A stretch of 64,000 bases of DNA, taken from NCBI RefSeq assembly GCF_003018255.1, contig NZ_CP027440.1. One strand, 5' to 3'. Shown piece after piece: positions 1 to 64,000 of this stretch. The stretch is from Escherichia coli. GTDB taxonomy: Bacteria > Pseudomonadota > Gammaproteobacteria > Enterobacterales > Enterobacteriaceae. A program made the translations under genes and the position numbers. The notes beneath the pieces are model-generated. The model had not been told where the DNA came from, made no database searches, and saw only the letters and a program-made list of their open reading frames with translations. Every line of letters starts with the position of its first letter. Within the stretch, counting starts at the first letter, position 1.

Positions 1-912
1 ATCAACCGGATGATTGACCGACCTGGAGGGCGCTCGTATCGGGTTATTTTGCTCGGCCTGTTTGCTACTTTATTGCAGGCAAAAGGCACATTGCGACTGG
101 ATAAAGACGCCCGTCCATTGTTGCTGATCGAAGATCCAGAAACCCGTTTACACCCCATTATGCTTTCAGTTGCCTGGCATCTGTTGAATCTTCTGCCCTT
201 GCAGCGCATTGCCACCACCAACTCGGGTGAGTTACTTTCGTTAACGCCGGTAGAGCATGTTTGCCGACTGGTACGTGAGTCCTCGCGCGTTGCCGCCTGG
301 CGTCTGGGGCCGAGTGGCTTGAGTACCGAAGATAGCCGACGCATATCCTTTCACATTCGTTTTAACCGTCCGTCATCGCTGTTTGCTCGCTGCTGGCTGC
401 TGGTGGAAGGGGAAACGGAAACCTGGGTTATCAATGAACTGGCGCGTCAGTGCGGACATCATTTTGATGCCGAAGGAATCAAGGTCATTGAGTTTGCCCA
501 GTCCGGGCTAAAGCCACTGGTTAAATTTGCCCGCCGAATGGGGATTGAATGGCATGTACTGGTCGATGGCGATGAAGCAGGGAAGAAATATGCCGCTACG
601 GTACGCAGCCTGTTGAATAACGATCGGGAAGCCGAACGAGAACATTTAACGGCGTTACCGGCGCTGGATATGGAACATTTTATGTATCGCCAGGGATTTT
701 CCGATGTGTTCCACCGCGTGGCGCAAATCCCGGAAAATATACCGATGAATCTGCGCAAAGTTATCTCGAAAGCGATCCATCGCTCTTCCAAACCCGATCT
801 TGCCATTGAAGTGGCAATGGAGGCCGGACGTCGTGGTGTGGACTCCGTACCGACGCTGCTGAAAAAAATGTTCTCACGCGTGCTGTGGCTGGCGCGCGGT
901 CGCGCGGATTAA
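1..912 (+). CDS. ybjD: OLD-family (Toprim) ATP-dependent endonuclease-like protein YbjD, C-terminal part; 5' end lies outside the window
   Basis: Open frame from base 1 to stop at 912; Toprim-like LVEGETE and VLVDGDEAG motifs in translation; position upstream of ybjX/macA as in K-12. Confidence 0.8.
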   Translation: MNRMIDRPGGRSYRVILLGLFATLLQAKGTLRLDKDARPLLLIEDPETRLHPIMLSVAWHLLNLLPLQRIATTNSGELLSLTPVEHVCRLVRESSRVAAWRLGPSGLSTEDSRRISFHIRFNRPSSLFARCWLLVEGETETWVINELARQCGHHFDAEGIKVIEFAQSGLKPLVKFARRMGIEWHVLVDGDEAGKKYAATVRSLLNNDREAEREHLTALPALDMEHFMYRQGFSDVFHRVAQIPENIPMNLRKVISKAIHRSSKPDLAIEVAMEAGRRGVDSVPTLLKKMFSRVLWLARGRAD

Positions 913-1901
913 CCGCGAAACATCGTGGCCATTTGTGGCTGAATAGCGTCGAGCATCTCATAGCGCCGACGGTATTCAGCCCGTTTTTTACTGGCGATTT
1001 CGGCAATCTCTTTTCGTGCTATCTGTGCCGGAAGGCGGTAATGGCGTTCAGCATCACATACGCCGCCAACCGACTCCCAGAACGCGTTGTAATCGGCATG
1101 GATCTTGCCTTCTTTATCACGATAACGCAGGCTGCGGTAAATATGCGTTTCATTGCTGACGGCAATAATCTGCTCTACCTGCAAACGTTGGGCAAACAGA
1201 CAGGCCGCTTCCATCACAAGGCGTTTGGGAAATAGCCCGTGGCAGGCTTTCGTCGCATTCTGGATTTCCTGATGTGGAATTTCCCATTTTGCGCCTTGCA
1301 GTCCGCCAATAAACATTGTTCTTTTCCCCTTATATTCACACAGGGTAAACGTGATCTCTGCCAGAGGAATACCTTCGCTGTTGCGGAACAGGATTGTGCT
1401 GTCACCTTCTTTATCCATTGAGATCATCATGGTCAGCTCAAGCGTGAACTGCTCGCCGTTTTTGCCTTCCAGTTTAGCCAGTTGCAGCCCGGGGGTATTC
1501 AAATATAAGCTGAATTCTTCCGCCGACATACACCCGCGGAGTAACGCATAATGGTAACGTAACGCCTCCAGCAATTGCTTACGGCTAAGATTCGCCGCAA
1601 GGTAAGGGCGATGCAGACGCACAGGCAGTCGCGGCTGGCGCGTTAACAACACATTGAGATTGGGCCAGTGGGAAAGTTCGTTCATCCACTCAACGCTTAA
1701 ACGCGGCATAATCAACGAGCGCAGCAAAAATTTCTGGCGAAAACTACGGCGATGCCAGAATTTACCCGGCCGACACTGTCCACGTGCCAGGCTAAGAAAA
1801 AGTGACAGGCTGCTGAGAGATTCAGATGGCGTAAAGGTCCGTTCAGTTAGCTGCGACATATTCATGAAATCAATGGTTATACATGTCGTCGATTTCACCA
1901 T
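909..1901 (-). CDS. ybjX: VirK/DUF535-family protein YbjX
   Basis: 330-aa ORF with ATG at 1901; alternative in-frame ATGs at 1865/1859 possible; synteny with macA. Confidence 0.75.
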   Translation of the reverse strand: MVKSTTCITIDFMNMSQLTERTFTPSESLSSLSLFLSLARGQCRPGKFWHRRSFRQKFLLRSLIMPRLSVEWMNELSHWPNLNVLLTRQPRLPVRLHRPYLAANLSRKQLLEALRYHYALLRGCMSAEEFSLYLNTPGLQLAKLEGKNGEQFTLELTMMISMDKEGDSTILFRNSEGIPLAEITFTLCEYKGKRTMFIGGLQGAKWEIPHQEIQNATKACHGLFPKRLVMEAACLFAQRLQVEQIIAVSNETHIYRSLRYRDKEGKIHADYNAFWESVGGVCDAERHYRLPAQIARKEIAEIASKKRAEYRRRYEMLDAIQPQMATMFRG

Positions 1902-2015
1902 TGCGTATCTTAACCAAACATCAATAGTGTGATTACTAATGTAAATTTTAGGGTTTTGTTGATATTTCGTTGAAGTTAATGACCCAGATTGGCATATGGA
2001 GTATTCAGAATATTT

Positions 2016-3131
2016 ATGAAAAAGCGGAAAACCGTGAAGAAGCGTTACGTTATTGCGCTGGTGATAATCATCGTCGGGCTGATTACGTTATGGAGAATTC
2101 TTAACGCACCCGTGCCGACTTATCAGACGCTGATTGTGCGCCCCGGTGATTTACAGCAAAGCGTGCTGGCGACCGGAAAGCTGGACGCGCTGCGTAAGGT
2201 TGATGTGGGCGCGCAGGTCAGCGGTCAGTTGAAAACGCTGTCGGTGGCGATTGGCGATAAAGTAAAAAAAGACCAGCTTTTAGGGGTTATTGATCCTGAA
2301 CAGGCTGAAAACCAGATTAAGGAGGTGGAAGCAACGCTGATGGAGCTACGCGCGCAGCGGCAGCAGGCGGAAGCGGAGCTGAAACTGGCGCGGGTGACGT
2401 ATTCCCGTCAGCAACGTCTTGCACAAACGCAAGCGGTTTCACAGCAGGATCTCGATAACGCCGCGACGGAGATGGCTGTGAAACAGGCGCAAATTGGCAC
2501 CATTGACGCGCAAATCAAGCGCAATCAGGCCTCTCTCGATACGGCTAAAACCAATCTCGATTACACCCGCATCGTTGCCCCGATGGCCGGGGAAGTCACG
2601 CAAATCACCACTCTGCAAGGCCAGACGGTGATTGCCGCACAACAAGCACCGAACATTCTGACGCTGGCAGATATGAGCACCATGCTGGTAAAAGCGCAGG
2701 TTTCTGAAGCGGATGTAATCCACCTGAAGCCGGGGCAAAAAGCCTGGTTTACGGTGCTTGGCGATCCGCTGACGCGCTATGAGGGGCAAATCAAGGATGT
2801 GCTACCGACGCCGGAAAAGGTTAACGACGCTATTTTCTATTACGCCCGTTTTGAAGTCCCCAACCCCAATGGTTTGCTGCGGCTGGATATGACCGCGCAA
2901 GTGCATATTCAGCTCACCGATGTGAAAAATGTGCTGACGATCCCTCTGTCGGCATTAGGCGATCCGGTTGGCGATAATCGTTATAAAGTCAAATTGTTGC
3001 GTAATGGTGAAACACGCGAGCGTGAAGTGACGATTGGCGCACGTAACGATACCGATGTTGAGATTGTCAAAGGGCTGGAAGCGGGCGATGAAGTGGTGAT
3101 TGGTGAGGCCAAACCAGGAGCTGTACAATGA
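2016..3131 (+). CDS. macA: Macrolide efflux membrane fusion protein MacA
   Basis: 371 aa from ATG 2016 (ORF track starts at upstream TTG 1989); RBS ggag upstream; ATGA overlap with macB. Confidence 0.9.
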
Positions 3132-5074
3132 CGCCCTTGCTCGAATTAAAGGATATTCGTCGCAGCTATCCTGCCGGTGATGAGCAGGTTGAGGTGCTGA
3201 AGGGCATCAGCCTCGATATTTATGCCGGTGAGATGGTGGCGATTGTTGGCGCTTCGGGTTCCGGTAAATCGACCCTGATGAATATTCTCGGCTGTCTGGA
3301 TAAGGCCACCAGCGGCACCTATCGCGTCGCCGGTCAGGATGTTGCCACGCTGGACGCCGATGCGCTGGCGCAACTGCGCCGCGAGCATTTCGGCTTTATT
3401 TTCCAGCGTTACCATTTGCTTTCGCATTTAACCGCCGAGCAGAACGTTGAAGTACCCGCCGTCTATGCCGGTCTTGAGCGGAAACAGCGGCTGCTTCGCG
3501 CCCAGGAGTTACTGCAACGACTGGGGCTGGAAGACCGTACAGAGTATTACCCGGCACAGCTTTCGGGTGGCCAGCAACAGCGCGTCAGCATCGCGCGGGC
3601 ATTGATGAACGGCGGTCAGGTAATTCTTGCCGATGAACCGACCGGCGCACTGGACAGCCATTCTGGCGAAGAGGTGATGGCGATCCTGCATCAGCTGCGC
3701 GATCGCGGGCATACGGTGATTATCGTCACCCACGATCCGCAGGTTGCTGCTCAGGCCGAGCGGGTGATCGAAATTCGCGACGGCGAAATTGTGCGCAATC
3801 CTCCCGCCATTGAAAAAGTGAATGTTGCTGGCGGGACGGAACCTGTTGTCAACACGGCGTCTGGCTGGCGGCAGTTTGTCAGCGGTTTTAACGAGGCGCT
3901 GACGATGGCATGGCGGGCGCTGGCAGCGAATAAAATGCGTACTTTACTGACCATGCTGGGGATTATTATCGGTATTGCGTCGGTGGTTTCCATTGTCGTG
4001 GTGGGTGACGCCGCCAAACAAATGGTGCTGGCGGATATTCGTTCTATTGGTACGAATACTATTGATGTCTATCCCGGGAAAGATTTTGGCGATGACGATC
4101 CGCAATATCAGCAGGCGCTGAAGTACGACGACTTAATCGCCATCCAAAAACAACCGTGGGTCGCTTCAGCCACACCTGCCGTCTCGCAAAACCTGCGCCT
4201 GCGTTATAACAATGTTGATGTTGCTGCCAGTGCCAATGGCGTGAGCGGCGATTATTTTAATGTCTATGGCATGACCTTCAGTGAAGGAAACACCTTTAAT
4301 CAGGAGCAGCTGAACGGTCGTGCGCAGGTGGTGGTGCTCGACAGTAATACTCGCCGCCAGCTTTTCCCCCATAAAGCAGATGTGGTTGGCGAGGTGATTC
4401 TGGTCGGCAATATGCCCGCCAGAGTCATTGGTGTGGCGGAAGAAAAACAGTCGATGTTTGGTAGCAGTAAAGTGCTGCGTGTCTGGCTACCTTACAGCAC
4501 GATGTCCGGGCGAGTTATGGGCCAGTCGTGGCTGAACTCCATTACTGTCAGGGTGAAAGAAGGATTTGACAGCGCTGAGGCGGAACAGCAACTCACGCGT
4601 TTACTTTCACTGCGCCACGGTAAGAAGGATTTCTTTACCTGGAACATGGACGGCGTCTTGAAAACCGTTGAAAAGACCACACGTACTTTACAACTGTTTC
4701 TGACGCTGGTGGCGGTGATTTCGCTGGTGGTGGGCGGTATTGGTGTAATGAATATTATGCTGGTGTCAGTGACCGAGCGGACGCGGGAAATTGGCATTCG
4801 CATGGCTGTAGGTGCGCGAGCAAGCGATGTTTTGCAACAGTTCCTGATCGAAGCCGTACTGGTTTGCCTGGTCGGTGGCGCGTTGGGAATAACACTGTCA
4901 CTGTTAATTGCTTTCACCTTACAGCTTTTCTTACCCGGCTGGGAGATTGGTTTTTCACCGTTGGCGCTGCTGCTGGCGTTTCTCTGCTCGACGGTCACCG
5001 GGATTTTATTTGGCTGGTTACCCGCACGAAATGCGGCACGACTGGATCCAGTAGATGCTCTGGCACGAGAGTAA
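3128..5074 (+). CDS. macB: Macrolide ABC exporter ATPase/permease MacB
   Basis: 648 aa; Walker [10 protein letters not shown] and ABC signature LSGGQQQR in translation; C-terminal FtsX-like TM region. Confidence 0.95.
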
Positions 5075-5146
5075 TTTTTGAGATAAAAATGCCAGCCGAT
5101 CGGGCTGGCATTTTGCCTTTAGGATGTACACAATGAGACAGAAGAG

Positions 5147-5371
5147 CTATGCGACTGCCGCTTCTACTTCGACGGGCACAATAACACTGGCGTGATTGCC
5201 TTTTGGCCCCTGGTGGACATCAAACTGAACGGATTGTCCAGCTTTTAGCGTTCTGTAACCATCCATCTGAATGGTGGAATAATGAGCGAAAATATCTTCG
5301 CCGCCGCCTTCAGGGCAGATGAAACCAAACCCTTTGGCATTGTTGAACCACTTAACAGTACCCTTTTCCAT
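5147..5371 (-). CDS. cspD: Cold-shock-domain protein CspD (stationary phase replication inhibitor)
   Basis: 74 aa from internal Met MEKGTVKWFNNAKGFGFI; ORF-track start is over-extended by 10 codons. Confidence 0.9.
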   Translation of the reverse strand: MEKGTVKWFNNAKGFGFICPEGGGEDIFAHYSTIQMDGYRTLKAGQSVQFDVHQGPKGNHASVIVPVEVEAAVA

Positions 5372-5693
5372 GCTTCGACATCCTTCGCAAATCTTATACA
5401 AGTAAGATGGAATAAACCGGGGTCAGAGAGGGGGCTGTTCAAAACCTCGCCAACTCTAGAAATACAATTTAGAGAATTAGGGCGAGCCGTCAAGCATTTG
5501 ACAGGGGCCAGGGGGCAGGTATGAATCAAAAATTTGAAGCAGTTAACGCTATTGACAGGAATGTGACAGATGTCGCTGATGCCAACGATAGATGATAGTT
5601 ATCTATCATGTGGAGTAGATTGGTCAGGCAAATAAGCTCTTGTCAGCGGCAGGGCGTTCTGCCGATAACCGTAACCGAAGATGATAACTGACA

Positions 5694-6014
5694 ATGGGTA
5701 AAACGAACGACTGGCTGGACTTTGATCAACTGGCGGAAGAAAAAGTTCGCGACGCGCTAAAACCGCCATCTATGTATAAAGTGATATTAGTCAATGATGA
5801 TTATACTCCGATGGAGTTTGTTATTGACGTGTTACAAAAATTCTTTTCTTATGATGTAGAACGTGCAACGCAATTGATGCTCGCTGTTCACTACCAGGGG
5901 AAGGCCATTTGCGGAGTCTTTACCGCTGAGGTTGCAGAAACCAAAGTGGCGATGGTGAACAAGTACGCGAGGGAGAATGAGCATCCATTGCTGTGTACGC
6001 TAGAAAAAGCCTGA
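5694..6014 (+). CDS. clpS: ClpA adaptor ClpS
   Basis: 106 aa; immediately upstream of clpA. Confidence 0.95.
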
Positions 6015-6044
6015 ATGCAGGCATAAAAATTGGGGGAGGTGCCT

Positions 6045-8321
6045 ATGCTCAATCAAGAACTGGAACTCAGTTTAAATATGGCTTTCGCCAGAGCGCGCGA
6101 GCACCGTCATGAGTTTATGACCGTCGAGCACTTGTTACTGGCGCTGCTCAGTAACCCATCTGCCCGGGAGGCGCTGGAAGCGTGCTCTGTGGATTTGGTT
6201 GCGCTCCGTCAGGAACTGGAAGCCTTTATTGAACAAACCACACCCGTTCTGCCTGCCAGTGAAGAGGAGCGCGACACACAGCCGACGCTGAGTTTTCAGC
6301 GTGTACTGCAACGTGCGGTCTTCCATGTCCAGTCCTCCGGTCGCAATGAGGTTACCGGTGCAAACGTTCTGGTCGCTATCTTTAGCGAACAGGAGTCGCA
6401 GGCGGCATATCTGTTGCGCAAACATGAAGTCAGCCGTCTCGATGTGGTGAACTTTATCTCTCATGGCACGCGTAAAGACGAGCCGACACAGTCTTCTGAT
6501 CCTGGCAGCCAGCCAAACAGCGAAGAACAAGCTGGTGGGGAGGAACGTATGGAGAATTTCACGACGAACCTGAATCAGCTTGCGCGAGTGGGCGGAATCG
6601 ACCCACTGATTGGTCGTGAGAAGGAGCTGGAGCGTGCTATTCAGGTTCTCTGCCGTCGCCGTAAAAACAACCCGCTGCTGGTGGGGGAATCTGGTGTCGG
6701 TAAAACCGCGATTGCGGAGGGGCTTGCATGGCGAATTGTTCAGGGCGATGTGCCGGAAGTGATGGCTGACTGTACGATTTACTCTCTCGATATCGGTTCT
6801 CTGTTAGCGGGCACAAAATATCGCGGCGACTTTGAAAAACGTTTTAAAGCGTTGCTCAAGCAGCTGGAGCAAGACACTAACAGCATCCTGTTTATTGATG
6901 AGATCCACACCATTATCGGTGCGGGTGCAGCGTCTGGTGGCCAGGTCGATGCAGCTAACCTGATCAAACCGTTGCTCTCCAGCGGTAAAATTCGCGTAAT
7001 TGGTTCGACAACCTATCAGGAGTTCAGCAACATTTTCGAGAAAGACCGTGCTCTGGCGCGTCGCTTCCAGAAAATTGATATTACTGAACCGTCAATCGAA
7101 GAAACTGTTCAAATCATCAATGGCCTGAAACCGAAGTATGAAGCGCACCACGACGTGCGTTATACCGCAAAAGCGGTGCGTGCAGCGGTAGAGCTGGCGG
7201 TGAAATACATTAACGATCGTCATCTGCCGGATAAAGCCATTGACGTTATCGACGAAGCGGGCGCTCGCGCACGCCTGATGCCGGTAAGCAAACGCAAGAA
7301 AACCGTTAATGTGGCGGATATTGAGTCCGTGGTGGCCCGTATTGCGCGCATTCCAGAGAAGAGTGTTTCGCAGAGTGACCGCGATACCCTGAAAAACCTC
7401 GGCGATCGCCTGAAAATGCTGGTCTTCGGTCAGGATAAAGCCATTGAGGCGCTGACTGAAGCCATTAAGATGGCGCGTGCAGGTTTAGGTCACGAACATA
7501 AACCGGTCGGTTCGTTCCTGTTTGCCGGTCCTACCGGGGTCGGGAAAACAGAGGTGACGGTACAGCTTTCGAAAGCGTTGGGCATTGAGCTTCTGCGCTT
7601 TGATATGTCCGAGTATATGGAACGCCATACCGTCAGCCGTCTGATTGGTGCGCCTCCGGGATACGTTGGTTTTGATCAGGGCGGTTTGCTGACTGATGCG
7701 GTCATCAAGCATCCACATGCGGTGCTGCTGCTGGACGAAATCGAGAAAGCGCACCCGGACGTGTTCAATATTCTGTTGCAGGTGATGGACAACGGTACGC
7801 TGACCGATAACAACGGACGCAAAGCGGACTTCCGTAACGTGGTATTGGTGATGACCACCAACGCTGGGGTACGAGAAACTGAGCGTAAATCGATTGGTCT
7901 TATCCACCAGGACAACAGTACCGATGCGATGGAAGAGATCAAGAAGATCTTTACGCCGGAGTTTCGTAACCGTCTCGACAACATTATCTGGTTCGATCAT
8001 CTCTCCACCGACGTGATCCATCAGGTAGTGGATAAATTCATCGTCGAGTTGCAGGTTCAGCTGGATCAGAAAGGTGTTTCTCTGGAAGTGAGCCAGGAAG
8101 CGCGTAACTGGCTGGCCGAGAAAGGTTACGACCGGGCAATGGGCGCACGTCCGATGGCGCGTGTCATCCAGGACAACCTGAAAAAACCGCTCGCCAACGA
8201 ACTGTTGTTTGGTTCGCTGGTGGACGGCGGTCAGGTGACGGTTGCGCTGGATAAAGAGAAAAATGAGCTGACTTATGGATTCCAGAGTGCACAAAAGCAC
8301 AAGGCGGAAGCAGCGCATTAA
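6045..8321 (+). CDS. clpA: ATP-dependent Clp protease ATP-binding subunit ClpA
   Basis: 758 aa from [10 protein letters not shown]; two AAA+ modules with Walker A GESGVGKT and GPTGVGKT. Confidence 0.95.
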
Positions 8322-8344
8322 TCTAATTGTTAGGTAGGTTGGTG

Positions 8345-8380
8345 AAGTCCGTAATCTCGAAAGAGGTTACGGACTTTTTG
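8345..8380 (+). terminator. Rho-independent terminator downstream of clpA
   Basis: Perfect 10-bp stem aagtccgtaa/ttacggactt followed by T tract. Confidence 0.7.
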
Positions 8381-8557
8381 TTTATGGGGTGGAGGAGGTT
8401 CTGACCCTTTTTTTGATGATGATGGTAATTTGTTGATAATTAGTGCTGCGGGAAGGTAAGGATAAAAAAGGGTGGTAGCAGGAAAATGAGATGGTTTTGC
8501 TTTATTAACAACGGGCTAGACGTGTAGTATTTGAGTTCACTGCCGTACAGGCAGATA

Positions 8558-8964
8558 AAATGCGAAAAAAAGCTCGTACTTTCGTACGAGCTCTTCTTTG
8601 AATATGGCGGTGAGGGGGGGATTGACTCGCTTCGCTCGCCCTGCGGGCAGCCCACTCACTGTGTTCGTGGTCTGTCCAACTGGCTGCGCCAGTTGTCGAA
8701 CCCCGGTCGGGGCTTCTCATCCCCCCTGGAGTGCAATATGCGAAAAAAAAGCTCGCACTTTCGTACGAGCTCTTCTTTGAATATGGCGGTGAGGGGGGGG
8801 ATTGACTCGCTTCGCTCGCCCTGCGGGCAGCCCACTCACTGTGTTCGTGGTCTGTCCAACTGGCTGCGCCAGTTGTCGAACCCCGGTCGGGGCTTCTCAT
8901 CCCCCCTGGAGTGCAATATGCGAAAAAAAAAGCTCGCACTTTCGTACGAGCTCTTCTTTGAATA
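8558..8964 (-). repeat. Tandem ~180-bp direct repeat (two full units plus a leading partial unit) downstream of serW; each unit = terminator hairpin + ~115-bp spacer + 19-20 nt copy of the tRNA-Ser 3' end
   Basis: Unit starts at 8605, 8784 and (true tRNA) 8965, periods 179 and 181; near-identical units differing by homopolymer length and one stem base. Confidence 0.85.
8923..8951 (-). terminator. Rho-independent terminator immediately 3' of serW (first of three repeated copies)
   Basis: Minus strand: gctcgtac-gaaa-gtgcgagc hairpin followed by 9 U; copies also at about 8565-8593 and 8744-8772. Confidence 0.8.
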
Positions 8965-9052
8965 TGGCGGTGAGGGGGGGATTCGAACCCCCGATACGTT
9001 GCCGTATACACACTTTCCAGGCGTGCTCCTTCAGCCACTCGGACACCTCACC
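8965..9052 (-). tRNA. serW: tRNA-Ser (GGA anticodon), 88 nt with long variable arm and encoded CCA
   Basis: Reverse complement reads GGTGAGGTGTCCGAGTGGCTGAAGGAGCACGCCTGGAAAGTGTGTATACGGCAACGTATCGGGGGTTCGAATCCCCCCCTCACCGCCA. Confidence 0.9.
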
Positions 9053-9235
9053 AAATTGTTTTGCTACCAAACCTCATGGGTGGCAACGGGGCGCTACTAT
9101 AGGGAGTTGGAGTAAAACGGTCAAGAAGAATTTTAATGATAATTATTGTTTGCTCATACTGTAAACAAGTTGTGCAGTATATCTACATCGAGACAAGTTA
9201 TGGACTTATACTTCCAAAGTACTTCATACATATCA

Positions 9236-9268
9236 CAAAATAAAAAGGCCGGCTAAACCGACCTTTTA
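9236..9268 (-). terminator. Rho-independent terminator downstream of infA
   Basis: Minus strand hairpin GGUCGG-UUUA-GCCGGCC (one GU wobble) followed by U tract. Confidence 0.6.
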
Positions 9269-9305
9269 CTCGTTCTTTCTCTTCGCCCATCAGGCGGTAA
9301 AACAA

Positions 9306-9527
<222 letters not shown>

Positions 9528-9808
9528 ATCCTCTGGGGTATCACTACCGTAATTTGAACCGGCAAGATAATGCCGAAGTTCTGTAAATAAGTAAAGATTT
9601 GCGCGCTAAATCGCAACAAACAGGTTCGGCACATTACTCCGAAAACACACGGCTAAGCCGCACCAAAAGCGCAACGTATAAGGGAGCGGTGAGATAAACG
9701 ATGGGCGTTACCTGACGCGAAAAATTCCTTATCGGCAGCGGGGTAATGAGCGTAACCAACTCTGCGACCGCAATTATAACACTCTGGGGAGAAATGTGCC
9801 GAAAACAT

Positions 9809-10513
9809 TCATTCTTGTGGTGAAAACAAGCACCGTGGTACCCAGAAATTATTCGGCAATCGTCCGAGGCGCATTTGATTGAGATAATTGAGGTAATCCC
9901 GGCGGGGAATTTCGCAGGCACCAAGCGACGCTGTGTGATCGTTAAGGACCTGGCAGTCGATAAGTTTACCGCCATGACCAATAAATTCCTCACAGAATAC
10001 CAGAAGCGCCGTTTTAGACGCATTTTCCATCCGGCTGAACATGGACTCGCCACAAAATAGCGTTCCCTGGGCCACGCCGTACATACCGCCGACAAGCTCA
10101 TCTTCACGCCAGACTTCAATAGAGTGGGCATGACCGAGTTCGTGAAGGCGATGGTAGGCTTCGACCACGCCACGCGTGATCCAGGTTCCTTCTTCGCGAT
10201 CGCTGGCACAGCCTTCAATGACCTGACCAAAAGCGTAATTCATCGTGACTCGATAGGGCGAGCGTTTATGAAATCGCTTCATACTACGGCTGATATGCAG
10301 TGATTCAGGCCAAAGCACCGCGCGGGGATCGGGCGACCACCAGAGGATGGGGTCACCTGGAGAAAACCACGGAAAAATACCACGCTGGTAAGCCATTAAC
10401 AGGCGCGCAGGGCTAAGATCGCCTCCCAGTGCCAGCAGGCCGTTAGGCTCACGTAATGCGCCTTCCGGGGAAGGGAAGGCTATTGAATGGCGAGAAAGCT
10501 GAACCAGGCGCAT
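9809..10513 (-). CDS. aat: Leucyl/phenylalanyl-tRNA--protein transferase
   Basis: 234 aa; synteny between infA and cydC. Confidence 0.9.
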
Positions 10514-10554
10514 GACCGCAAAACTCCACGCAAGTCGGATCGTTCAATAATAGC

Positions 10555-12276
10555 TTACAAACCCTGCTTAAACTGGTAATAACGCCCCTGTCTGGCAAGC
10601 AGTTCTGCGTGAGTACCTTGCTCAATAATTTGCCCGTTGTCCATCACTATTATTTGTTGGAAACGAGAGAGTCCGCGAAGTCGATGGGTGACCATTAACA
10701 CCGTTTTCTCATGCATCATTTCTGCAAGCAATTCAAGGATCTGACTTTCGGTTGTGGCATCTAAGCCTTCTGTAGGTTCATCCAGCAATACCAGCGGCGC
10801 ATTATGTAACAGCGCACGGGCGATAGCCAGACGGCGTAGTTCACCACCGGAGAGCTGGCGTCCGCCTTCACCCAACCAACTGTTGAGACCTGCATCCTCG
10901 AGCAGCTTCTCCAGACCAACGCGACGTAAGATCTCCGCCAGAGCCTCATCACTACTGCCAGGCGAGGCGAGTAACAGATTATCACGCAGCGTGGCGCTAA
11001 ACAGATGCACTCGCTGAGGAACAACGCTGATGGTCTGTCGTAGAGTCGCTTCATTCAGGCTGGCTATGGGGCTACCGTTAAGCAAAATCTCGCCCTGTTG
11101 CGGGTCCCATGCGCGGGTCAGCAGTTGTAACAGTGTTGATTTGCCGCATCCGGTTCGCCCGAGAATCGCTATATGTTCCCCGGCGTTTACCTGAAGAGAA
11201 ATCCCTTTAAGTGCCTGTTGGGATTGCTCCGGATAATTGAATTGAACATCCCGTAACGTCAGCGAAACGCGATCGGCAACACGAGTTTGGGTATCAGGGA
11301 AGGTGACTTCCGGTTTTTGATCCGTTAAGTCAGTGATCCGTACGGCAGAGGCAATGACTTGCCCCAGATGCTGAAATGCACCCGTTACTGGTGCCAGTGC
11401 TTCAAACGCGGCTAACGCGCAGAAGACAAACAGGGCAATTAACGCGCCGGGTTGAGCATTGCCGCCAACGCCGCCAGACGCCATCCACAGCATCAGGATC
11501 ACCGCTAACGCGCCAATGAGCAGCATTATCGCTTGCGACAATGCGGTGAGTTCAGATTGACGACGTTGCGCTTCCAGCCACTGAATTTCTGTATTCTCTA
11601 ATTGCGTGCGATAACGATCGCTGGCACCAAAGATGGTCAGCTCAGCTTGCCCTTGCAGCCAGGCCGTCAGTTGTTGGCGATACTGCCCGCGAAGATGAGT
11701 CAGATTTTGCCCGGTGCTTTTTCCCGCACGATAAAACAGTGGTGGCATAAGGAAAAGCGTCAGTAACATAATGCCGCCCAGCGTAAAGGCGAGGGTGAAA
11801 TCAAGGAAACTTAACCCGATTGTCACCACCATAATCACCACAAAAGCGCCCACCAGCGGCGAGATAACGCGCAGGTAAAGATGATCGAGCGTATCAACAT
11901 CCGCCACCACGCGGTTGAGCAATTCGCCCTGACGATAGCGCGCCAGTCCGGCAGGGGAGAGGGGCAGCAATTTGCTGAAGGTATAAATGCGCAGATGCTG
12001 CAACACGCGGAAAGTCGCGTCGTGACTTACCAGACGTTCAAAATAGCGCCCGGCAGTACGGGTGATTGCTGCACCACGCACGCCCGCAGCGGGTAGCATA
12101 TAGTTGAAGCTGTACAGTCCGGCAACCCCCGCTACCGCTGAGGCCGAGAGGAACCAGCCGGAAAGTGTCAACAGACCGATACTGGCGAGCAGCGTGACAA
12201 TTGCCAGCACAATACCAAGACTTAACATCCATTTATGACGTTTATACAGTGCCAGATAGGGTAGCAAAGCGCGCAT
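10555..12276 (-). CDS. cydC: Cysteine/glutathione ABC exporter subunit CydC
   Basis: 573 aa; N-terminal TM domain + C-terminal ABC ATPase (GRTGCGKST, LSGGELRR). Confidence 0.9.
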   Translation of the reverse strand: MRALLPYLALYKRHKWMLSLGIVLAIVTLLASIGLLTLSGWFLSASAVAGVAGLYSFNYMLPAAGVRGAAITRTAGRYFERLVSHDATFRVLQHLRIYTFSKLLPLSPAGLARYRQGELLNRVVADVDTLDHLYLRVISPLVGAFVVIMVVTIGLSFLDFTLAFTLGGIMLLTLFLMPPLFYRAGKSTGQNLTHLRGQYRQQLTAWLQGQAELTIFGASDRYRTQLENTEIQWLEAQRRQSELTALSQAIMLLIGALAVILMLWMASGGVGGNAQPGALIALFVFCALAAFEALAPVTGAFQHLGQVIASAVRITDLTDQKPEVTFPDTQTRVADRVSLTLRDVQFNYPEQSQQALKGISLQVNAGEHIAILGRTGCGKSTLLQLLTRAWDPQQGEILLNGSPIASLNEATLRQTISVVPQRVHLFSATLRDNLLLASPGSSDEALAEILRRVGLEKLLEDAGLNSWLGEGGRQLSGGELRRLAIARALLHNAPLVLLDEPTEGLDATTESQILELLAEMMHEKTVLMVTHRLRGLSRFQQIIVMDNGQIIEQGTHAELLARQGRYYQFKQGL

Positions 12277-14043
12277 TTAAATCTCCTCCTGACGATGGGC
12301 CAGTAATGTGGCGAATGGGCCGCCAGCCACACTTAATTCCGCGTAACGTCCTTGCTCAATAATCTGACCATCCTGCATTACCCAAATGACATCCCAGTCA
12401 GCAAGATCTTCTAACTGGTGGGTGACCATTAACGTTGTCTGGCGCAGAGAGGCGGCATTCAGCGCCTCCATTACGCGCTGTTCACTGTGAGCATCAAGGC
12501 TGGCAGCGGGTTCATCCAACAGTAATAGCGAACAGGGATTTAGTAACGCACGGGCCACCGCCACGCGCTGCGCCTGCCCCACGGAAAGGCGGGCAGCCTG
12601 GTCGCCAACAGGCGTATCAACGCCTTGTGGCAGGAGCGGTAGAAACTCACTGACCCAGGCGTTATCCAGCGCTGTTTGTAACTCGTGTTCGCTGGCATCA
12701 GGTCGTGCCAGTAGTACGTTATCCCGTAGTGTTGCTGCCGGTAATTGTGGGTTTTGCCCAACCCAGGAGAGATGCTTACGCCATGATTCCGGTGATAAAT
12801 CGCGTAATTCTATCCCGTTGATTCGTAGCGATCCCTGATATGAGAGAAAACCAGAAAGCGCGTTCAGCAGTGAGCTTTTACCTGAACCGCTGCGACCAAC
12901 CAACACTGCACGTTGGCCTGCTGGCAAAGTAAAGTTCAGCGGTCCAGCCAGCGTTTTACCTTCTGGTGATGTAATAAACAGATCCTCGGCTTCAATGGTC
13001 ACCGGATCGGTTGATGCTAATTCCGCCTCACCACGTTGCGGATGGGCTAGCGGGGTTTCCATAAACGTTTTCAGACTGTCAGCTGCGCCAACAGCCTGGG
13101 CTTTAGCATGATAAAACGTACCGAGATCGCGTAATGGCTGGAAAAACTCCGGCGCAAGGATCAGGGCCAGAAAACCCGCAGCCAGCGTCACGCCAGTATC
13201 ATAGTGACCAAAATCCAGCTCGCCGAGATAGGAAAAACCAAAGTAGACCGCCACCAGAGCAATTGACAGCGAGGTAAAAAATTCGAGAATGCCGGAGGAT
13301 AAAAACGCCAGCCGTAGCACTTCCATTGTCCGTTGGCGGAAATCTTCCGAAGCAGAACGAATACTTTCAATTTCAGCTTCACCACGACCAAAAATACGCA
13401 ATGTTTCCATGCCGCGCAGGCGATCGAGGAAATGCCCACTTAAGCGAGCAAGAGCGAGAAAGTTACGTCGGTTAGCATCGGCAGCCCCCATTCCAACCAG
13501 CGCCATAAACAACGGAATTAACGGTGCAGTGCCCAGCAGAATAAGCGCCGCAGCCCAGTTAGACGGGAAGATCGCCACCACAATCAGCAAAGGCACGGAC
13601 ACTGCCAGCGCCATTTGCGGCAGGTAGCGTGCATAGTAATCATGCATATCGTCAATTTGCTCGAGTACCAGCGTCGCCCAGCTCCCCGCCGGTTTACCCT
13701 GAATCCACGCTGGCCCTGCTTGTTGCAGACGGTCGAGAACCTGACGGCGGATGGCAAAGCGGATATGCTGCCCGGCGTGATAACCCACCCGTTCGCGTAA
13801 CCAGACCACCCATGCGCGCAGTACAAAGGTCAGAACCAGTAACGTAAAGGGAAGCAGCAGGGCTTCACGGGGAATATTCTCCATAATCATATGTTGCAGA
13901 ATTCGCGCCATGAACCAGGCCTGGGCAATGATCAATATGCCGCTCACAAAGCCCAGCAGACGAGAAATATTCAGCCAACGTTGGGAGATGACGCTTTGCT
14001 GTTTTAACCAGCGGGTTAACTCTTTTTGACGGGATTTATTCAT
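12277..14043 (-). CDS. cydD: Cysteine/glutathione ABC exporter subunit CydD
   Basis: 588 aa; ABC motifs [17 protein letters not shown]; directly abuts cydC. Confidence 0.9.
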   Translation of the reverse strand: MNKSRQKELTRWLKQQSVISQRWLNISRLLGFVSGILIIAQAWFMARILQHMIMENIPREALLLPFTLLVLTFVLRAWVVWLRERVGYHAGQHIRFAIRRQVLDRLQQAGPAWIQGKPAGSWATLVLEQIDDMHDYYARYLPQMALAVSVPLLIVVAIFPSNWAAALILLGTAPLIPLFMALVGMGAADANRRNFLALARLSGHFLDRLRGMETLRIFGRGEAEIESIRSASEDFRQRTMEVLRLAFLSSGILEFFTSLSIALVAVYFGFSYLGELDFGHYDTGVTLAAGFLALILAPEFFQPLRDLGTFYHAKAQAVGAADSLKTFMETPLAHPQRGEAELASTDPVTIEAEDLFITSPEGKTLAGPLNFTLPAGQRAVLVGRSGSGKSSLLNALSGFLSYQGSLRINGIELRDLSPESWRKHLSWVGQNPQLPAATLRDNVLLARPDASEHELQTALDNAWVSEFLPLLPQGVDTPVGDQAARLSVGQAQRVAVARALLNPCSLLLLDEPAASLDAHSEQRVMEALNAASLRQTTLMVTHQLEDLADWDVIWVMQDGQIIEQGRYAELSVAGGPFATLLAHRQEEI

Positions 14044-14100
14044 TGCACGCTTAGCAGGTGAGTTATCAGAATTATTTGCAGAGCAATGTTACAACGAGGA

Positions 14101-14137
14101 AAAAATAAAGGCGACCCATAGTCGCATGGTGTCGCCT
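14101..14137 (-). terminator. Rho-independent terminator downstream of trxB
   Basis: GC-rich inverted repeat ggcgac...gtcgcc followed by U tract on minus strand. Confidence 0.6.
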
Positions 14138-14165
14138 TCTTTACTTTTGTTACTGATTTGTAAAA

Positions 14166-15248
<1,083 letters not shown>

Positions 15249-15674
15249 TCAAATTCTCCCGTCATTATCACCTCTGCTACTTAAATTTCCCGCTTTATAA
15301 GCCGATTAAATGATGAATAAACGCCCCTGTTAATGAATATCTGGCATGTTGTACTAAAAATCGATGTTTTGCTTTGACAATCCCCTGGTGTTTTGCGAAA
15401 ACATTCGAGGAAGAAAAAAACAGTATTCTTATATGCGCATAACCATGCATGTAAATACCATGTTTACCGTGCTAGTGAAATCTACGTATGGCGTGGACAG
15501 ACGCCATTCGTGATGTCGATAGCTGCCACAAGGCAACGGTCTTCTCACCGTAGACCCAGGCATTGCGCGCCGTGAATCTTCATGATTTCGGTCTATCGTG
15601 ACGGGTAGCGACTCTGAACAGTGATGTTTCAGGGTCAGACAGGAGTAGGGAAGGAATACAGAGAGACAATAATA

Positions 15675-16169
15675 ATGGTAGATAGCAAGAAGCGCCCTGG
15701 CAAAGATCTCGACCGTATCGATCGTAACATTCTTAATGAGTTGCAAAAGGATGGGCGTATTTCTAACGTCGAGCTTTCTAAACGTGTGGGACTTTCCCCA
15801 ACGCCGTGCCTTGAGCGTGTGCGTCGGCTGGAAAGACAAGGGTTTATTCAGGGCTATACGGCGCTGCTGAACCCCCATTATCTGGATGCATCACTTCTGG
15901 TATTCGTTGAGATTACTCTGAATCGTGGCGCACCGGATGTGTTTGAACAATTCAATACCGCTGTACAAAAACTTGAAGAAATTCAGGAGTGTCATTTAGT
16001 ATCCGGTGATTTCGACTACCTGTTGAAAACACGCGTGCCGGATATGTCAGCTTACCGTAAGTTGCTGGGGGAAACCCTGCTGCGTCTGCCTGGCGTCAAT
16101 GACACACGGACATACGTTGTTATGGAAGAAGTCAAGCAGAGTAATCGTCTGGTTATTAAGACGCGCTAA
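15675..16169 (+). CDS. lrp: Leucine-responsive regulatory protein Lrp
   Basis: 164 aa from MVDSKKRPGKDLDRIDRNILNELQKDGRISN; long untranslated leader upstream. Confidence 0.95.
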   Translation: MVDSKKRPGKDLDRIDRNILNELQKDGRISNVELSKRVGLSPTPCLERVRRLERQGFIQGYTALLNPHYLDASLLVFVEITLNRGAPDVFEQFNTAVQKLEEIQECHLVSGDFDYLLKTRVPDMSAYRKLLGETLLRLPGVNDTRTYVVMEEVKQSNRLVIKTR

Positions 16170-16303
16170 CACGGAACAGGTGCAAAATCGGCGTATTTTG
16201 ATTACACTCCTGTTAATCCATACAGCAACAGTACTGGGGTAACCTGGTACTGTTGTCCGTTTTAGCATCGGGCAGGAAAAGCCTGTAACCTGGAGAGCCT
16301 TTC

Positions 16304-19300
16304 TTGAGCCAGGAATACACTGAAGACAAAGAAGTCACATTGACAAAGTTAAGTAGCGGCCGCCGCCTTCTGGAGGCGTTGCTGATCCTTATTGTCCTGT
16401 TTGCCGTCTGGTTGATGGCTGCCTTACTAAGCTTTAACCCTTCGGACCCCAGCTGGTCGCAAACGGCCTGGCATGAACCTATCCATAATTTAGGTGGGAT
16501 GCCCGGTGCGTGGTTGGCGGATACGCTGTTCTTTATTTTTGGCGTGATGGCTTACACCATTCCCGTCATTATTGTCGGCGGTTGTTGGTTTGCCTGGCGT
16601 CATCAGTCCAGCGACGAATACATTGATTATTTTGCCGTTTCGCTACGCATCATTGGCGTTTTGGCGCTCATCCTTACCTCCTGTGGTCTGGCGGCAATCA
16701 ACGCTGACGATATCTGGTATTTTGCCTCCGGTGGCGTCATTGGCAGCTTACTAAGCACTACGCTACAACCACTGCTACACAGTAGCGGGGGAACTATTGC
16801 GCTGCTCTGCGTTTGGGCAGCGGGCCTGACGCTGTTCACCGGTTGGTCATGGGTGACCATTGCTGAAAAACTCGGCGGCTGGATTTTAAACATTCTCACC
16901 TTCGCCAGTAATCGTACCCGTCGCGATGATACGTGGGTCGATGAAGATGAGTATGAAGACGACGAAGAGTATGAAGATGAAAATCACGGCAAACAGCATG
17001 AATCACGCCGTGCCCGTATTCTTCGCGGCGCGCTAGCGCGTCGTAAACGGTTGGCGGAAAAATTCATTAATCCGATGGGGCGGCAAACAGACGCTGCGTT
17101 GTTCTCCGGTAAGCGGATGGATGATGACGAAGAGATTACCTACACTGCACGCGGTGTGGCTGCCGACCCTGACGACGTCCTCTTTTCGGGCAATCGTGCA
17201 ACGCAGCCAGAATATGACGAGTACGATCCATTATTAAACGGTGCGCCAATTACCGAACCTGTTGCTGTAGCAGCTGCTGCTACCACGGCGACGCAAAGCT
17301 GGGCTGCACCGGTTGAACCTGTGACTCAGACGCCACCTGTTGCCTCTGTTGATGTTCCACCTGCGCAACCTACAGTAGCCTGGCAGCCTGTACCGGGGCC
17401 GCAAACGGGAGAACCGGTTATTGCTCCTGCACCGGAAGGTTACCCACAGCAGCCACAATATGCGCAGCCTGCAGTGCAATATAATGAGCCGCTGCAACAA
17501 CCAGTACAGCCACAGCAGCCGTATTATGCACCTGCAGCTGAACAACCTGCGCAACAACCTTACTACGCTCCTGCGGCGGAACAACCTGTTCAGCAACCGT
17601 ATTACTCCCCTGCGCCAGAACAACCGGTGGCAGGTAACGCCTGGCAAGCCGAAGAGCTGCAATCCACTTTTGCTCCACAGTCTACATACCAGACTGAGCA
17701 AACTTATCAGCAGCCAGCCGCTCAGGAACCGTTGTACCAACAGCCGCAACCTGTTGAACAGCAGCCTGTTGTGGAGCCTGAACCCGTTGTAGAAGAGACA
17801 AAACCCGCGCGTCCGCCGCTTTACTACTTTGAAGAAGTGGAAGAGAAGCGAGCCCGTGAACGTGAACAACTTGCGGCCTGGTATCAACCGATTCCAGAAC
17901 CGGTTAAAGAACCAGAACCGATCAAATCTTCGCTAAAAGCACCTTCTGTTGCAGCAGTACCTCCAGTGGAAGCCGCTGCCGCCGTTTCTCCGCTGGCATC
18001 TGGCGTGAAAAAAGCGACACTGGCGACGGGGGCTGCCGCAACCGTTGCCGCGCCAGTCTTCAGTCTGGCAAATAGCGCTGGACCGCGTCCGCAGGTCAAA
18101 GAGGGGATTGGCCCCCAGTTGCCACGACCGAAACGCATCCGCGTGCCAACTCGTCGTGAACTGGCGTCTTACGGTATTAAGCTGCCCTCACAGCGTGCGG
18201 CAGAAGAAAAAGCCCGTGAAGCCCAGCGCAATCAGTATGATTCTGGCGATCAGTATAACGATGATGAAATTGATGCGATGCAGCAGGATGAACTGGCGCG
18301 TCAATTCGCCCAGACACAGCAGCAACGCTACGGCGAACAGTATCAACATGATGTGCCCGTGAACGCAGAAGATGCAGATGCTGCGGCAGAGGCTGAACTG
18401 GCTCGTCAGTTTGCTCAAACTCAACAACAACGTTATTCCGGCGAACAACCGGCTGGGGCGAATCCGTTCTCGCTGGATGATTTTGAATTTTCGCCAATGA
18501 AAGCGTTGCTGGATGATGGTCCACACGAACCGCTGTTTACGCCAATTGTTGAACCTGTACAGCAGCCGCAACAACCGATTGCACCGCAGCAACAGTATCA
18601 GCAGCCGCAGCAACCAGTTGCGCCGCAGCAGCAATATCAGCAGCCGCAACAGCCGGTTGCGCCGCAGCCGCAGTATCAGCAGCCACAACAGCCGGTTGCA
18701 CAGCAGCCGCAACAACCGGTTGCACCGCAGCAGCAATATCAGCAGCCACAACAGCCGGTTACACAGCAGCCGCAGTATCAGCAGCCGCAACAGCCAGTTG
18801 CGCCACAGCCGCAGGATACCCTGCTTCATCCGCTGTTGATGCGTAATGGCGACAGCCGTCCGTTGCATAAACCGACGACGCCACTGCCTTCTCTGGATTT
18901 GCTGACACCGCCGCCGAGCGAAGTGGAGCCGGTAGATACCTTTGCGCTTGAACAAATGGCGCGCCTGGTAGAAGCGCGTCTGGCTGATTTCCGTATTAAA
19001 GCCGATGTTGTCAATTACTCTCCGGGGCCAGTTATCACTCGCTTTGAACTTAACCTGGCACCGGGCGTAAAAGCGGCGCGCATTTCTAACTTGTCACGGG
19101 ACCTTGCCCGTTCACTTTCGACGGTGGCGGTGCGTGTCGTTGAAGTTATTCCTGGCAAACCCTATGTAGGTCTGGAGTTACCGAATAAAAAACGACAAAC
19201 CGTTTATCTGCGCGAAGTTTTGGATAACGCCAAATTCCGCGATAATCCGTCGCCATTAACCGTGGTGCTGGGTAAAGATATCGCCGGTGAGCCGGTGGTT

Positions 19301-20356
19301 GCCGATCTGGCGAAAATGCCGCACTTGTTGGTTGCGGGGACTACCGGTTCCGGTAAGTCTGTCGGTGTGAACGCGATGATCCTGAGCATGCTTTATAAAG
19401 CACAGCCAGAAGATGTGCGTTTCATCATGATCGACCCGAAAATGCTGGAGCTTTCGGTTTATGAAGGCATTCCGCATCTGTTAACGGAAGTCGTTACTGA
19501 TATGAAAGATGCCGCCAACGCGCTGCGCTGGTGTGTTAACGAGATGGAGCGTCGTTATAAACTGATGTCTGCGCTGGGTGTGCGTAATCTGGCGGGTTAT
19601 AACGAAAAAATTGCTGAAGCCGATCGCATGATGCGTCCGATTCCAGACCCGTACTGGAAGCCGGGTGATAGTATGGATGCGCAGCATCCGGTGCTGAAAA
19701 AAGAACCGTACATAGTGGTGTTGGTGGACGAATTTGCCGACCTGATGATGACGGTAGGTAAAAAAGTGGAAGAGCTGATAGCACGTCTGGCGCAAAAAGC
19801 CCGTGCCGCGGGTATCCACCTCGTACTGGCAACGCAGCGTCCATCGGTTGATGTTATTACTGGTCTGATTAAAGCGAATATTCCGACCCGTATCGCCTTT
19901 ACCGTATCCAGTAAGATTGACTCACGTACCATTCTTGATCAGGCTGGCGCGGAATCACTGCTGGGTATGGGGGATATGCTCTACTCTGGGCCGAACTCCA
20001 CGTTGCCGGTACGTGTCCATGGTGCTTTTGTTCGCGATCAGGAAGTTCATGCCGTGGTGCAGGACTGGAAAGCGCGTGGTCGCCCACAGTATGTTGATGG
20101 CATCACCTCCGACAGCGAAAGCGAAGGTGGTGCGGGTGGTTTCGATGGCGCTGAAGAACTGGATCCGTTGTTCGATCAGGCGGTGCAGTTTGTCACTGAA
20201 AAACGCAAAGCGTCAATTTCAGGCGTACAGCGTCAGTTCCGCATTGGTTATAACCGTGCAGCGCGTATTATCGAACAGATGGAAGCGCAAGGGATTGTCA
20301 GCGAACAGGGGCACAACGGTAATCGTGAAGTGCTGGCCCCACCGCCGTTTGACTAA
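16304..20356 (+). CDS. ftsK: DNA translocase FtsK (TTG start); 1350 aa with expanded Pro/Gln-rich linker
   Basis: N-terminal TM domain, PQ-rich repeats, C-terminal motor with Walker A GTTGSGKS and gamma domain; RBS ggagag upstream of TTG. Confidence 0.9.
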
Positions 20357-20367
20357 TTAATGCATCG

Positions 20368-20403
20368 TAGGCCGGATAAGGCGCGGTAGCGTCGCATCCG
20401 GCA
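20368..20403. repeat. REP (repetitive extragenic palindromic) element
   Basis: gccggataaggcg...cgcatccggc imperfect palindrome typical of E. coli REP units. Confidence 0.7.
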
Positions 20404-20514
20404 CTCTAACAACTGAAAATTCAGTATTTTCTTCTTTCCTCAAGCTGATTATTAGCCTGGAATAGAGAGTAGAGGGAACTCCCGATCGGGAGTGACGTAA
20501 TTTGAGGAATAATG

Positions 20515-21126
20515 ATGAAAAAAATTGCCATCACCTGTGCATTACTCTCAAGCTTAGTAGCAAGCAGCGTTTGGGCTGATGCCGCAAGCGATCTTAAAAG
20601 CCGCCTGGATAAAGTCAGCAGCTTCCACGCCAGCTTCACACAAAAAGTGACTGACGGTAGCGGCGCGGCGGTGCAGGAAGGCCAGGGCGATCTGTGGGTG
20701 AAACGTCCAAATTTATTCAACTGGCATATGACTCAACCTGATGAAAGCATTCTGGTTTCTGACGGTAAAACACTGTGGTTCTATAACCCGTTCGTTGAGC
20801 AAGCTACGGCAACCTGGCTGAAAGATGCCACCGGTAATACGCCGTTTATGCTGATTGCCCGCAACCAGTCCAGCGACTGGCAGCAGTACAATATCAAACA
20901 GAATGGCGATGACTTTGTCCTGACGCCGAAAGCCAGCAATGGCAATCTGAAGCAGTTCACCATTAACGTGGGACGTGATGGCACAATCCATCAGTTTAGC
21001 GCGGTGGAGCAGGACGATCAGCGCAGCAGTTATCAGCTGAAATCCCAGCAAAATGGGGTTGTGGATGCAGCGAAATTTACCTTCACCCCGCCGCAAGGCG
21101 TCACGGTAGATGATCAACGTAAGTAG
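20515..21126 (+). CDS. lolA: Outer-membrane lipoprotein carrier LolA
   Basis: 203 aa with signal peptide [21 protein letters not shown]. Confidence 0.9.
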
Positions 21127-21136
21127 AGGCACCTGA

Positions 21137-22480
21137 GTGAGCAATCTGTCGCTCGATTTTTCGGATAATACTTTTCAACCTCTGGCCGCGCGTATGCGGC
21201 CAGAAAATTTAGCACAGTATATCGGCCAGCAACATTTGCTGGCTGCGGGGAAGCCGTTGCCGCGCGCTATCGAAGCCGGGCATTTGCATTCTATGATCCT
21301 CTGGGGGCCACCGGGTACCGGCAAAACAACCCTCGCTGAAGTGATTGCCCGCTATGCGAACGCTGATGTGGAACGTATTTCTGCTGTCACCTCTGGCGTG
21401 AAAGAGATTCGCGAGGCGATTGAGCGCGCTCGGCAAAACCGCAATGCAGGTCGCCGCACTATTCTTTTTGTTGACGAAGTTCACCGTTTCAACAAAAGCC
21501 AGCAGGATGCATTTCTGCCACATATTGAAGACGGCACCATCACTTTTATTGGCGCAACCACTGAAAACCCGTCGTTTGAGCTTAATTCGGCACTGCTTTC
21601 CCGTGCCCGTGTCTATCTGCTGAAATCCCTGAGTACAGAGGATATTGAGCAGGTGCTTACTCAGGCGATGGAAGACAAAACCCGTGGCTATGGTGGTCAG
21701 GATATTGTTCTGCCAGATGAAACACGACGTGCCATTGCTGAACTGGTGAATGGCGACGCGCGCCGGGCGTTAAATACGCTGGAAATGATGGCGGATATGG
21801 CCGAAGTCGATGATAGCGGTAAGCGGGTCCTGAAGCCTGAATTACTGACCGAAATCGCCGGTGAACGTAGCGCCCGCTTTGATAACAAAGGAGATCGCTT
21901 TTACGATCTGATTTCCGCACTGCATAAGTCGGTACGTGGTAGCGCACCCGATGCGGCGCTGTACTGGTATGCGCGAATTATTACCGCTGGTGGCGATCCG
22001 TTATATGTCGCGCGTCGCTGTCTGGCGATTGCGTCTGAAGACGTCGGTAATGCCGATCCACGGGCGATGCAGGTGGCAATTGCGGCCTGGGATTGCTTTA
22101 CTCGCGTTGGCCCGGCGGAAGGTGAACGCGCCATTGCTCAGGCGATTGTTTACCTGGCTTGCGCGCCAAAAAGCAACGCTGTCTACACTGCGTTTAAAGC
22201 CGCGCTGGCGGATGCACGCGAACGTCCGGATTATGACGTGCCGGTTCATTTGCGTAATGCGCCGACGAAATTAATGAAGGAAATGGGCTACGGGCAGGAA
22301 TATCGTTACGCTCATGATGAAGCAAACGCTTATGCTGCCGGTGAGGTTTATTTCCCGCCGGAAATAGCACAAACACGCTATTATTTCCCGACAAACAGGG
22401 GCCTTGAAGGCAAGATTGGCGAAAAGCTCGCCTGGCTGGCTGAACAGGATCAAAATAGCCCCATAAAACGCTACCGTTAA
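21137..22480 (+). CDS. rarA: Replication-associated recombination protein A (AAA+ ATPase), GTG start
   Basis: 447 aa; Walker [10 protein letters not shown]. Confidence 0.9.
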
Positions 22481-22549
22481 TGTTATCGTTGCGGTAATGT
22501 TGTTACTGTATCCCTGTGGTCGCAGGCTGTGGCCACATCTCCCATTTAA

Positions 22550-23863
<1,314 letters not shown>

Positions 23864-23883
23864 TACCCAATTTTTCTGAATCT

Positions 23884-23909
23884 AAAAAGCGCCTGCGGGC
23901 GCTTTTTTT
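23884..23909 (+). terminator. Rho-independent terminator downstream of serS
   Basis: agcgcc-tgcg-ggcgct hairpin followed by 7 T. Confidence 0.8.
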
Positions 23910-24101
23910 GTCTCCCTTTGATACCGAACAATAATTACTCCTCACTTACACGTAATACTACTTTCGAGTGAAAATCTACCTATCTCTTTGATTTTCAAAT
24001 TATTCGATGTATACAAGCCTATATAGCGAACTGCTATAGAAATAATTACACAATACGGTTTGTTACTGGAATCAATCGTGAGCAAGCTTGAGTGAGCCAT
24101 T

Positions 24102-26546
24102 ATGAAAACGAAAATCCCTGATGCGGTATTGGCTGCTGAGGTGAGTCGCCGTGGTTTGGTAAAAACGACAGCGATCGGCGGCCTGGCAATGGCAAGCAGC
24201 GCGTTAACATTACCTTTTAGTCGGATTGCGCACGCTGTTGATAGTGCCCTTCCGGCAAAATCAGACGAAAAGGTTATCTGGAGCGCCTGTACAGTTAACT
24301 GTGGTAGTCGCTGCCCGCTACGTATGCACGTTGTGGACGGTGAAATTAAATATGTTGAAACGGATAATACCGGCGATGACAACTATGACGGCCTGCACCA
24401 GGTGCGCGCCTGTCTGCGTGGTCGTTCCATGCGTCGCCGTGTCTACAATCCGGACCGCCTGAAATATCCGATGAAACGAGTCGGGGCGCGCGGTGAAGGC
24501 AAATTCGAGCGCATTAGCTGGGAAGAAGCCTACGACATCATCGCGACCAATATGCAGCGCCTGATCAAAGAGTACGGCAACGAGTCTATCTATCTGAACT
24601 ATGGTACCGGAACGCTGGGCGGCACCATGACCCGCTCCTGGCCGCCGGGAAATACCCTGGTCGCTCGCCTGATGAACTGCTGCGGCGGTTATCTGAACCA
24701 TTACGGTGACTACTCTTCCGCGCAAATTGCGGAAGGTTTGAACTATACCTACGGCGGCTGGGCAGATGGTAACAGCCCGTCGGATATCGAAAACAGTAAA
24801 CTGGTAGTGCTGTTTGGTAATAACCCTGGCGAAACGCGAATGAGTGGCGGTGGGGTGACTTACTATCTTGAACAGGCGCGCCAGAAATCTAATGCTCGCA
24901 TGATCATCATCGATCCGCGCTATACCGACACCGGTGCCGGGCGCGAAGATGAGTGGATCCCTATTCGTCCGGGAACAGATGCCGCACTGGTTAACGGTCT
25001 GGCGTATGTCATGATCACCGAAAACCTGGTGGATCAGGCATTCCTCGATAAATATTGCGTTGGCTACGACGAGAAAACACTGCCAGCCAGTGCGCCGAAA
25101 AATGGTCACTATAAAGCTTATATTCTGGGTGAAGGGCCAGATGGCGTGGCTAAAACGCCGGAATGGGCCTCGCAAATCACTGGTGTTCCGGCAGACAAAA
25201 TCATCAAACTGGCTCGTGAAATCGGTAGTACCAAACCGGCGTTTATCAGCCAGGGATGGGGCCCGCAGCGTCACGCTAACGGTGAAATCGCAACCCGTGC
25301 TATCTCGATGCTGGCGATTCTGACCGGTAACGTTGGTATTAACGGAGGCAACAGCGGCGCGCGTGAAGGTTCATACAGCTTACCGTTTGTCCGTATGCCG
25401 ACCCTCGAAAACCCGATCCAGACCAGCATTTCGATGTTTATGTGGACCGATGCCATTGAACGTGGCCCGGAAATGACAGCGCTGCGTGATGGTGTGCGCG
25501 GGAAAGATAAGCTGGATGTGCCGATCAAAATGATCTGGAACTATGCCGGTAACTGCCTGATTAATCAGCATTCTGAAATCAACCGTACCCATGAAATCCT
25601 TCAGGATGATAAGAAGTGCGAGCTGATTGTGGTTATCGACTGCCACATGACCTCATCGGCGAAATATGCTGACATCCTGCTGCCTGACTGCACCGCTTCA
25701 GAACAGATGGACTTTGCACTGGATGCATCCTGCGGGAATATGTCTTACGTGATTTTCAACGATCAGGTGATTAAACCGCGCTTTGAATGTAAGACCATCT
25801 ATGAAATGACCAGCGAACTGGCAAAACGTCTTGGCGTTGAGCAACAGTTTACTGAGGGCCGTACCCAGGAAGAGTGGATGCGGCATCTGTATGCCCAGTC
25901 GCGGGAAGCGATTCCTGAACTGCCAACGTTTGAAGAGTTCCGTAAGCAGGGGATCTTTAAAAAGCGCGACCCACAAGGGCATCACGTTGCTTATAAAGCT
26001 TTCCGTGAAGATCCGCAGGCAAATCCACTGACCACGCCATCGGGGAAAATTGAGATTTATTCGCAGGCGCTGGCTGACATTGCCGCTACCTGGGAATTGC
26101 CAGAAGGTGATGTGATCGATCCACTGCCGATCTACACGCCGGGCTTTGAAAGTTATCAGGATCCGCTGAACAAACAGTATCCGCTGCAGCTTACGGGTTT
26201 CCACTATAAATCTCGCGTTCACTCAACTTACGGCAACGTTGATGTGCTGAAAGCAGCTTGCCGTCAGGAAATGTGGATCAACCCGCTTGATGCGCAAAAA
26301 CGCGGTATCAACAACGGCGATAAAGTCAGGATCTTTAACGATCGTGGTGAGGTTCATATTGAGGCGAAAGTGACGCCACGAATGATGCCGGGTGTGGTCG
26401 CACTGGGTGAAGGTGCCTGGTATGACCCGGATACAAAACGTGTCGATAAGGGCGGTTGTATCAACGTACTGACCACTCAACGTCCGTCTCCTCTCGCTAA
26501 GGGGAATCCGTCACATACAAACCTGGTTCAGGTTGAAAAGGTGTAA
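24102..26546 (+). CDS. dmsA: DMSO reductase catalytic subunit DmsA (molybdopterin), Tat signal
   Basis: 814 aa; twin-arginine leader SRRGLVKTT; Cys cluster CTVNCGSRC. Confidence 0.95.
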   Translation: MKTKIPDAVLAAEVSRRGLVKTTAIGGLAMASSALTLPFSRIAHAVDSALPAKSDEKVIWSACTVNCGSRCPLRMHVVDGEIKYVETDNTGDDNYDGLHQVRACLRGRSMRRRVYNPDRLKYPMKRVGARGEGKFERISWEEAYDIIATNMQRLIKEYGNESIYLNYGTGTLGGTMTRSWPPGNTLVARLMNCCGGYLNHYGDYSSAQIAEGLNYTYGGWADGNSPSDIENSKLVVLFGNNPGETRMSGGGVTYYLEQARQKSNARMIIIDPRYTDTGAGREDEWIPIRPGTDAALVNGLAYVMITENLVDQAFLDKYCVGYDEKTLPASAPKNGHYKAYILGEGPDGVAKTPEWASQITGVPADKIIKLAREIGSTKPAFISQGWGPQRHANGEIATRAISMLAILTGNVGINGGNSGAREGSYSLPFVRMPTLENPIQTSISMFMWTDAIERGPEMTALRDGVRGKDKLDVPIKMIWNYAGNCLINQHSEINRTHEILQDDKKCELIVVIDCHMTSSAKYADILLPDCTASEQMDFALDASCGNMSYVIFNDQVIKPRFECKTIYEMTSELAKRLGVEQQFTEGRTQEEWMRHLYAQSREAIPELPTFEEFRKQGIFKKRDPQGHHVAYKAFREDPQANPLTTPSGKIEIYSQALADIAATWELPEGDVIDPLPIYTPGFESYQDPLNKQYPLQLTGFHYKSRVHSTYGNVDVLKAACRQEMWINPLDAQKRGINNGDKVRIFNDRGEVHIEAKVTPRMMPGVVALGEGAWYDPDTKRVDKGGCINVLTTQRPSPLAKGNPSHTNLVQVEKV

Positions 26547-26556
26547 GGAGTAACCG

Positions 26557-27174
26557 ATGACAACCCAGTATGGATTTTTTATTGATTCCAGCCGTTGCAC
26601 CGGTTGCAAAACCTGCGAGCTGGCTTGTAAAGACTACAAAGATTTGACGCCAGAAGTCAGTTTCCGCCGCATTTATGAATATGCTGGCGGCGACTGGCAG
26701 GAAGATAACGGTGTCTGGCACCAGAACGTGTTTGCCTACTATCTGTCGATTTCATGTAACCACTGCGAAGATCCGGCTTGTACTAAAGTCTGCCCGAGCG
26801 GTGCGATGCATAAACGTGAAGATGGTTTTGTTGTGGTCGATGAAGATGTGTGCATTGGCTGCCGTTACTGCCATATGGCTTGCCCGTACGGCGCACCGCA
26901 ATATAACGAAACGAAAGGCCATATGACCAAATGCGATGGTTGTTATGACCGTGTTGCGGAGGGGAAAAAGCCGATCTGTGTTGAATCTTGCCCGCTGCGG
27001 GCGCTGGATTTCGGCCCTATCGACGAGCTGCGTAAAAAACATGGCGATCTGGCGGCCGTTGCGCCGTTGCCGCGAGCTCACTTTACCAAACCGAATATTG
27101 TGATCAAACCCAATGCCAACAGCCGCCCGACCGGGGATACCACTGGCTATCTGGCAAACCCGAAGGAGGTGTGA
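26557..27174 (+). CDS. dmsB: DMSO reductase iron-sulfur subunit DmsB
   Basis: 205 aa; four CxxCxxCxxxC ferredoxin-type motifs. Confidence 0.95.
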   Translation: MTTQYGFFIDSSRCTGCKTCELACKDYKDLTPEVSFRRIYEYAGGDWQEDNGVWHQNVFAYYLSISCNHCEDPACTKVCPSGAMHKREDGFVVVDEDVCIGCRYCHMACPYGAPQYNETKGHMTKCDGCYDRVAEGKKPICVESCPLRALDFGPIDELRKKHGDLAAVAPLPRAHFTKPNIVIKPNANSRPTGDTTGYLANPKEV

Positions 27175-27175
27175 G

Positions 27176-28039
27176 ATGGGAAGTGGATGGCATGAATGGC
27201 CGCTGATGATCTTCACGGTCTTCGGGCAATGTGTAGCGGGTGGTTTTATCGTTCTGGCTTTGGCGCTGCTCAAAGGCGACCTGCGAGCAGAAGCCCAGCA
27301 GCGTGTTATTGCCTGCATGTTTGGTTTATGGGTGCTGATGGGCATTGGCTTTATCGCCTCTATGCTTCATCTTGGTTCACCGATGCGCGCCTTTAACTCG
27401 CTCAACCGGGTAGGGGCTTCAGCACTCAGTAACGAAATCGCCAGCGGTTCGATCTTTTTTGCTGTTGGTGGCATCGGCTGGTTGCTGGCAATGCTGAAAA
27501 AGCTGTCACCGGCATTGCGTACGCTGTGGCTGATAGTGACGATGGTTCTTGGCGTCATCTTTGTCTGGATGATGGTGCGTGTGTATAACAGCATTGATAC
27601 CGTTCCGACCTGGTACAGCATCTGGACGCCGATGGGCTTCTTCCTGACGATGTTCATGGGCGGCCCGTTACTGGGTTACCTGTTGCTGAGTCTGGCTGGC
27701 GTCGATGGCTGGGCGATGCGTCTGCTGCCAGCCATTTCTGTACTGGCACTGGTAGTGAGTGGCGTGATGTCAGTGATGCAGGGCGCAGAGCTGGCGACTA
27801 TTCATAGCTCTGTGCAGCAGGCCGCAGCGCTGGTGCCGGACTATGGCGCGCTGATGTCCTGGCGGATCGTGCTTTTGGCTGTTGCCCTGTGCTTGTGGAT
27901 TGCACCACAGCTAAAAGGTTATCAGCCTGCGGTTCCGCTACTTTCTGTATCATTCATTCTGCTTCTGGCAGGGGAATTAATCGGTCGTGGCGTATTCTAT
28001 GGTTTGCATATGACCGTGGGGATGGCTGTCGCAAGTTAA
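27176..28039 (+). CDS. dmsC: DMSO reductase membrane anchor subunit DmsC
   Basis: 287 aa from MGSGWHEWPLMIF; multiple TM helices. Confidence 0.9.
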   Translation: MGSGWHEWPLMIFTVFGQCVAGGFIVLALALLKGDLRAEAQQRVIACMFGLWVLMGIGFIASMLHLGSPMRAFNSLNRVGASALSNEIASGSIFFAVGGIGWLLAMLKKLSPALRTLWLIVTMVLGVIFVWMMVRVYNSIDTVPTWYSIWTPMGFFLTMFMGGPLLGYLLLSLAGVDGWAMRLLPAISVLALVVSGVMSVMQGAELATIHSSVQQAAALVPDYGALMSWRIVLLAVALCLWIAPQLKGYQPAVPLLSVSFILLLAGELIGRGVFYGLHMTVGMAVAS

Positions 28040-28074
28040 TCAGTAACAACCGGGGTTTCGGCCCCGGTTCGCTT

Positions 28075-28701
28075 TTATTTCTGCTTCGTTAACGTGTCAT
28101 AACTGGTCATCAAGTTACGATAATCAGGAATGTGGTTAGAGAACAACGTCGCCAGTCCTTCAATATCATTACGCCAGTCGCGATGCAGCTCGCATGCCAC
28201 GCCGAACCATGTCATCAATTGCGCACCAGCTTGCGACATGCGATCCCATGCCGAATGCCGGGTAATTTCATTAAAGGTCCCTGACGCGTCAGTCACGACA
28301 AAGACGTCAAACCCTTCTTCAATGGCTGAAAGCGCCGGGAATGCCACGCAAACTTCGGTTACCACACCGGCAATAATTAACTGTTTTTTACCTGTCGCTT
28401 TGACAGCTTTTACAAAATCTTCGTTATCCCAGGCGTTAATATTTCCCGGGCGAGCAATGTAAGGTGCATCGGGGAATTGTGCTTTCAGTTCTGGAACTAA
28501 TGGGCCGTTAGGACCGGTTTCAAAACTGGTGGTAAGAATAGTTGGTAAGTTGAAATACTTAGCCAGGTCACCCAGCGCCAGCACGTTATTTTTAAACTTA
28601 TCGGGTTCGATATCCCGTACAAGGGAAAGTAAACCAGCCTGGTGATCAACAAGCAAAACGGCAGCATCATTTTTATCAAGACGAACATACGGTTTGGTCA
28701 T
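28075..28701 (-). CDS. ycaC: Isochorismatase-family hydrolase YcaC
   Basis: 208 aa from MTKPYVRLDKNDAAVLLVDHQ. Confidence 0.9.
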   Translation of the reverse strand: MTKPYVRLDKNDAAVLLVDHQAGLLSLVRDIEPDKFKNNVLALGDLAKYFNLPTILTTSFETGPNGPLVPELKAQFPDAPYIARPGNINAWDNEDFVKAVKATGKKQLIIAGVVTEVCVAFPALSAIEEGFDVFVVTDASGTFNEITRHSAWDRMSQAGAQLMTWFGVACELHRDWRNDIEGLATLFSNHIPDYRNLMTSYDTLTKQK

Positions 28702-29014
28702 CCTCTTCTCCTTTCGAGAGTCAGTGGTACGTCTAAATCGGTCAGACGCGATGCATTGCTCTGAAAGCATAGACGGGAAATATGAGTTTGCTGTGACCAT
28801 GAAATTTTTCGACTGAACGAAGCGTATGAAATTTGTGTTAGATCAATAAAAACAATCAGATGAGATTAATCGTCTCTTCAGCATTGGCGTTATGAATGAG
28901 TAATATAAATCGATAATACCGCCGCTGCGATATGCGCGTATTTTCACCCATTGACAATGTTTTTGGCGGTGGCATGATGCGCATGAAATTTGAACTTCCT
29001 CACGGTTTTAATTC

Positions 29015-30163
29015 ATGTCCACGTATACCCGGCCTGTCATGCTTTTGCTGTCTGGCCTGCTTTTGTTGACTCTGGCGATCGCAGTGTTAAATACACTCGT
29101 GCCGCTTTGGCTCGCCCAGGAACACATGTCCACATGGCAGGTAGGCGTTGTCAGCTCATCCTATTTTACCGGCAACCTGGTCGGTACATTGCTGACAGGG
29201 TATGTCATTAAACGCATTGGCTTTAACCGCAGCTATTATCTGGCCTCCTTCATTTTTGCCGCTGGCTGTGCCGGCCTTGGCCTGATGATTGGATTCTGGA
29301 GCTGGTTGGCTTGGCGTTTTGTCGCCGGCGTCGGCTGTGCCATGATTTGGGTGGTTGTTGAGAGCGCGCTGATGTGCAGTGGGACGTCACGTAACCGTGG
29401 GCGTTTGCTTGCTGCGTATATGATGGTTTATTACGTGGGAACGTTTTTAGGCCAGTTACTGGTCAGCAAAGTTTCAACCGAGCTGATGTCCGTATTGCCG
29501 TGGGTTACAGGTTTGACGTTGGCAGGGATCTTACCGCTGTTGTTTACGCGTGTGCTGAATCAGCAGGCTGAAAACCATGATGCGACGTCAATTACGTCAA
29601 TGCTAAAACTCCGTCAGGCGCGGCTTGGCGTGAATGGCTGCATTATCTCAGGAATCGTTCTGGGATCTCTATATGGCCTGATGCCGCTGTACCTCAATCA
29701 CAAAGGGGTGAGCAATGCCAGCATTGGTTTCTGGATGGCGGTACTGGTCAGTGCGGGTATCCTTGGACAATGGCCGATCGGACGTCTGGCGGATAAGTTT
29801 GGTCGACTGCTGGTGTTGCGTGTTCAGGTCTTTGTCGTCATTCTCGGCAGTATCGCGATGCTTAGCCAGGCGGCGATGGCCCCAGCGTTATTCATCCTCG
29901 GTGCCGCTGGCTTTACGCTATATCCGGTGGCGATGGCCTGGGCTTGTGAGAAAGTTGAACATCATCAACTGGTGGCGATGAACCAGGCCTTACTGTTGAG
30001 CTATACCGTGGGAAGTCTGCTTGGCCCGTCATTTACCGCTATGCTAATGCAGAATTTCTCCGATAATTTATTGTTTATCATGATCGCCAGCGTATCGTTT
30101 ATCTATTTGCTGATGCTGCTTCGCAACGCCGGTCATACGCCGAAACCCGTTGCTCACGTGTAA
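29015..30163 (+). CDS. ycaD: MFS transporter YcaD
   Basis: 382 aa, 12-TM hydrophobic profile. Confidence 0.9.
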
Positions 30164-30372
30164 ATGAATTCAAGCAGAGTGTGAACTTACTGTTTCACAC
30201 TCTGCTTTTTTGTTTCTTCTATCTGACTTGCTTTATTCCAAATTTTATTCGTTTAAAAATAAAATGTGCAGCAGGTTATAATTTTGCATTTCGCTATTTC
30301 CGCACTTCTTATTTGCCGCGCATAATCCCTCGTTTTACAGATGCCCCTTTAATTTTGGCGAAGGATTTGTCT

Positions 30373-31803
30373 ATGGCTGGGAATGTTCAGGAAAAACAGC
30401 TGCGATGGTACAACATTGCGCTGATGTCTTTTATCACTGTCTGGGGTTTTGGCAACGTTGTTAATAACTACGCCAACCAGGGGCTGGTGGTTGTTTTTTC
30501 ATGGGTGTTTATCTTTGCGCTCTATTTCACACCTTATGCGCTAATTGTTGGTCAGTTAGGCTCGACCTTCAAAGATGGGAAGGGCGGGGTCAGTACCTGG
30601 ATTAAACACACGATGGGACCCGGACTGGCTTACCTCGCCGCGTGGACCTACTGGGTAGTGCATATTCCCTATCTGGCACAAAAACCCCAGGCAATACTGA
30701 TTGCGCTCGGTTGGGCGATGAAAGGCGACGGTTCGTTAATCAAAGAATATTCAGTCGTAGCGTTACAGGGGTTAACGCTGGTGCTGTTTATCTTCTTTAT
30801 GTGGGTTGCTTCACGCGGTATGAAATCGCTGAAAATCGTCGGTTCTGTGGCAGGGATTGCGATGTTTGTTATGTCGCTCCTGTATGTGGCGATGGCGGTA
30901 ACCGCGCCTGCAATTACTGAAGTGCATATTGCGACCACAAACATTACCTGGGAAACGTTCATTCCTCATATCGACTTTACCTACATTACCACTATTTCAA
31001 TGCTGGTTTTCGCGGTTGGCGGAGCAGAGAAGATTTCTCCTTACGTTAATCAAACGCGCAACCCAGGAAAAGAATTTCCAAAAGGGATGTTATGCCTGGC
31101 GGTGATGGTTGCGGTTTGTGCCATTCTGGGTTCACTGGCGATGGGGATGATGTTTGACTCGCGTAATATCCCGGATGACTTAATGACTAACGGTCAGTAT
31201 TACGCCTTTCAGAAGCTGGGCGAGTATTACAACATGGGTAATACTTTAATGGTGATTTACGCCATTGCGAATACCCTGGGACAAGTAGCTGCGCTGGTAT
31301 TCTCGATTGATGCCCCGCTTAAAGTGCTATTAGGCGATGCTGACAGCAAATATATTCCAGCCAGTTTATGTCGTACCAACGCTTCTGGTACGCCCGTTAA
31401 TGGCTATTTTCTGACCCTGGTGCTGGTGGCGATCCTGATAATGCTACCGACTCTCGGCATTGGTGATATGAACAATCTCTATAAATGGCTGTTGAATCTT
31501 AACTCGGTAGTGATGCCGCTGCGTTATTTATGGGTATTTGTTGCATTTATTGCAGTTGTTCGCCTGGCGCAGAAATATAAGCCGGAATATGTCTTTATTC
31601 GTAATAAGCCGCTGGCAATGACCGTCGGAATTTGGTGTTTTGCCTTTACCGCTTTTGCCTGCCTGACTGGTATTTTCCCGAAAATGGAAGCCTTCACCGC
31701 AGAGTGGACATTCCAGTTGGCGCTGAATGTTGCAACGCCGTTTGTGCTGGTAGGATTAGGGCTGATATTCCCGCTGCTGGCGCGTAAAGCGAATAGCAAA
31801 TAA
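30373..31803 (+). CDS. ycaM: APC-family amino acid transporter YcaM
   Basis: 476 aa from MAGNVQEKQLRWYNIALMSF; ATG at 30373; ORF-track N-extension rejected. Confidence 0.85.
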   Translation: MAGNVQEKQLRWYNIALMSFITVWGFGNVVNNYANQGLVVVFSWVFIFALYFTPYALIVGQLGSTFKDGKGGVSTWIKHTMGPGLAYLAAWTYWVVHIPYLAQKPQAILIALGWAMKGDGSLIKEYSVVALQGLTLVLFIFFMWVASRGMKSLKIVGSVAGIAMFVMSLLYVAMAVTAPAITEVHIATTNITWETFIPHIDFTYITTISMLVFAVGGAEKISPYVNQTRNPGKEFPKGMLCLAVMVAVCAILGSLAMGMMFDSRNIPDDLMTNGQYYAFQKLGEYYNMGNTLMVIYAIANTLGQVAALVFSIDAPLKVLLGDADSKYIPASLCRTNASGTPVNGYFLTLVLVAILIMLPTLGIGDMNNLYKWLLNLNSVVMPLRYLWVFVAFIAVVRLAQKYKPEYVFIRNKPLAMTVGIWCFAFTAFACLTGIFPKMEAFTAEWTFQLALNVATPFVLVGLGLIFPLLARKANSK

Positions 31804-31970
31804 TTATTGTGGTCGGTGACGCTGACTCTGGCAGATCTGACCCGTTTTTACATAATCGAGAAATGCGCGCAAGCCGCAGGACATATACTGGCGGTTTGGG
31901 TAATACATTTGGAAGCTGTGCTGTAAGGGCGTTAGAAATAGAGCTCTGAATTATTTATGCAGCGCGGAAT

Positions 31971-32006
31971 AAAAAAGCGGCAACTCAAAAAAGTTGCCGC
32001 TTTACG
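31971..32006. terminator. Bidirectional rho-independent terminator between convergent ycaM and pflA
   Basis: gcggcaact-caaaaa-agttgccgc hairpin flanked by A tract and T tract. Confidence 0.75.
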
Positions 32007-32012
32007 GGGAAA

Positions 32013-32753
32013 TTAGAACATTACCTTATGACCGTACTGCTCAAGAATGCCTTTCACGCGTTCCATGGTCTCTTTCTTCGGTGGTTTAACACCATCAAGT
32101 TTGTATTCTTCACCCATCGCCACCCATTTGTGTTTGCCCAGTTCGTGGTAGGGGAGAAGCTCGATTTTCTCAACGTTGCCCATATCACGGGTAAATTCAC
32201 CGAGGCGATGCGCTGAATCGTCATCGTCAGACCAGCCTGGGACAACAACGTAGCGGATCCACACCTTCACATTTTTGTTCGCCAGATATTTGGCGAACTC
32301 CAGCGTGCGGTGGTTGGAAACTCCAACCAGATTTTGGTGGATCTCGTCGTTCATCTGTTTGAGATCGAGCATTACCAGGTCGGTTACTTCCAGCAGTTCA
32401 TCAATCACCGGATCGTAACGACGAACAAAACCGTTGGTGTCCAGACAGGTATGAATGCCTTCTTTTTTGCAGGCGCGGAACCAGTCACGAACAAACTCAG
32501 CTTGCAGGATTGCTTCACCGCCGGATGCGGTAACGCCGCCGCCGGAAGCGTTCATAAAGTGGCGATAGGTCACCACCTCTCTCATTAAATCTTCAACGGT
32601 AACTTCTTTACCGCCATGCGTGTCCCAGGTGTCGCGGTTATGACAATACAGGCAGCGCATCAGGCAGCCCTGGAAAAAGGTGATAAAGCGAATACCCGGA
32701 CCGTCTACGGTTCCACAGGATTCAAAGGAGTGAATGCGACCAATAACTGACAT
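32013..32753 (-). CDS. pflA: Pyruvate formate-lyase activating enzyme (radical SAM)
   Basis: 246 aa from [23 protein letters not shown]; CxxxCxxC motif [10 protein letters not shown]. Confidence 0.95.
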
Positions 32754-32944
32754 TGCGGTGTTTCTCCAGATGTGGCCCATCTGAGGCCGTGTTGGTGCGC
32801 AGCTCGAAGGCTACGTCGAGTCTGTTTTGGCAGTCACCTTAAAGTATAGATAGCTGACAAAAAAGGCTCTCGTGCTAAAAAAGGCCCCACTTTCGTGGAG
32901 CCTTTATTGTACGCTTTTTACTGTACGATTTCAGTCAAATCTAA

Positions 32945-35227
32945 TTACATAGATTGAGTGAAGGTACGAGTAATAACGTCCTGCTGCTGTTCTTTAGTCA
33001 GCGAGTTGAAACGTACTGCGTAGCCAGATACACGGATGGTCAGCTGCGGATATTTTTCCGGGTTTTCCATCGCGTCGAGCAGCATTTCACGGTTCATCAC
33101 GTTAACGTTCAGGTGCTGACCACCTTCGATGGACGCTTCGTGGTGGAAGTAACCATCCATCAGACCAGCCAGGTTGGTCTTACGAACTTCGTCGTCTTTA
33201 CCCAGTGCGTTCGGAACGATAGAGAAGGTGTAGGAGATACCATCTTTAGCGTAAGCAAATGGCAGTTTAGCAACGGAAGTCAGAGAGGCTACTGCACCTT
33301 TCTGGTCACGACCGTGCATCGGGTTAGCACCCGGTCCGAACGGCGCGCCAGCACGACGACCGTCTGGGGTGTTACCAGTTTTCTTACCATACACAACGTT
33401 AGAAGTGATGGTCAGAACAGACTGAGTCGGGATAGCGTCACGGTAGGTGTGCAGTTTCTGAATTTTCTTCATGAAACGTTCTACCAGGTCAACAGCCAGG
33501 TCATCTACACGCGGATCGTTGTTACCAAACTGCGGGTATTCGCCTTCGATTTCGAAGTCGATAGCCAGACCGTCTTCGTCACGAATCGGTTTAACTTTCG
33601 CATATTTGATTGCAGACAGGGAGTCAGCAGCAACGGACAGACCAGCGATACCACACGCCATGGTGCGGATAACGTCACGGTCGTGCAGCGCCATCAGAGA
33701 GGCTTCGTAGCTGTACTTGTCGTGCATGTAGTGGATGATGTTCAGTGCAGTGATGTACTGTTTAGCCAGCCAGTCCATGAAGTGATCCATGCGCTCCATC
33801 ACTTCATCGTAGTTCAGGAGATCGCCTTTGATCGGCTCAGACTTCGGACCAACCTGCATTTTCAGTTTTTCGTCAACGCCGCCGTTGATTGCGTACAGCA
33901 TGGTTTTCGCCAGGTTTGCACGCGCACCGAAGAACTGCATTTGTTTACCAACGATCATCGGGCTTACGCAGCAAGCGATAGCGTAGTCATCGTTGTTGAA
34001 GTCCGGACGCATCAGGTCATCGTTCTCATACTGCAGAGAAGAGGTGTCGATGGACACTTTAGCAGCGAATTTCTTGAAGTTCAGCGGCAGTTTTTCGGAC
34101 CACAGAATGGTCATGTTCGGTTCCGGAGACGGACCCATGGTGTACAGGGTGTTCAGGAAACGGAAGCTGTTTTTGGTAACCAGGGTACGACCGTCGAGGC
34201 CCATACCACCGATAGATTCGGTTGCCCAGATCGGGTCGCCAGAGAACAGTTCATCGTATTCCGGAGTACGCAGGAAGCGAACCATACGCAGTTTCATGAC
34301 CAGGTGGTCAACCATTTCCTGCGCTTCTTGTTCGGTGATCTTGCCAGCTTTCAGGTCACGTTCGATGTACACATCCAGGAAGGTGGAGGTACGACCGAAG
34401 GACATTGCAGCACCGTTCTGAGACTTAACAGCAGCCAGGTAGCCGAAGTAAGTCCACTGGATAGCTTCCTGAGCGTTGGTAGCCGGACCAGAGATGTCGT
34501 AGCCGTATTTCGCAGCCATTTCTTTCATCTGACCCAGAGCGCGGTGCTGTTCAGCGATTTCTTCGCGCAGACGGATAGTCTGTTCCAGGTTTACGCCGTT
34601 TTCCAGATCAGCCTGCAGAGAGGTGAACTGAGCGTATTTGTCTTTCATCAGATAGTCGATACCGTACAGCGCAACGCGACGGTAGTCACCGATGATACGA
34701 CCACGGCCATAAGCATCTGGCAGACCGGTCAGAACACCGGATTTACGGCAACGCAGGATGTCCGGAGTGTAAACGTCGAACACGCCCTGGTTGTGAGTTT
34801 TACGGTATTCAGTGAAGATTTTTTTGATCATCGGGTCCAGTTCGCGGTTGTACGCTTTGCAGGAACCTTCGATCATTTTGATACCACCGAACGGGATAAG
34901 AGCACGTTTCAGCGGAGCTTCAGTCTGCAGACCAACAACTTTTTCCAACGCTTTGTTGATGTAGCCAGCGTCGTGAGAGGTGATGGTGGAAGCAACAGCG
35001 GTGTCAAAGTCAACTGGCGCGTGAGTGCGGTTTTCCAGTTTAACGCCTTCCATTACTTTGTCCCACAGGGTGGTGGTCGCTTCAGTAGCGCCAGCCAGGA
35101 AGGACTCGTCACCCTCGTACGGAGTGTAGTTTTTCTGAATGAAGTCACGGACGTTTACTTCATTCTGCCAGTCACCTTTGGTAAAACCTTCCCAGGCTGT
35201 GGCTAACTTTTCATTAAGCTCGGACAT
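32945..35227 (-). CDS. pflB: Pyruvate formate-lyase (glycyl radical enzyme)
   Basis: 760 aa; C-terminal glycyl radical motif RVSGYAVRF. Confidence 0.95.
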
Positions 35228-35281
35228 GTAACACCTACCTTCTTAAGTGGATTTTTTATTTACTGCGTACTTCGACAACCA

Positions 35282-36139
35282 TTAATGGTGATCGTTTTCA
35301 CGCAGATAAATGACCCAGTATGTCAACCCAACCAACAAACCACCGCCGATAATATTACCGATCGTAACCGGAATCAGGTTATCAGTGATGAAGTTCATCA
35401 CGGTCAGGTGAGAAAAATTTTCCGGTGCAGAACCGACAGCGGTCCAGAATTCCGGAGATGCGAAGTCGCGGATTACAATACCCATCGGGATCATAAACAT
35501 GTTTGCGATACTGTGCTCAAAACCGCTGGCAACAAACATCGCGACCGGCAGCACCATAATGAACGCTTTATCCATCAGGCTGCGGCCAGAATAACTCATC
35601 CATACTGCCAGACATACCATCAGGTTTGCCAGGATACCAAGACAGACGGCCTCAATAAAAGTATGGTGCACTTTGTGGTCGGCGGTTTGTAGGACGTTTA
35701 GTCCCCATTGACCATTCGCGGTCATATACTCGCCGGAAAGCCACATTAAAAGTACAAACAGCAGTGCGCCGACCAGGTTGCCAAAATAGACATTTAGCCA
35801 GTTTTTCGCTAACTGACCCCAGGTGATGCGCCCACTCGCCTTAGCAACAACAATCAACACTGTGGAAGTAAAGAGATCGGCTCCGCAGACAACACAAAGA
35901 ATCAGCCCCAGAGAGAAGCAAATGCCGCCAACCAGTTTTGCCATGCCGAAGGGCATTGTTCCTGTGCCAGTGGTTGCTGTGATATAGAAGACGAATGCGA
36001 TTGAGATGAAAACACCGGCGGTAATCGCCAGATAGAAAGTCTTAAGCGGATGTTTCGTTGCTTTATAGACACCTGCCTCTTCGGCCACTTTGGCCATTGC
36101 TGCAGGAAGTAAAAGATCAAAAGGGTTGTCAGCTTTCAC
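35282..36139 (-). CDS. focA: Formate channel FocA (GTG start)
   Basis: 285 aa from (V/M)KADNPFDLLLPAAMAKVAEEAG; ORF-track 398-aa extension rejected. Confidence 0.85.
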   Translation of the reverse strand: MKADNPFDLLLPAAMAKVAEEAGVYKATKHPLKTFYLAITAGVFISIAFVFYITATTGTGTMPFGMAKLVGGICFSLGLILCVVCGADLFTSTVLIVVAKASGRITWGQLAKNWLNVYFGNLVGALLFVLLMWLSGEYMTANGQWGLNVLQTADHKVHHTFIEAVCLGILANLMVCLAVWMSYSGRSLMDKAFIMVLPVAMFVASGFEHSIANMFMIPMGIVIRDFASPEFWTAVGSAPENFSHLTVMNFITDNLIPVTIGNIIGGGLLVGLTYWVIYLRENDHH

Positions 36140-36199
36140 ACTAACTCTCTCTTTATTAAGTCGGCGACGAGATACTAACAAAGCATTATAGATGAGAAA

Positions 36200-36213
36200 T
36201 TGATATAGATCAT
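36200..36213. promoter_or_regulatory. Candidate FNR binding site in the focA-pflB promoter region
   Basis: TTGATATAGATCAT, one mismatch to TTGAT-N4-ATCAA; ~60 bp upstream of focA start. Confidence 0.5.
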
Positions 36214-36544
36214 ATCTCGCCTGGCTTATAGGCCCGTAACTCGCATGGTTTTTATGCAAATACGGAGTAAATATTTGATTATCCAAATAAAAATAAATTT
36301 TAAAAATTAACAAATGAGTTGAATTTTTTCCGCATCCTCCGCTAAAACAGTTAATTAAAAGGGAGCACCAGGCGAATAAAGTAACAATATCGATCGTATT
36401 TATTAAATACAAATTACCGATATTTAACTTTATAATTACAATTATTTTATTAATGCAAATATATGTAAAGCGGGGCATTAAAAAAACGCCCCGTAATATA
36501 ACTCAGACGAATCATTAAGCCTACATTGCGTAGGCTATTTGATT

Positions 36545-38305
36545 TTATTTTGCCCAGAATGCTGCTTTGGCGCGCTGCAGCTTTTCGTAGGCCTTCAACA
36601 ACGACTGATGTGCAGCAAACGCGTGCAGATCGCTATCTACTGGTTGCAAACCATAAAACGCCGCTTCGCCGCTCATTGCCGCACTGGCGGCTTCCACGGC
36701 ATCTGCGCCGTACATGCGAACAAACGCATTCAGATATTGCAGCGGCTGGCGATCTTCTTCCTGCGCCAGTAATAACAACGTTTGCAGGCAGCGATAATAG
36801 TTGGCGCGTTCCGGGCTGAATACCGATGAGTTAAACTCCATCGTCCATTCGGTCCAGACCAGAGCCTGTTCCAGATCGCCACCAGCCAGCGCCAGCATGG
36901 CTTTTAATTCACCGATACGCAGGGTGTACCAACCGTTATCCGACCCGGTCGCCAGACCCAACAGCTCACGCACGCGGGTAAAGTCATCAAAACCTTCTTC
37001 ATCCAGTTGCTCGATGAGGTTCAGGTAATCTTCTTTTTCCCACTCGCTGCCTGGTAACGAAAGAATCGTTTCACGTAAATGGCTGCCCATACTGTTATTC
37101 GCCAGCCACAGATCTTCAGCCGGATAAATATCGGACATGCCAGGCACGATAATTCGGCAAGCATAAACGCCCAGATGCTCGTAATCGGCAATATAAACTT
37201 CTTTATCTTCTTTGTTGAAGATAGCCATCAGCGTAGCAAACTCTTCTTCCGTAGTGCCGGAGAAATTCCAGTCCACAAACGGATAATCGGCATCCTGCTT
37301 GAACAGGTCCCAGGAGATTAAACCGCTGGAATCGATAAAGTGCGTTTCGAGGTTGGTATGTTCAGCAACTTCTTCATCATCGAAGGTTGGCGGAGTAAAC
37401 ACATCCAAATCTTTCAGGCCACGACCTTGCAGCAGCTCGGTCACGGTACGTTCCAGTGCTACGCCAAAATCAGGATGCGCACCGAAAGAGGCAAAGCAGG
37501 TACCGTTAGCAGGATTGAACAGTACCACGCAAATCACCGGATACTGGCCGCCAAGCGAACCATCATAAGCAAAGATTGGGAAACCTTCTGCTTCCAGCGT
37601 TTCGATGGCTTCAACCACCGCTGGGTAACGCGCCAGCACGTCTGCCGGGATTTCCGGCAAGCTGATGCTTTCAGCAATAATGCGGTTTTTCACGTAGCGT
37701 TCGAAAACTTCGGACAACCCCTGAACGCGTGCTTCGTTACGGGTATTGCCAGCGGACATACCGTTAGAAACATACAGGTTACCAATGATATTCATCGGAA
37801 TATAAACGGTCTGATTATCAGACTGACGCGTAAACGGCAGACCGCAAATACCACGATCTTCGTTACCGGATTGCAGGTCAATCAGCATACTGCCGGCCAG
37901 TTCATTCTCCGGATCGTAAAATGCGCGCAGACGGTCATCGAGCAGCCCTTCTGGCACATCGTCATTTTCGCTCAGTGGGAACCATTTTTCGTTGGGATAA
38001 TGCACGAACGGACCGTTGGCGATGGTTTCGCCCAGCCAGAAATCAGCAAAAAAGTAGTTGGTTGAGAGACGCTCGAAATATTCACCGAGTGCAGAAGCCA
38101 GCGCCGCTTTTTTGGTTGCGCCTTTACCGTTGGTAAAACACAGTGCGCACTCTTTGTCGCGAATATGTACAGACCAGACGTTAGGCACCGGATTCAGCCA
38201 GGAGGCCTCTTCAATCTGAAAGCCGAGGTCTGAAAGTTTTTGCTGGAAGCGAGCGATGGAATCTTCCAGTGCGGCATCTTTGCCGGGGATAAATGTTTGC
38301 GTCAT
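36545..38305 (-). CDS. ycaO: YcaO-domain protein (ribosomal protein S12 methylthiolation accessory factor)
   Basis: 586 aa from MTQTFIPGKDAALEDSIARF. Confidence 0.9.
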   Translation of the reverse strand: MTQTFIPGKDAALEDSIARFQQKLSDLGFQIEEASWLNPVPNVWSVHIRDKECALCFTNGKGATKKAALASALGEYFERLSTNYFFADFWLGETIANGPFVHYPNEKWFPLSENDDVPEGLLDDRLRAFYDPENELAGSMLIDLQSGNEDRGICGLPFTRQSDNQTVYIPMNIIGNLYVSNGMSAGNTRNEARVQGLSEVFERYVKNRIIAESISLPEIPADVLARYPAVVEAIETLEAEGFPIFAYDGSLGGQYPVICVVLFNPANGTCFASFGAHPDFGVALERTVTELLQGRGLKDLDVFTPPTFDDEEVAEHTNLETHFIDSSGLISWDLFKQDADYPFVDWNFSGTTEEEFATLMAIFNKEDKEVYIADYEHLGVYACRIIVPGMSDIYPAEDLWLANNSMGSHLRETILSLPGSEWEKEDYLNLIEQLDEEGFDDFTRVRELLGLATGSDNGWYTLRIGELKAMLALAGGDLEQALVWTEWTMEFNSSVFSPERANYYRCLQTLLLLAQEEDRQPLQYLNAFVRMYGADAVEAASAAMSGEAAFYGLQPVDSDLHAFAAHQSLLKAYEKLQRAKAAFWAK

Positions 38306-38434
38306 GAAAATCACTTTAGTCGTACGGAAAGCGCGCAATAATACGGGTTTTATCTCAAAGGCGCTATCACCGCCGCCATGCCGATGATCTGTTGACTATG
38401 CTTTTAGCGGATAAACCACGATAAGAGCATATAA

Positions 38435-39127
38435 ATGAAGGCGTTCGATCTCCACCGTATGGCATTTGATAAAGTGCCTTTTGATTTCCTTGGCGAAGTG
38501 GCACTACGTAGTCTTTATACCTTTGTACTGGTTTTTTTGTTCCTCAAAATGACCGGAAGACGCGGTGTGCGGCAGATGTCGCTTTTTGAAGTGTTAATCA
38601 TTCTGACGCTGGGATCAGCGGCGGGAGATGTGGCGTTTTATGATGATGTGCCGATGGTCCCGGTACTTATCGTCTTTATTATTCTGGCGTTGTTATACCG
38701 CCTGGTAATGTGGTTGATGGCGCACAGTGAAAAACTGGAAGATCTTCTGGAAGGCAAGCCGGTTGTCATTATTGAAGATGGCGAGCTGGCCTGGTCGAAA
38801 CTCAATAACTCCAACATGACGGAATTTGAGTTCTTTATGGAGCTACGATTGCGCGGTGTAGAGCAGTTGGGGCAAGTACGTCTGGCGATTCTCGAAACCA
38901 ACGGGCAAATCAGTGTCTATTTCTTTGAAGATGACAAGGTGAAACCGGGCTTACTTATTTTACCCAGTGACTGTACTCAGCGTTACAAAGTGGTACCCGA
39001 GTCGGCGGACTATGCCTGCATTCGTTGCAGTGAAATCATTCATATGAACGCGGGGGAAAAACAATTATGTCCGCGCTGTGCAAATCCAGAATGGACGAAG
39101 GCAAGTCGGGCAAAACGGGTGACGTGA
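38435..39127 (+). CDS. ycaP: DUF421-family inner membrane protein YcaP
   Basis: 230 aa; N-terminal TM helices. Confidence 0.85.
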   Translation: MKAFDLHRMAFDKVPFDFLGEVALRSLYTFVLVFLFLKMTGRRGVRQMSLFEVLIILTLGSAAGDVAFYDDVPMVPVLIVFIILALLYRLVMWLMAHSEKLEDLLEGKPVVIIEDGELAWSKLNNSNMTEFEFFMELRLRGVEQLGQVRLAILETNGQISVYFFEDDKVKPGLLILPSDCTQRYKVVPESADYACIRCSEIIHMNAGEKQLCPRCANPEWTKASRAKRVT

Positions 39128-39325
39128 CAGTAAAAACATCGGCTTTTTGCTAATAATCCGAGAGATTCTTTTGTGTGATGCAAGCCACATTTTTGCCCTC
39201 AACGGTTTTACTCATTGCGATGTGTGTCACTGAATGATAAAACCGATAGCCACAGGAATAATGTATTACCTGTGGTCGCAATCGATTGACCGCGGGTTAA
39301 TAGCAACGCAACGTGGTGAGGGGAA

Positions 39326-40414
39326 ATGGCTCAAATCTTCAATTTTAGTTCTGGTCCGGCAATGCTACCGGCAGAGGTGCTTAAACAGGCTCAACAGGAA
39401 CTGCGCGACTGGAACGGTCTTGGTACGTCGGTGATGGAAGTGAGTCACCGTGGCAAAGAGTTCATTCAGGTTGCAGAGGAAGCCGAGAAGGATTTTCGCG
39501 ATCTTCTTAATGTCCCCTCCAACTACAAGGTATTGTTCTGCCATGGCGGCGGTCGCGGTCAGTTTGCTGCTGTTCCGCTGAATATTCTCGGTGATAAAAC
39601 CACCGCAGATTATGTTGATGCCGGTTACTGGGCGGCAAGTGCCATTAAAGAAGCGAAAAAATACTGCACGCCTAATGTCTTTGACGCCAAAGTGACTGTT
39701 GATGGTCTGCGCGCGGTTAAGCCAATGCGCGAATGGCAACTCTCTGATAATGCTGCTTATATGCATTACTGCCCGAATGAAACCATCGACGGTATCGCTA
39801 TCGACGAAACGCCAGACTTCGGCAAAGATGTGGTGGTCGCCGCCGACTTCTCTTCAACCATTCTTTCCCGTCCGATTGACGTCAGCCGTTATGGCGTGAT
39901 TTACGCTGGCGCGCAGAAAAATATCGGCCCGGCTGGCCTGACAATCGTCATCGTTCGTGAAGATTTGCTGGGCAAAGCGAATATCGCGTGTCCGTCGATT
40001 CTGGATTATTCCATTCTCAACGATAACGACTCCATGTTTAACACGCCGCCGACATTTGCCTGGTATCTGTCTGGTCTGGTCTTTAAATGGCTGAAAGCGA
40101 ACGGCGGTGTAGCTGCAATGGATAAAATCAATCAGCAAAAAGCAGAACTGCTGTATGGGGTGATTGATAACAGCAATTTCTACCGCAATGACGTGGCGAA
40201 AGCTAACCGTTCGCGGATGAACGTGCCGTTCCAGTTGGCGGACAGTGCGCTTGACAAATTGTTCCTTGAAGAGTCTTTTGCTGCTGGCCTTCATGCGCTG
40301 AAAGGTCACCGTGTGGTCGGCGGAATGCGCGCGTCTATTTATAACGCCATGCCGCTGGAAGGCGTTAAAGCCCTGACAGACTTCATGGTTGAGTTCGAAC
40401 GCCGTCACGGCTAA
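39326..40414 (+). CDS. serC: Phosphoserine aminotransferase
   Basis: 362 aa [25 protein letters not shown]. Confidence 0.95.
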
Positions 40415-40433
40415 TGCCGAAATTTTGCTTAAT

Positions 40434-40460
40434 CCCCACAGCCAGCCTGTGGGGTTTTTA
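40434..40460 (+). terminator. Intercistronic hairpin/attenuator between serC and aroA
   Basis: ccccacag-ccagc-ctgtgggg followed by TTTTT. Confidence 0.75.
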
Positions 40461-40484
40461 TTTCTGTTGTAGAGAGTTGAGTTC

Positions 40485-41768
40485 ATGGAATCCCTGACGT
40501 TACAACCCATCGCTCGTGTCGATGGCACTATTAATCTGCCTGGTTCCAAGAGCGTTTCTAACCGCGCTTTATTGCTGGCGGCATTAGCACACGGCAAAAC
40601 AGTATTAACCAATCTGCTGGATAGCGATGACGTGCGCCATATGCTGAATGCATTAACAGCGTTAGGGGTAAGCTATACGCTTTCAGCCGATCGTACGCGT
40701 TGCGAAATTATCGGTAACGGCGGTCCATTACACGCAGAAGGTGCCCTGGAGTTGTTCCTCGGAAACGCCGGAACGGCAATGCGCCCGCTGGCGGCAGCTC
40801 TTTGTCTGGGTAGCAATGATATTGTGCTGACTGGTGAGCCGCGTATGAAAGAGCGCCCGATTGGTCATCTGGTGGATGCGCTGCGCCTGGGCGGGGCGAA
40901 GATCACTTACCTGGAACAAGACAATTATCCGCCATTGCGTTTACAGGGCGGCTTTACTGGCGGCAACGTTGACGTTGATGGCTCCGTTTCCAGCCAGTTC
41001 CTCACCGCACTATTAATGACTGCGCCTCTTGCACCGGAAGATACGGTGATTCGTATTAAAGGCGATCTGGTTTCTAAACCTTATATCGACATCACACTCA
41101 ATATGATGAAGACGTTTGGTGTTGAAATTGAAAATCAGCACTATCAACAATTTGTCGTAAAAGGCGGGCAGTCTTATCAGTCTCCGGGTACTTATTTGGT
41201 CGAAGGCGATGCATCTTCGGCTTCTTACTTCCTGGCAGCAGCAGCAATCAAAGGCGGCACTGTAAAAGTGACCGGCATTGGACGCAACAGTATGCAGGGT
41301 GATATTCGCTTTGCTGATGTGCTGGAAAAAATGGGCGCGACCATTTGCTGGGGCGATGATTATATTTCCTGCACGCGGGGTGAACTGAACGCTATTGATA
41401 TGGATATGAACCATATTCCCGATGCGGCGATGACCATTGCCACGGCGGCGTTATTTGCAAAAGGCACCACCACGCTGCGCAATATCTATAACTGGCGTGT
41501 TAAAGAGACCGATCGCCTGTTTGCGATGGCAACAGAACTGCGTAAAGTTGGTGCGGAAGTAGAAGAGGGGCACGATTACATTCGTATCACTCCACCGGAA
41601 AAGCTGAACTTTGCCGAGATCGCGACATACAATGATCACCGGATAGCGATGTGTTTCTCGCTGGTGGCGTTGTCAGATACACCAGTGACGATTCTTGATC
41701 CCAAATGCACGGCCAAAACATTTCCGAATTATTTCGAGCAGCTGGCGCGGATTAGCCAGGCAGCCTGA
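40485..41768 (+). CDS. aroA: 3-phosphoshikimate 1-carboxyvinyltransferase (EPSP synthase)
   Basis: 427 aa [35 protein letters not shown]. Confidence 0.95.
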
Positions 41769-41937
41769 ATGAACAACGTGCAATAAATAGCCAAATCTTT
41801 CTTTATCAAAACGTCGGCACATTGCCGGCGTTTTTTTTTCGGACCTTGTGAGTCATTTTGATTAATGGTAGCGTCGCTTGTCAATGTAAGTTATTGATAC
41901 ATAATATTTATATATGATTAATCAACGGATGATTCAC

Positions 41938-42702
41938 ATGAAGAATACTAAATTACTGCTGGCGATTGCGGCCTCTGCAGCATTACTGACAGGGTGTCAA
42001 AATACCCACGGTATTGATACCAATATGGCTATCAGCTCAGGTTTAAATGCCTATAAAGCAGCAACGTTAAGCGATGCTGATGCAAAAGCGATTGCCAATC
42101 AGGGCTGTGCCGAAATGGACAGCGGCAATCAAGTCGCAAGCAAATCCAGCAAGTACGGGAAACGTCTGGCAAAAATCGCCAAAGCATTGGGTAACAATAT
42201 TAATGGCACGCCGGTCAACTATAAGGTTTATATGACCAGCGACGTCAACGCATGGGCGATGGCGAACGGTTGTGTTCGTGTCTACAGTGGCCTGATGGAC
42301 ATGATGAACGACAACGAAATTGAAGGCGTTCTGGGTCATGAACTGGGCCACGTCGCGTTGGGTCACTCGCTGGCTGAAATGAAAGCTTCTTATGCGATCG
42401 TTGCCGCACGTGATGCGATTTCCGCTACCAGCGGTGTGGCTTCCCAGCTTTCTCGCTCACAATTAGGTGATATCGCAGAAGGCGCGATCAATGCTAAATA
42501 CTCCCGCGATAAAGAGTCCGAAGCAGATGATTTCTCCTTTGATCTGTTGAAGAAACGTGGCATCAGCACCCAGGGGCTGGTTGGCAGCTTTGAAAAATTG
42601 GCCAGCCTGGATGGCGGTCGTACCCAGTCCATGTTTGATTCTCACCCACCATCAACAGAGCGTGCGCAACACATCCGTGATCGTATCGCCTCTGGTAAGT
42701 AA
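41938..42702 (+). CDS. ycaL: M48-family metallopeptidase lipoprotein YcaL
   Basis: 254 aa; lipobox LLTGC; HELGH zinc motif. Confidence 0.85.
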   Translation: MKNTKLLLAIAASAALLTGCQNTHGIDTNMAISSGLNAYKAATLSDADAKAIANQGCAEMDSGNQVASKSSKYGKRLAKIAKALGNNINGTPVNYKVYMTSDVNAWAMANGCVRVYSGLMDMMNDNEIEGVLGHELGHVALGHSLAEMKASYAIVAARDAISATSGVASQLSRSQLGDIAEGAINAKYSRDKESEADDFSFDLLKKRGISTQGLVGSFEKLASLDGGRTQSMFDSHPPSTERAQHIRDRIASGK

Positions 42703-42874
42703 ATCATTGTCATCTTTCGGGCTGGTCTTCTGCCAGCCCGCTATAATTGCGCAATAAATCCCCATCTGAATACAGACAAAACTGGTTTTTGCACACAACG
42801 TTAACGATTTGTGGCGTCGGCGCGTATAATGCGCGCGGTTATGTTAACGGTACGCCTGTTTTAAGGAGATAAAG

Positions 42875-43558
42875 ATGACGGCAATTGCCCCGGTTATTAC
42901 CATTGATGGCCCAAGCGGTGCAGGGAAAGGCACCTTGTGTAAGGCTATGGCGGAAGCGTTGCAATGGCATCTGCTGGACTCGGGTGCAATTTATCGCGTA
43001 CTGGCACTGGCGGCATTACATCACCATGTTGATGTTGCATCGGAAGATGCGCTGGTGCCGCTGGCATCCCATCTGGATGTACGTTTTGTGTCGACCAATG
43101 GCAATCTGGAAGTGATCCTCGAAGGGGAAGATGTCAGTGGCGAAATTCGTACTCAGGAAGTGGCGAATGCAGCTTCACAAGTCGCGGCATTCCCACGCGT
43201 TCGTGAAGCATTATTGCGTCGCCAACGCGCGTTTCGCGAATTACCAGGCCTGATTGCCGATGGCCGTGACATGGGAACGGTGGTATTCCCTGATGCGCCA
43301 GTGAAAATTTTCCTTGACGCCTCCTCGGAAGAACGTGCGCATCGCCGCATGCTACAGTTGCAGGAGAAGGGCTTTAGTGTTAACTTTGAGCGCCTTTTGG
43401 CTGAGATCAAAGAACGCGACGACCGCGATCGTAACCGAGCGGTAGCGCCACTGGTTCCGGCAGCCGATGCTTTAGTGTTGGATTCCACCACCTTAAGCAT
43501 TGAGCAAGTGATTGAAAAAGCGCTACAATACGCGCGCCAGAAATTGGCTCTCGCATAA
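42875..43558 (+). CDS. cmk: Cytidylate kinase
   Basis: 227 aa; P-loop GPSGAGKGT. Confidence 0.95.
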
Positions 43559-43668
43559 GCGACCGAATTTGCAGTACCCCCGTTGCAATGGAATGACAGC
43601 GGGTATGTTAAACAACCCCATCCGGCATGGAGCCAGGTGGACGTTAAATATAAACCTGAAGATTAAAC

Positions 43669-45342
43669 ATGACTGAATCTTTTGCTCAACTCTTTGAAGA
43701 GTCCTTAAAAGAAATCGAAACCCGCCCGGGTTCTATCGTTCGTGGCGTTGTTGTTGCTATCGACAAAGACGTAGTACTGGTTGACGCTGGTCTGAAATCT
43801 GAGTCCGCCATCCCGGCTGAGCAGTTCAAAAACGCCCAGGGCGAGCTGGAAATCCAGGTAGGTGACGAAGTTGACGTTGCTCTGGACGCAGTAGAAGACG
43901 GCTTCGGTGAAACTCTGCTGTCCCGTGAGAAAGCTAAACGTCACGAAGCCTGGATCACGCTGGAAAAAGCTTACGAAGATGCTGAAACTGTTACCGGTGT
44001 TATCAACGGCAAAGTTAAGGGCGGCTTCACTGTTGAGCTGAACGGTATTCGTGCGTTCCTGCCAGGTTCTCTGGTAGACGTTCGTCCGGTGCGTGACACT
44101 CTGCACCTGGAAGGCAAAGAGCTTGAATTCAAAGTAATCAAGCTGGATCAGAAGCGCAACAACGTTGTTGTTTCTCGTCGTGCCGTTATCGAATCCGAAA
44201 ACAGCGCAGAGCGCGATCAGCTGCTGGAAAACCTGCAGGAAGGCATGGAAGTTAAAGGTATCGTTAAGAACCTCACTGACTACGGTGCATTCGTTGATCT
44301 GGGCGGCGTTGACGGCCTGCTGCACATCACTGACATGGCCTGGAAACGCGTTAAGCATCCGAGCGAAATCGTCAACGTGGGCGACGAAATCACTGTTAAA
44401 GTGCTGAAGTTCGACCGCGAACGTACCCGTGTATCCCTGGGCCTGAAACAGCTGGGCGAAGATCCGTGGGTAGCTATCGCTAAACGTTATCCGGAAGGTA
44501 CCAAACTGACTGGTCGCGTGACCAACCTGACCGACTACGGCTGCTTCGTTGAAATCGAAGAAGGCGTTGAAGGCCTGGTACACGTTTCCGAAATGGATTG
44601 GACCAACAAAAACATCCACCCGTCCAAAGTTGTTAACGTTGGCGATGTAGTGGAAGTTATGGTTCTGGATATCGACGAAGAACGTCGTCGTATCTCCCTG
44701 GGTCTGAAACAGTGCAAAGCTAACCCGTGGCAGCAGTTCGCGGAAACCCACAACAAGGGCGACCGTGTTGAAGGTAAAATCAAGTCTATCACTGACTTCG
44801 GTATCTTCATCGGCCTGGACGGCGGCATCGACGGCCTGGTTCACCTGTCTGACATCTCCTGGAACGTTGCAGGCGAAGAAGCAGTTCGTGAATACAAAAA
44901 AGGCGACGAAATCGCTGCAGTTGTTCTGCAGGTTGACGCAGAACGTGAACGTATCTCCCTGGGCGTTAAACAGCTCGCAGAAGATCCGTTCAACAACTGG
45001 GTTGCTCTGAACAAGAAAGGCGCTATCGTAACCGGTAAAGTAACTGCAGTTGACGCTAAAGGCGCAACCGTAGAACTGGCTGACGGCGTTGAAGGTTACC
45101 TGCGTGCTTCTGAAGCATCCCGTGACCGCGTTGAAGACGCTACCCTGGTTCTGAGCGTTGGCGACGAAGTTGAAGCTAAATTCACCGGCGTTGATCGTAA
45201 AAACCGCGCAATCAGCCTGTCTGTTCGTGCGAAAGACGAAGCTGACGAGAAAGATGCAATCGCAACTGTTAACAAACAGGAAGATGCAAACTTCTCCAAC
45301 AACGCAATGGCTGAAGCTTTCAAAGCAGCTAAAGGCGAGTAA
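43669..45342 (+). CDS. rpsA: 30S ribosomal protein S1
   Basis: 557 aa; six S1 repeats; no Shine-Dalgarno upstream of ATG. Confidence 0.95.
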
Positions 45343-45501
45343 TTCTCTGACTCTTCGGGATTTTTATTCCGAAGTTTGTTGAGTTTACTTGACAGATTGC
45401 AGGTTTCGTCCTGTAATCAAGCACTAAGGGCGGCTACGGCCGCCCTTAATCAATGCAGCAACAGCAGCCGCTAAATTTGCCTTTAAGGAACCGGAGGAAT
45501 C

Positions 45502-45786
45502 ATGACCAAGTCAGAATTGATAGAAAGACTTGCCACCCAGCAATCGCACATTCCCGCCAAGACGGTTGAAGATGCAGTAAAAGAGATGCTGGAGCATATG
45601 GCCTCGACTCTTGCGCAGGGCGAGCGTATTGAAATCCGCGGTTTCGGCAGTTTCTCTTTGCACTACCGCGCACCACGTACCGGACGTAATCCGAAGACTG
45701 GCGATAAAGTAGAACTGGAAGGAAAATACGTTCCTCACTTTAAACCAGGTAAAGAACTGCGCGATCGCGCCAATATTTACGGTTAA
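45502..45786 (+). CDS. ihfB: Integration host factor beta subunit
   Basis: 94 aa [30 protein letters not shown]. Confidence 0.95.
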
Positions 45787-45811
45787 GTTTTTACTCAAAC
45801 TTGAACGCGAG

Positions 45812-45836
45812 AAAAGCACCTGTCGGGTGCTTTTTT
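45812..45836 (+). terminator. Rho-independent terminator downstream of ihfB
   Basis: agcacc-tgtcg-ggtgct hairpin + T tract. Confidence 0.75.
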
Positions 45837-45992
45837 CATTTCTCTAATCTGGAACTGGAAGCAGCCTCGCAGAGTTTTGAACAGTTTTCACCCTCTCGTT
45901 AAATTCTTCTGAACGTGCCTCGGGGAACGCAAAACTCCCACCAGACAACCGCTCAACAAAGTTGCACACTTTCCATAAACAGGGAGGGGTGC

Positions 45993-48257
45993 ATGAAAAT
46001 AACGACAGTCGGCGTATGCATAATTTGCGGAATTTTTCCGTTGCTGATTTTGCCCCAATTGCCTGGGACATTAACCCTTGCGTCTCTGACCGTCTTCGCC
46101 TGCGTACTGGTATTTATCCCTTTTAAAACTGTCCGTTATATCGCGCTGACGTTGCTGTTTTTCGTTTGGGGCATATTAGCAGCAAAGCAAATTTTGTGGG
46201 CAGGAGAAACCTTAACTGGCGCGACGCAGGATGCAATTGTTGAGATCACTGCTACTGACGGTATGACCACTCATTACGGTCAAATTACTCATCTACAAGG
46301 TCGACGTATATTCCCTGCGCCAGGCCTCGTGCTGTATGGCGAATATCTTCCGCAAGCGGTTTGTGCTGGACAACTGTGGTCAATGAAACTCAAAGTTCGT
46401 GCAGTTCATGGTCAACTTAATGATGGCGGCTTTGATAGCCAGCGTTATGCCATTGCCCAGCATCAGCCGCTCACCGGCCGCTTTCTGCAGGCAAGTGTCA
46501 TTGAACCGAATTGTAGCCTGCGTGCACAGTATCTGGCGTCACTACAAACAACGCTGCAACCCTATATGTGGAACGCGGTTATTCTTGGTTTAGGTATGGG
46601 GGAACGGTTATCCGTTCCCAAAGAAATCAAAAATATCATGCGCGATACTGGAACGGCGCATTTAATGGCGATATCGGGATTGCATATCGCTTTTGCGGCG
46701 TTGCTGGCTGCCGGACTCATTCGCGGTGGGCAAGTTTTTCTGCCTGGGCGCTGGATCCACTGGCAAATGCCATTAATTGGCGGAATCTGCTGTGCTGCTT
46801 TTTATGCCTGGCTGACTGGGATGCAACCTCCTGCATTGCGTACCGTGGTGGCGCTTGCCATGTGGGGAATGCTTAAGTTAAGTGGGCGACAATGGAGTGG
46901 CTGGGATGTATGGATATGTTGTCTGGCGGCAATTTTGCTGATGGATCCTGTTGCCATTCTCTCGCAAAGTTTATGGCTCTCTGCCGCTGCGGTCGCGGCA
47001 CTGATTTTTTGGTACCAGTGGTTTCCCTGTCCGGAGTGGCAACTGCCGCCGGTATTGCGTGCAGTTGTTTCCCTCATTCATTTACAACTGGGAATCACAC
47101 TCCTGCTTATGCCCGTGCAAATCGTCATATTTCATGGCATTAGTCTGACCTCGTTTATTGCAAATCTATTTGCAATTCCCCTGGTGACATTTATCACGGT
47201 TCCGTTGATCCTCGCCGCGATGGTTGCGCATTTAAGCGGGCCGTTTATTCTGGAACAAGGGTTATGGTTTCTTGCCGACCGGTCTTTGGCTTTACTTTTC
47301 TGGGGGTTAAAGAGTTTGCCGGAAGGGTGGATCAACATTGCTGAACGTTGGCAATGGCTAACATTTTCCCCATGGTTCTTACTGGTGGTATGGCGATTAA
47401 ACGCCTGGCGAACGTTGCCAGCAATGTGTGTGGCTGTAGGCTTGCTGATGTGCTTGCCGCTGTGGCAAAAACCTCGACCTGACGAGTGGCAAGTGTACAT
47501 GCTTGATGTCGGGCAAGGGCTGGCAATGGTCATTGCGCGAAACGGCAAAGCGATTCTCTATGACACGGGACTGGCCTGGCCCGAAGGGGATAGTGGGCAA
47601 CAACTGATTATCCCCTGGCTCCACTGGCATAATCTTGAACCGGAAGGCGTTATTTTGAGTCATGAACATCTGGATCACCGGGGAGGGCTGGACTCAATAT
47701 TGCACACATGGCCGATGTTATGGATCCGAAGTCAGTTAAACTGGGAACATCATCAGCCCTGTGTGCGTGGCGAAGCGTGGCAATGGCAAGGATTGCGTTT
47801 CAGCGCGCACTGGCCTTTACAAGGTAGCAACGATAAAGGAAATAACCATTCCTGTGTGGTTAAGATTGATGACGGGACGAATAGCATTCTTCTAACCGGT
47901 GATATTGAAGCCCCCGCTGAACAAAAGATGCTAAGCCGTTACTGGCAGCAAATGCAGGCAACATTACTTCAGGTACCTCACCATGGCAGTAATACCTCAT
48001 CATCGTTGCCATTAATTCAGCGAGTGAATGGAAAAGTGGCACTCGCATCGGCATCGCGCTATAACGCATGGCGACTGCCCTCAAGCAAAGTTAAACATCG
48101 CTATCAACAACAGGGTTATAAGTGGCTTGATACTCCACATCAGGGTCAAATAACGGTCAATTTTTCAGCGCAAGGCTGGCGGATTAGCAGCCTCAGAGAG
48201 CAAATTTTACCTCGTTGGTATCATCAGTGGTTTGGCGTGCCAGTGGATAACGGGTAG
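45993..48257 (+). CDS. ycaI: ComEC-family inner membrane protein (competence-like channel with metallo-beta-lactamase domain)
   Basis: 754 aa from MKITTVGVCIICGIFPLL; ATG 45993 with RBS agggagggg; HEHLDHRGG motif. Confidence 0.85.
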   Translation: MKITTVGVCIICGIFPLLILPQLPGTLTLASLTVFACVLVFIPFKTVRYIALTLLFFVWGILAAKQILWAGETLTGATQDAIVEITATDGMTTHYGQITHLQGRRIFPAPGLVLYGEYLPQAVCAGQLWSMKLKVRAVHGQLNDGGFDSQRYAIAQHQPLTGRFLQASVIEPNCSLRAQYLASLQTTLQPYMWNAVILGLGMGERLSVPKEIKNIMRDTGTAHLMAISGLHIAFAALLAAGLIRGGQVFLPGRWIHWQMPLIGGICCAAFYAWLTGMQPPALRTVVALAMWGMLKLSGRQWSGWDVWICCLAAILLMDPVAILSQSLWLSAAAVAALIFWYQWFPCPEWQLPPVLRAVVSLIHLQLGITLLLMPVQIVIFHGISLTSFIANLFAIPLVTFITVPLILAAMVAHLSGPFILEQGLWFLADRSLALLFWGLKSLPEGWINIAERWQWLTFSPWFLLVVWRLNAWRTLPAMCVAVGLLMCLPLWQKPRPDEWQVYMLDVGQGLAMVIARNGKAILYDTGLAWPEGDSGQQLIIPWLHWHNLEPEGVILSHEHLDHRGGLDSILHTWPMLWIRSQLNWEHHQPCVRGEAWQWQGLRFSAHWPLQGSNDKGNNHSCVVKIDDGTNSILLTGDIEAPAEQKMLSRYWQQMQATLLQVPHHGSNTSSSLPLIQRVNGKVALASASRYNAWRLPSSKVKHRYQQQGYKWLDTPHQGQITVNFSAQGWRISSLREQILPRWYHQWFGVPVDNG

Positions 48258-48293
48258 AATATGCGGCTATTTCAACAAATGCTGGTTTTTTGA

Positions 48294-50042
48294 ATGCATA
48301 ACGACAAAGATCTCTCTACGTGGCAGACATTCCGCCGACTGTGGCCAACCATTGCGCCTTTTAAAGCGGGTCTGATCGTGGCGGGCGTAGCGTTAATCCT
48401 CAACGCAGCCAGCGATACCTTCATGTTATCGCTCCTTAAGCCACTTCTTGATGATGGCTTTGGTAAAACAGATCGCTCCGTGCTGATGTGGATGCCGCTG
48501 GTGGTGATCGGGCTGATGATTTTACGTGGTATCACCAGCTATATCTCCAGCTACTGTATCTCCTGGGTATCAGGAAAGGTGGTAATGACTATGCGTCGCC
48601 GCCTGTTTGGTCACATGATGGGAATGCCGGTTTCATTCTTTGACAAACAGTCAACGGGTACGCTGTTGTCACGTATCACCTACGATTCCGAACAGGTCGC
48701 TTCTTCTTCTTCCGGCGCACTGATTACTGTTGTACGTGAAGGTGCGTCGATCATCGGCCTGTTCATCATGATGTTCTATTACAGTTGGCAACTGTCGATC
48801 ATTTTGATTGTGCTGGCACCGATTGTTTCGATTGCGATTCGCGTTGTATCGAAGCGTTTTCGCAACATCAGTAAAAACATGCAGAACACCATGGGGCAGG
48901 TGACCACCAGCGCCGAACAAATGCTGAAAGGCCATAAAGAAGTATTGATTTTCGGTGGTCAGGAAGTGGAAACGAAACGCTTCGATAAAGTCAGCAACCG
49001 AATGCGTCTTCAGGGGATGAAAATGGTTTCAGCCTCTTCCATCTCTGATCCGATCATTCAGCTGATCGCCTCTTTGGCGCTGGCGTTTGTTCTGTATGCG
49101 GCAAGCTTCCCAAGTGTCATGGATAGCCTGACTGCCGGTACGATTACCGTTGTTTTCTCTTCAATGATTGCACTTATGCGTCCGCTGAAATCGCTGACCA
49201 ACGTTAACGCCCAGTTCCAGCGCGGTATGGCGGCTTGTCAGACGCTGTTTACCATTCTGGACAGTGAGCAGGAGAAAGACGAAGGTAAGCGCGTGATCGA
49301 GCGTGCGACTGGCGACGTGGAATTCCGCAATGTCACCTTTACTTATCCGGGACGTGATGTGCCCGCATTGCGTAACATCAACCTGAAAATTCCGGCAGGG
49401 AAGACGGTTGCTCTGGTTGGACGCTCTGGTTCAGGTAAATCAACCATCGCCAGCCTGATCACGCGTTTTTACGATATTGATGAAGGCGAAATCCTGATGG
49501 ATGGTCACGATCTGCGCGAGTATACCCTGGCGTCGTTACGTAACCAGGTTGCTCTGGTGTCGCAGAATGTCCATCTGTTTAACGATACGGTTGCTAACAA
49601 CATTGCTTACGCACGGACTGAACAGTACAGCCGTGAGCAAATTGAAGAAGCGGCGCGTATGGCCTACGCCATGGACTTCATCAATAAGATGGATAACGGT
49701 CTCGATACAGTGATTGGTGAAAACGGCGTGCTGCTCTCTGGCGGTCAGCGTCAGCGTATTGCTATCGCTCGAGCCTTGTTGCGTGATAGCCCGATACTGA
49801 TTCTGGACGAAGCTACCTCGGCGTTGGATACCGAATCCGAACGTGCGATTCAGGCGGCACTGGATGAGTTGCAGAAAAACCGTACCTCTCTGGTGATTGC
49901 CCACCGCTTGTCTACCATTGAAAAGGCAGACGAAATCGTGGTTGTCGAGGATGGTGTCATTGTGGAACGCGGTACGCATAACGATTTGCTTGAGCACCGT
50001 GGCGTTTACGCGCAACTTCACAAAATGCAGTTTGGCCAATGA
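48294..50042 (+). CDS. msbA: Lipid A ABC flippase MsbA
   Basis: 582 aa; Walker [10 protein letters not shown], signature LSGGQRQR. Confidence 0.95.
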
Positions 50043-51025
50043 TCGAAAAAATCTGGTCTGGTGAATCCCCTTTATGGCGGCTATTGCTGCCACTCTCCTG
50101 GTTGTATGGCCTGGTGAGTGGCGCGATCCGTCTTTGCTATAAACTAAAACTGAAGCGCGCCTGGCGTGCCCCCGTACCGGTTGTCGTGGTTGGTAATCTC
50201 ACCGCAGGCGGCAACGGAAAAACCCCGGTCGTTGTCTGGCTGGTGGAACAGCTGCAACAGCGCGGTATTCGCGTGGGGGTTGTATCGCGGGGATATGGTG
50301 GTAAGGCTGAATCTTATCCGCTGTTATTGTCGGCAGATACCACCACAGCACAGGCGGGTGATGAACCTGTGTTGATTTATCAACGCACTGGCGCGCCTGT
50401 TGCGGTTTCTCCCGTGCGTTCTGACGCGGTAAAAGCCATTCTGGCGCAACACCCTGATGTGCAGATCATCGTAACCGACGATGGTTTACAGCATTATCGT
50501 CTGGCGCGTGATGTGGAAATTGTCGTTATTGATGGTGTGCGTCGCTTTGGCAATGGCTGGTGGTTGCCGGCGGGGCCAATGCGTGAGCGAGCGGGGCGCT
50601 TAAAGTCGGTTGATGCGGTAATCGTCAACGGCGGTGTCCCCCGCAGCGGTGAAATCCCCATGCATCTGCTGCCGGGTCAGGCGGTGAATTTACGTACCGG
50701 TACGCGTTGTGACGTTGCTCAGCTTGAACATGTAGTGGCGATGGCGGGGATTGGACATCCGCCGCGCTTTTTTGCCACGCTGAAGATGTGCGGCGTACAA
50801 CCGGAAAAATGTGTACCGCTGGCCGATCATCAGTCTTTGAACCATGCGGATGTCAGCGCGTTGGTAAACGCCGGGCAAACGCTGGTAATGACTGAAAAAG
50901 ATGCGGTGAAATGCCGGGCCTTTGCCGAAGGAAATTGGTGGTATTTGCCTGTTGACGCACAGCTTTCAGGTGATGAACCAGCGAAACTACTTGCGCAACT
51001 AACCTCGCTGGCTTCTGGCAACTAG
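50039..51025 (+). CDS. lpxK: Tetraacyldisaccharide 4'-kinase
   Basis: 328 aa; ATGA overlap with msbA; P-loop [11 protein letters not shown]. Confidence 0.9.
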
Positions 51026-51061
51026 TTACGCCGCGGCAGCGTTCGATTGATGGAGTCATGA

Positions 51062-52294
51062 ATGTCGCTGCCGCACCTCTCTCTTGCTGATGCGCGTAAT
51101 CTTCACCTCGCCGCGCAAGGCCTGTTAAACAAACCCCGCCGTCGAGCGTCGTTGGGGGATATTCCGGCAACGATCTCCCGCATGTCCTTGCTGCAAATCG
51201 ATACCATCAATATTGTTGCCCGTAGTCCATATCTGGTGCTTTTCAGTCGTCTGGGAAATTATCCTGCCCAGTGGCTGGATGAGTCTCTGGCGCGTGGCGA
51301 ATTAATGGAATACTGGGCGCATGAAGCCTGCTTTATGCCGCGTAGCGATTTTCGTCTTATTCGCCACCGCATGCTGGCACCTGAAAAAATGGGCTGGAAA
51401 TATAAAGACGCCTGGATGCAGGAACATGCGGCGGAAATTGCACAGTTAATTCAGCATATTCATGATAAGGGGCCAGTACGTTCAGCCGATTTTGAGCATC
51501 CTCGTAAAGGGGCGAGCGGCTGGTGGGAGTGGAAGCCGCATAAACGACATCTGGAAGGTTTATTTACTGCCGGAAAGGTGATGGTGATTGAACGGCGCAA
51601 CTTCCAGCGCGTTTATGATTTAACTCACCGTGTCATGCCTGAGTGGAATGATGAGCGCGATCTCGTTTCGCAAGCAGAAGCAGAAATCATCATGCTGGAT
51701 AACAGTGCGCGTAGCCTGGGTATATTTCGCGAACAGTGGCTGGCAGATTACTACCGGCTAAAACGTCCGGCACTGGCGGCGTGGCGTGAAGCGAGGGCTG
51801 AACAGCAGCAAATCATTGCTGTGCATGTTGAAAAATTGGGCAATCTTTGGCTGCATGCTGATTTGCTGCCGCTACTCGAGCGTGCGCTGGCCGGAAAGCT
51901 CACTGCAACGCACAGCGCGGTACTTTCGCCTTTTGATCCTGTTGTCTGGGATCGCAAACGCGCAGAGCAGCTTTTTGATTTTAGCTACCGGCTGGAGTGC
52001 TATACCCCAGTGCCGAAACGCCAGTATGGCTATTTTGTTCTGCCGTTATTACATCGTGGGCAATTAGTTGGGCGAATGGATGCCAAAATGCATCGCCAGA
52101 CAGGCATCCTTGAAGTTATCTCTCTGTGGTTACAAGAAGGCATTAAACCAACGACAACGCTGCAAAAAGGGTTACGTCAGGCGATTACTGATTTCGCTAA
52201 CTGGCAGCAGGCAACGCGGGTGACATTAGGACGCTGCCCGCAAGGCCTCTTTACTGATTGCCGCGCCGGCTGGGAAATAGACCCCGTCGCATAA
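51062..52294 (+). CDS. ycaQ: Winged-helix DNA glycosylase YcaQ (interstrand crosslink repair)
   Basis: 410 aa; synteny. Confidence 0.85.
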   Translation: MSLPHLSLADARNLHLAAQGLLNKPRRRASLGDIPATISRMSLLQIDTINIVARSPYLVLFSRLGNYPAQWLDESLARGELMEYWAHEACFMPRSDFRLIRHRMLAPEKMGWKYKDAWMQEHAAEIAQLIQHIHDKGPVRSADFEHPRKGASGWWEWKPHKRHLEGLFTAGKVMVIERRNFQRVYDLTHRVMPEWNDERDLVSQAEAEIIMLDNSARSLGIFREQWLADYYRLKRPALAAWREARAEQQQIIAVHVEKLGNLWLHADLLPLLERALAGKLTATHSAVLSPFDPVVWDRKRAEQLFDFSYRLECYTPVPKRQYGYFVLPLLHRGQLVGRMDAKMHRQTGILEVISLWLQEGIKPTTTLQKGLRQAITDFANWQQATRVTLGRCPQGLFTDCRAGWEIDPVA

Positions 52295-52345
52295 ATGATT
52301 ATGATAAGATTTATGCATTCATAACCCGATCCATCTGGAGGAACT

Positions 52346-53271
<926 letters not shown>

Positions 53272-53424
53272 TTTCACTTCACGACACTCCAGCCAATTTT
53301 GGGAGGAGTGTCGTACCGTTACGATTTTCCTCAATTTTTCTTTTCAACAATTGATCTCATTCAGGTGACATCTTTTATATTGGCGCTCATTATGAAAGCA
53401 GTAGCTTTTATGAGGGTAATCTGA

Positions 53425-54318
53425 ATGGAACAGCTGCGTGCCGAATTAAGCCATTTACTGGGCGAAAAACTCAGTCGTATTGAGTGCGTCAATGAAAAAG
53501 CGGATACGGCGTTGTGGGCTTTGTATGACAGCCAGGGAAACCCAATGCCGTTAATGGCAAGAAGCTTTAGTACGCCCGGAAAAGCCCGACAACTGGCATG
53601 GAAAACCACCATGCTGGCAAGAAGTGGGACTGTCCGTATGCCGACTATTTATGGTGTGATGACGCATGAAGAACACCCCGGCCCCGATGTCCTGCTACTG
53701 GAGCGGATGCGTGGTGTTTCGGTGGAGGCACCAGCCCGAACACCAGAACGCTGGGAACAACTCAAAGATCAAATCGTTGAAGCCTTACTGGCCTGGCACC
53801 GTCAGGACAGTCGCGGTTGCGTCGGCGCGGTCGACAATACTCAGGAAAATTTCTGGCCCTCATGGTACCGGCAACATGTTGAAGTGCTATGGACCACGCT
53901 CAATCAGTTCAATAACACCGGTCTAACGATGCAGGATAAGCGGATCCTGTTTCGTACTCGCGAATGTCTCCCGGCATTATTTGAAGGCTTTAACGACAAT
54001 TGTGTGCTGATTCACGGTAACTTCTGTTTACGCAGCATGCTGAAAGATTCGCGCAGCGATCAGTTACTGGCGATGGTCGGGCCGGGACTAATGCTTTGGG
54101 CACCGCGGGAATACGAACTGTTCCGACTAATGGATACTTCTCTGGCGGAAGATTTGCTCTGGAGTTACCTGCAACGCGCGCCAGTGGCGGAGTCGTTCAT
54201 CTGGCGGCGTTGGTTGTATGTGTTATGGGATGAAGTTGCGCAACTGGTTAATACCGGACGATTTAGTCGGCGCAACTTCGATCTGGCATCAAAATCACTC
54301 TTGCCGTGGCTCGCCTGA
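53425..54318 (+). CDS. ycbJ: Putative phosphotransferase/kinase-like protein YcbJ
   Basis: 297 aa; synteny; 3' end overlaps elyC by 24 bp. Confidence 0.8.
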   Translation: MEQLRAELSHLLGEKLSRIECVNEKADTALWALYDSQGNPMPLMARSFSTPGKARQLAWKTTMLARSGTVRMPTIYGVMTHEEHPGPDVLLLERMRGVSVEAPARTPERWEQLKDQIVEALLAWHRQDSRGCVGAVDNTQENFWPSWYRQHVEVLWTTLNQFNNTGLTMQDKRILFRTRECLPALFEGFNDNCVLIHGNFCLRSMLKDSRSDQLLAMVGPGLMLWAPREYELFRLMDTSLAEDLLWSYLQRAPVAESFIWRRWLYVLWDEVAQLVNTGRFSRRNFDLASKSLLPWLA

Positions 54319-55074
54319 CGAACTTTTTAGCCACTGCCAGATACGGCCAAGCGTTTCATAGCCAACACGATCGCTATGCATCAACCAGACCGGAGAAGGG
54401 ATTGCCCGTTCCCACGGGTTAAGCGGCGAGTCGATGGCCAACTGATTCGCCGGGGCTGGCAGCGGATTTAACCCTTCCTGCTGAAAAAAGATCATCGCCC
54501 GCGGCAAATGAGACGCGGATGTCACCAGCAGGAAAGGGGCGTCACCAATCGCCTGTTTCACTGCCGCAGCTTCTTCTTCGGTATCTTTTGGCAAATCCAG
54601 AGTGATAATTTGCTCGCGCGGCACGCCCAGCGATTGCGCAACTCGGGCACCTACTTCGGCTGTACTCACCGTATTGGTTTTTGCTACGCCTCCCGTGAAG
54701 ATCAGTTTTGATCCCGGATTTTCGCGCCATAAGCGAATACCTTCATTCAGGCGGGGCAGACTGTTATTGATTAAATTCGAGCTTGGTGCCCACTGCGGGT
54801 TCCAGGTATAACCACCTCCGAGCACCACGATATAGTCCACTTTTTGCGAATTATTCCATGTCGGATAGGTGCTTTCGATGGGACGCAGCAGGCGGTCGGC
54901 TACCGGTTGCAAACTCAATAACAAGAGCGCCAGCCACCCAATGCTAATAAAAATCTTCCCGGTTTTTTGAAAACGGCTAAACCACAGCAGCGCCAGGCCA
55001 GCGCCAATAATCAACAACATTAGCGGAAGTGGCAGCAACATATTGCCAATCACTTTTTTCAGTGTAAAAAGCAT
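54295..55074 (-). CDS. elyC: Envelope biogenesis factor ElyC (DUF218)
   Basis: 259 aa; N-terminal TM helices; synteny. Confidence 0.8.
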   Translation of the reverse strand: MLFTLKKVIGNMLLPLPLMLLIIGAGLALLWFSRFQKTGKIFISIGWLALLLLSLQPVADRLLRPIESTYPTWNNSQKVDYIVVLGGGYTWNPQWAPSSNLINNSLPRLNEGIRLWRENPGSKLIFTGGVAKTNTVSTAEVGARVAQSLGVPREQIITLDLPKDTEEEAAAVKQAIGDAPFLLVTSASHLPRAMIFFQQEGLNPLPAPANQLAIDSPLNPWERAIPSPVWLMHSDRVGYETLGRIWQWLKSSSGEPRQE

Positions 55075-55209
55075 CCTTTCTGGTTCCTTTTTTAACCATA
55101 TAGCAAGGGATCGCCAGCGATATTACACCAGACGGGTTCATTCTCGCCGTGGCTGTGACAAAATAGCGTCTTTATCAGAAAACGTCTTAGCCAACCGGTG
55201 GAGAAAGCA

Positions 55210-55995
55210 ATGCAGGATCGCAATTTTGATGATATTGCGGAAAAGTTTTCCCGTAACATTTACGGCACCACCAAAGGGCAGCTTCGACAGGCTATTCTGT
55301 GGCAGGATCTCGATCGCGTGCTGGCGGAAATGGGCCCGCAAAAACTGCGTGTGCTGGATGCTGGCGGTGGAGAAGGGCAGACCGCAATCAAAATGGCTGA
55401 GCGCGGGCATCAGGTCATTTTATGCGATCTTTCTGCGCAGATGATCGACCGCGCAAAACAGGCGGCAGAAGCAAAAGGTGTGAGCGACAACATGCAATTT
55501 ATACATTGCGCCGCTCAGGATGTTGCTTCACATTTGGAAACGCCCGTTGATCTGATATTGTTCCATGCGGTGCTCGAGTGGGTGGCCGATCCCCGCAGCG
55601 TATTACAGACCCTGTGGTCAGTGTTGCGTCCAGGCGGTGTGTTGTCGTTAATGTTCTACAATGCGCACGGCTTGCTGATGCATAACATGGTCGCCGGGAA
55701 TTTTGATTACGTGCAGGCGGGAATGCCGAAAAAGAAAAAACGGACGCTTTCGCCAGATTATCCACGCGACCCGGCGCAGGTTTATCTGTGGCTGGAAGAA
55801 GCTGGTTGGCAAATTATGGGTAAGACAGGCGTTCGCGTGTTTCATGATTATCTGCGCGAGAAGCACCAGCAGCGCGACTGCTATGAAGCATTACTTGAAT
55901 TAGAAACGCGTTATTGCCGTCAGGAACCGTATATTACCCTGGGGCGTTATATTCATGTCACCGCGCGCAAACCGCAGAGCAAGGATAAAGTATGA
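55210..55995 (+). CDS. cmoM: tRNA cmo5U34 methyltransferase CmoM (SmtA), SAM-dependent
   Basis: 261 aa from [13 protein letters not shown]; SAM motif VLDAGGGEG; ATGA overlap with mukF. Confidence 0.85.
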
Positions 55996-57314
55996 GTGAA
56001 TTTTCCCAGACAGTCCCCGAACTGGTTGCCTGGGCCAGAAAAAATGACTTCTCCATCTCGCTGCCGGTAGACCGACTCTCTTTTCTGCTGGCGGTTGCCA
56101 CGCTGAACGGCGAGCGTCTGGATGGTGAGATGAGTGAAGGCGAGCTGGTGGATGCATTCCGCCATGTGAGTGATGCGTTTGAGCAAACCAGCGAAACCAT
56201 CGGCGTGCGCGCCAACAACGCGATCAACGACATGGTGCGTCAACGTCTGCTGAACCGCTTTACCAGCGAGCAGGCGGAAGGGAACGCAATTTACCGTCTG
56301 ACGCCGCTCGGCATCGGCATTACTGACTATTACATCCGTCAGCGCGAGTTTTCTACGCTGCGCCTTTCTATGCAGTTGTCGATTGTGGCGGGTGAGCTCA
56401 AACGCGCGGCAGATGCCGCCGAAGAGGGCGGTGATGAATTTCACTGGCACCGTAATGTTTATGCGCCACTGAAATATTCGGTAGCAGAAATTTTCGACAG
56501 TATCGACCTGACGCAACGTCTGATGGACGAACAGCAGCAGCAGGTGAAGGATGATATCGCCCAGTTGTTGAACAAAGACTGGCGGGCGGCGATTTCCAGC
56601 TGTGAATTGTTGCTTTCAGAAACTTCCGGAACGCTGCGTGAATTGCAGGATACGCTGGAAGCGGCAGGCGATAAATTGCAGGCTAATCTGTTGCGCATTC
56701 AGGATGCGACGATGACCCATGACGACCTGCATTTTGTCGATCGTCTGGTGTTCGATCTGCAGAGCAAACTCGACCGTATTATCAGTTGGGGCCAGCAATC
56801 CATAGACTTGTGGATTGGCTACGACCGCCACGTACACAAATTTATCCGTACTGCGATCGATATGGATAAAAACCGCGTCTTTGCTCAGCGGTTACGTCAG
56901 TCGGTACAAACCTATTTTGATGAGCCGTGGGCGCTAACTTATGCCAATGCCGATCGTCTGCTGGATATGCGTGACGAAGAGATGGTACTGCGCGATGAAG
57001 AAGTGACTGGGGAACTTCCTGAGGATCTGGAGTACGAAGAGTTTAACGAGATCCGCGAACAGCTGGCGGCGATCATCGAAGAACAACTTGCCGTGTACAA
57101 AACCAGACAAGTGCCGTTGGATCTTGGTCTGGTGGTACGCGAATATCTGTCACAGTATCCGCGTGCACGTCACTTTGACGTTGCGCGCATTGTTATTGAT
57201 CAGGCGGTACGTCTTGGCGTAGCGCAAGCAGATTTCACCGGACTGCCAGCGAAATGGCAGCCGATTAATGATTACGGAGCCAAGGTACAGGCGCATGTCA
57301 TCGACAAATATTGA
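55992..57314 (+). CDS. mukF: Chromosome partition protein MukF (kleisin)
   Basis: 440 aa; first gene of mukFEB. Confidence 0.95.
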
Positions 57315-57999
57315 ACAAGTGATGCCGGTTAAGCTGGCGCAGGCGCTGGCGAATCCGTTATTTCCGGCGCTGGATAGCGCCTTACGTTCAGGCCGTCATA
57401 TTGGCCTCGACGAACTGGATAATCATGCATTCCTGATGGATTTTCAGGAATATCTGGAAGAGTTTTACGCGCGTTATAACGTTGAGCTTATTCGTGCACC
57501 GGAAGGGTTCTTCTATCTACGCCCACGTTCCACCACGCTGATCCCTCGTTCCGTCTTGTCGGAACTGGATATGATGGTCGGGAAAATCCTCTGTTATCTC
57601 TATCTCAGCCCGGAACGGCTGGCGAATGAGGGGATTTTCACCCAGCAGGAACTGTACGACGAACTGCTCACCCTGGCCGATGAAGCGAAACTGCTGAAAC
57701 TGGTGAACAACCGTTCAACCGGTTCAGACGTTGACCGGCAGAAGTTGCAGGAGAAAGTACGTTCTTCGCTCAACCGTCTGCGTCGTTTGGGTATGGTGTG
57801 GTTTATGGGCCACGACAGCAGCAAGTTCCGCATTACCGAATCGGTGTTCCGCTTCGGAGCCGATGTGCGTGCTGGCGACGATCCCCGTGAAGCACAGCGT
57901 CGCCTGATTCGTGATGGCGAAGCAATGCCGATTGAAAATCATCTGCAACTCAACGATGAAACCGAAGAGAGTCAGCCAGATAGCGGAGAGGAAGAATAA
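57295..57999 (+). CDS. mukE: Chromosome partition protein MukE
   Basis: 234 aa from [16 protein letters not shown]; 20-bp overlap with mukF, TAATG overlap with mukB. Confidence 0.9.
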
Positions 58000-60900
58000 T
58001 GATTGAACGCGGTAAATTTCGCTCACTGACGCTGATTAACTGGAACGGCTTTTTTGCCCGAACTTTTGACCTTGACGAGCTGGTCACGACGCTTTCTGGC
58101 GGTAACGGGGCGGGTAAATCCACCACCATGGCAGCGTTCGTTACGGCGCTTATCCCCGACCTGACCCTGCTGCATTTCCGTAACACTACGGAAGCCGGGG
58201 CCACCAGCGGTTCGCGCGATAAAGGTCTGCACGGTAAGCTGAAAGCGGGTGTCTGTTATTCGATGCTCGACACCATTAACTCGCGCCACCAGCGTGTAGT
58301 GGTCGGTGTGCGTCTGCAACAGGTTGCCGGACGCGATCGTAAAGTGGATATCAAACCATTTGCCATTCAGGGCCTGCCGATGTCGGTGCAGCCGACACAA
58401 CTGGTGACCGAAACTCTGAACGAACGCCAGGCGCGCGTGCTGCCGCTTAACGAGCTGAAAGACAAGCTCGAGGCGATGGAAGGCGTGCAGTTTAAACAGT
58501 TCAACTCCATTACCGATTACCACTCGCTGATGTTCGATCTGGGCATCATCGCGCGTCGTCTGCGCTCAGCGTCTGACCGTAGTAAATTCTATCGTCTGAT
58601 CGAAGCCTCGCTGTATGGCGGGATCTCCAGCGCCATTACTCGTTCTCTGCGCGACTACCTGTTGCCGGAAAACAGTGGGGTGCGGAAAGCGTTCCAGGAC
58701 ATGGAAGCGGCGCTGCGTGAAAACCGCATGACGCTGGAAGCGATTCGTGTCACCCAGTCAGACCGTGACCTGTTTAAGCATCTGATCAGCGAAGCCACCA
58801 ACTACGTGGCGGCGGACTACATGCGTCACGCCAACGAGCGCCGTGTTCATCTCGATAAGGCCCTGGAGTTTCGTCGCGAGCTACATACTTCGCGTCAGCA
58901 ACTGGCGGCTGAGCAGTACAAACACGTCGACATGGCGCGAGAGCTGGCTGAGCACAACGGTGCCGAAGGCGATCTGGAAGCGGATTATCAGGCGGCCAGC
59001 GATCACCTGAACCTGGTGCAAACCGCACTGCGTCAGCAGGAGAAGATCGAACGCTACGAAGCGGATCTCGATGAGCTGCAGATCCGTCTGGAAGAGCAAA
59101 ACGAAGTGGTGGCAGAAGCCATCGAACGCCAGGAAGAGAACGAGGCTCGTGCGGAAGCTGCCGAACTGGAAGTGGACGAGCTGAAAAGCCAGCTTGCTGA
59201 CTACCAGCAGGCGCTGGACGTCCAGCAAACGCGCGCGATCCAGTATAACCAGGCGATTGCTGCGCTTAATCGTGCCAAAGAACTGTGCCATCTGCCGGAC
59301 TTAACCGCCGACAGCGCTGCCGAATGGCTGGAAACCTTCCAGGCGAAAGAGCTGGAAGCGACCGAAAAAATGCTCTCTCTTGAGCAGAAAATGAGCATGG
59401 CGCAAACCGCGCACAGCCAGTTTGAGCAGGCTTATCAGCTGGTGGTGGCAATCAACGGCCCGCTGGCGCGTAACGAGGCGTGGGATGTCGCTCGCGAACT
59501 ATTGCGCGAAGGGGTCGATCAGCGTCACCTGGCAGAGCAGGTTCAGCCGTTGCGGATGCGCTTAAGCGAACTGGAACAGCGTCTGCGTGAGCAGCAAGAA
59601 GCTGAGCGTCTGCTGGCAGATTTCTGCAAACGTCAGGGCAAGAATTTTGATATTGATGAACTGGAAGCTCTGCATCAGGAGCTGGAAGCACGCATTGCCT
59701 CTCTTTCCGATAGCGTCTCTAACGCCCGAGAAGAGCGGATGGCACTGCGCCAGGAACAGGAACAGCTGCAGTCTCGCATTCAGAGTTTGATGCAGCGTGC
59801 ACCGGTTTGGCTGGCAGCGCAAAACAGTCTCAACCAGTTGAGCGAACAGTGCGGCGAAGAGTTCACCTCCAGCCAGGACGTCACTGAATATCTGCAACAG
59901 TTGCTGGAGCGTGAGCGCGAAGCCATTGTTGAACGCGATGAAGTAGGCGCGCGCAAAAACGCCGTCGATGAAGAGATCGAACGTTTAAGCCAGCCAGGTG
60001 GTTCTGAAGACCAGCGTTTGAATGCGCTGGCGGAGCGTTTTGGCGGCGTGCTGCTGTCCGAAATTTATGACGACGTGAGTCTGGAAGATGCGCCGTACTT
60101 CTCGGCACTGTATGGCCCGTCACGCCACGCCATCGTGGTGCCAGATCTGTCACAGGTAACCGAACACCTGGAAGGCTTGACCGATTGCCCGGAAGATCTC
60201 TATCTGATCGAAGGGGATCCGCAGTCATTCGATGACAGCGTGTTCAGCGTTGATGAGCTGGAAAAAGCGGTAGTGGTGAAAATCGCCGATCGTCAGTGGC
60301 GTTACTCACGTTTTCCGGAAGTTCCGCTGTTTGGTCGTGCTGCGCGTGAAAGCCGTATTGAAAGCCTCCATGCCGAGCGTGAAGTGCTTTCCGAACGCTT
60401 CGCCACGCTCTCTTTTGATGTACAGAAAACCCAGCGTCTGCATCAGGCGTTCAGCCGCTTTATAGGTAGTCATCTGGCGGTGGCGTTTGAGTCTGATCCG
60501 GAAGCCGAAATCCGTCAACTGAACAGCCGTCGCGTCGAACTGGAGCGGGCGCTGAGTAATCATGAAAATGATAACCAGCAGCAGCGTATTCAATTTGAGC
60601 AGGCGAAAGAGGGCGTTACGGCGCTGAACCGCATTCTGCCGCGTCTCAACCTGTTGGCTGATGACAGCCTGGCGGATCGCGTCGATGAAATCCGCGAACG
60701 TCTGGATGAAGCCCAGGAAGCCGCGCGTTTTGTTCAGCAGTTTGGCAATCAACTGGCGAAACTGGAACCGATCGTTTCGGTATTGCAGAGCGACCCGGAA
60801 CAGTTCGAACAGTTAAAAGAAGATTACGCGTACTCTCAGCAGATGCAGCGCGATGCCCGTCAGCAGGCGTTTGCCCTGACGGAAGTGGTGCAGCGTCGTG

Positions 60901-62459
60901 CGCACTTTAGCTACTCTGACTCGGCAGAAATGCTGAGCGGTAACAGCGATCTCAACGAAAAACTGCGTGAACGTCTGGAACAGGCGGAAGCGGAGCGTAC
61001 CCGCGCGCGTGAAGCGTTGCGCGGACACGCAGCGCAGTTGAGTCAGTACAACCAGGTGCTGGCTTCGCTGAAAAGTTCTTACGACACCAAAAAAGAGCTA
61101 CTCAACGATCTGCAACGTGAATTGCAGGATATCGGCGTGCGTGCTGATAGCGGGGCAGAAGAGCGGGCGCGTATTCGCCGTGACGAGTTGCACGCGCAAC
61201 TGAGCAATAACCGTTCACGCCGCAATCAACTGGAAAAAGCGCTTACCTTCTGCGAAGCGGAGATGGACAACCTGACCCGCAAACTGCGCAAGCTGGAGCG
61301 TGATTACTTTGAGATGCGCGAGCAGGTAGTGACCGCGAAAGCGGGCTGGTGTGCAGTCATGCGCATGGTGAAAGATAACGGCGTTGAACGCCGCTTACAC
61401 CGTCGTGAGCTGGCTTATCTCTCCGCTGATGATTTGCGTTCCATGTCGGATAAGGCGTTAGGTGCGCTGCGTCTGGCGGTGGCGGATAACGAACATCTGC
61501 GCGACGTGCTGCGGATGTCGGAAGATCCAAAACGTCCGGAACGTAAAATTCAGTTCTTCGTGGCGGTTTATCAGCATCTGCGTGAACGTATTCGTCAGGA
61601 TATTATTCGTACCGATGATCCGGTGGAAGCTATCGAACAGATGGAGATCGAACTTAGCCGTCTGACCGAAGAGTTAACCTCCCGTGAACAGAAACTGGCG
61701 ATCAGTTCCCGCAGCGTGGCGAACATTATTCGCAAAACCATTCAGCGCGAACAGAACCGTATCCGTATGCTCAACCAGGGTTTGCAGAACGTATCGTTCG
61801 GTCAGGTAAACAGCGTACGTCTGAATGTGAACGTGCGTGAAACGCACGCCATGCTGCTGGATGTGCTCTCTGAACAGCACGAGCAGCATCAGGATCTGTT
61901 TAACAGCAACCGTCTGACCTTCTCGGAAGCGCTGGCGAAATTGTATCAGCGTCTTAATCCGCAGATTGATATGGGGCAGCGCACGCCGCAGACCATTGGC
62001 GAAGAACTGCTGGATTACCGCAACTATCTGGAAATGGAAGTTGAGGTTAACCGTGGTTCTGATGGCTGGCTGCGCGCAGAATCTGGCGCTCTGTCGACCG
62101 GTGAGGCGATTGGTACCGGTATGTCGATTCTGGTGATGGTGGTACAAAGCTGGGAAGATGAATCTCGCCGCCTGCGCGGTAAAGATATCTCTCCTTGCCG
62201 CCTGCTGTTCCTCGATGAAGCAGCGCGACTGGATGCTCGTTCTATCGCCACGCTGTTTGAATTGTGTGAACGTTTGCAAATGCAGCTCATCATCGCAGCG
62301 CCGGAAAATATCAGTCCGGAAAAAGGCACCACCTATAAACTGGTGCGTAAAGTCTTCCAGAATACCGAACACGTTCACGTCGTCGGCCTGCGAGGATTTG
62401 CGCCGCAACTCCCTGAAACGCTTCCAGGAAGTGACGAAGCGCCTTACCAAGCGAGTTAA
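57999..62459 (+). CDS. mukB: Chromosome partition protein MukB (SMC-like condensin)
   Basis: 1486 aa; N-terminal Walker [10 protein letters not shown], long coiled coils, C-terminal head. Confidence 0.95.
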
Positions 62460-62465
62460 AATGAA

Positions 62466-62490
62466 GGCGGCAGCAATGCCGCCTTTTCTT
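62466..62490 (+). terminator. Rho-independent terminator downstream of mukB
   Basis: ggcggca-gcaa-tgccgcc hairpin + T-rich tract. Confidence 0.7.
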
Positions 62491-63205
62491 GTGCACAGAA
62501 AACCCCCAGCTAGGCTGGGGGTTCCGGAAAGCTTTCAGCTTTGAGCCAGTTATTAAAACCCCTTTTGATTTGTTAAAACACCTTGCGGTCTGGCAACTGC
62601 AAGTGTCAAACAAGAAATCAAAAGGGGGTCCCAATGGGGAACGAAAAGAGCTTAGCGCACACCCGATGGAACTGTAAATATCACATAGTTTTTGCGCCAA
62701 AATACCGAAGACAAGTGTTCTACAGAGAGAAGCGTAGAGCAATAGGCAGTATTTTGAGAAAGCTGTGTGAGTGGAAAAGCGTACGGATTCTTGAAGCTGA
62801 ATGCTGTGCAGATCATATCCATATGCTTGTGGAGATCCCGCCCAAAATGAGTGTATCCGGCTTTATGGGATATCTGAAAGGGAAAAGCAGTCTGATGCTT
62901 TACGAGCAGTTTGGTGATTTGAAATTCAAATACAGGAACAGAGAGTTCTGGTGCAGAGGGTACTACGTCGATACGGTGGGTAAGAACACGGCGAAGATAC
63001 AGGATTACATAAAGCACCAGCTTGAAGAGGATAAAATGGGAGAGCAGTTATCGATTCCCTATCCGGGCAGCCCGTTTACGGGCCGTAAGTAACGAAGTTG
63101 GATGCAAATGTCAGATCGTGTGCGCCTGTTAGGGCGCGGCTGGTAAGAGAGCCTTATAGGCGCATTTGAAAAACCTCCGGCTATGCCGGAGGATATTTAT
63201 TTTCC
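62490..63205 (+). mobile_element. IS200-family (IS200/IS605 superfamily) insertion sequence, ~710 bp; ends approximate (about +/-15 bp)
   Basis: Single Y1 HuH transposase ORF flanked by left-end hairpin cccccag-ctagg-ctggggg and right-end hairpin cctccggctatgccggagg; no tnpB; mukB-ldtD spacer is ~710 bp longer than recalled for K-12. Confidence 0.8.
62634..63092 (+). CDS. tnpA: IS200 Y1-type transposase TnpA
   Basis: 152 aa from MGNEKSLAHTRWNCKYHIVFAPKYRR; HuH-like HIHMLV motif; ORF-track TTG start at 62583 trimmed to ATG 62634. Confidence 0.85.
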   Translation: MGNEKSLAHTRWNCKYHIVFAPKYRRQVFYREKRRAIGSILRKLCEWKSVRILEAECCADHIHMLVEIPPKMSVSGFMGYLKGKSSLMLYEQFGDLKFKYRNREFWCRGYYVDTVGKNTAKIQDYIKHQLEEDKMGEQLSIPYPGSPFTGRK

Positions 63206-63429
63206 GAAAACTCCGTTTCTGCACTAAAAAAGTGGCACATTACGGCGCGCTTTTCTTTAAACTTCTTTACATTAGGTTATGTAAAAACGTATCGGCGTTT
63301 ATATACTGAAGATAAGCCTGATGAGTAACAGGCTTGCTCGTCATACTTTCGTGAGTATTGGCGTTGTACAGGCAAGTCGTAAAATAACAGCCTGGCTATT
63401 CAGAGTATGATAAAAACAGGGGGCAAGGG

Positions 63430-64000
63430 ATGTTGCTTAATATGATGTGTGGTCGTCGGCTGTCGGCAATCAGTTTGTGCCTGGCCGTAACATTCGCTCC
63501 ACTGTTCAATGCGCAGGCCGATGAGCCTGAAGTAATCCCTGGCGACAGCCCGGTGGCTGTCAGTGAACAGGGCGAGGCACTGCCGCAGGCGCAAGCCACG
63601 GCAATAATGGCGGGGATCCAGCCATTGCCTGAAGGTGCGGCTGAAAAAGCCCGCACGCAAATCGAATCTCAATTACCCGCAGGTTATAAGCCGGTTTATC
63701 TTAACCAGCTTCAATTGTTGTATGCCGCACGCGATATGCAACCCATGTGGGAAAACCGTGATGCTGTTAAAGCCTTCCAGCAACAGCTGGCAGAGGTGGC
63801 GATTGCCGGTTTCCAGCCGCAGTTTAATAAATGGGTAGAGTTACTGACCGATCCTGGTGTTAACGGGAGGGCACGCGACGTGGTGCTCTCTGATGCGATG
63901 ATGGGCTATCTCCATTTCATTGCAAATATTCCGGTCAAAGGCACTCGCTGGCTATATAGCAGTAAACCTTATGCGCTTTCAACGCCGCCGCTTTCGGTGA
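63430..64000 (+). CDS. ldtD: L,D-transpeptidase LdtD (YcbB), N-terminal part; 3' end outside window
   Basis: ATG at 63430, open frame to window end: [30 protein letters not shown] (signal peptide). Confidence 0.8.

Follow-up and report, generated by a model that had tools for sequence, protein, structure and literature searches.

Elements of the IS200/IS605 family move as single strands: a circle of ssDNA, formed from the top strand, is released and then joined to single-stranded DNA 3' of the target sequence (PMC6006769, PMC5027513), with a preference for the lagging-strand template at integration (PMC5027513). The family TnpA binds subterminal hairpins, and a guide tetranucleotide located 5' of each hairpin pairs with the cleavage site (PMC6006769). 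In Salmonella enterica, IS200 is a 707 bp element (Lam & Roth 1983; Beuzon & Casadesus; Ellis et al. 2015, PMC4513863). Its left-end hairpin (nt 12-34) is a documented bidirectional terminator, a stem-loop at nt 69-138 sequesters the Shine-Dalgarno sequence, and the antisense RNA art200, 90 nt long with 5' ends at nt 153/154, has a promoter with a strong -35 and an almost unrecognisable -10 (PMC4513863). This IS200 is notoriously dormant and its transposition is rarely detectable (PMC4513863). The Salmonella 5'tnpA RNA regulates invF (PMC5435999, PMC12594629), and such expression and sRNA roles are known only for Salmonella. Both IS608 of H. pylori and ISDra2 of D. radiodurans contain tnpB, and they insert at TTAC or TTGAT whatever the structure there.

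How does an element of the IS200 group choose where to land? Terminator-like sequences were reportedly noticed at IS1541 insertion sites by Odaert et al. in 1998, and we know of no dissection of the mechanism by which a terminator end would become a target. An IS1541 copy between pheL and pheA in Yersinia (PMC3082878) agrees with the rule described below, and terminator-like sequences upstream of IS200/IS605 elements are described in bioRxiv 10.1101/2025.07.22.666184. A literature search on IS200 target specificity gave no results, and PMC9208149 contains nothing specific on targets. The correlation has been partly reported before; the mechanism would be the new part.

A complete IS200C within the mukB terminator

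In the window, the whole 64,000-nucleotide stretch of Escherichia coli DNA analysed here, positions 62491-63201 (+ strand, 711 bp, GTGCACAG...ATATTTATT) are, with little doubt, an intact IS200C (IS200/IS605 family, IS200 group) pasted as a single strand into the mukB terminator and probably near-neutral there. Its DNA is 100% identical to annotated IS200C copies, for example the copy H31 adjoining htpX in strain 104, and RefSeq labels the identical DNA 'IS200/IS605-like element IS200C family transposase' (WP_000526135.1); the name rests on this identity to copies so named by PGAP, used as a surrogate for the ISfinder reference. Chance is excluded by this identity and by the motif of the left-end hairpin, for which 0 matches are expected in shuffles. 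Annotations of the insertion at this site exist in public genomes, and in this sense it is known.

The sequence-only reading of this stretch had recognised a 152-aa Y1 (HuH) IS200 transposase, and the profile matches bear it out. The tnpA gene (62634-63092 on the + strand, from the ATG to the end of the stop codon) encodes a protein that matches Pfam PF01797 Y1_Tnp ('Transposase IS200 like') with E = 3.8e-38 and 130.7 bits against a cutoff of 23, and the NCBIfam equivalog NF033573 transpos_IS200 ('IS200/IS605 family transposase') with 1.9e-43 and 147.7 bits against a cutoff of 55. Its sequence also matches those of PDB entries 2ec2 and 2f5g (Sulfolobus), 2a6m (IS608) and 2xm3 (ISDra2), with E values from 4e-23 to 2e-16. 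The HUH motif H61-I-H63 and the tyrosine Y110 in RGYYV align with the solved TnpA structures, and Y110 is probably the catalytic tyrosine. At the DNA level tnpA is identical to the strain-104 gene encoding WP_000526135.1. It is the sole ORF of the element with a family match; there is no tnpB or iscB, and the other ORFs are short overlapping frames.

Where exactly does the element begin and end? The host genes on both sides are mukB (57999-62459, + strand, 1486 aa, co-oriented with the IS), placed by the ORF list and by the mukB annotation in K-12 and strain 104, and ldtD, whose ATG is at 63430 on the + strand. RNA and DNA folds place the intrinsic terminator of mukB at 62463-62490 (+): its hairpin spans 62463-62486, with the G/C core GGCGGCAGCAATGCCGCC at 62466-62483, and is followed by the retained T-tract TTTTCTT at 62484-62490. 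Past the element, alignment with K-12 identifies 63202-63429 as the remaining host spacer, in which the final 2 T of the mukB T-tract (63202-63203) precede the unchanged upstream region of ldtD. In K-12 MG1655, with mukB ending at 980786 and ldtD starting at 981047, the empty site reads GCCGCC TTTTCTTTTT CCG, i.e. GCCGCC-TTTTC-TTTTT-CCG; the occupied site reads GCCGCC TTTTCTT[IS]TT CCG in the window and GCCGCC-TTTTC-TTT[GTGCAC...ATATTTATT]TT-CCG in E. coli strain 104. The IS200C copy thus splits the T-tract of the mukB terminator, which is the target of the insertion. The insertion is without target-site duplication because the host T's sum exactly: the 5 T of K-12 are the 3 + 2 T around the 711-bp element in strain 104.

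Host T's alone cannot assign these T's to the element or to the host. Two further observations settle their ownership and so fix the ends at 62491-63201. Head-to-tail dimers of IS1541 in Y. pestis read ...GGAGGATATTTATT/GTGCCCAG, with the junction at ...ATATTTATT/GTGC, and the four bases that follow ...TATTTATT are unconstrained in 65 copies (for example TCAT, GTGC, ATAC and CAAG). The interval 62490-63205 given by the sequence-only reading was therefore close without being exact, and its placement between mukB and ldtD stands with one correction: the element is not after the mukB terminator but inside its T-tract. The distance to ldtD, put at about 225 bp, is 228 bp to the ATG. The expected K-12 spacer of about 260 bp is confirmed at 260 bp against 970 bp in the window, and one IS copy explains the excess exactly. 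The comparison with the K-12 junction that had been proposed places the insertion point in the T-tract and finds the K-12 site empty; the ORF matches IS200/IS605 TnpA and the K-12 spacer differs in length.

The orientation of the copy also deserves attention. Over the whole window the + strand, which carries tnpA, has a positive GC skew, and the mukB-ldtD locus is at 0.98 Mb in K-12, which for this one copy puts tnpA and the T-tract on the lagging-strand template. It agrees with transposition by single-strand 'peel and paste', in which the element, as a single-stranded circle of its top strand, would have been inserted 3' of the ...TT in the mukB T-tract, on the lagging-strand template and with no duplication.

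How common is this insertion? Among 5426 complete E. coli genomes, the 1201-nt interval across both junctions, annotated as mukB / IS200C tnpA / ldtD, is present at full length in 97, i.e. about 2%, and the K-12-type empty site in 5327; in one genome, VL40, the mukB-ldtD spacer is instead occupied by debris of the IS4 family. At a coverage of at least 80%, the 91-nt left junction is found in 126 genomes, compared with the 97 that hold the whole interval. An assembly artefact is ruled out since the same junctions recur in these 97 independent complete genomes, whose sources are poultry, pigs and humans. The top 30 carriers listed are 99.9% identical over the 1201-nt query, which fits simple descent from one event. 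Among the matches listed, a single base separates every carrier from the window, TTT in place of TT at the left junction; this host T-run, 1 nt shorter in the window, is also the sole difference from the E. coli IS200C copies, and no complete genome matches the left junction at more than 98.9%. The IS alone gives some match in 3096 of the 5426 genomes, at least 80% of it (counted as a full copy) is present in 2063, and up to 35 places match in one genome. IS200 is indeed carried by many natural E. coli, as the sequence-only reading stated, common and not universal. To our knowledge, K-12 has no IS200 anywhere in its genome; at the mukB-ldtD site, the K-12 sequence is empty.

Structured ends, tnpA leader and neighbouring genes

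The structured ends described in the sequence-only reading are found as hairpins at 62501-62523 and 63174-63192. The element is without terminal inverted repeats; instead, it has subterminal hairpins that are alike at both ends. The left end (62499-62523, +), delimited by folds and by positions 1-23 of the Rfam STnc490 model, consists of an A-run at 62499-62502, a candidate guide, and the hairpin AACCCCCAGC-TAG-GCTGGGGGTT at 62501-62523 (RNA and DNA folds). The right end (63169-63201, +; DNA fold and coordinates) consists of an A-run at 63169-63173, the hairpin CCTCCGGC-TAT-GCCGGAGG at 63174-63192, terminator-like on both strands, and the 9-nt tail ATATTTATT at 63193-63201. Side by side, the left end reads GAAAA-CCCCCAGC-TAG-GCTGGGGG and the right end GAAAAA-CCTCCGGC-TAT-GCCGGAGG, each stem preceded by its A-run. 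The A-run 5' of both stems (AAAA at the left one) is kept in nearly all divergent copies surveyed, with two exceptions (L054 and L062), and the A-run is complementary to the T-rich left-flank target as well as to the right-end terminus TATT. By analogy with IS608, the A-runs 5' of the subterminal hairpins would act as guides pairing with the T-rich cleavage site.

Between the left end and tnpA the leader is heavily folded. The region 62501-62624 (+) matches Rfam RF01405 STnc490, the IS200 left end plus the tnpA 5'UTR, over model positions 1-124 of 124 with 146.4 bits (gathering score 56, E=2e-31). Two other Rfam models, Ysr202 (30.5 bits against 315) and ctRNA_p42d (20 against 50), were hit on terminator-like hairpins below threshold and were rejected. 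Behind the left-end hairpin come a small hairpin at 62528-62542 (+, RNA fold) and a long stem-loop at 62559-62627 (+), present in both MFE and centroid folds with z = -5.9, which is predicted to bury the Shine-Dalgarno sequence at 62622-62628 just upstream of the tnpA ATG. On the + strand the fold thus shows four hairpins in series: the mukB terminator, the IS left end, the small hairpin and the long stem-loop. On the minus strand, a putative art200-type antisense sRNA gene is placed at 62553-62643 by positions carried over from PMC4513863 (minus-strand fold z = -3.7). Its candidate start is at about 62642/62643 by homology, its candidate promoter has a good -35, TTTACA at 62678-62673, and a weak -10, CTAAGC at 62655-62650, and in the fold a stem-loop followed by UUUUAAU marks its candidate end. 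These features sit where PMC4513863 puts art200.

Compared by its published description, Salmonella IS200 has the same left-end terminator hairpin, SD-sequestering stem-loop, 152-aa TnpA and art200 positions as the window element, and differs in length, with 707 bp against 711 bp as delimited here. IS1541 of Y. pestis is 87.5% identical in DNA over its full length of 710 bp, also encodes a 152-aa TnpA and has the same target context; it differs by a much higher copy number and by its head-to-tail dimers. The more distant IS608 and ISDra2 have a similar Y1 HuH TnpA (E = 4e-19 and 2e-16, respectively) and share with the window copy hairpins at both ends, the lack of a duplication, insertion 3' of a short sequence and lagging-strand orientation. 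IS200C differs from them in its lack of tnpB and in its target, a degenerate T-rich tetranucleotide that nearly always has a hairpin in front of it. As far as its sequence can tell, the window element has every family-defining feature that is testable in silico.

What would such an element do to the genes around it, and to its own? If Salmonella is a guide, the left-end hairpin would stop incoming mukFEB transcription, the 5'UTR stem-loop would hide the tnpA ribosome-binding site and art200 would block tnpA translation, making the element self-silencing. The tnpA gene should be nearly silent, as a weak promoter, a sequestered RBS and an antisense RNA would act on it together (PMC4513863). On their path, mukFEB transcripts meet the mukB hairpin with its 7-nt T-rich tail and, 16 bases on, the IS left-end hairpin; outgoing tnpA transcripts meet the right-end hairpin and a T-run. 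In a simple terminator scan, the K-12 mukB hairpin with TTTTCTTTTT passes; the window version, with its tract shortened to TTTTCTT and followed by GTG, fails, and the IS right-end hairpin with its T-run passes in the window. There, the right-end hairpin and the leftover host T's would re-form a terminator. Between the IS and the ldtD ATG (228 bp), every alignment column is the same as in K-12, two promoter-like sites included. Insulation of ldtD from mukFEB read-through by the left-end hairpin, as suggested earlier, is plausible, given that termination by this hairpin is documented for Salmonella IS200 (PMC4513863), and it would be largely redundant because the mukB hairpin and 7 nt of tail are kept, the right end would rebuild a terminator and the 228 bp are unchanged. 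Most likely, the insertion is a near-neutral presence/absence polymorphism with little effect on its neighbours.

Could the locus be read otherwise? A weak match to the NCBIfam model REP_Tyr_transpos (32.2 bits) might suggest a REP-associated tyrosine transposase (RAYT) and not an IS at all, a reading with almost nothing to recommend it: the match is far under the NF047646 cutoff of 80, on which score the assignment was rejected, the IS200 equivalog scores 147.7, and the unit is mobile and multi-copy (up to 35 places per genome) with defined ends. It is also very improbable that this is a dead relic, no longer mobile. The seldom detected transposition of IS200 (PMC4513863) and the host T-run at the left end, 1 nt shorter than in other carriers, would agree with a relic, and the full-length ORF with its HUH motif and tyrosine, the DNA identical to copies at other loci (H31) and the two intact end hairpins speak against it; a TCTT left flank is found at other copies too. 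The copy appears intact by sequence, which is not the same as active. Somewhat less remote, yet still unlikely, is an insulator or regulator that alters ldtD or mukFEB expression and was kept in its lineage for that. One could point to the shortened mukB T-tract that no longer passes the scan, to the documented terminator hairpin that the IS brings (PMC4513863) and to the sharing of the insertion by 97 genomes from poultry, pigs and humans. Yet the mukB hairpin survives with 7 nt of T-rich tail, and the very end of a T-tract is where most IS200 copies are found; the 228 bp before ldtD with both promoter-like sites equal K-12, 98% of the genomes are without the insertion, and the near-identity of the top 30 listed carriers fits single-event descent.

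Terminator ends as the habitual target

Is the T-tract of mukB an isolated case? Eight further E. coli copies each lie directly after a hairpin and a T-run, 4 of them closely following an annotated gene of the same orientation (htpX, yfdV, ycfJ and arcA). The survey was extended by scanning representative genomes with the left-end hairpin motif, which gave loci from Y. pestis, Vibrio, Brenneria, Pluralibacter and Budvicia and from MAGs labelled Bacillota, Peptococcaceae, Desulfovibrio, Acetobacter and Alphaproteobacteria. With duplicates and junctions between two IS copies removed, the set comprised 120 independent left junctions of the IS200 group (E. coli, Yersinia, Vibrio and several MAGs). 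TT precedes the left end in 119 of the 120, and the bases -4 to -1 are TTTT in 62, TATT in 22, TGTT in 13 and TCTT in 8, so that TNTT accounts for 105/120.

An automated terminator test (ViennaRNA) asked for an MFE hairpin of at least 5 pairs and -6 kcal/mol or lower, with A-T and G-T foot pairs trimmed, followed by a tail of 3-12 nt with at least 60% T. It was passed by 102 of the 120 left junctions (85%), compared with 10% of random sites after TT and 19% of sites after TTTT, these controls being drawn from the same IS-rich loci and not from a genome-wide null. In most of the automated negatives (15% of sites missed), a terminator is present and its A-tract pairs into the T-tract; by eye, about 97% of the 120 are terminator-like and about 3 lack a convincing hairpin. 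The spacing is narrow: in 96 of 102 sites the junction falls 5-9 nt past the G/C foot of the hairpin, most often at 6 nt, and at mukB the value is 7 nt for the window and 8 nt for other carriers. Both flanks were available for 59 copies, of which 54 retain a T-run of 0-2 nt to the right of the element, which means that the element docks at the end of the T-tract. A G/C-rich hairpin followed 5-9 nt on by ...TT is the habitual target of IS200-group elements, and the mukB position is not accidental.

Why would a terminator be such a good target? We propose tentatively that IS200-group TnpA picks its targets by structure, with a host terminator on the single-stranded lagging-strand template mimicking the element's own right end. 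The transposase would then accept the host terminator in place of the right-end hairpin plus ATATTTATT, and the head-to-tail dimers suggest that the right end itself is used as a target. It is also conceivable, though rather doubtful as the whole account, that the association comes from selection alone: insertions after TT elsewhere would be harmful and lost, and the hairpin would not be recognised by TnpA. Only the last two bases are invariant, terminators are naturally enriched in T-runs, and insertions into genes are known, such as hisD984 (PMC4513863), all of which speak for selection. Against this, the enrichment stands when the control sites themselves end in TTTT (85% against 19%), and the spacing between hairpin and junction is narrow. 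The many Y. pestis copies surveyed obey the rule as well, in a genome that tolerates IS expansion and gene loss. Moreover, the element's own right end appears to serve as a target in the dimers. Purifying selection probably contributes to the terminator preference too.

For E. coli, the insertion in the window can serve as a lineage marker and should not disturb mukB or ldtD. For the group, a target at the end of a T-tract, co-oriented with the terminated gene, explains the benignness and the persistence of IS200-type elements; it also predicts the sites of new copies and could be used to define ends and targets automatically in annotation. If target choice by structure is true, docking at the T-tract end together with a rebuilt terminator would amount to a 'safe-harbour' strategy, of which the mukB insertion would be one instance.

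Junctions and flanks of the mukB–ldtD insertion

The IS200C copy (62491-63201, plus strand) abuts a host T-run at its left end. This run reads TTTTCTT in the window (62484-62490) and TTTTCTTT in all carriers, the complete E. coli genomes with IS200C at the same site, among the matches listed; the closest left-junction match in any genome reaches 98.9%. The difference comes either from slippage by 1 nt or from an error in sequencing. How often is the insertion found intact? The 91-nt left junction (query 62445-62535) is present, with a coverage of at least 80%, in 126 genomes, whereas the whole 1201-nt interval is found in only 97; in the remaining ~29 the copy at the mukB–ldtD site may be rearranged or interrupted.

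The final mukB codons (62430-62459) carry several clustered differences from K-12 MG1655 (L001, 6758-6787), including AGT and TAC in the window versus ACT and TCT in K-12. The window version is common to the other carriers, and these differences look like lineage haplotype variation adjoining the insertion. In E. coli VL40 (L131), the mukB–ldtD spacer holds IS4-family transposase genes and fragments spanning ~2.9 kb; mobile elements have therefore struck this spacer more than once.

RNA features on both strands

The Rfam STnc490 model matches 62501-62624 on the plus strand, covering the left-end hairpin plus the tnpA 5'UTR. STnc490 was treated as art200, the antisense sRNA of Salmonella IS200, by Ellis et al. 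2015 (PMC4513863). As the match lies on the sense strand of the element, the RNA captured by the Rfam model seems to be sense 5'tnpA and not art200.

On the minus strand, a weak, partial match to the Rfam model Ysr202, Yersinia sRNA 202 (63169-63284), is anchored on the right-end hairpin of the element and scores 30.5 bits, below the threshold of 315. Ysr202 may include an end of IS1541, the IS200-group element of Yersinia pestis. Also on this strand, a terminator-like hairpin followed by a T-run (63235-63250) lies within the ldtD upstream region; it is kept in K-12 (L001, 6853-6868) and is unrelated to the IS.

IS200-type ends beyond E. coli

MAGs labelled Acetobacter, Alphaproteobacteria, Peptococcaceae, Desulfovibrio and Bacillota contain near-identical IS200-type left ends that share the hairpin and the A-run (L012-L014, L020-L028, L038-L041 and L056-L069 among the loci compared), and nearly all of these ends are preceded by terminator-like hairpins. 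Wide horizontal spread could explain these occurrences, as could binning contamination. In Yersinia pestis NCTC5923, IS1541 forms head-to-tail dimers (L071, L072, L074 and L118), in which the left end GTGCCCAG of the second copy immediately follows the right end ...GGAGGATATTTATT, with a copy-to-copy spacing of 710 bp. Because the two ends abut, the element appears to use its own right end as an insertion target.
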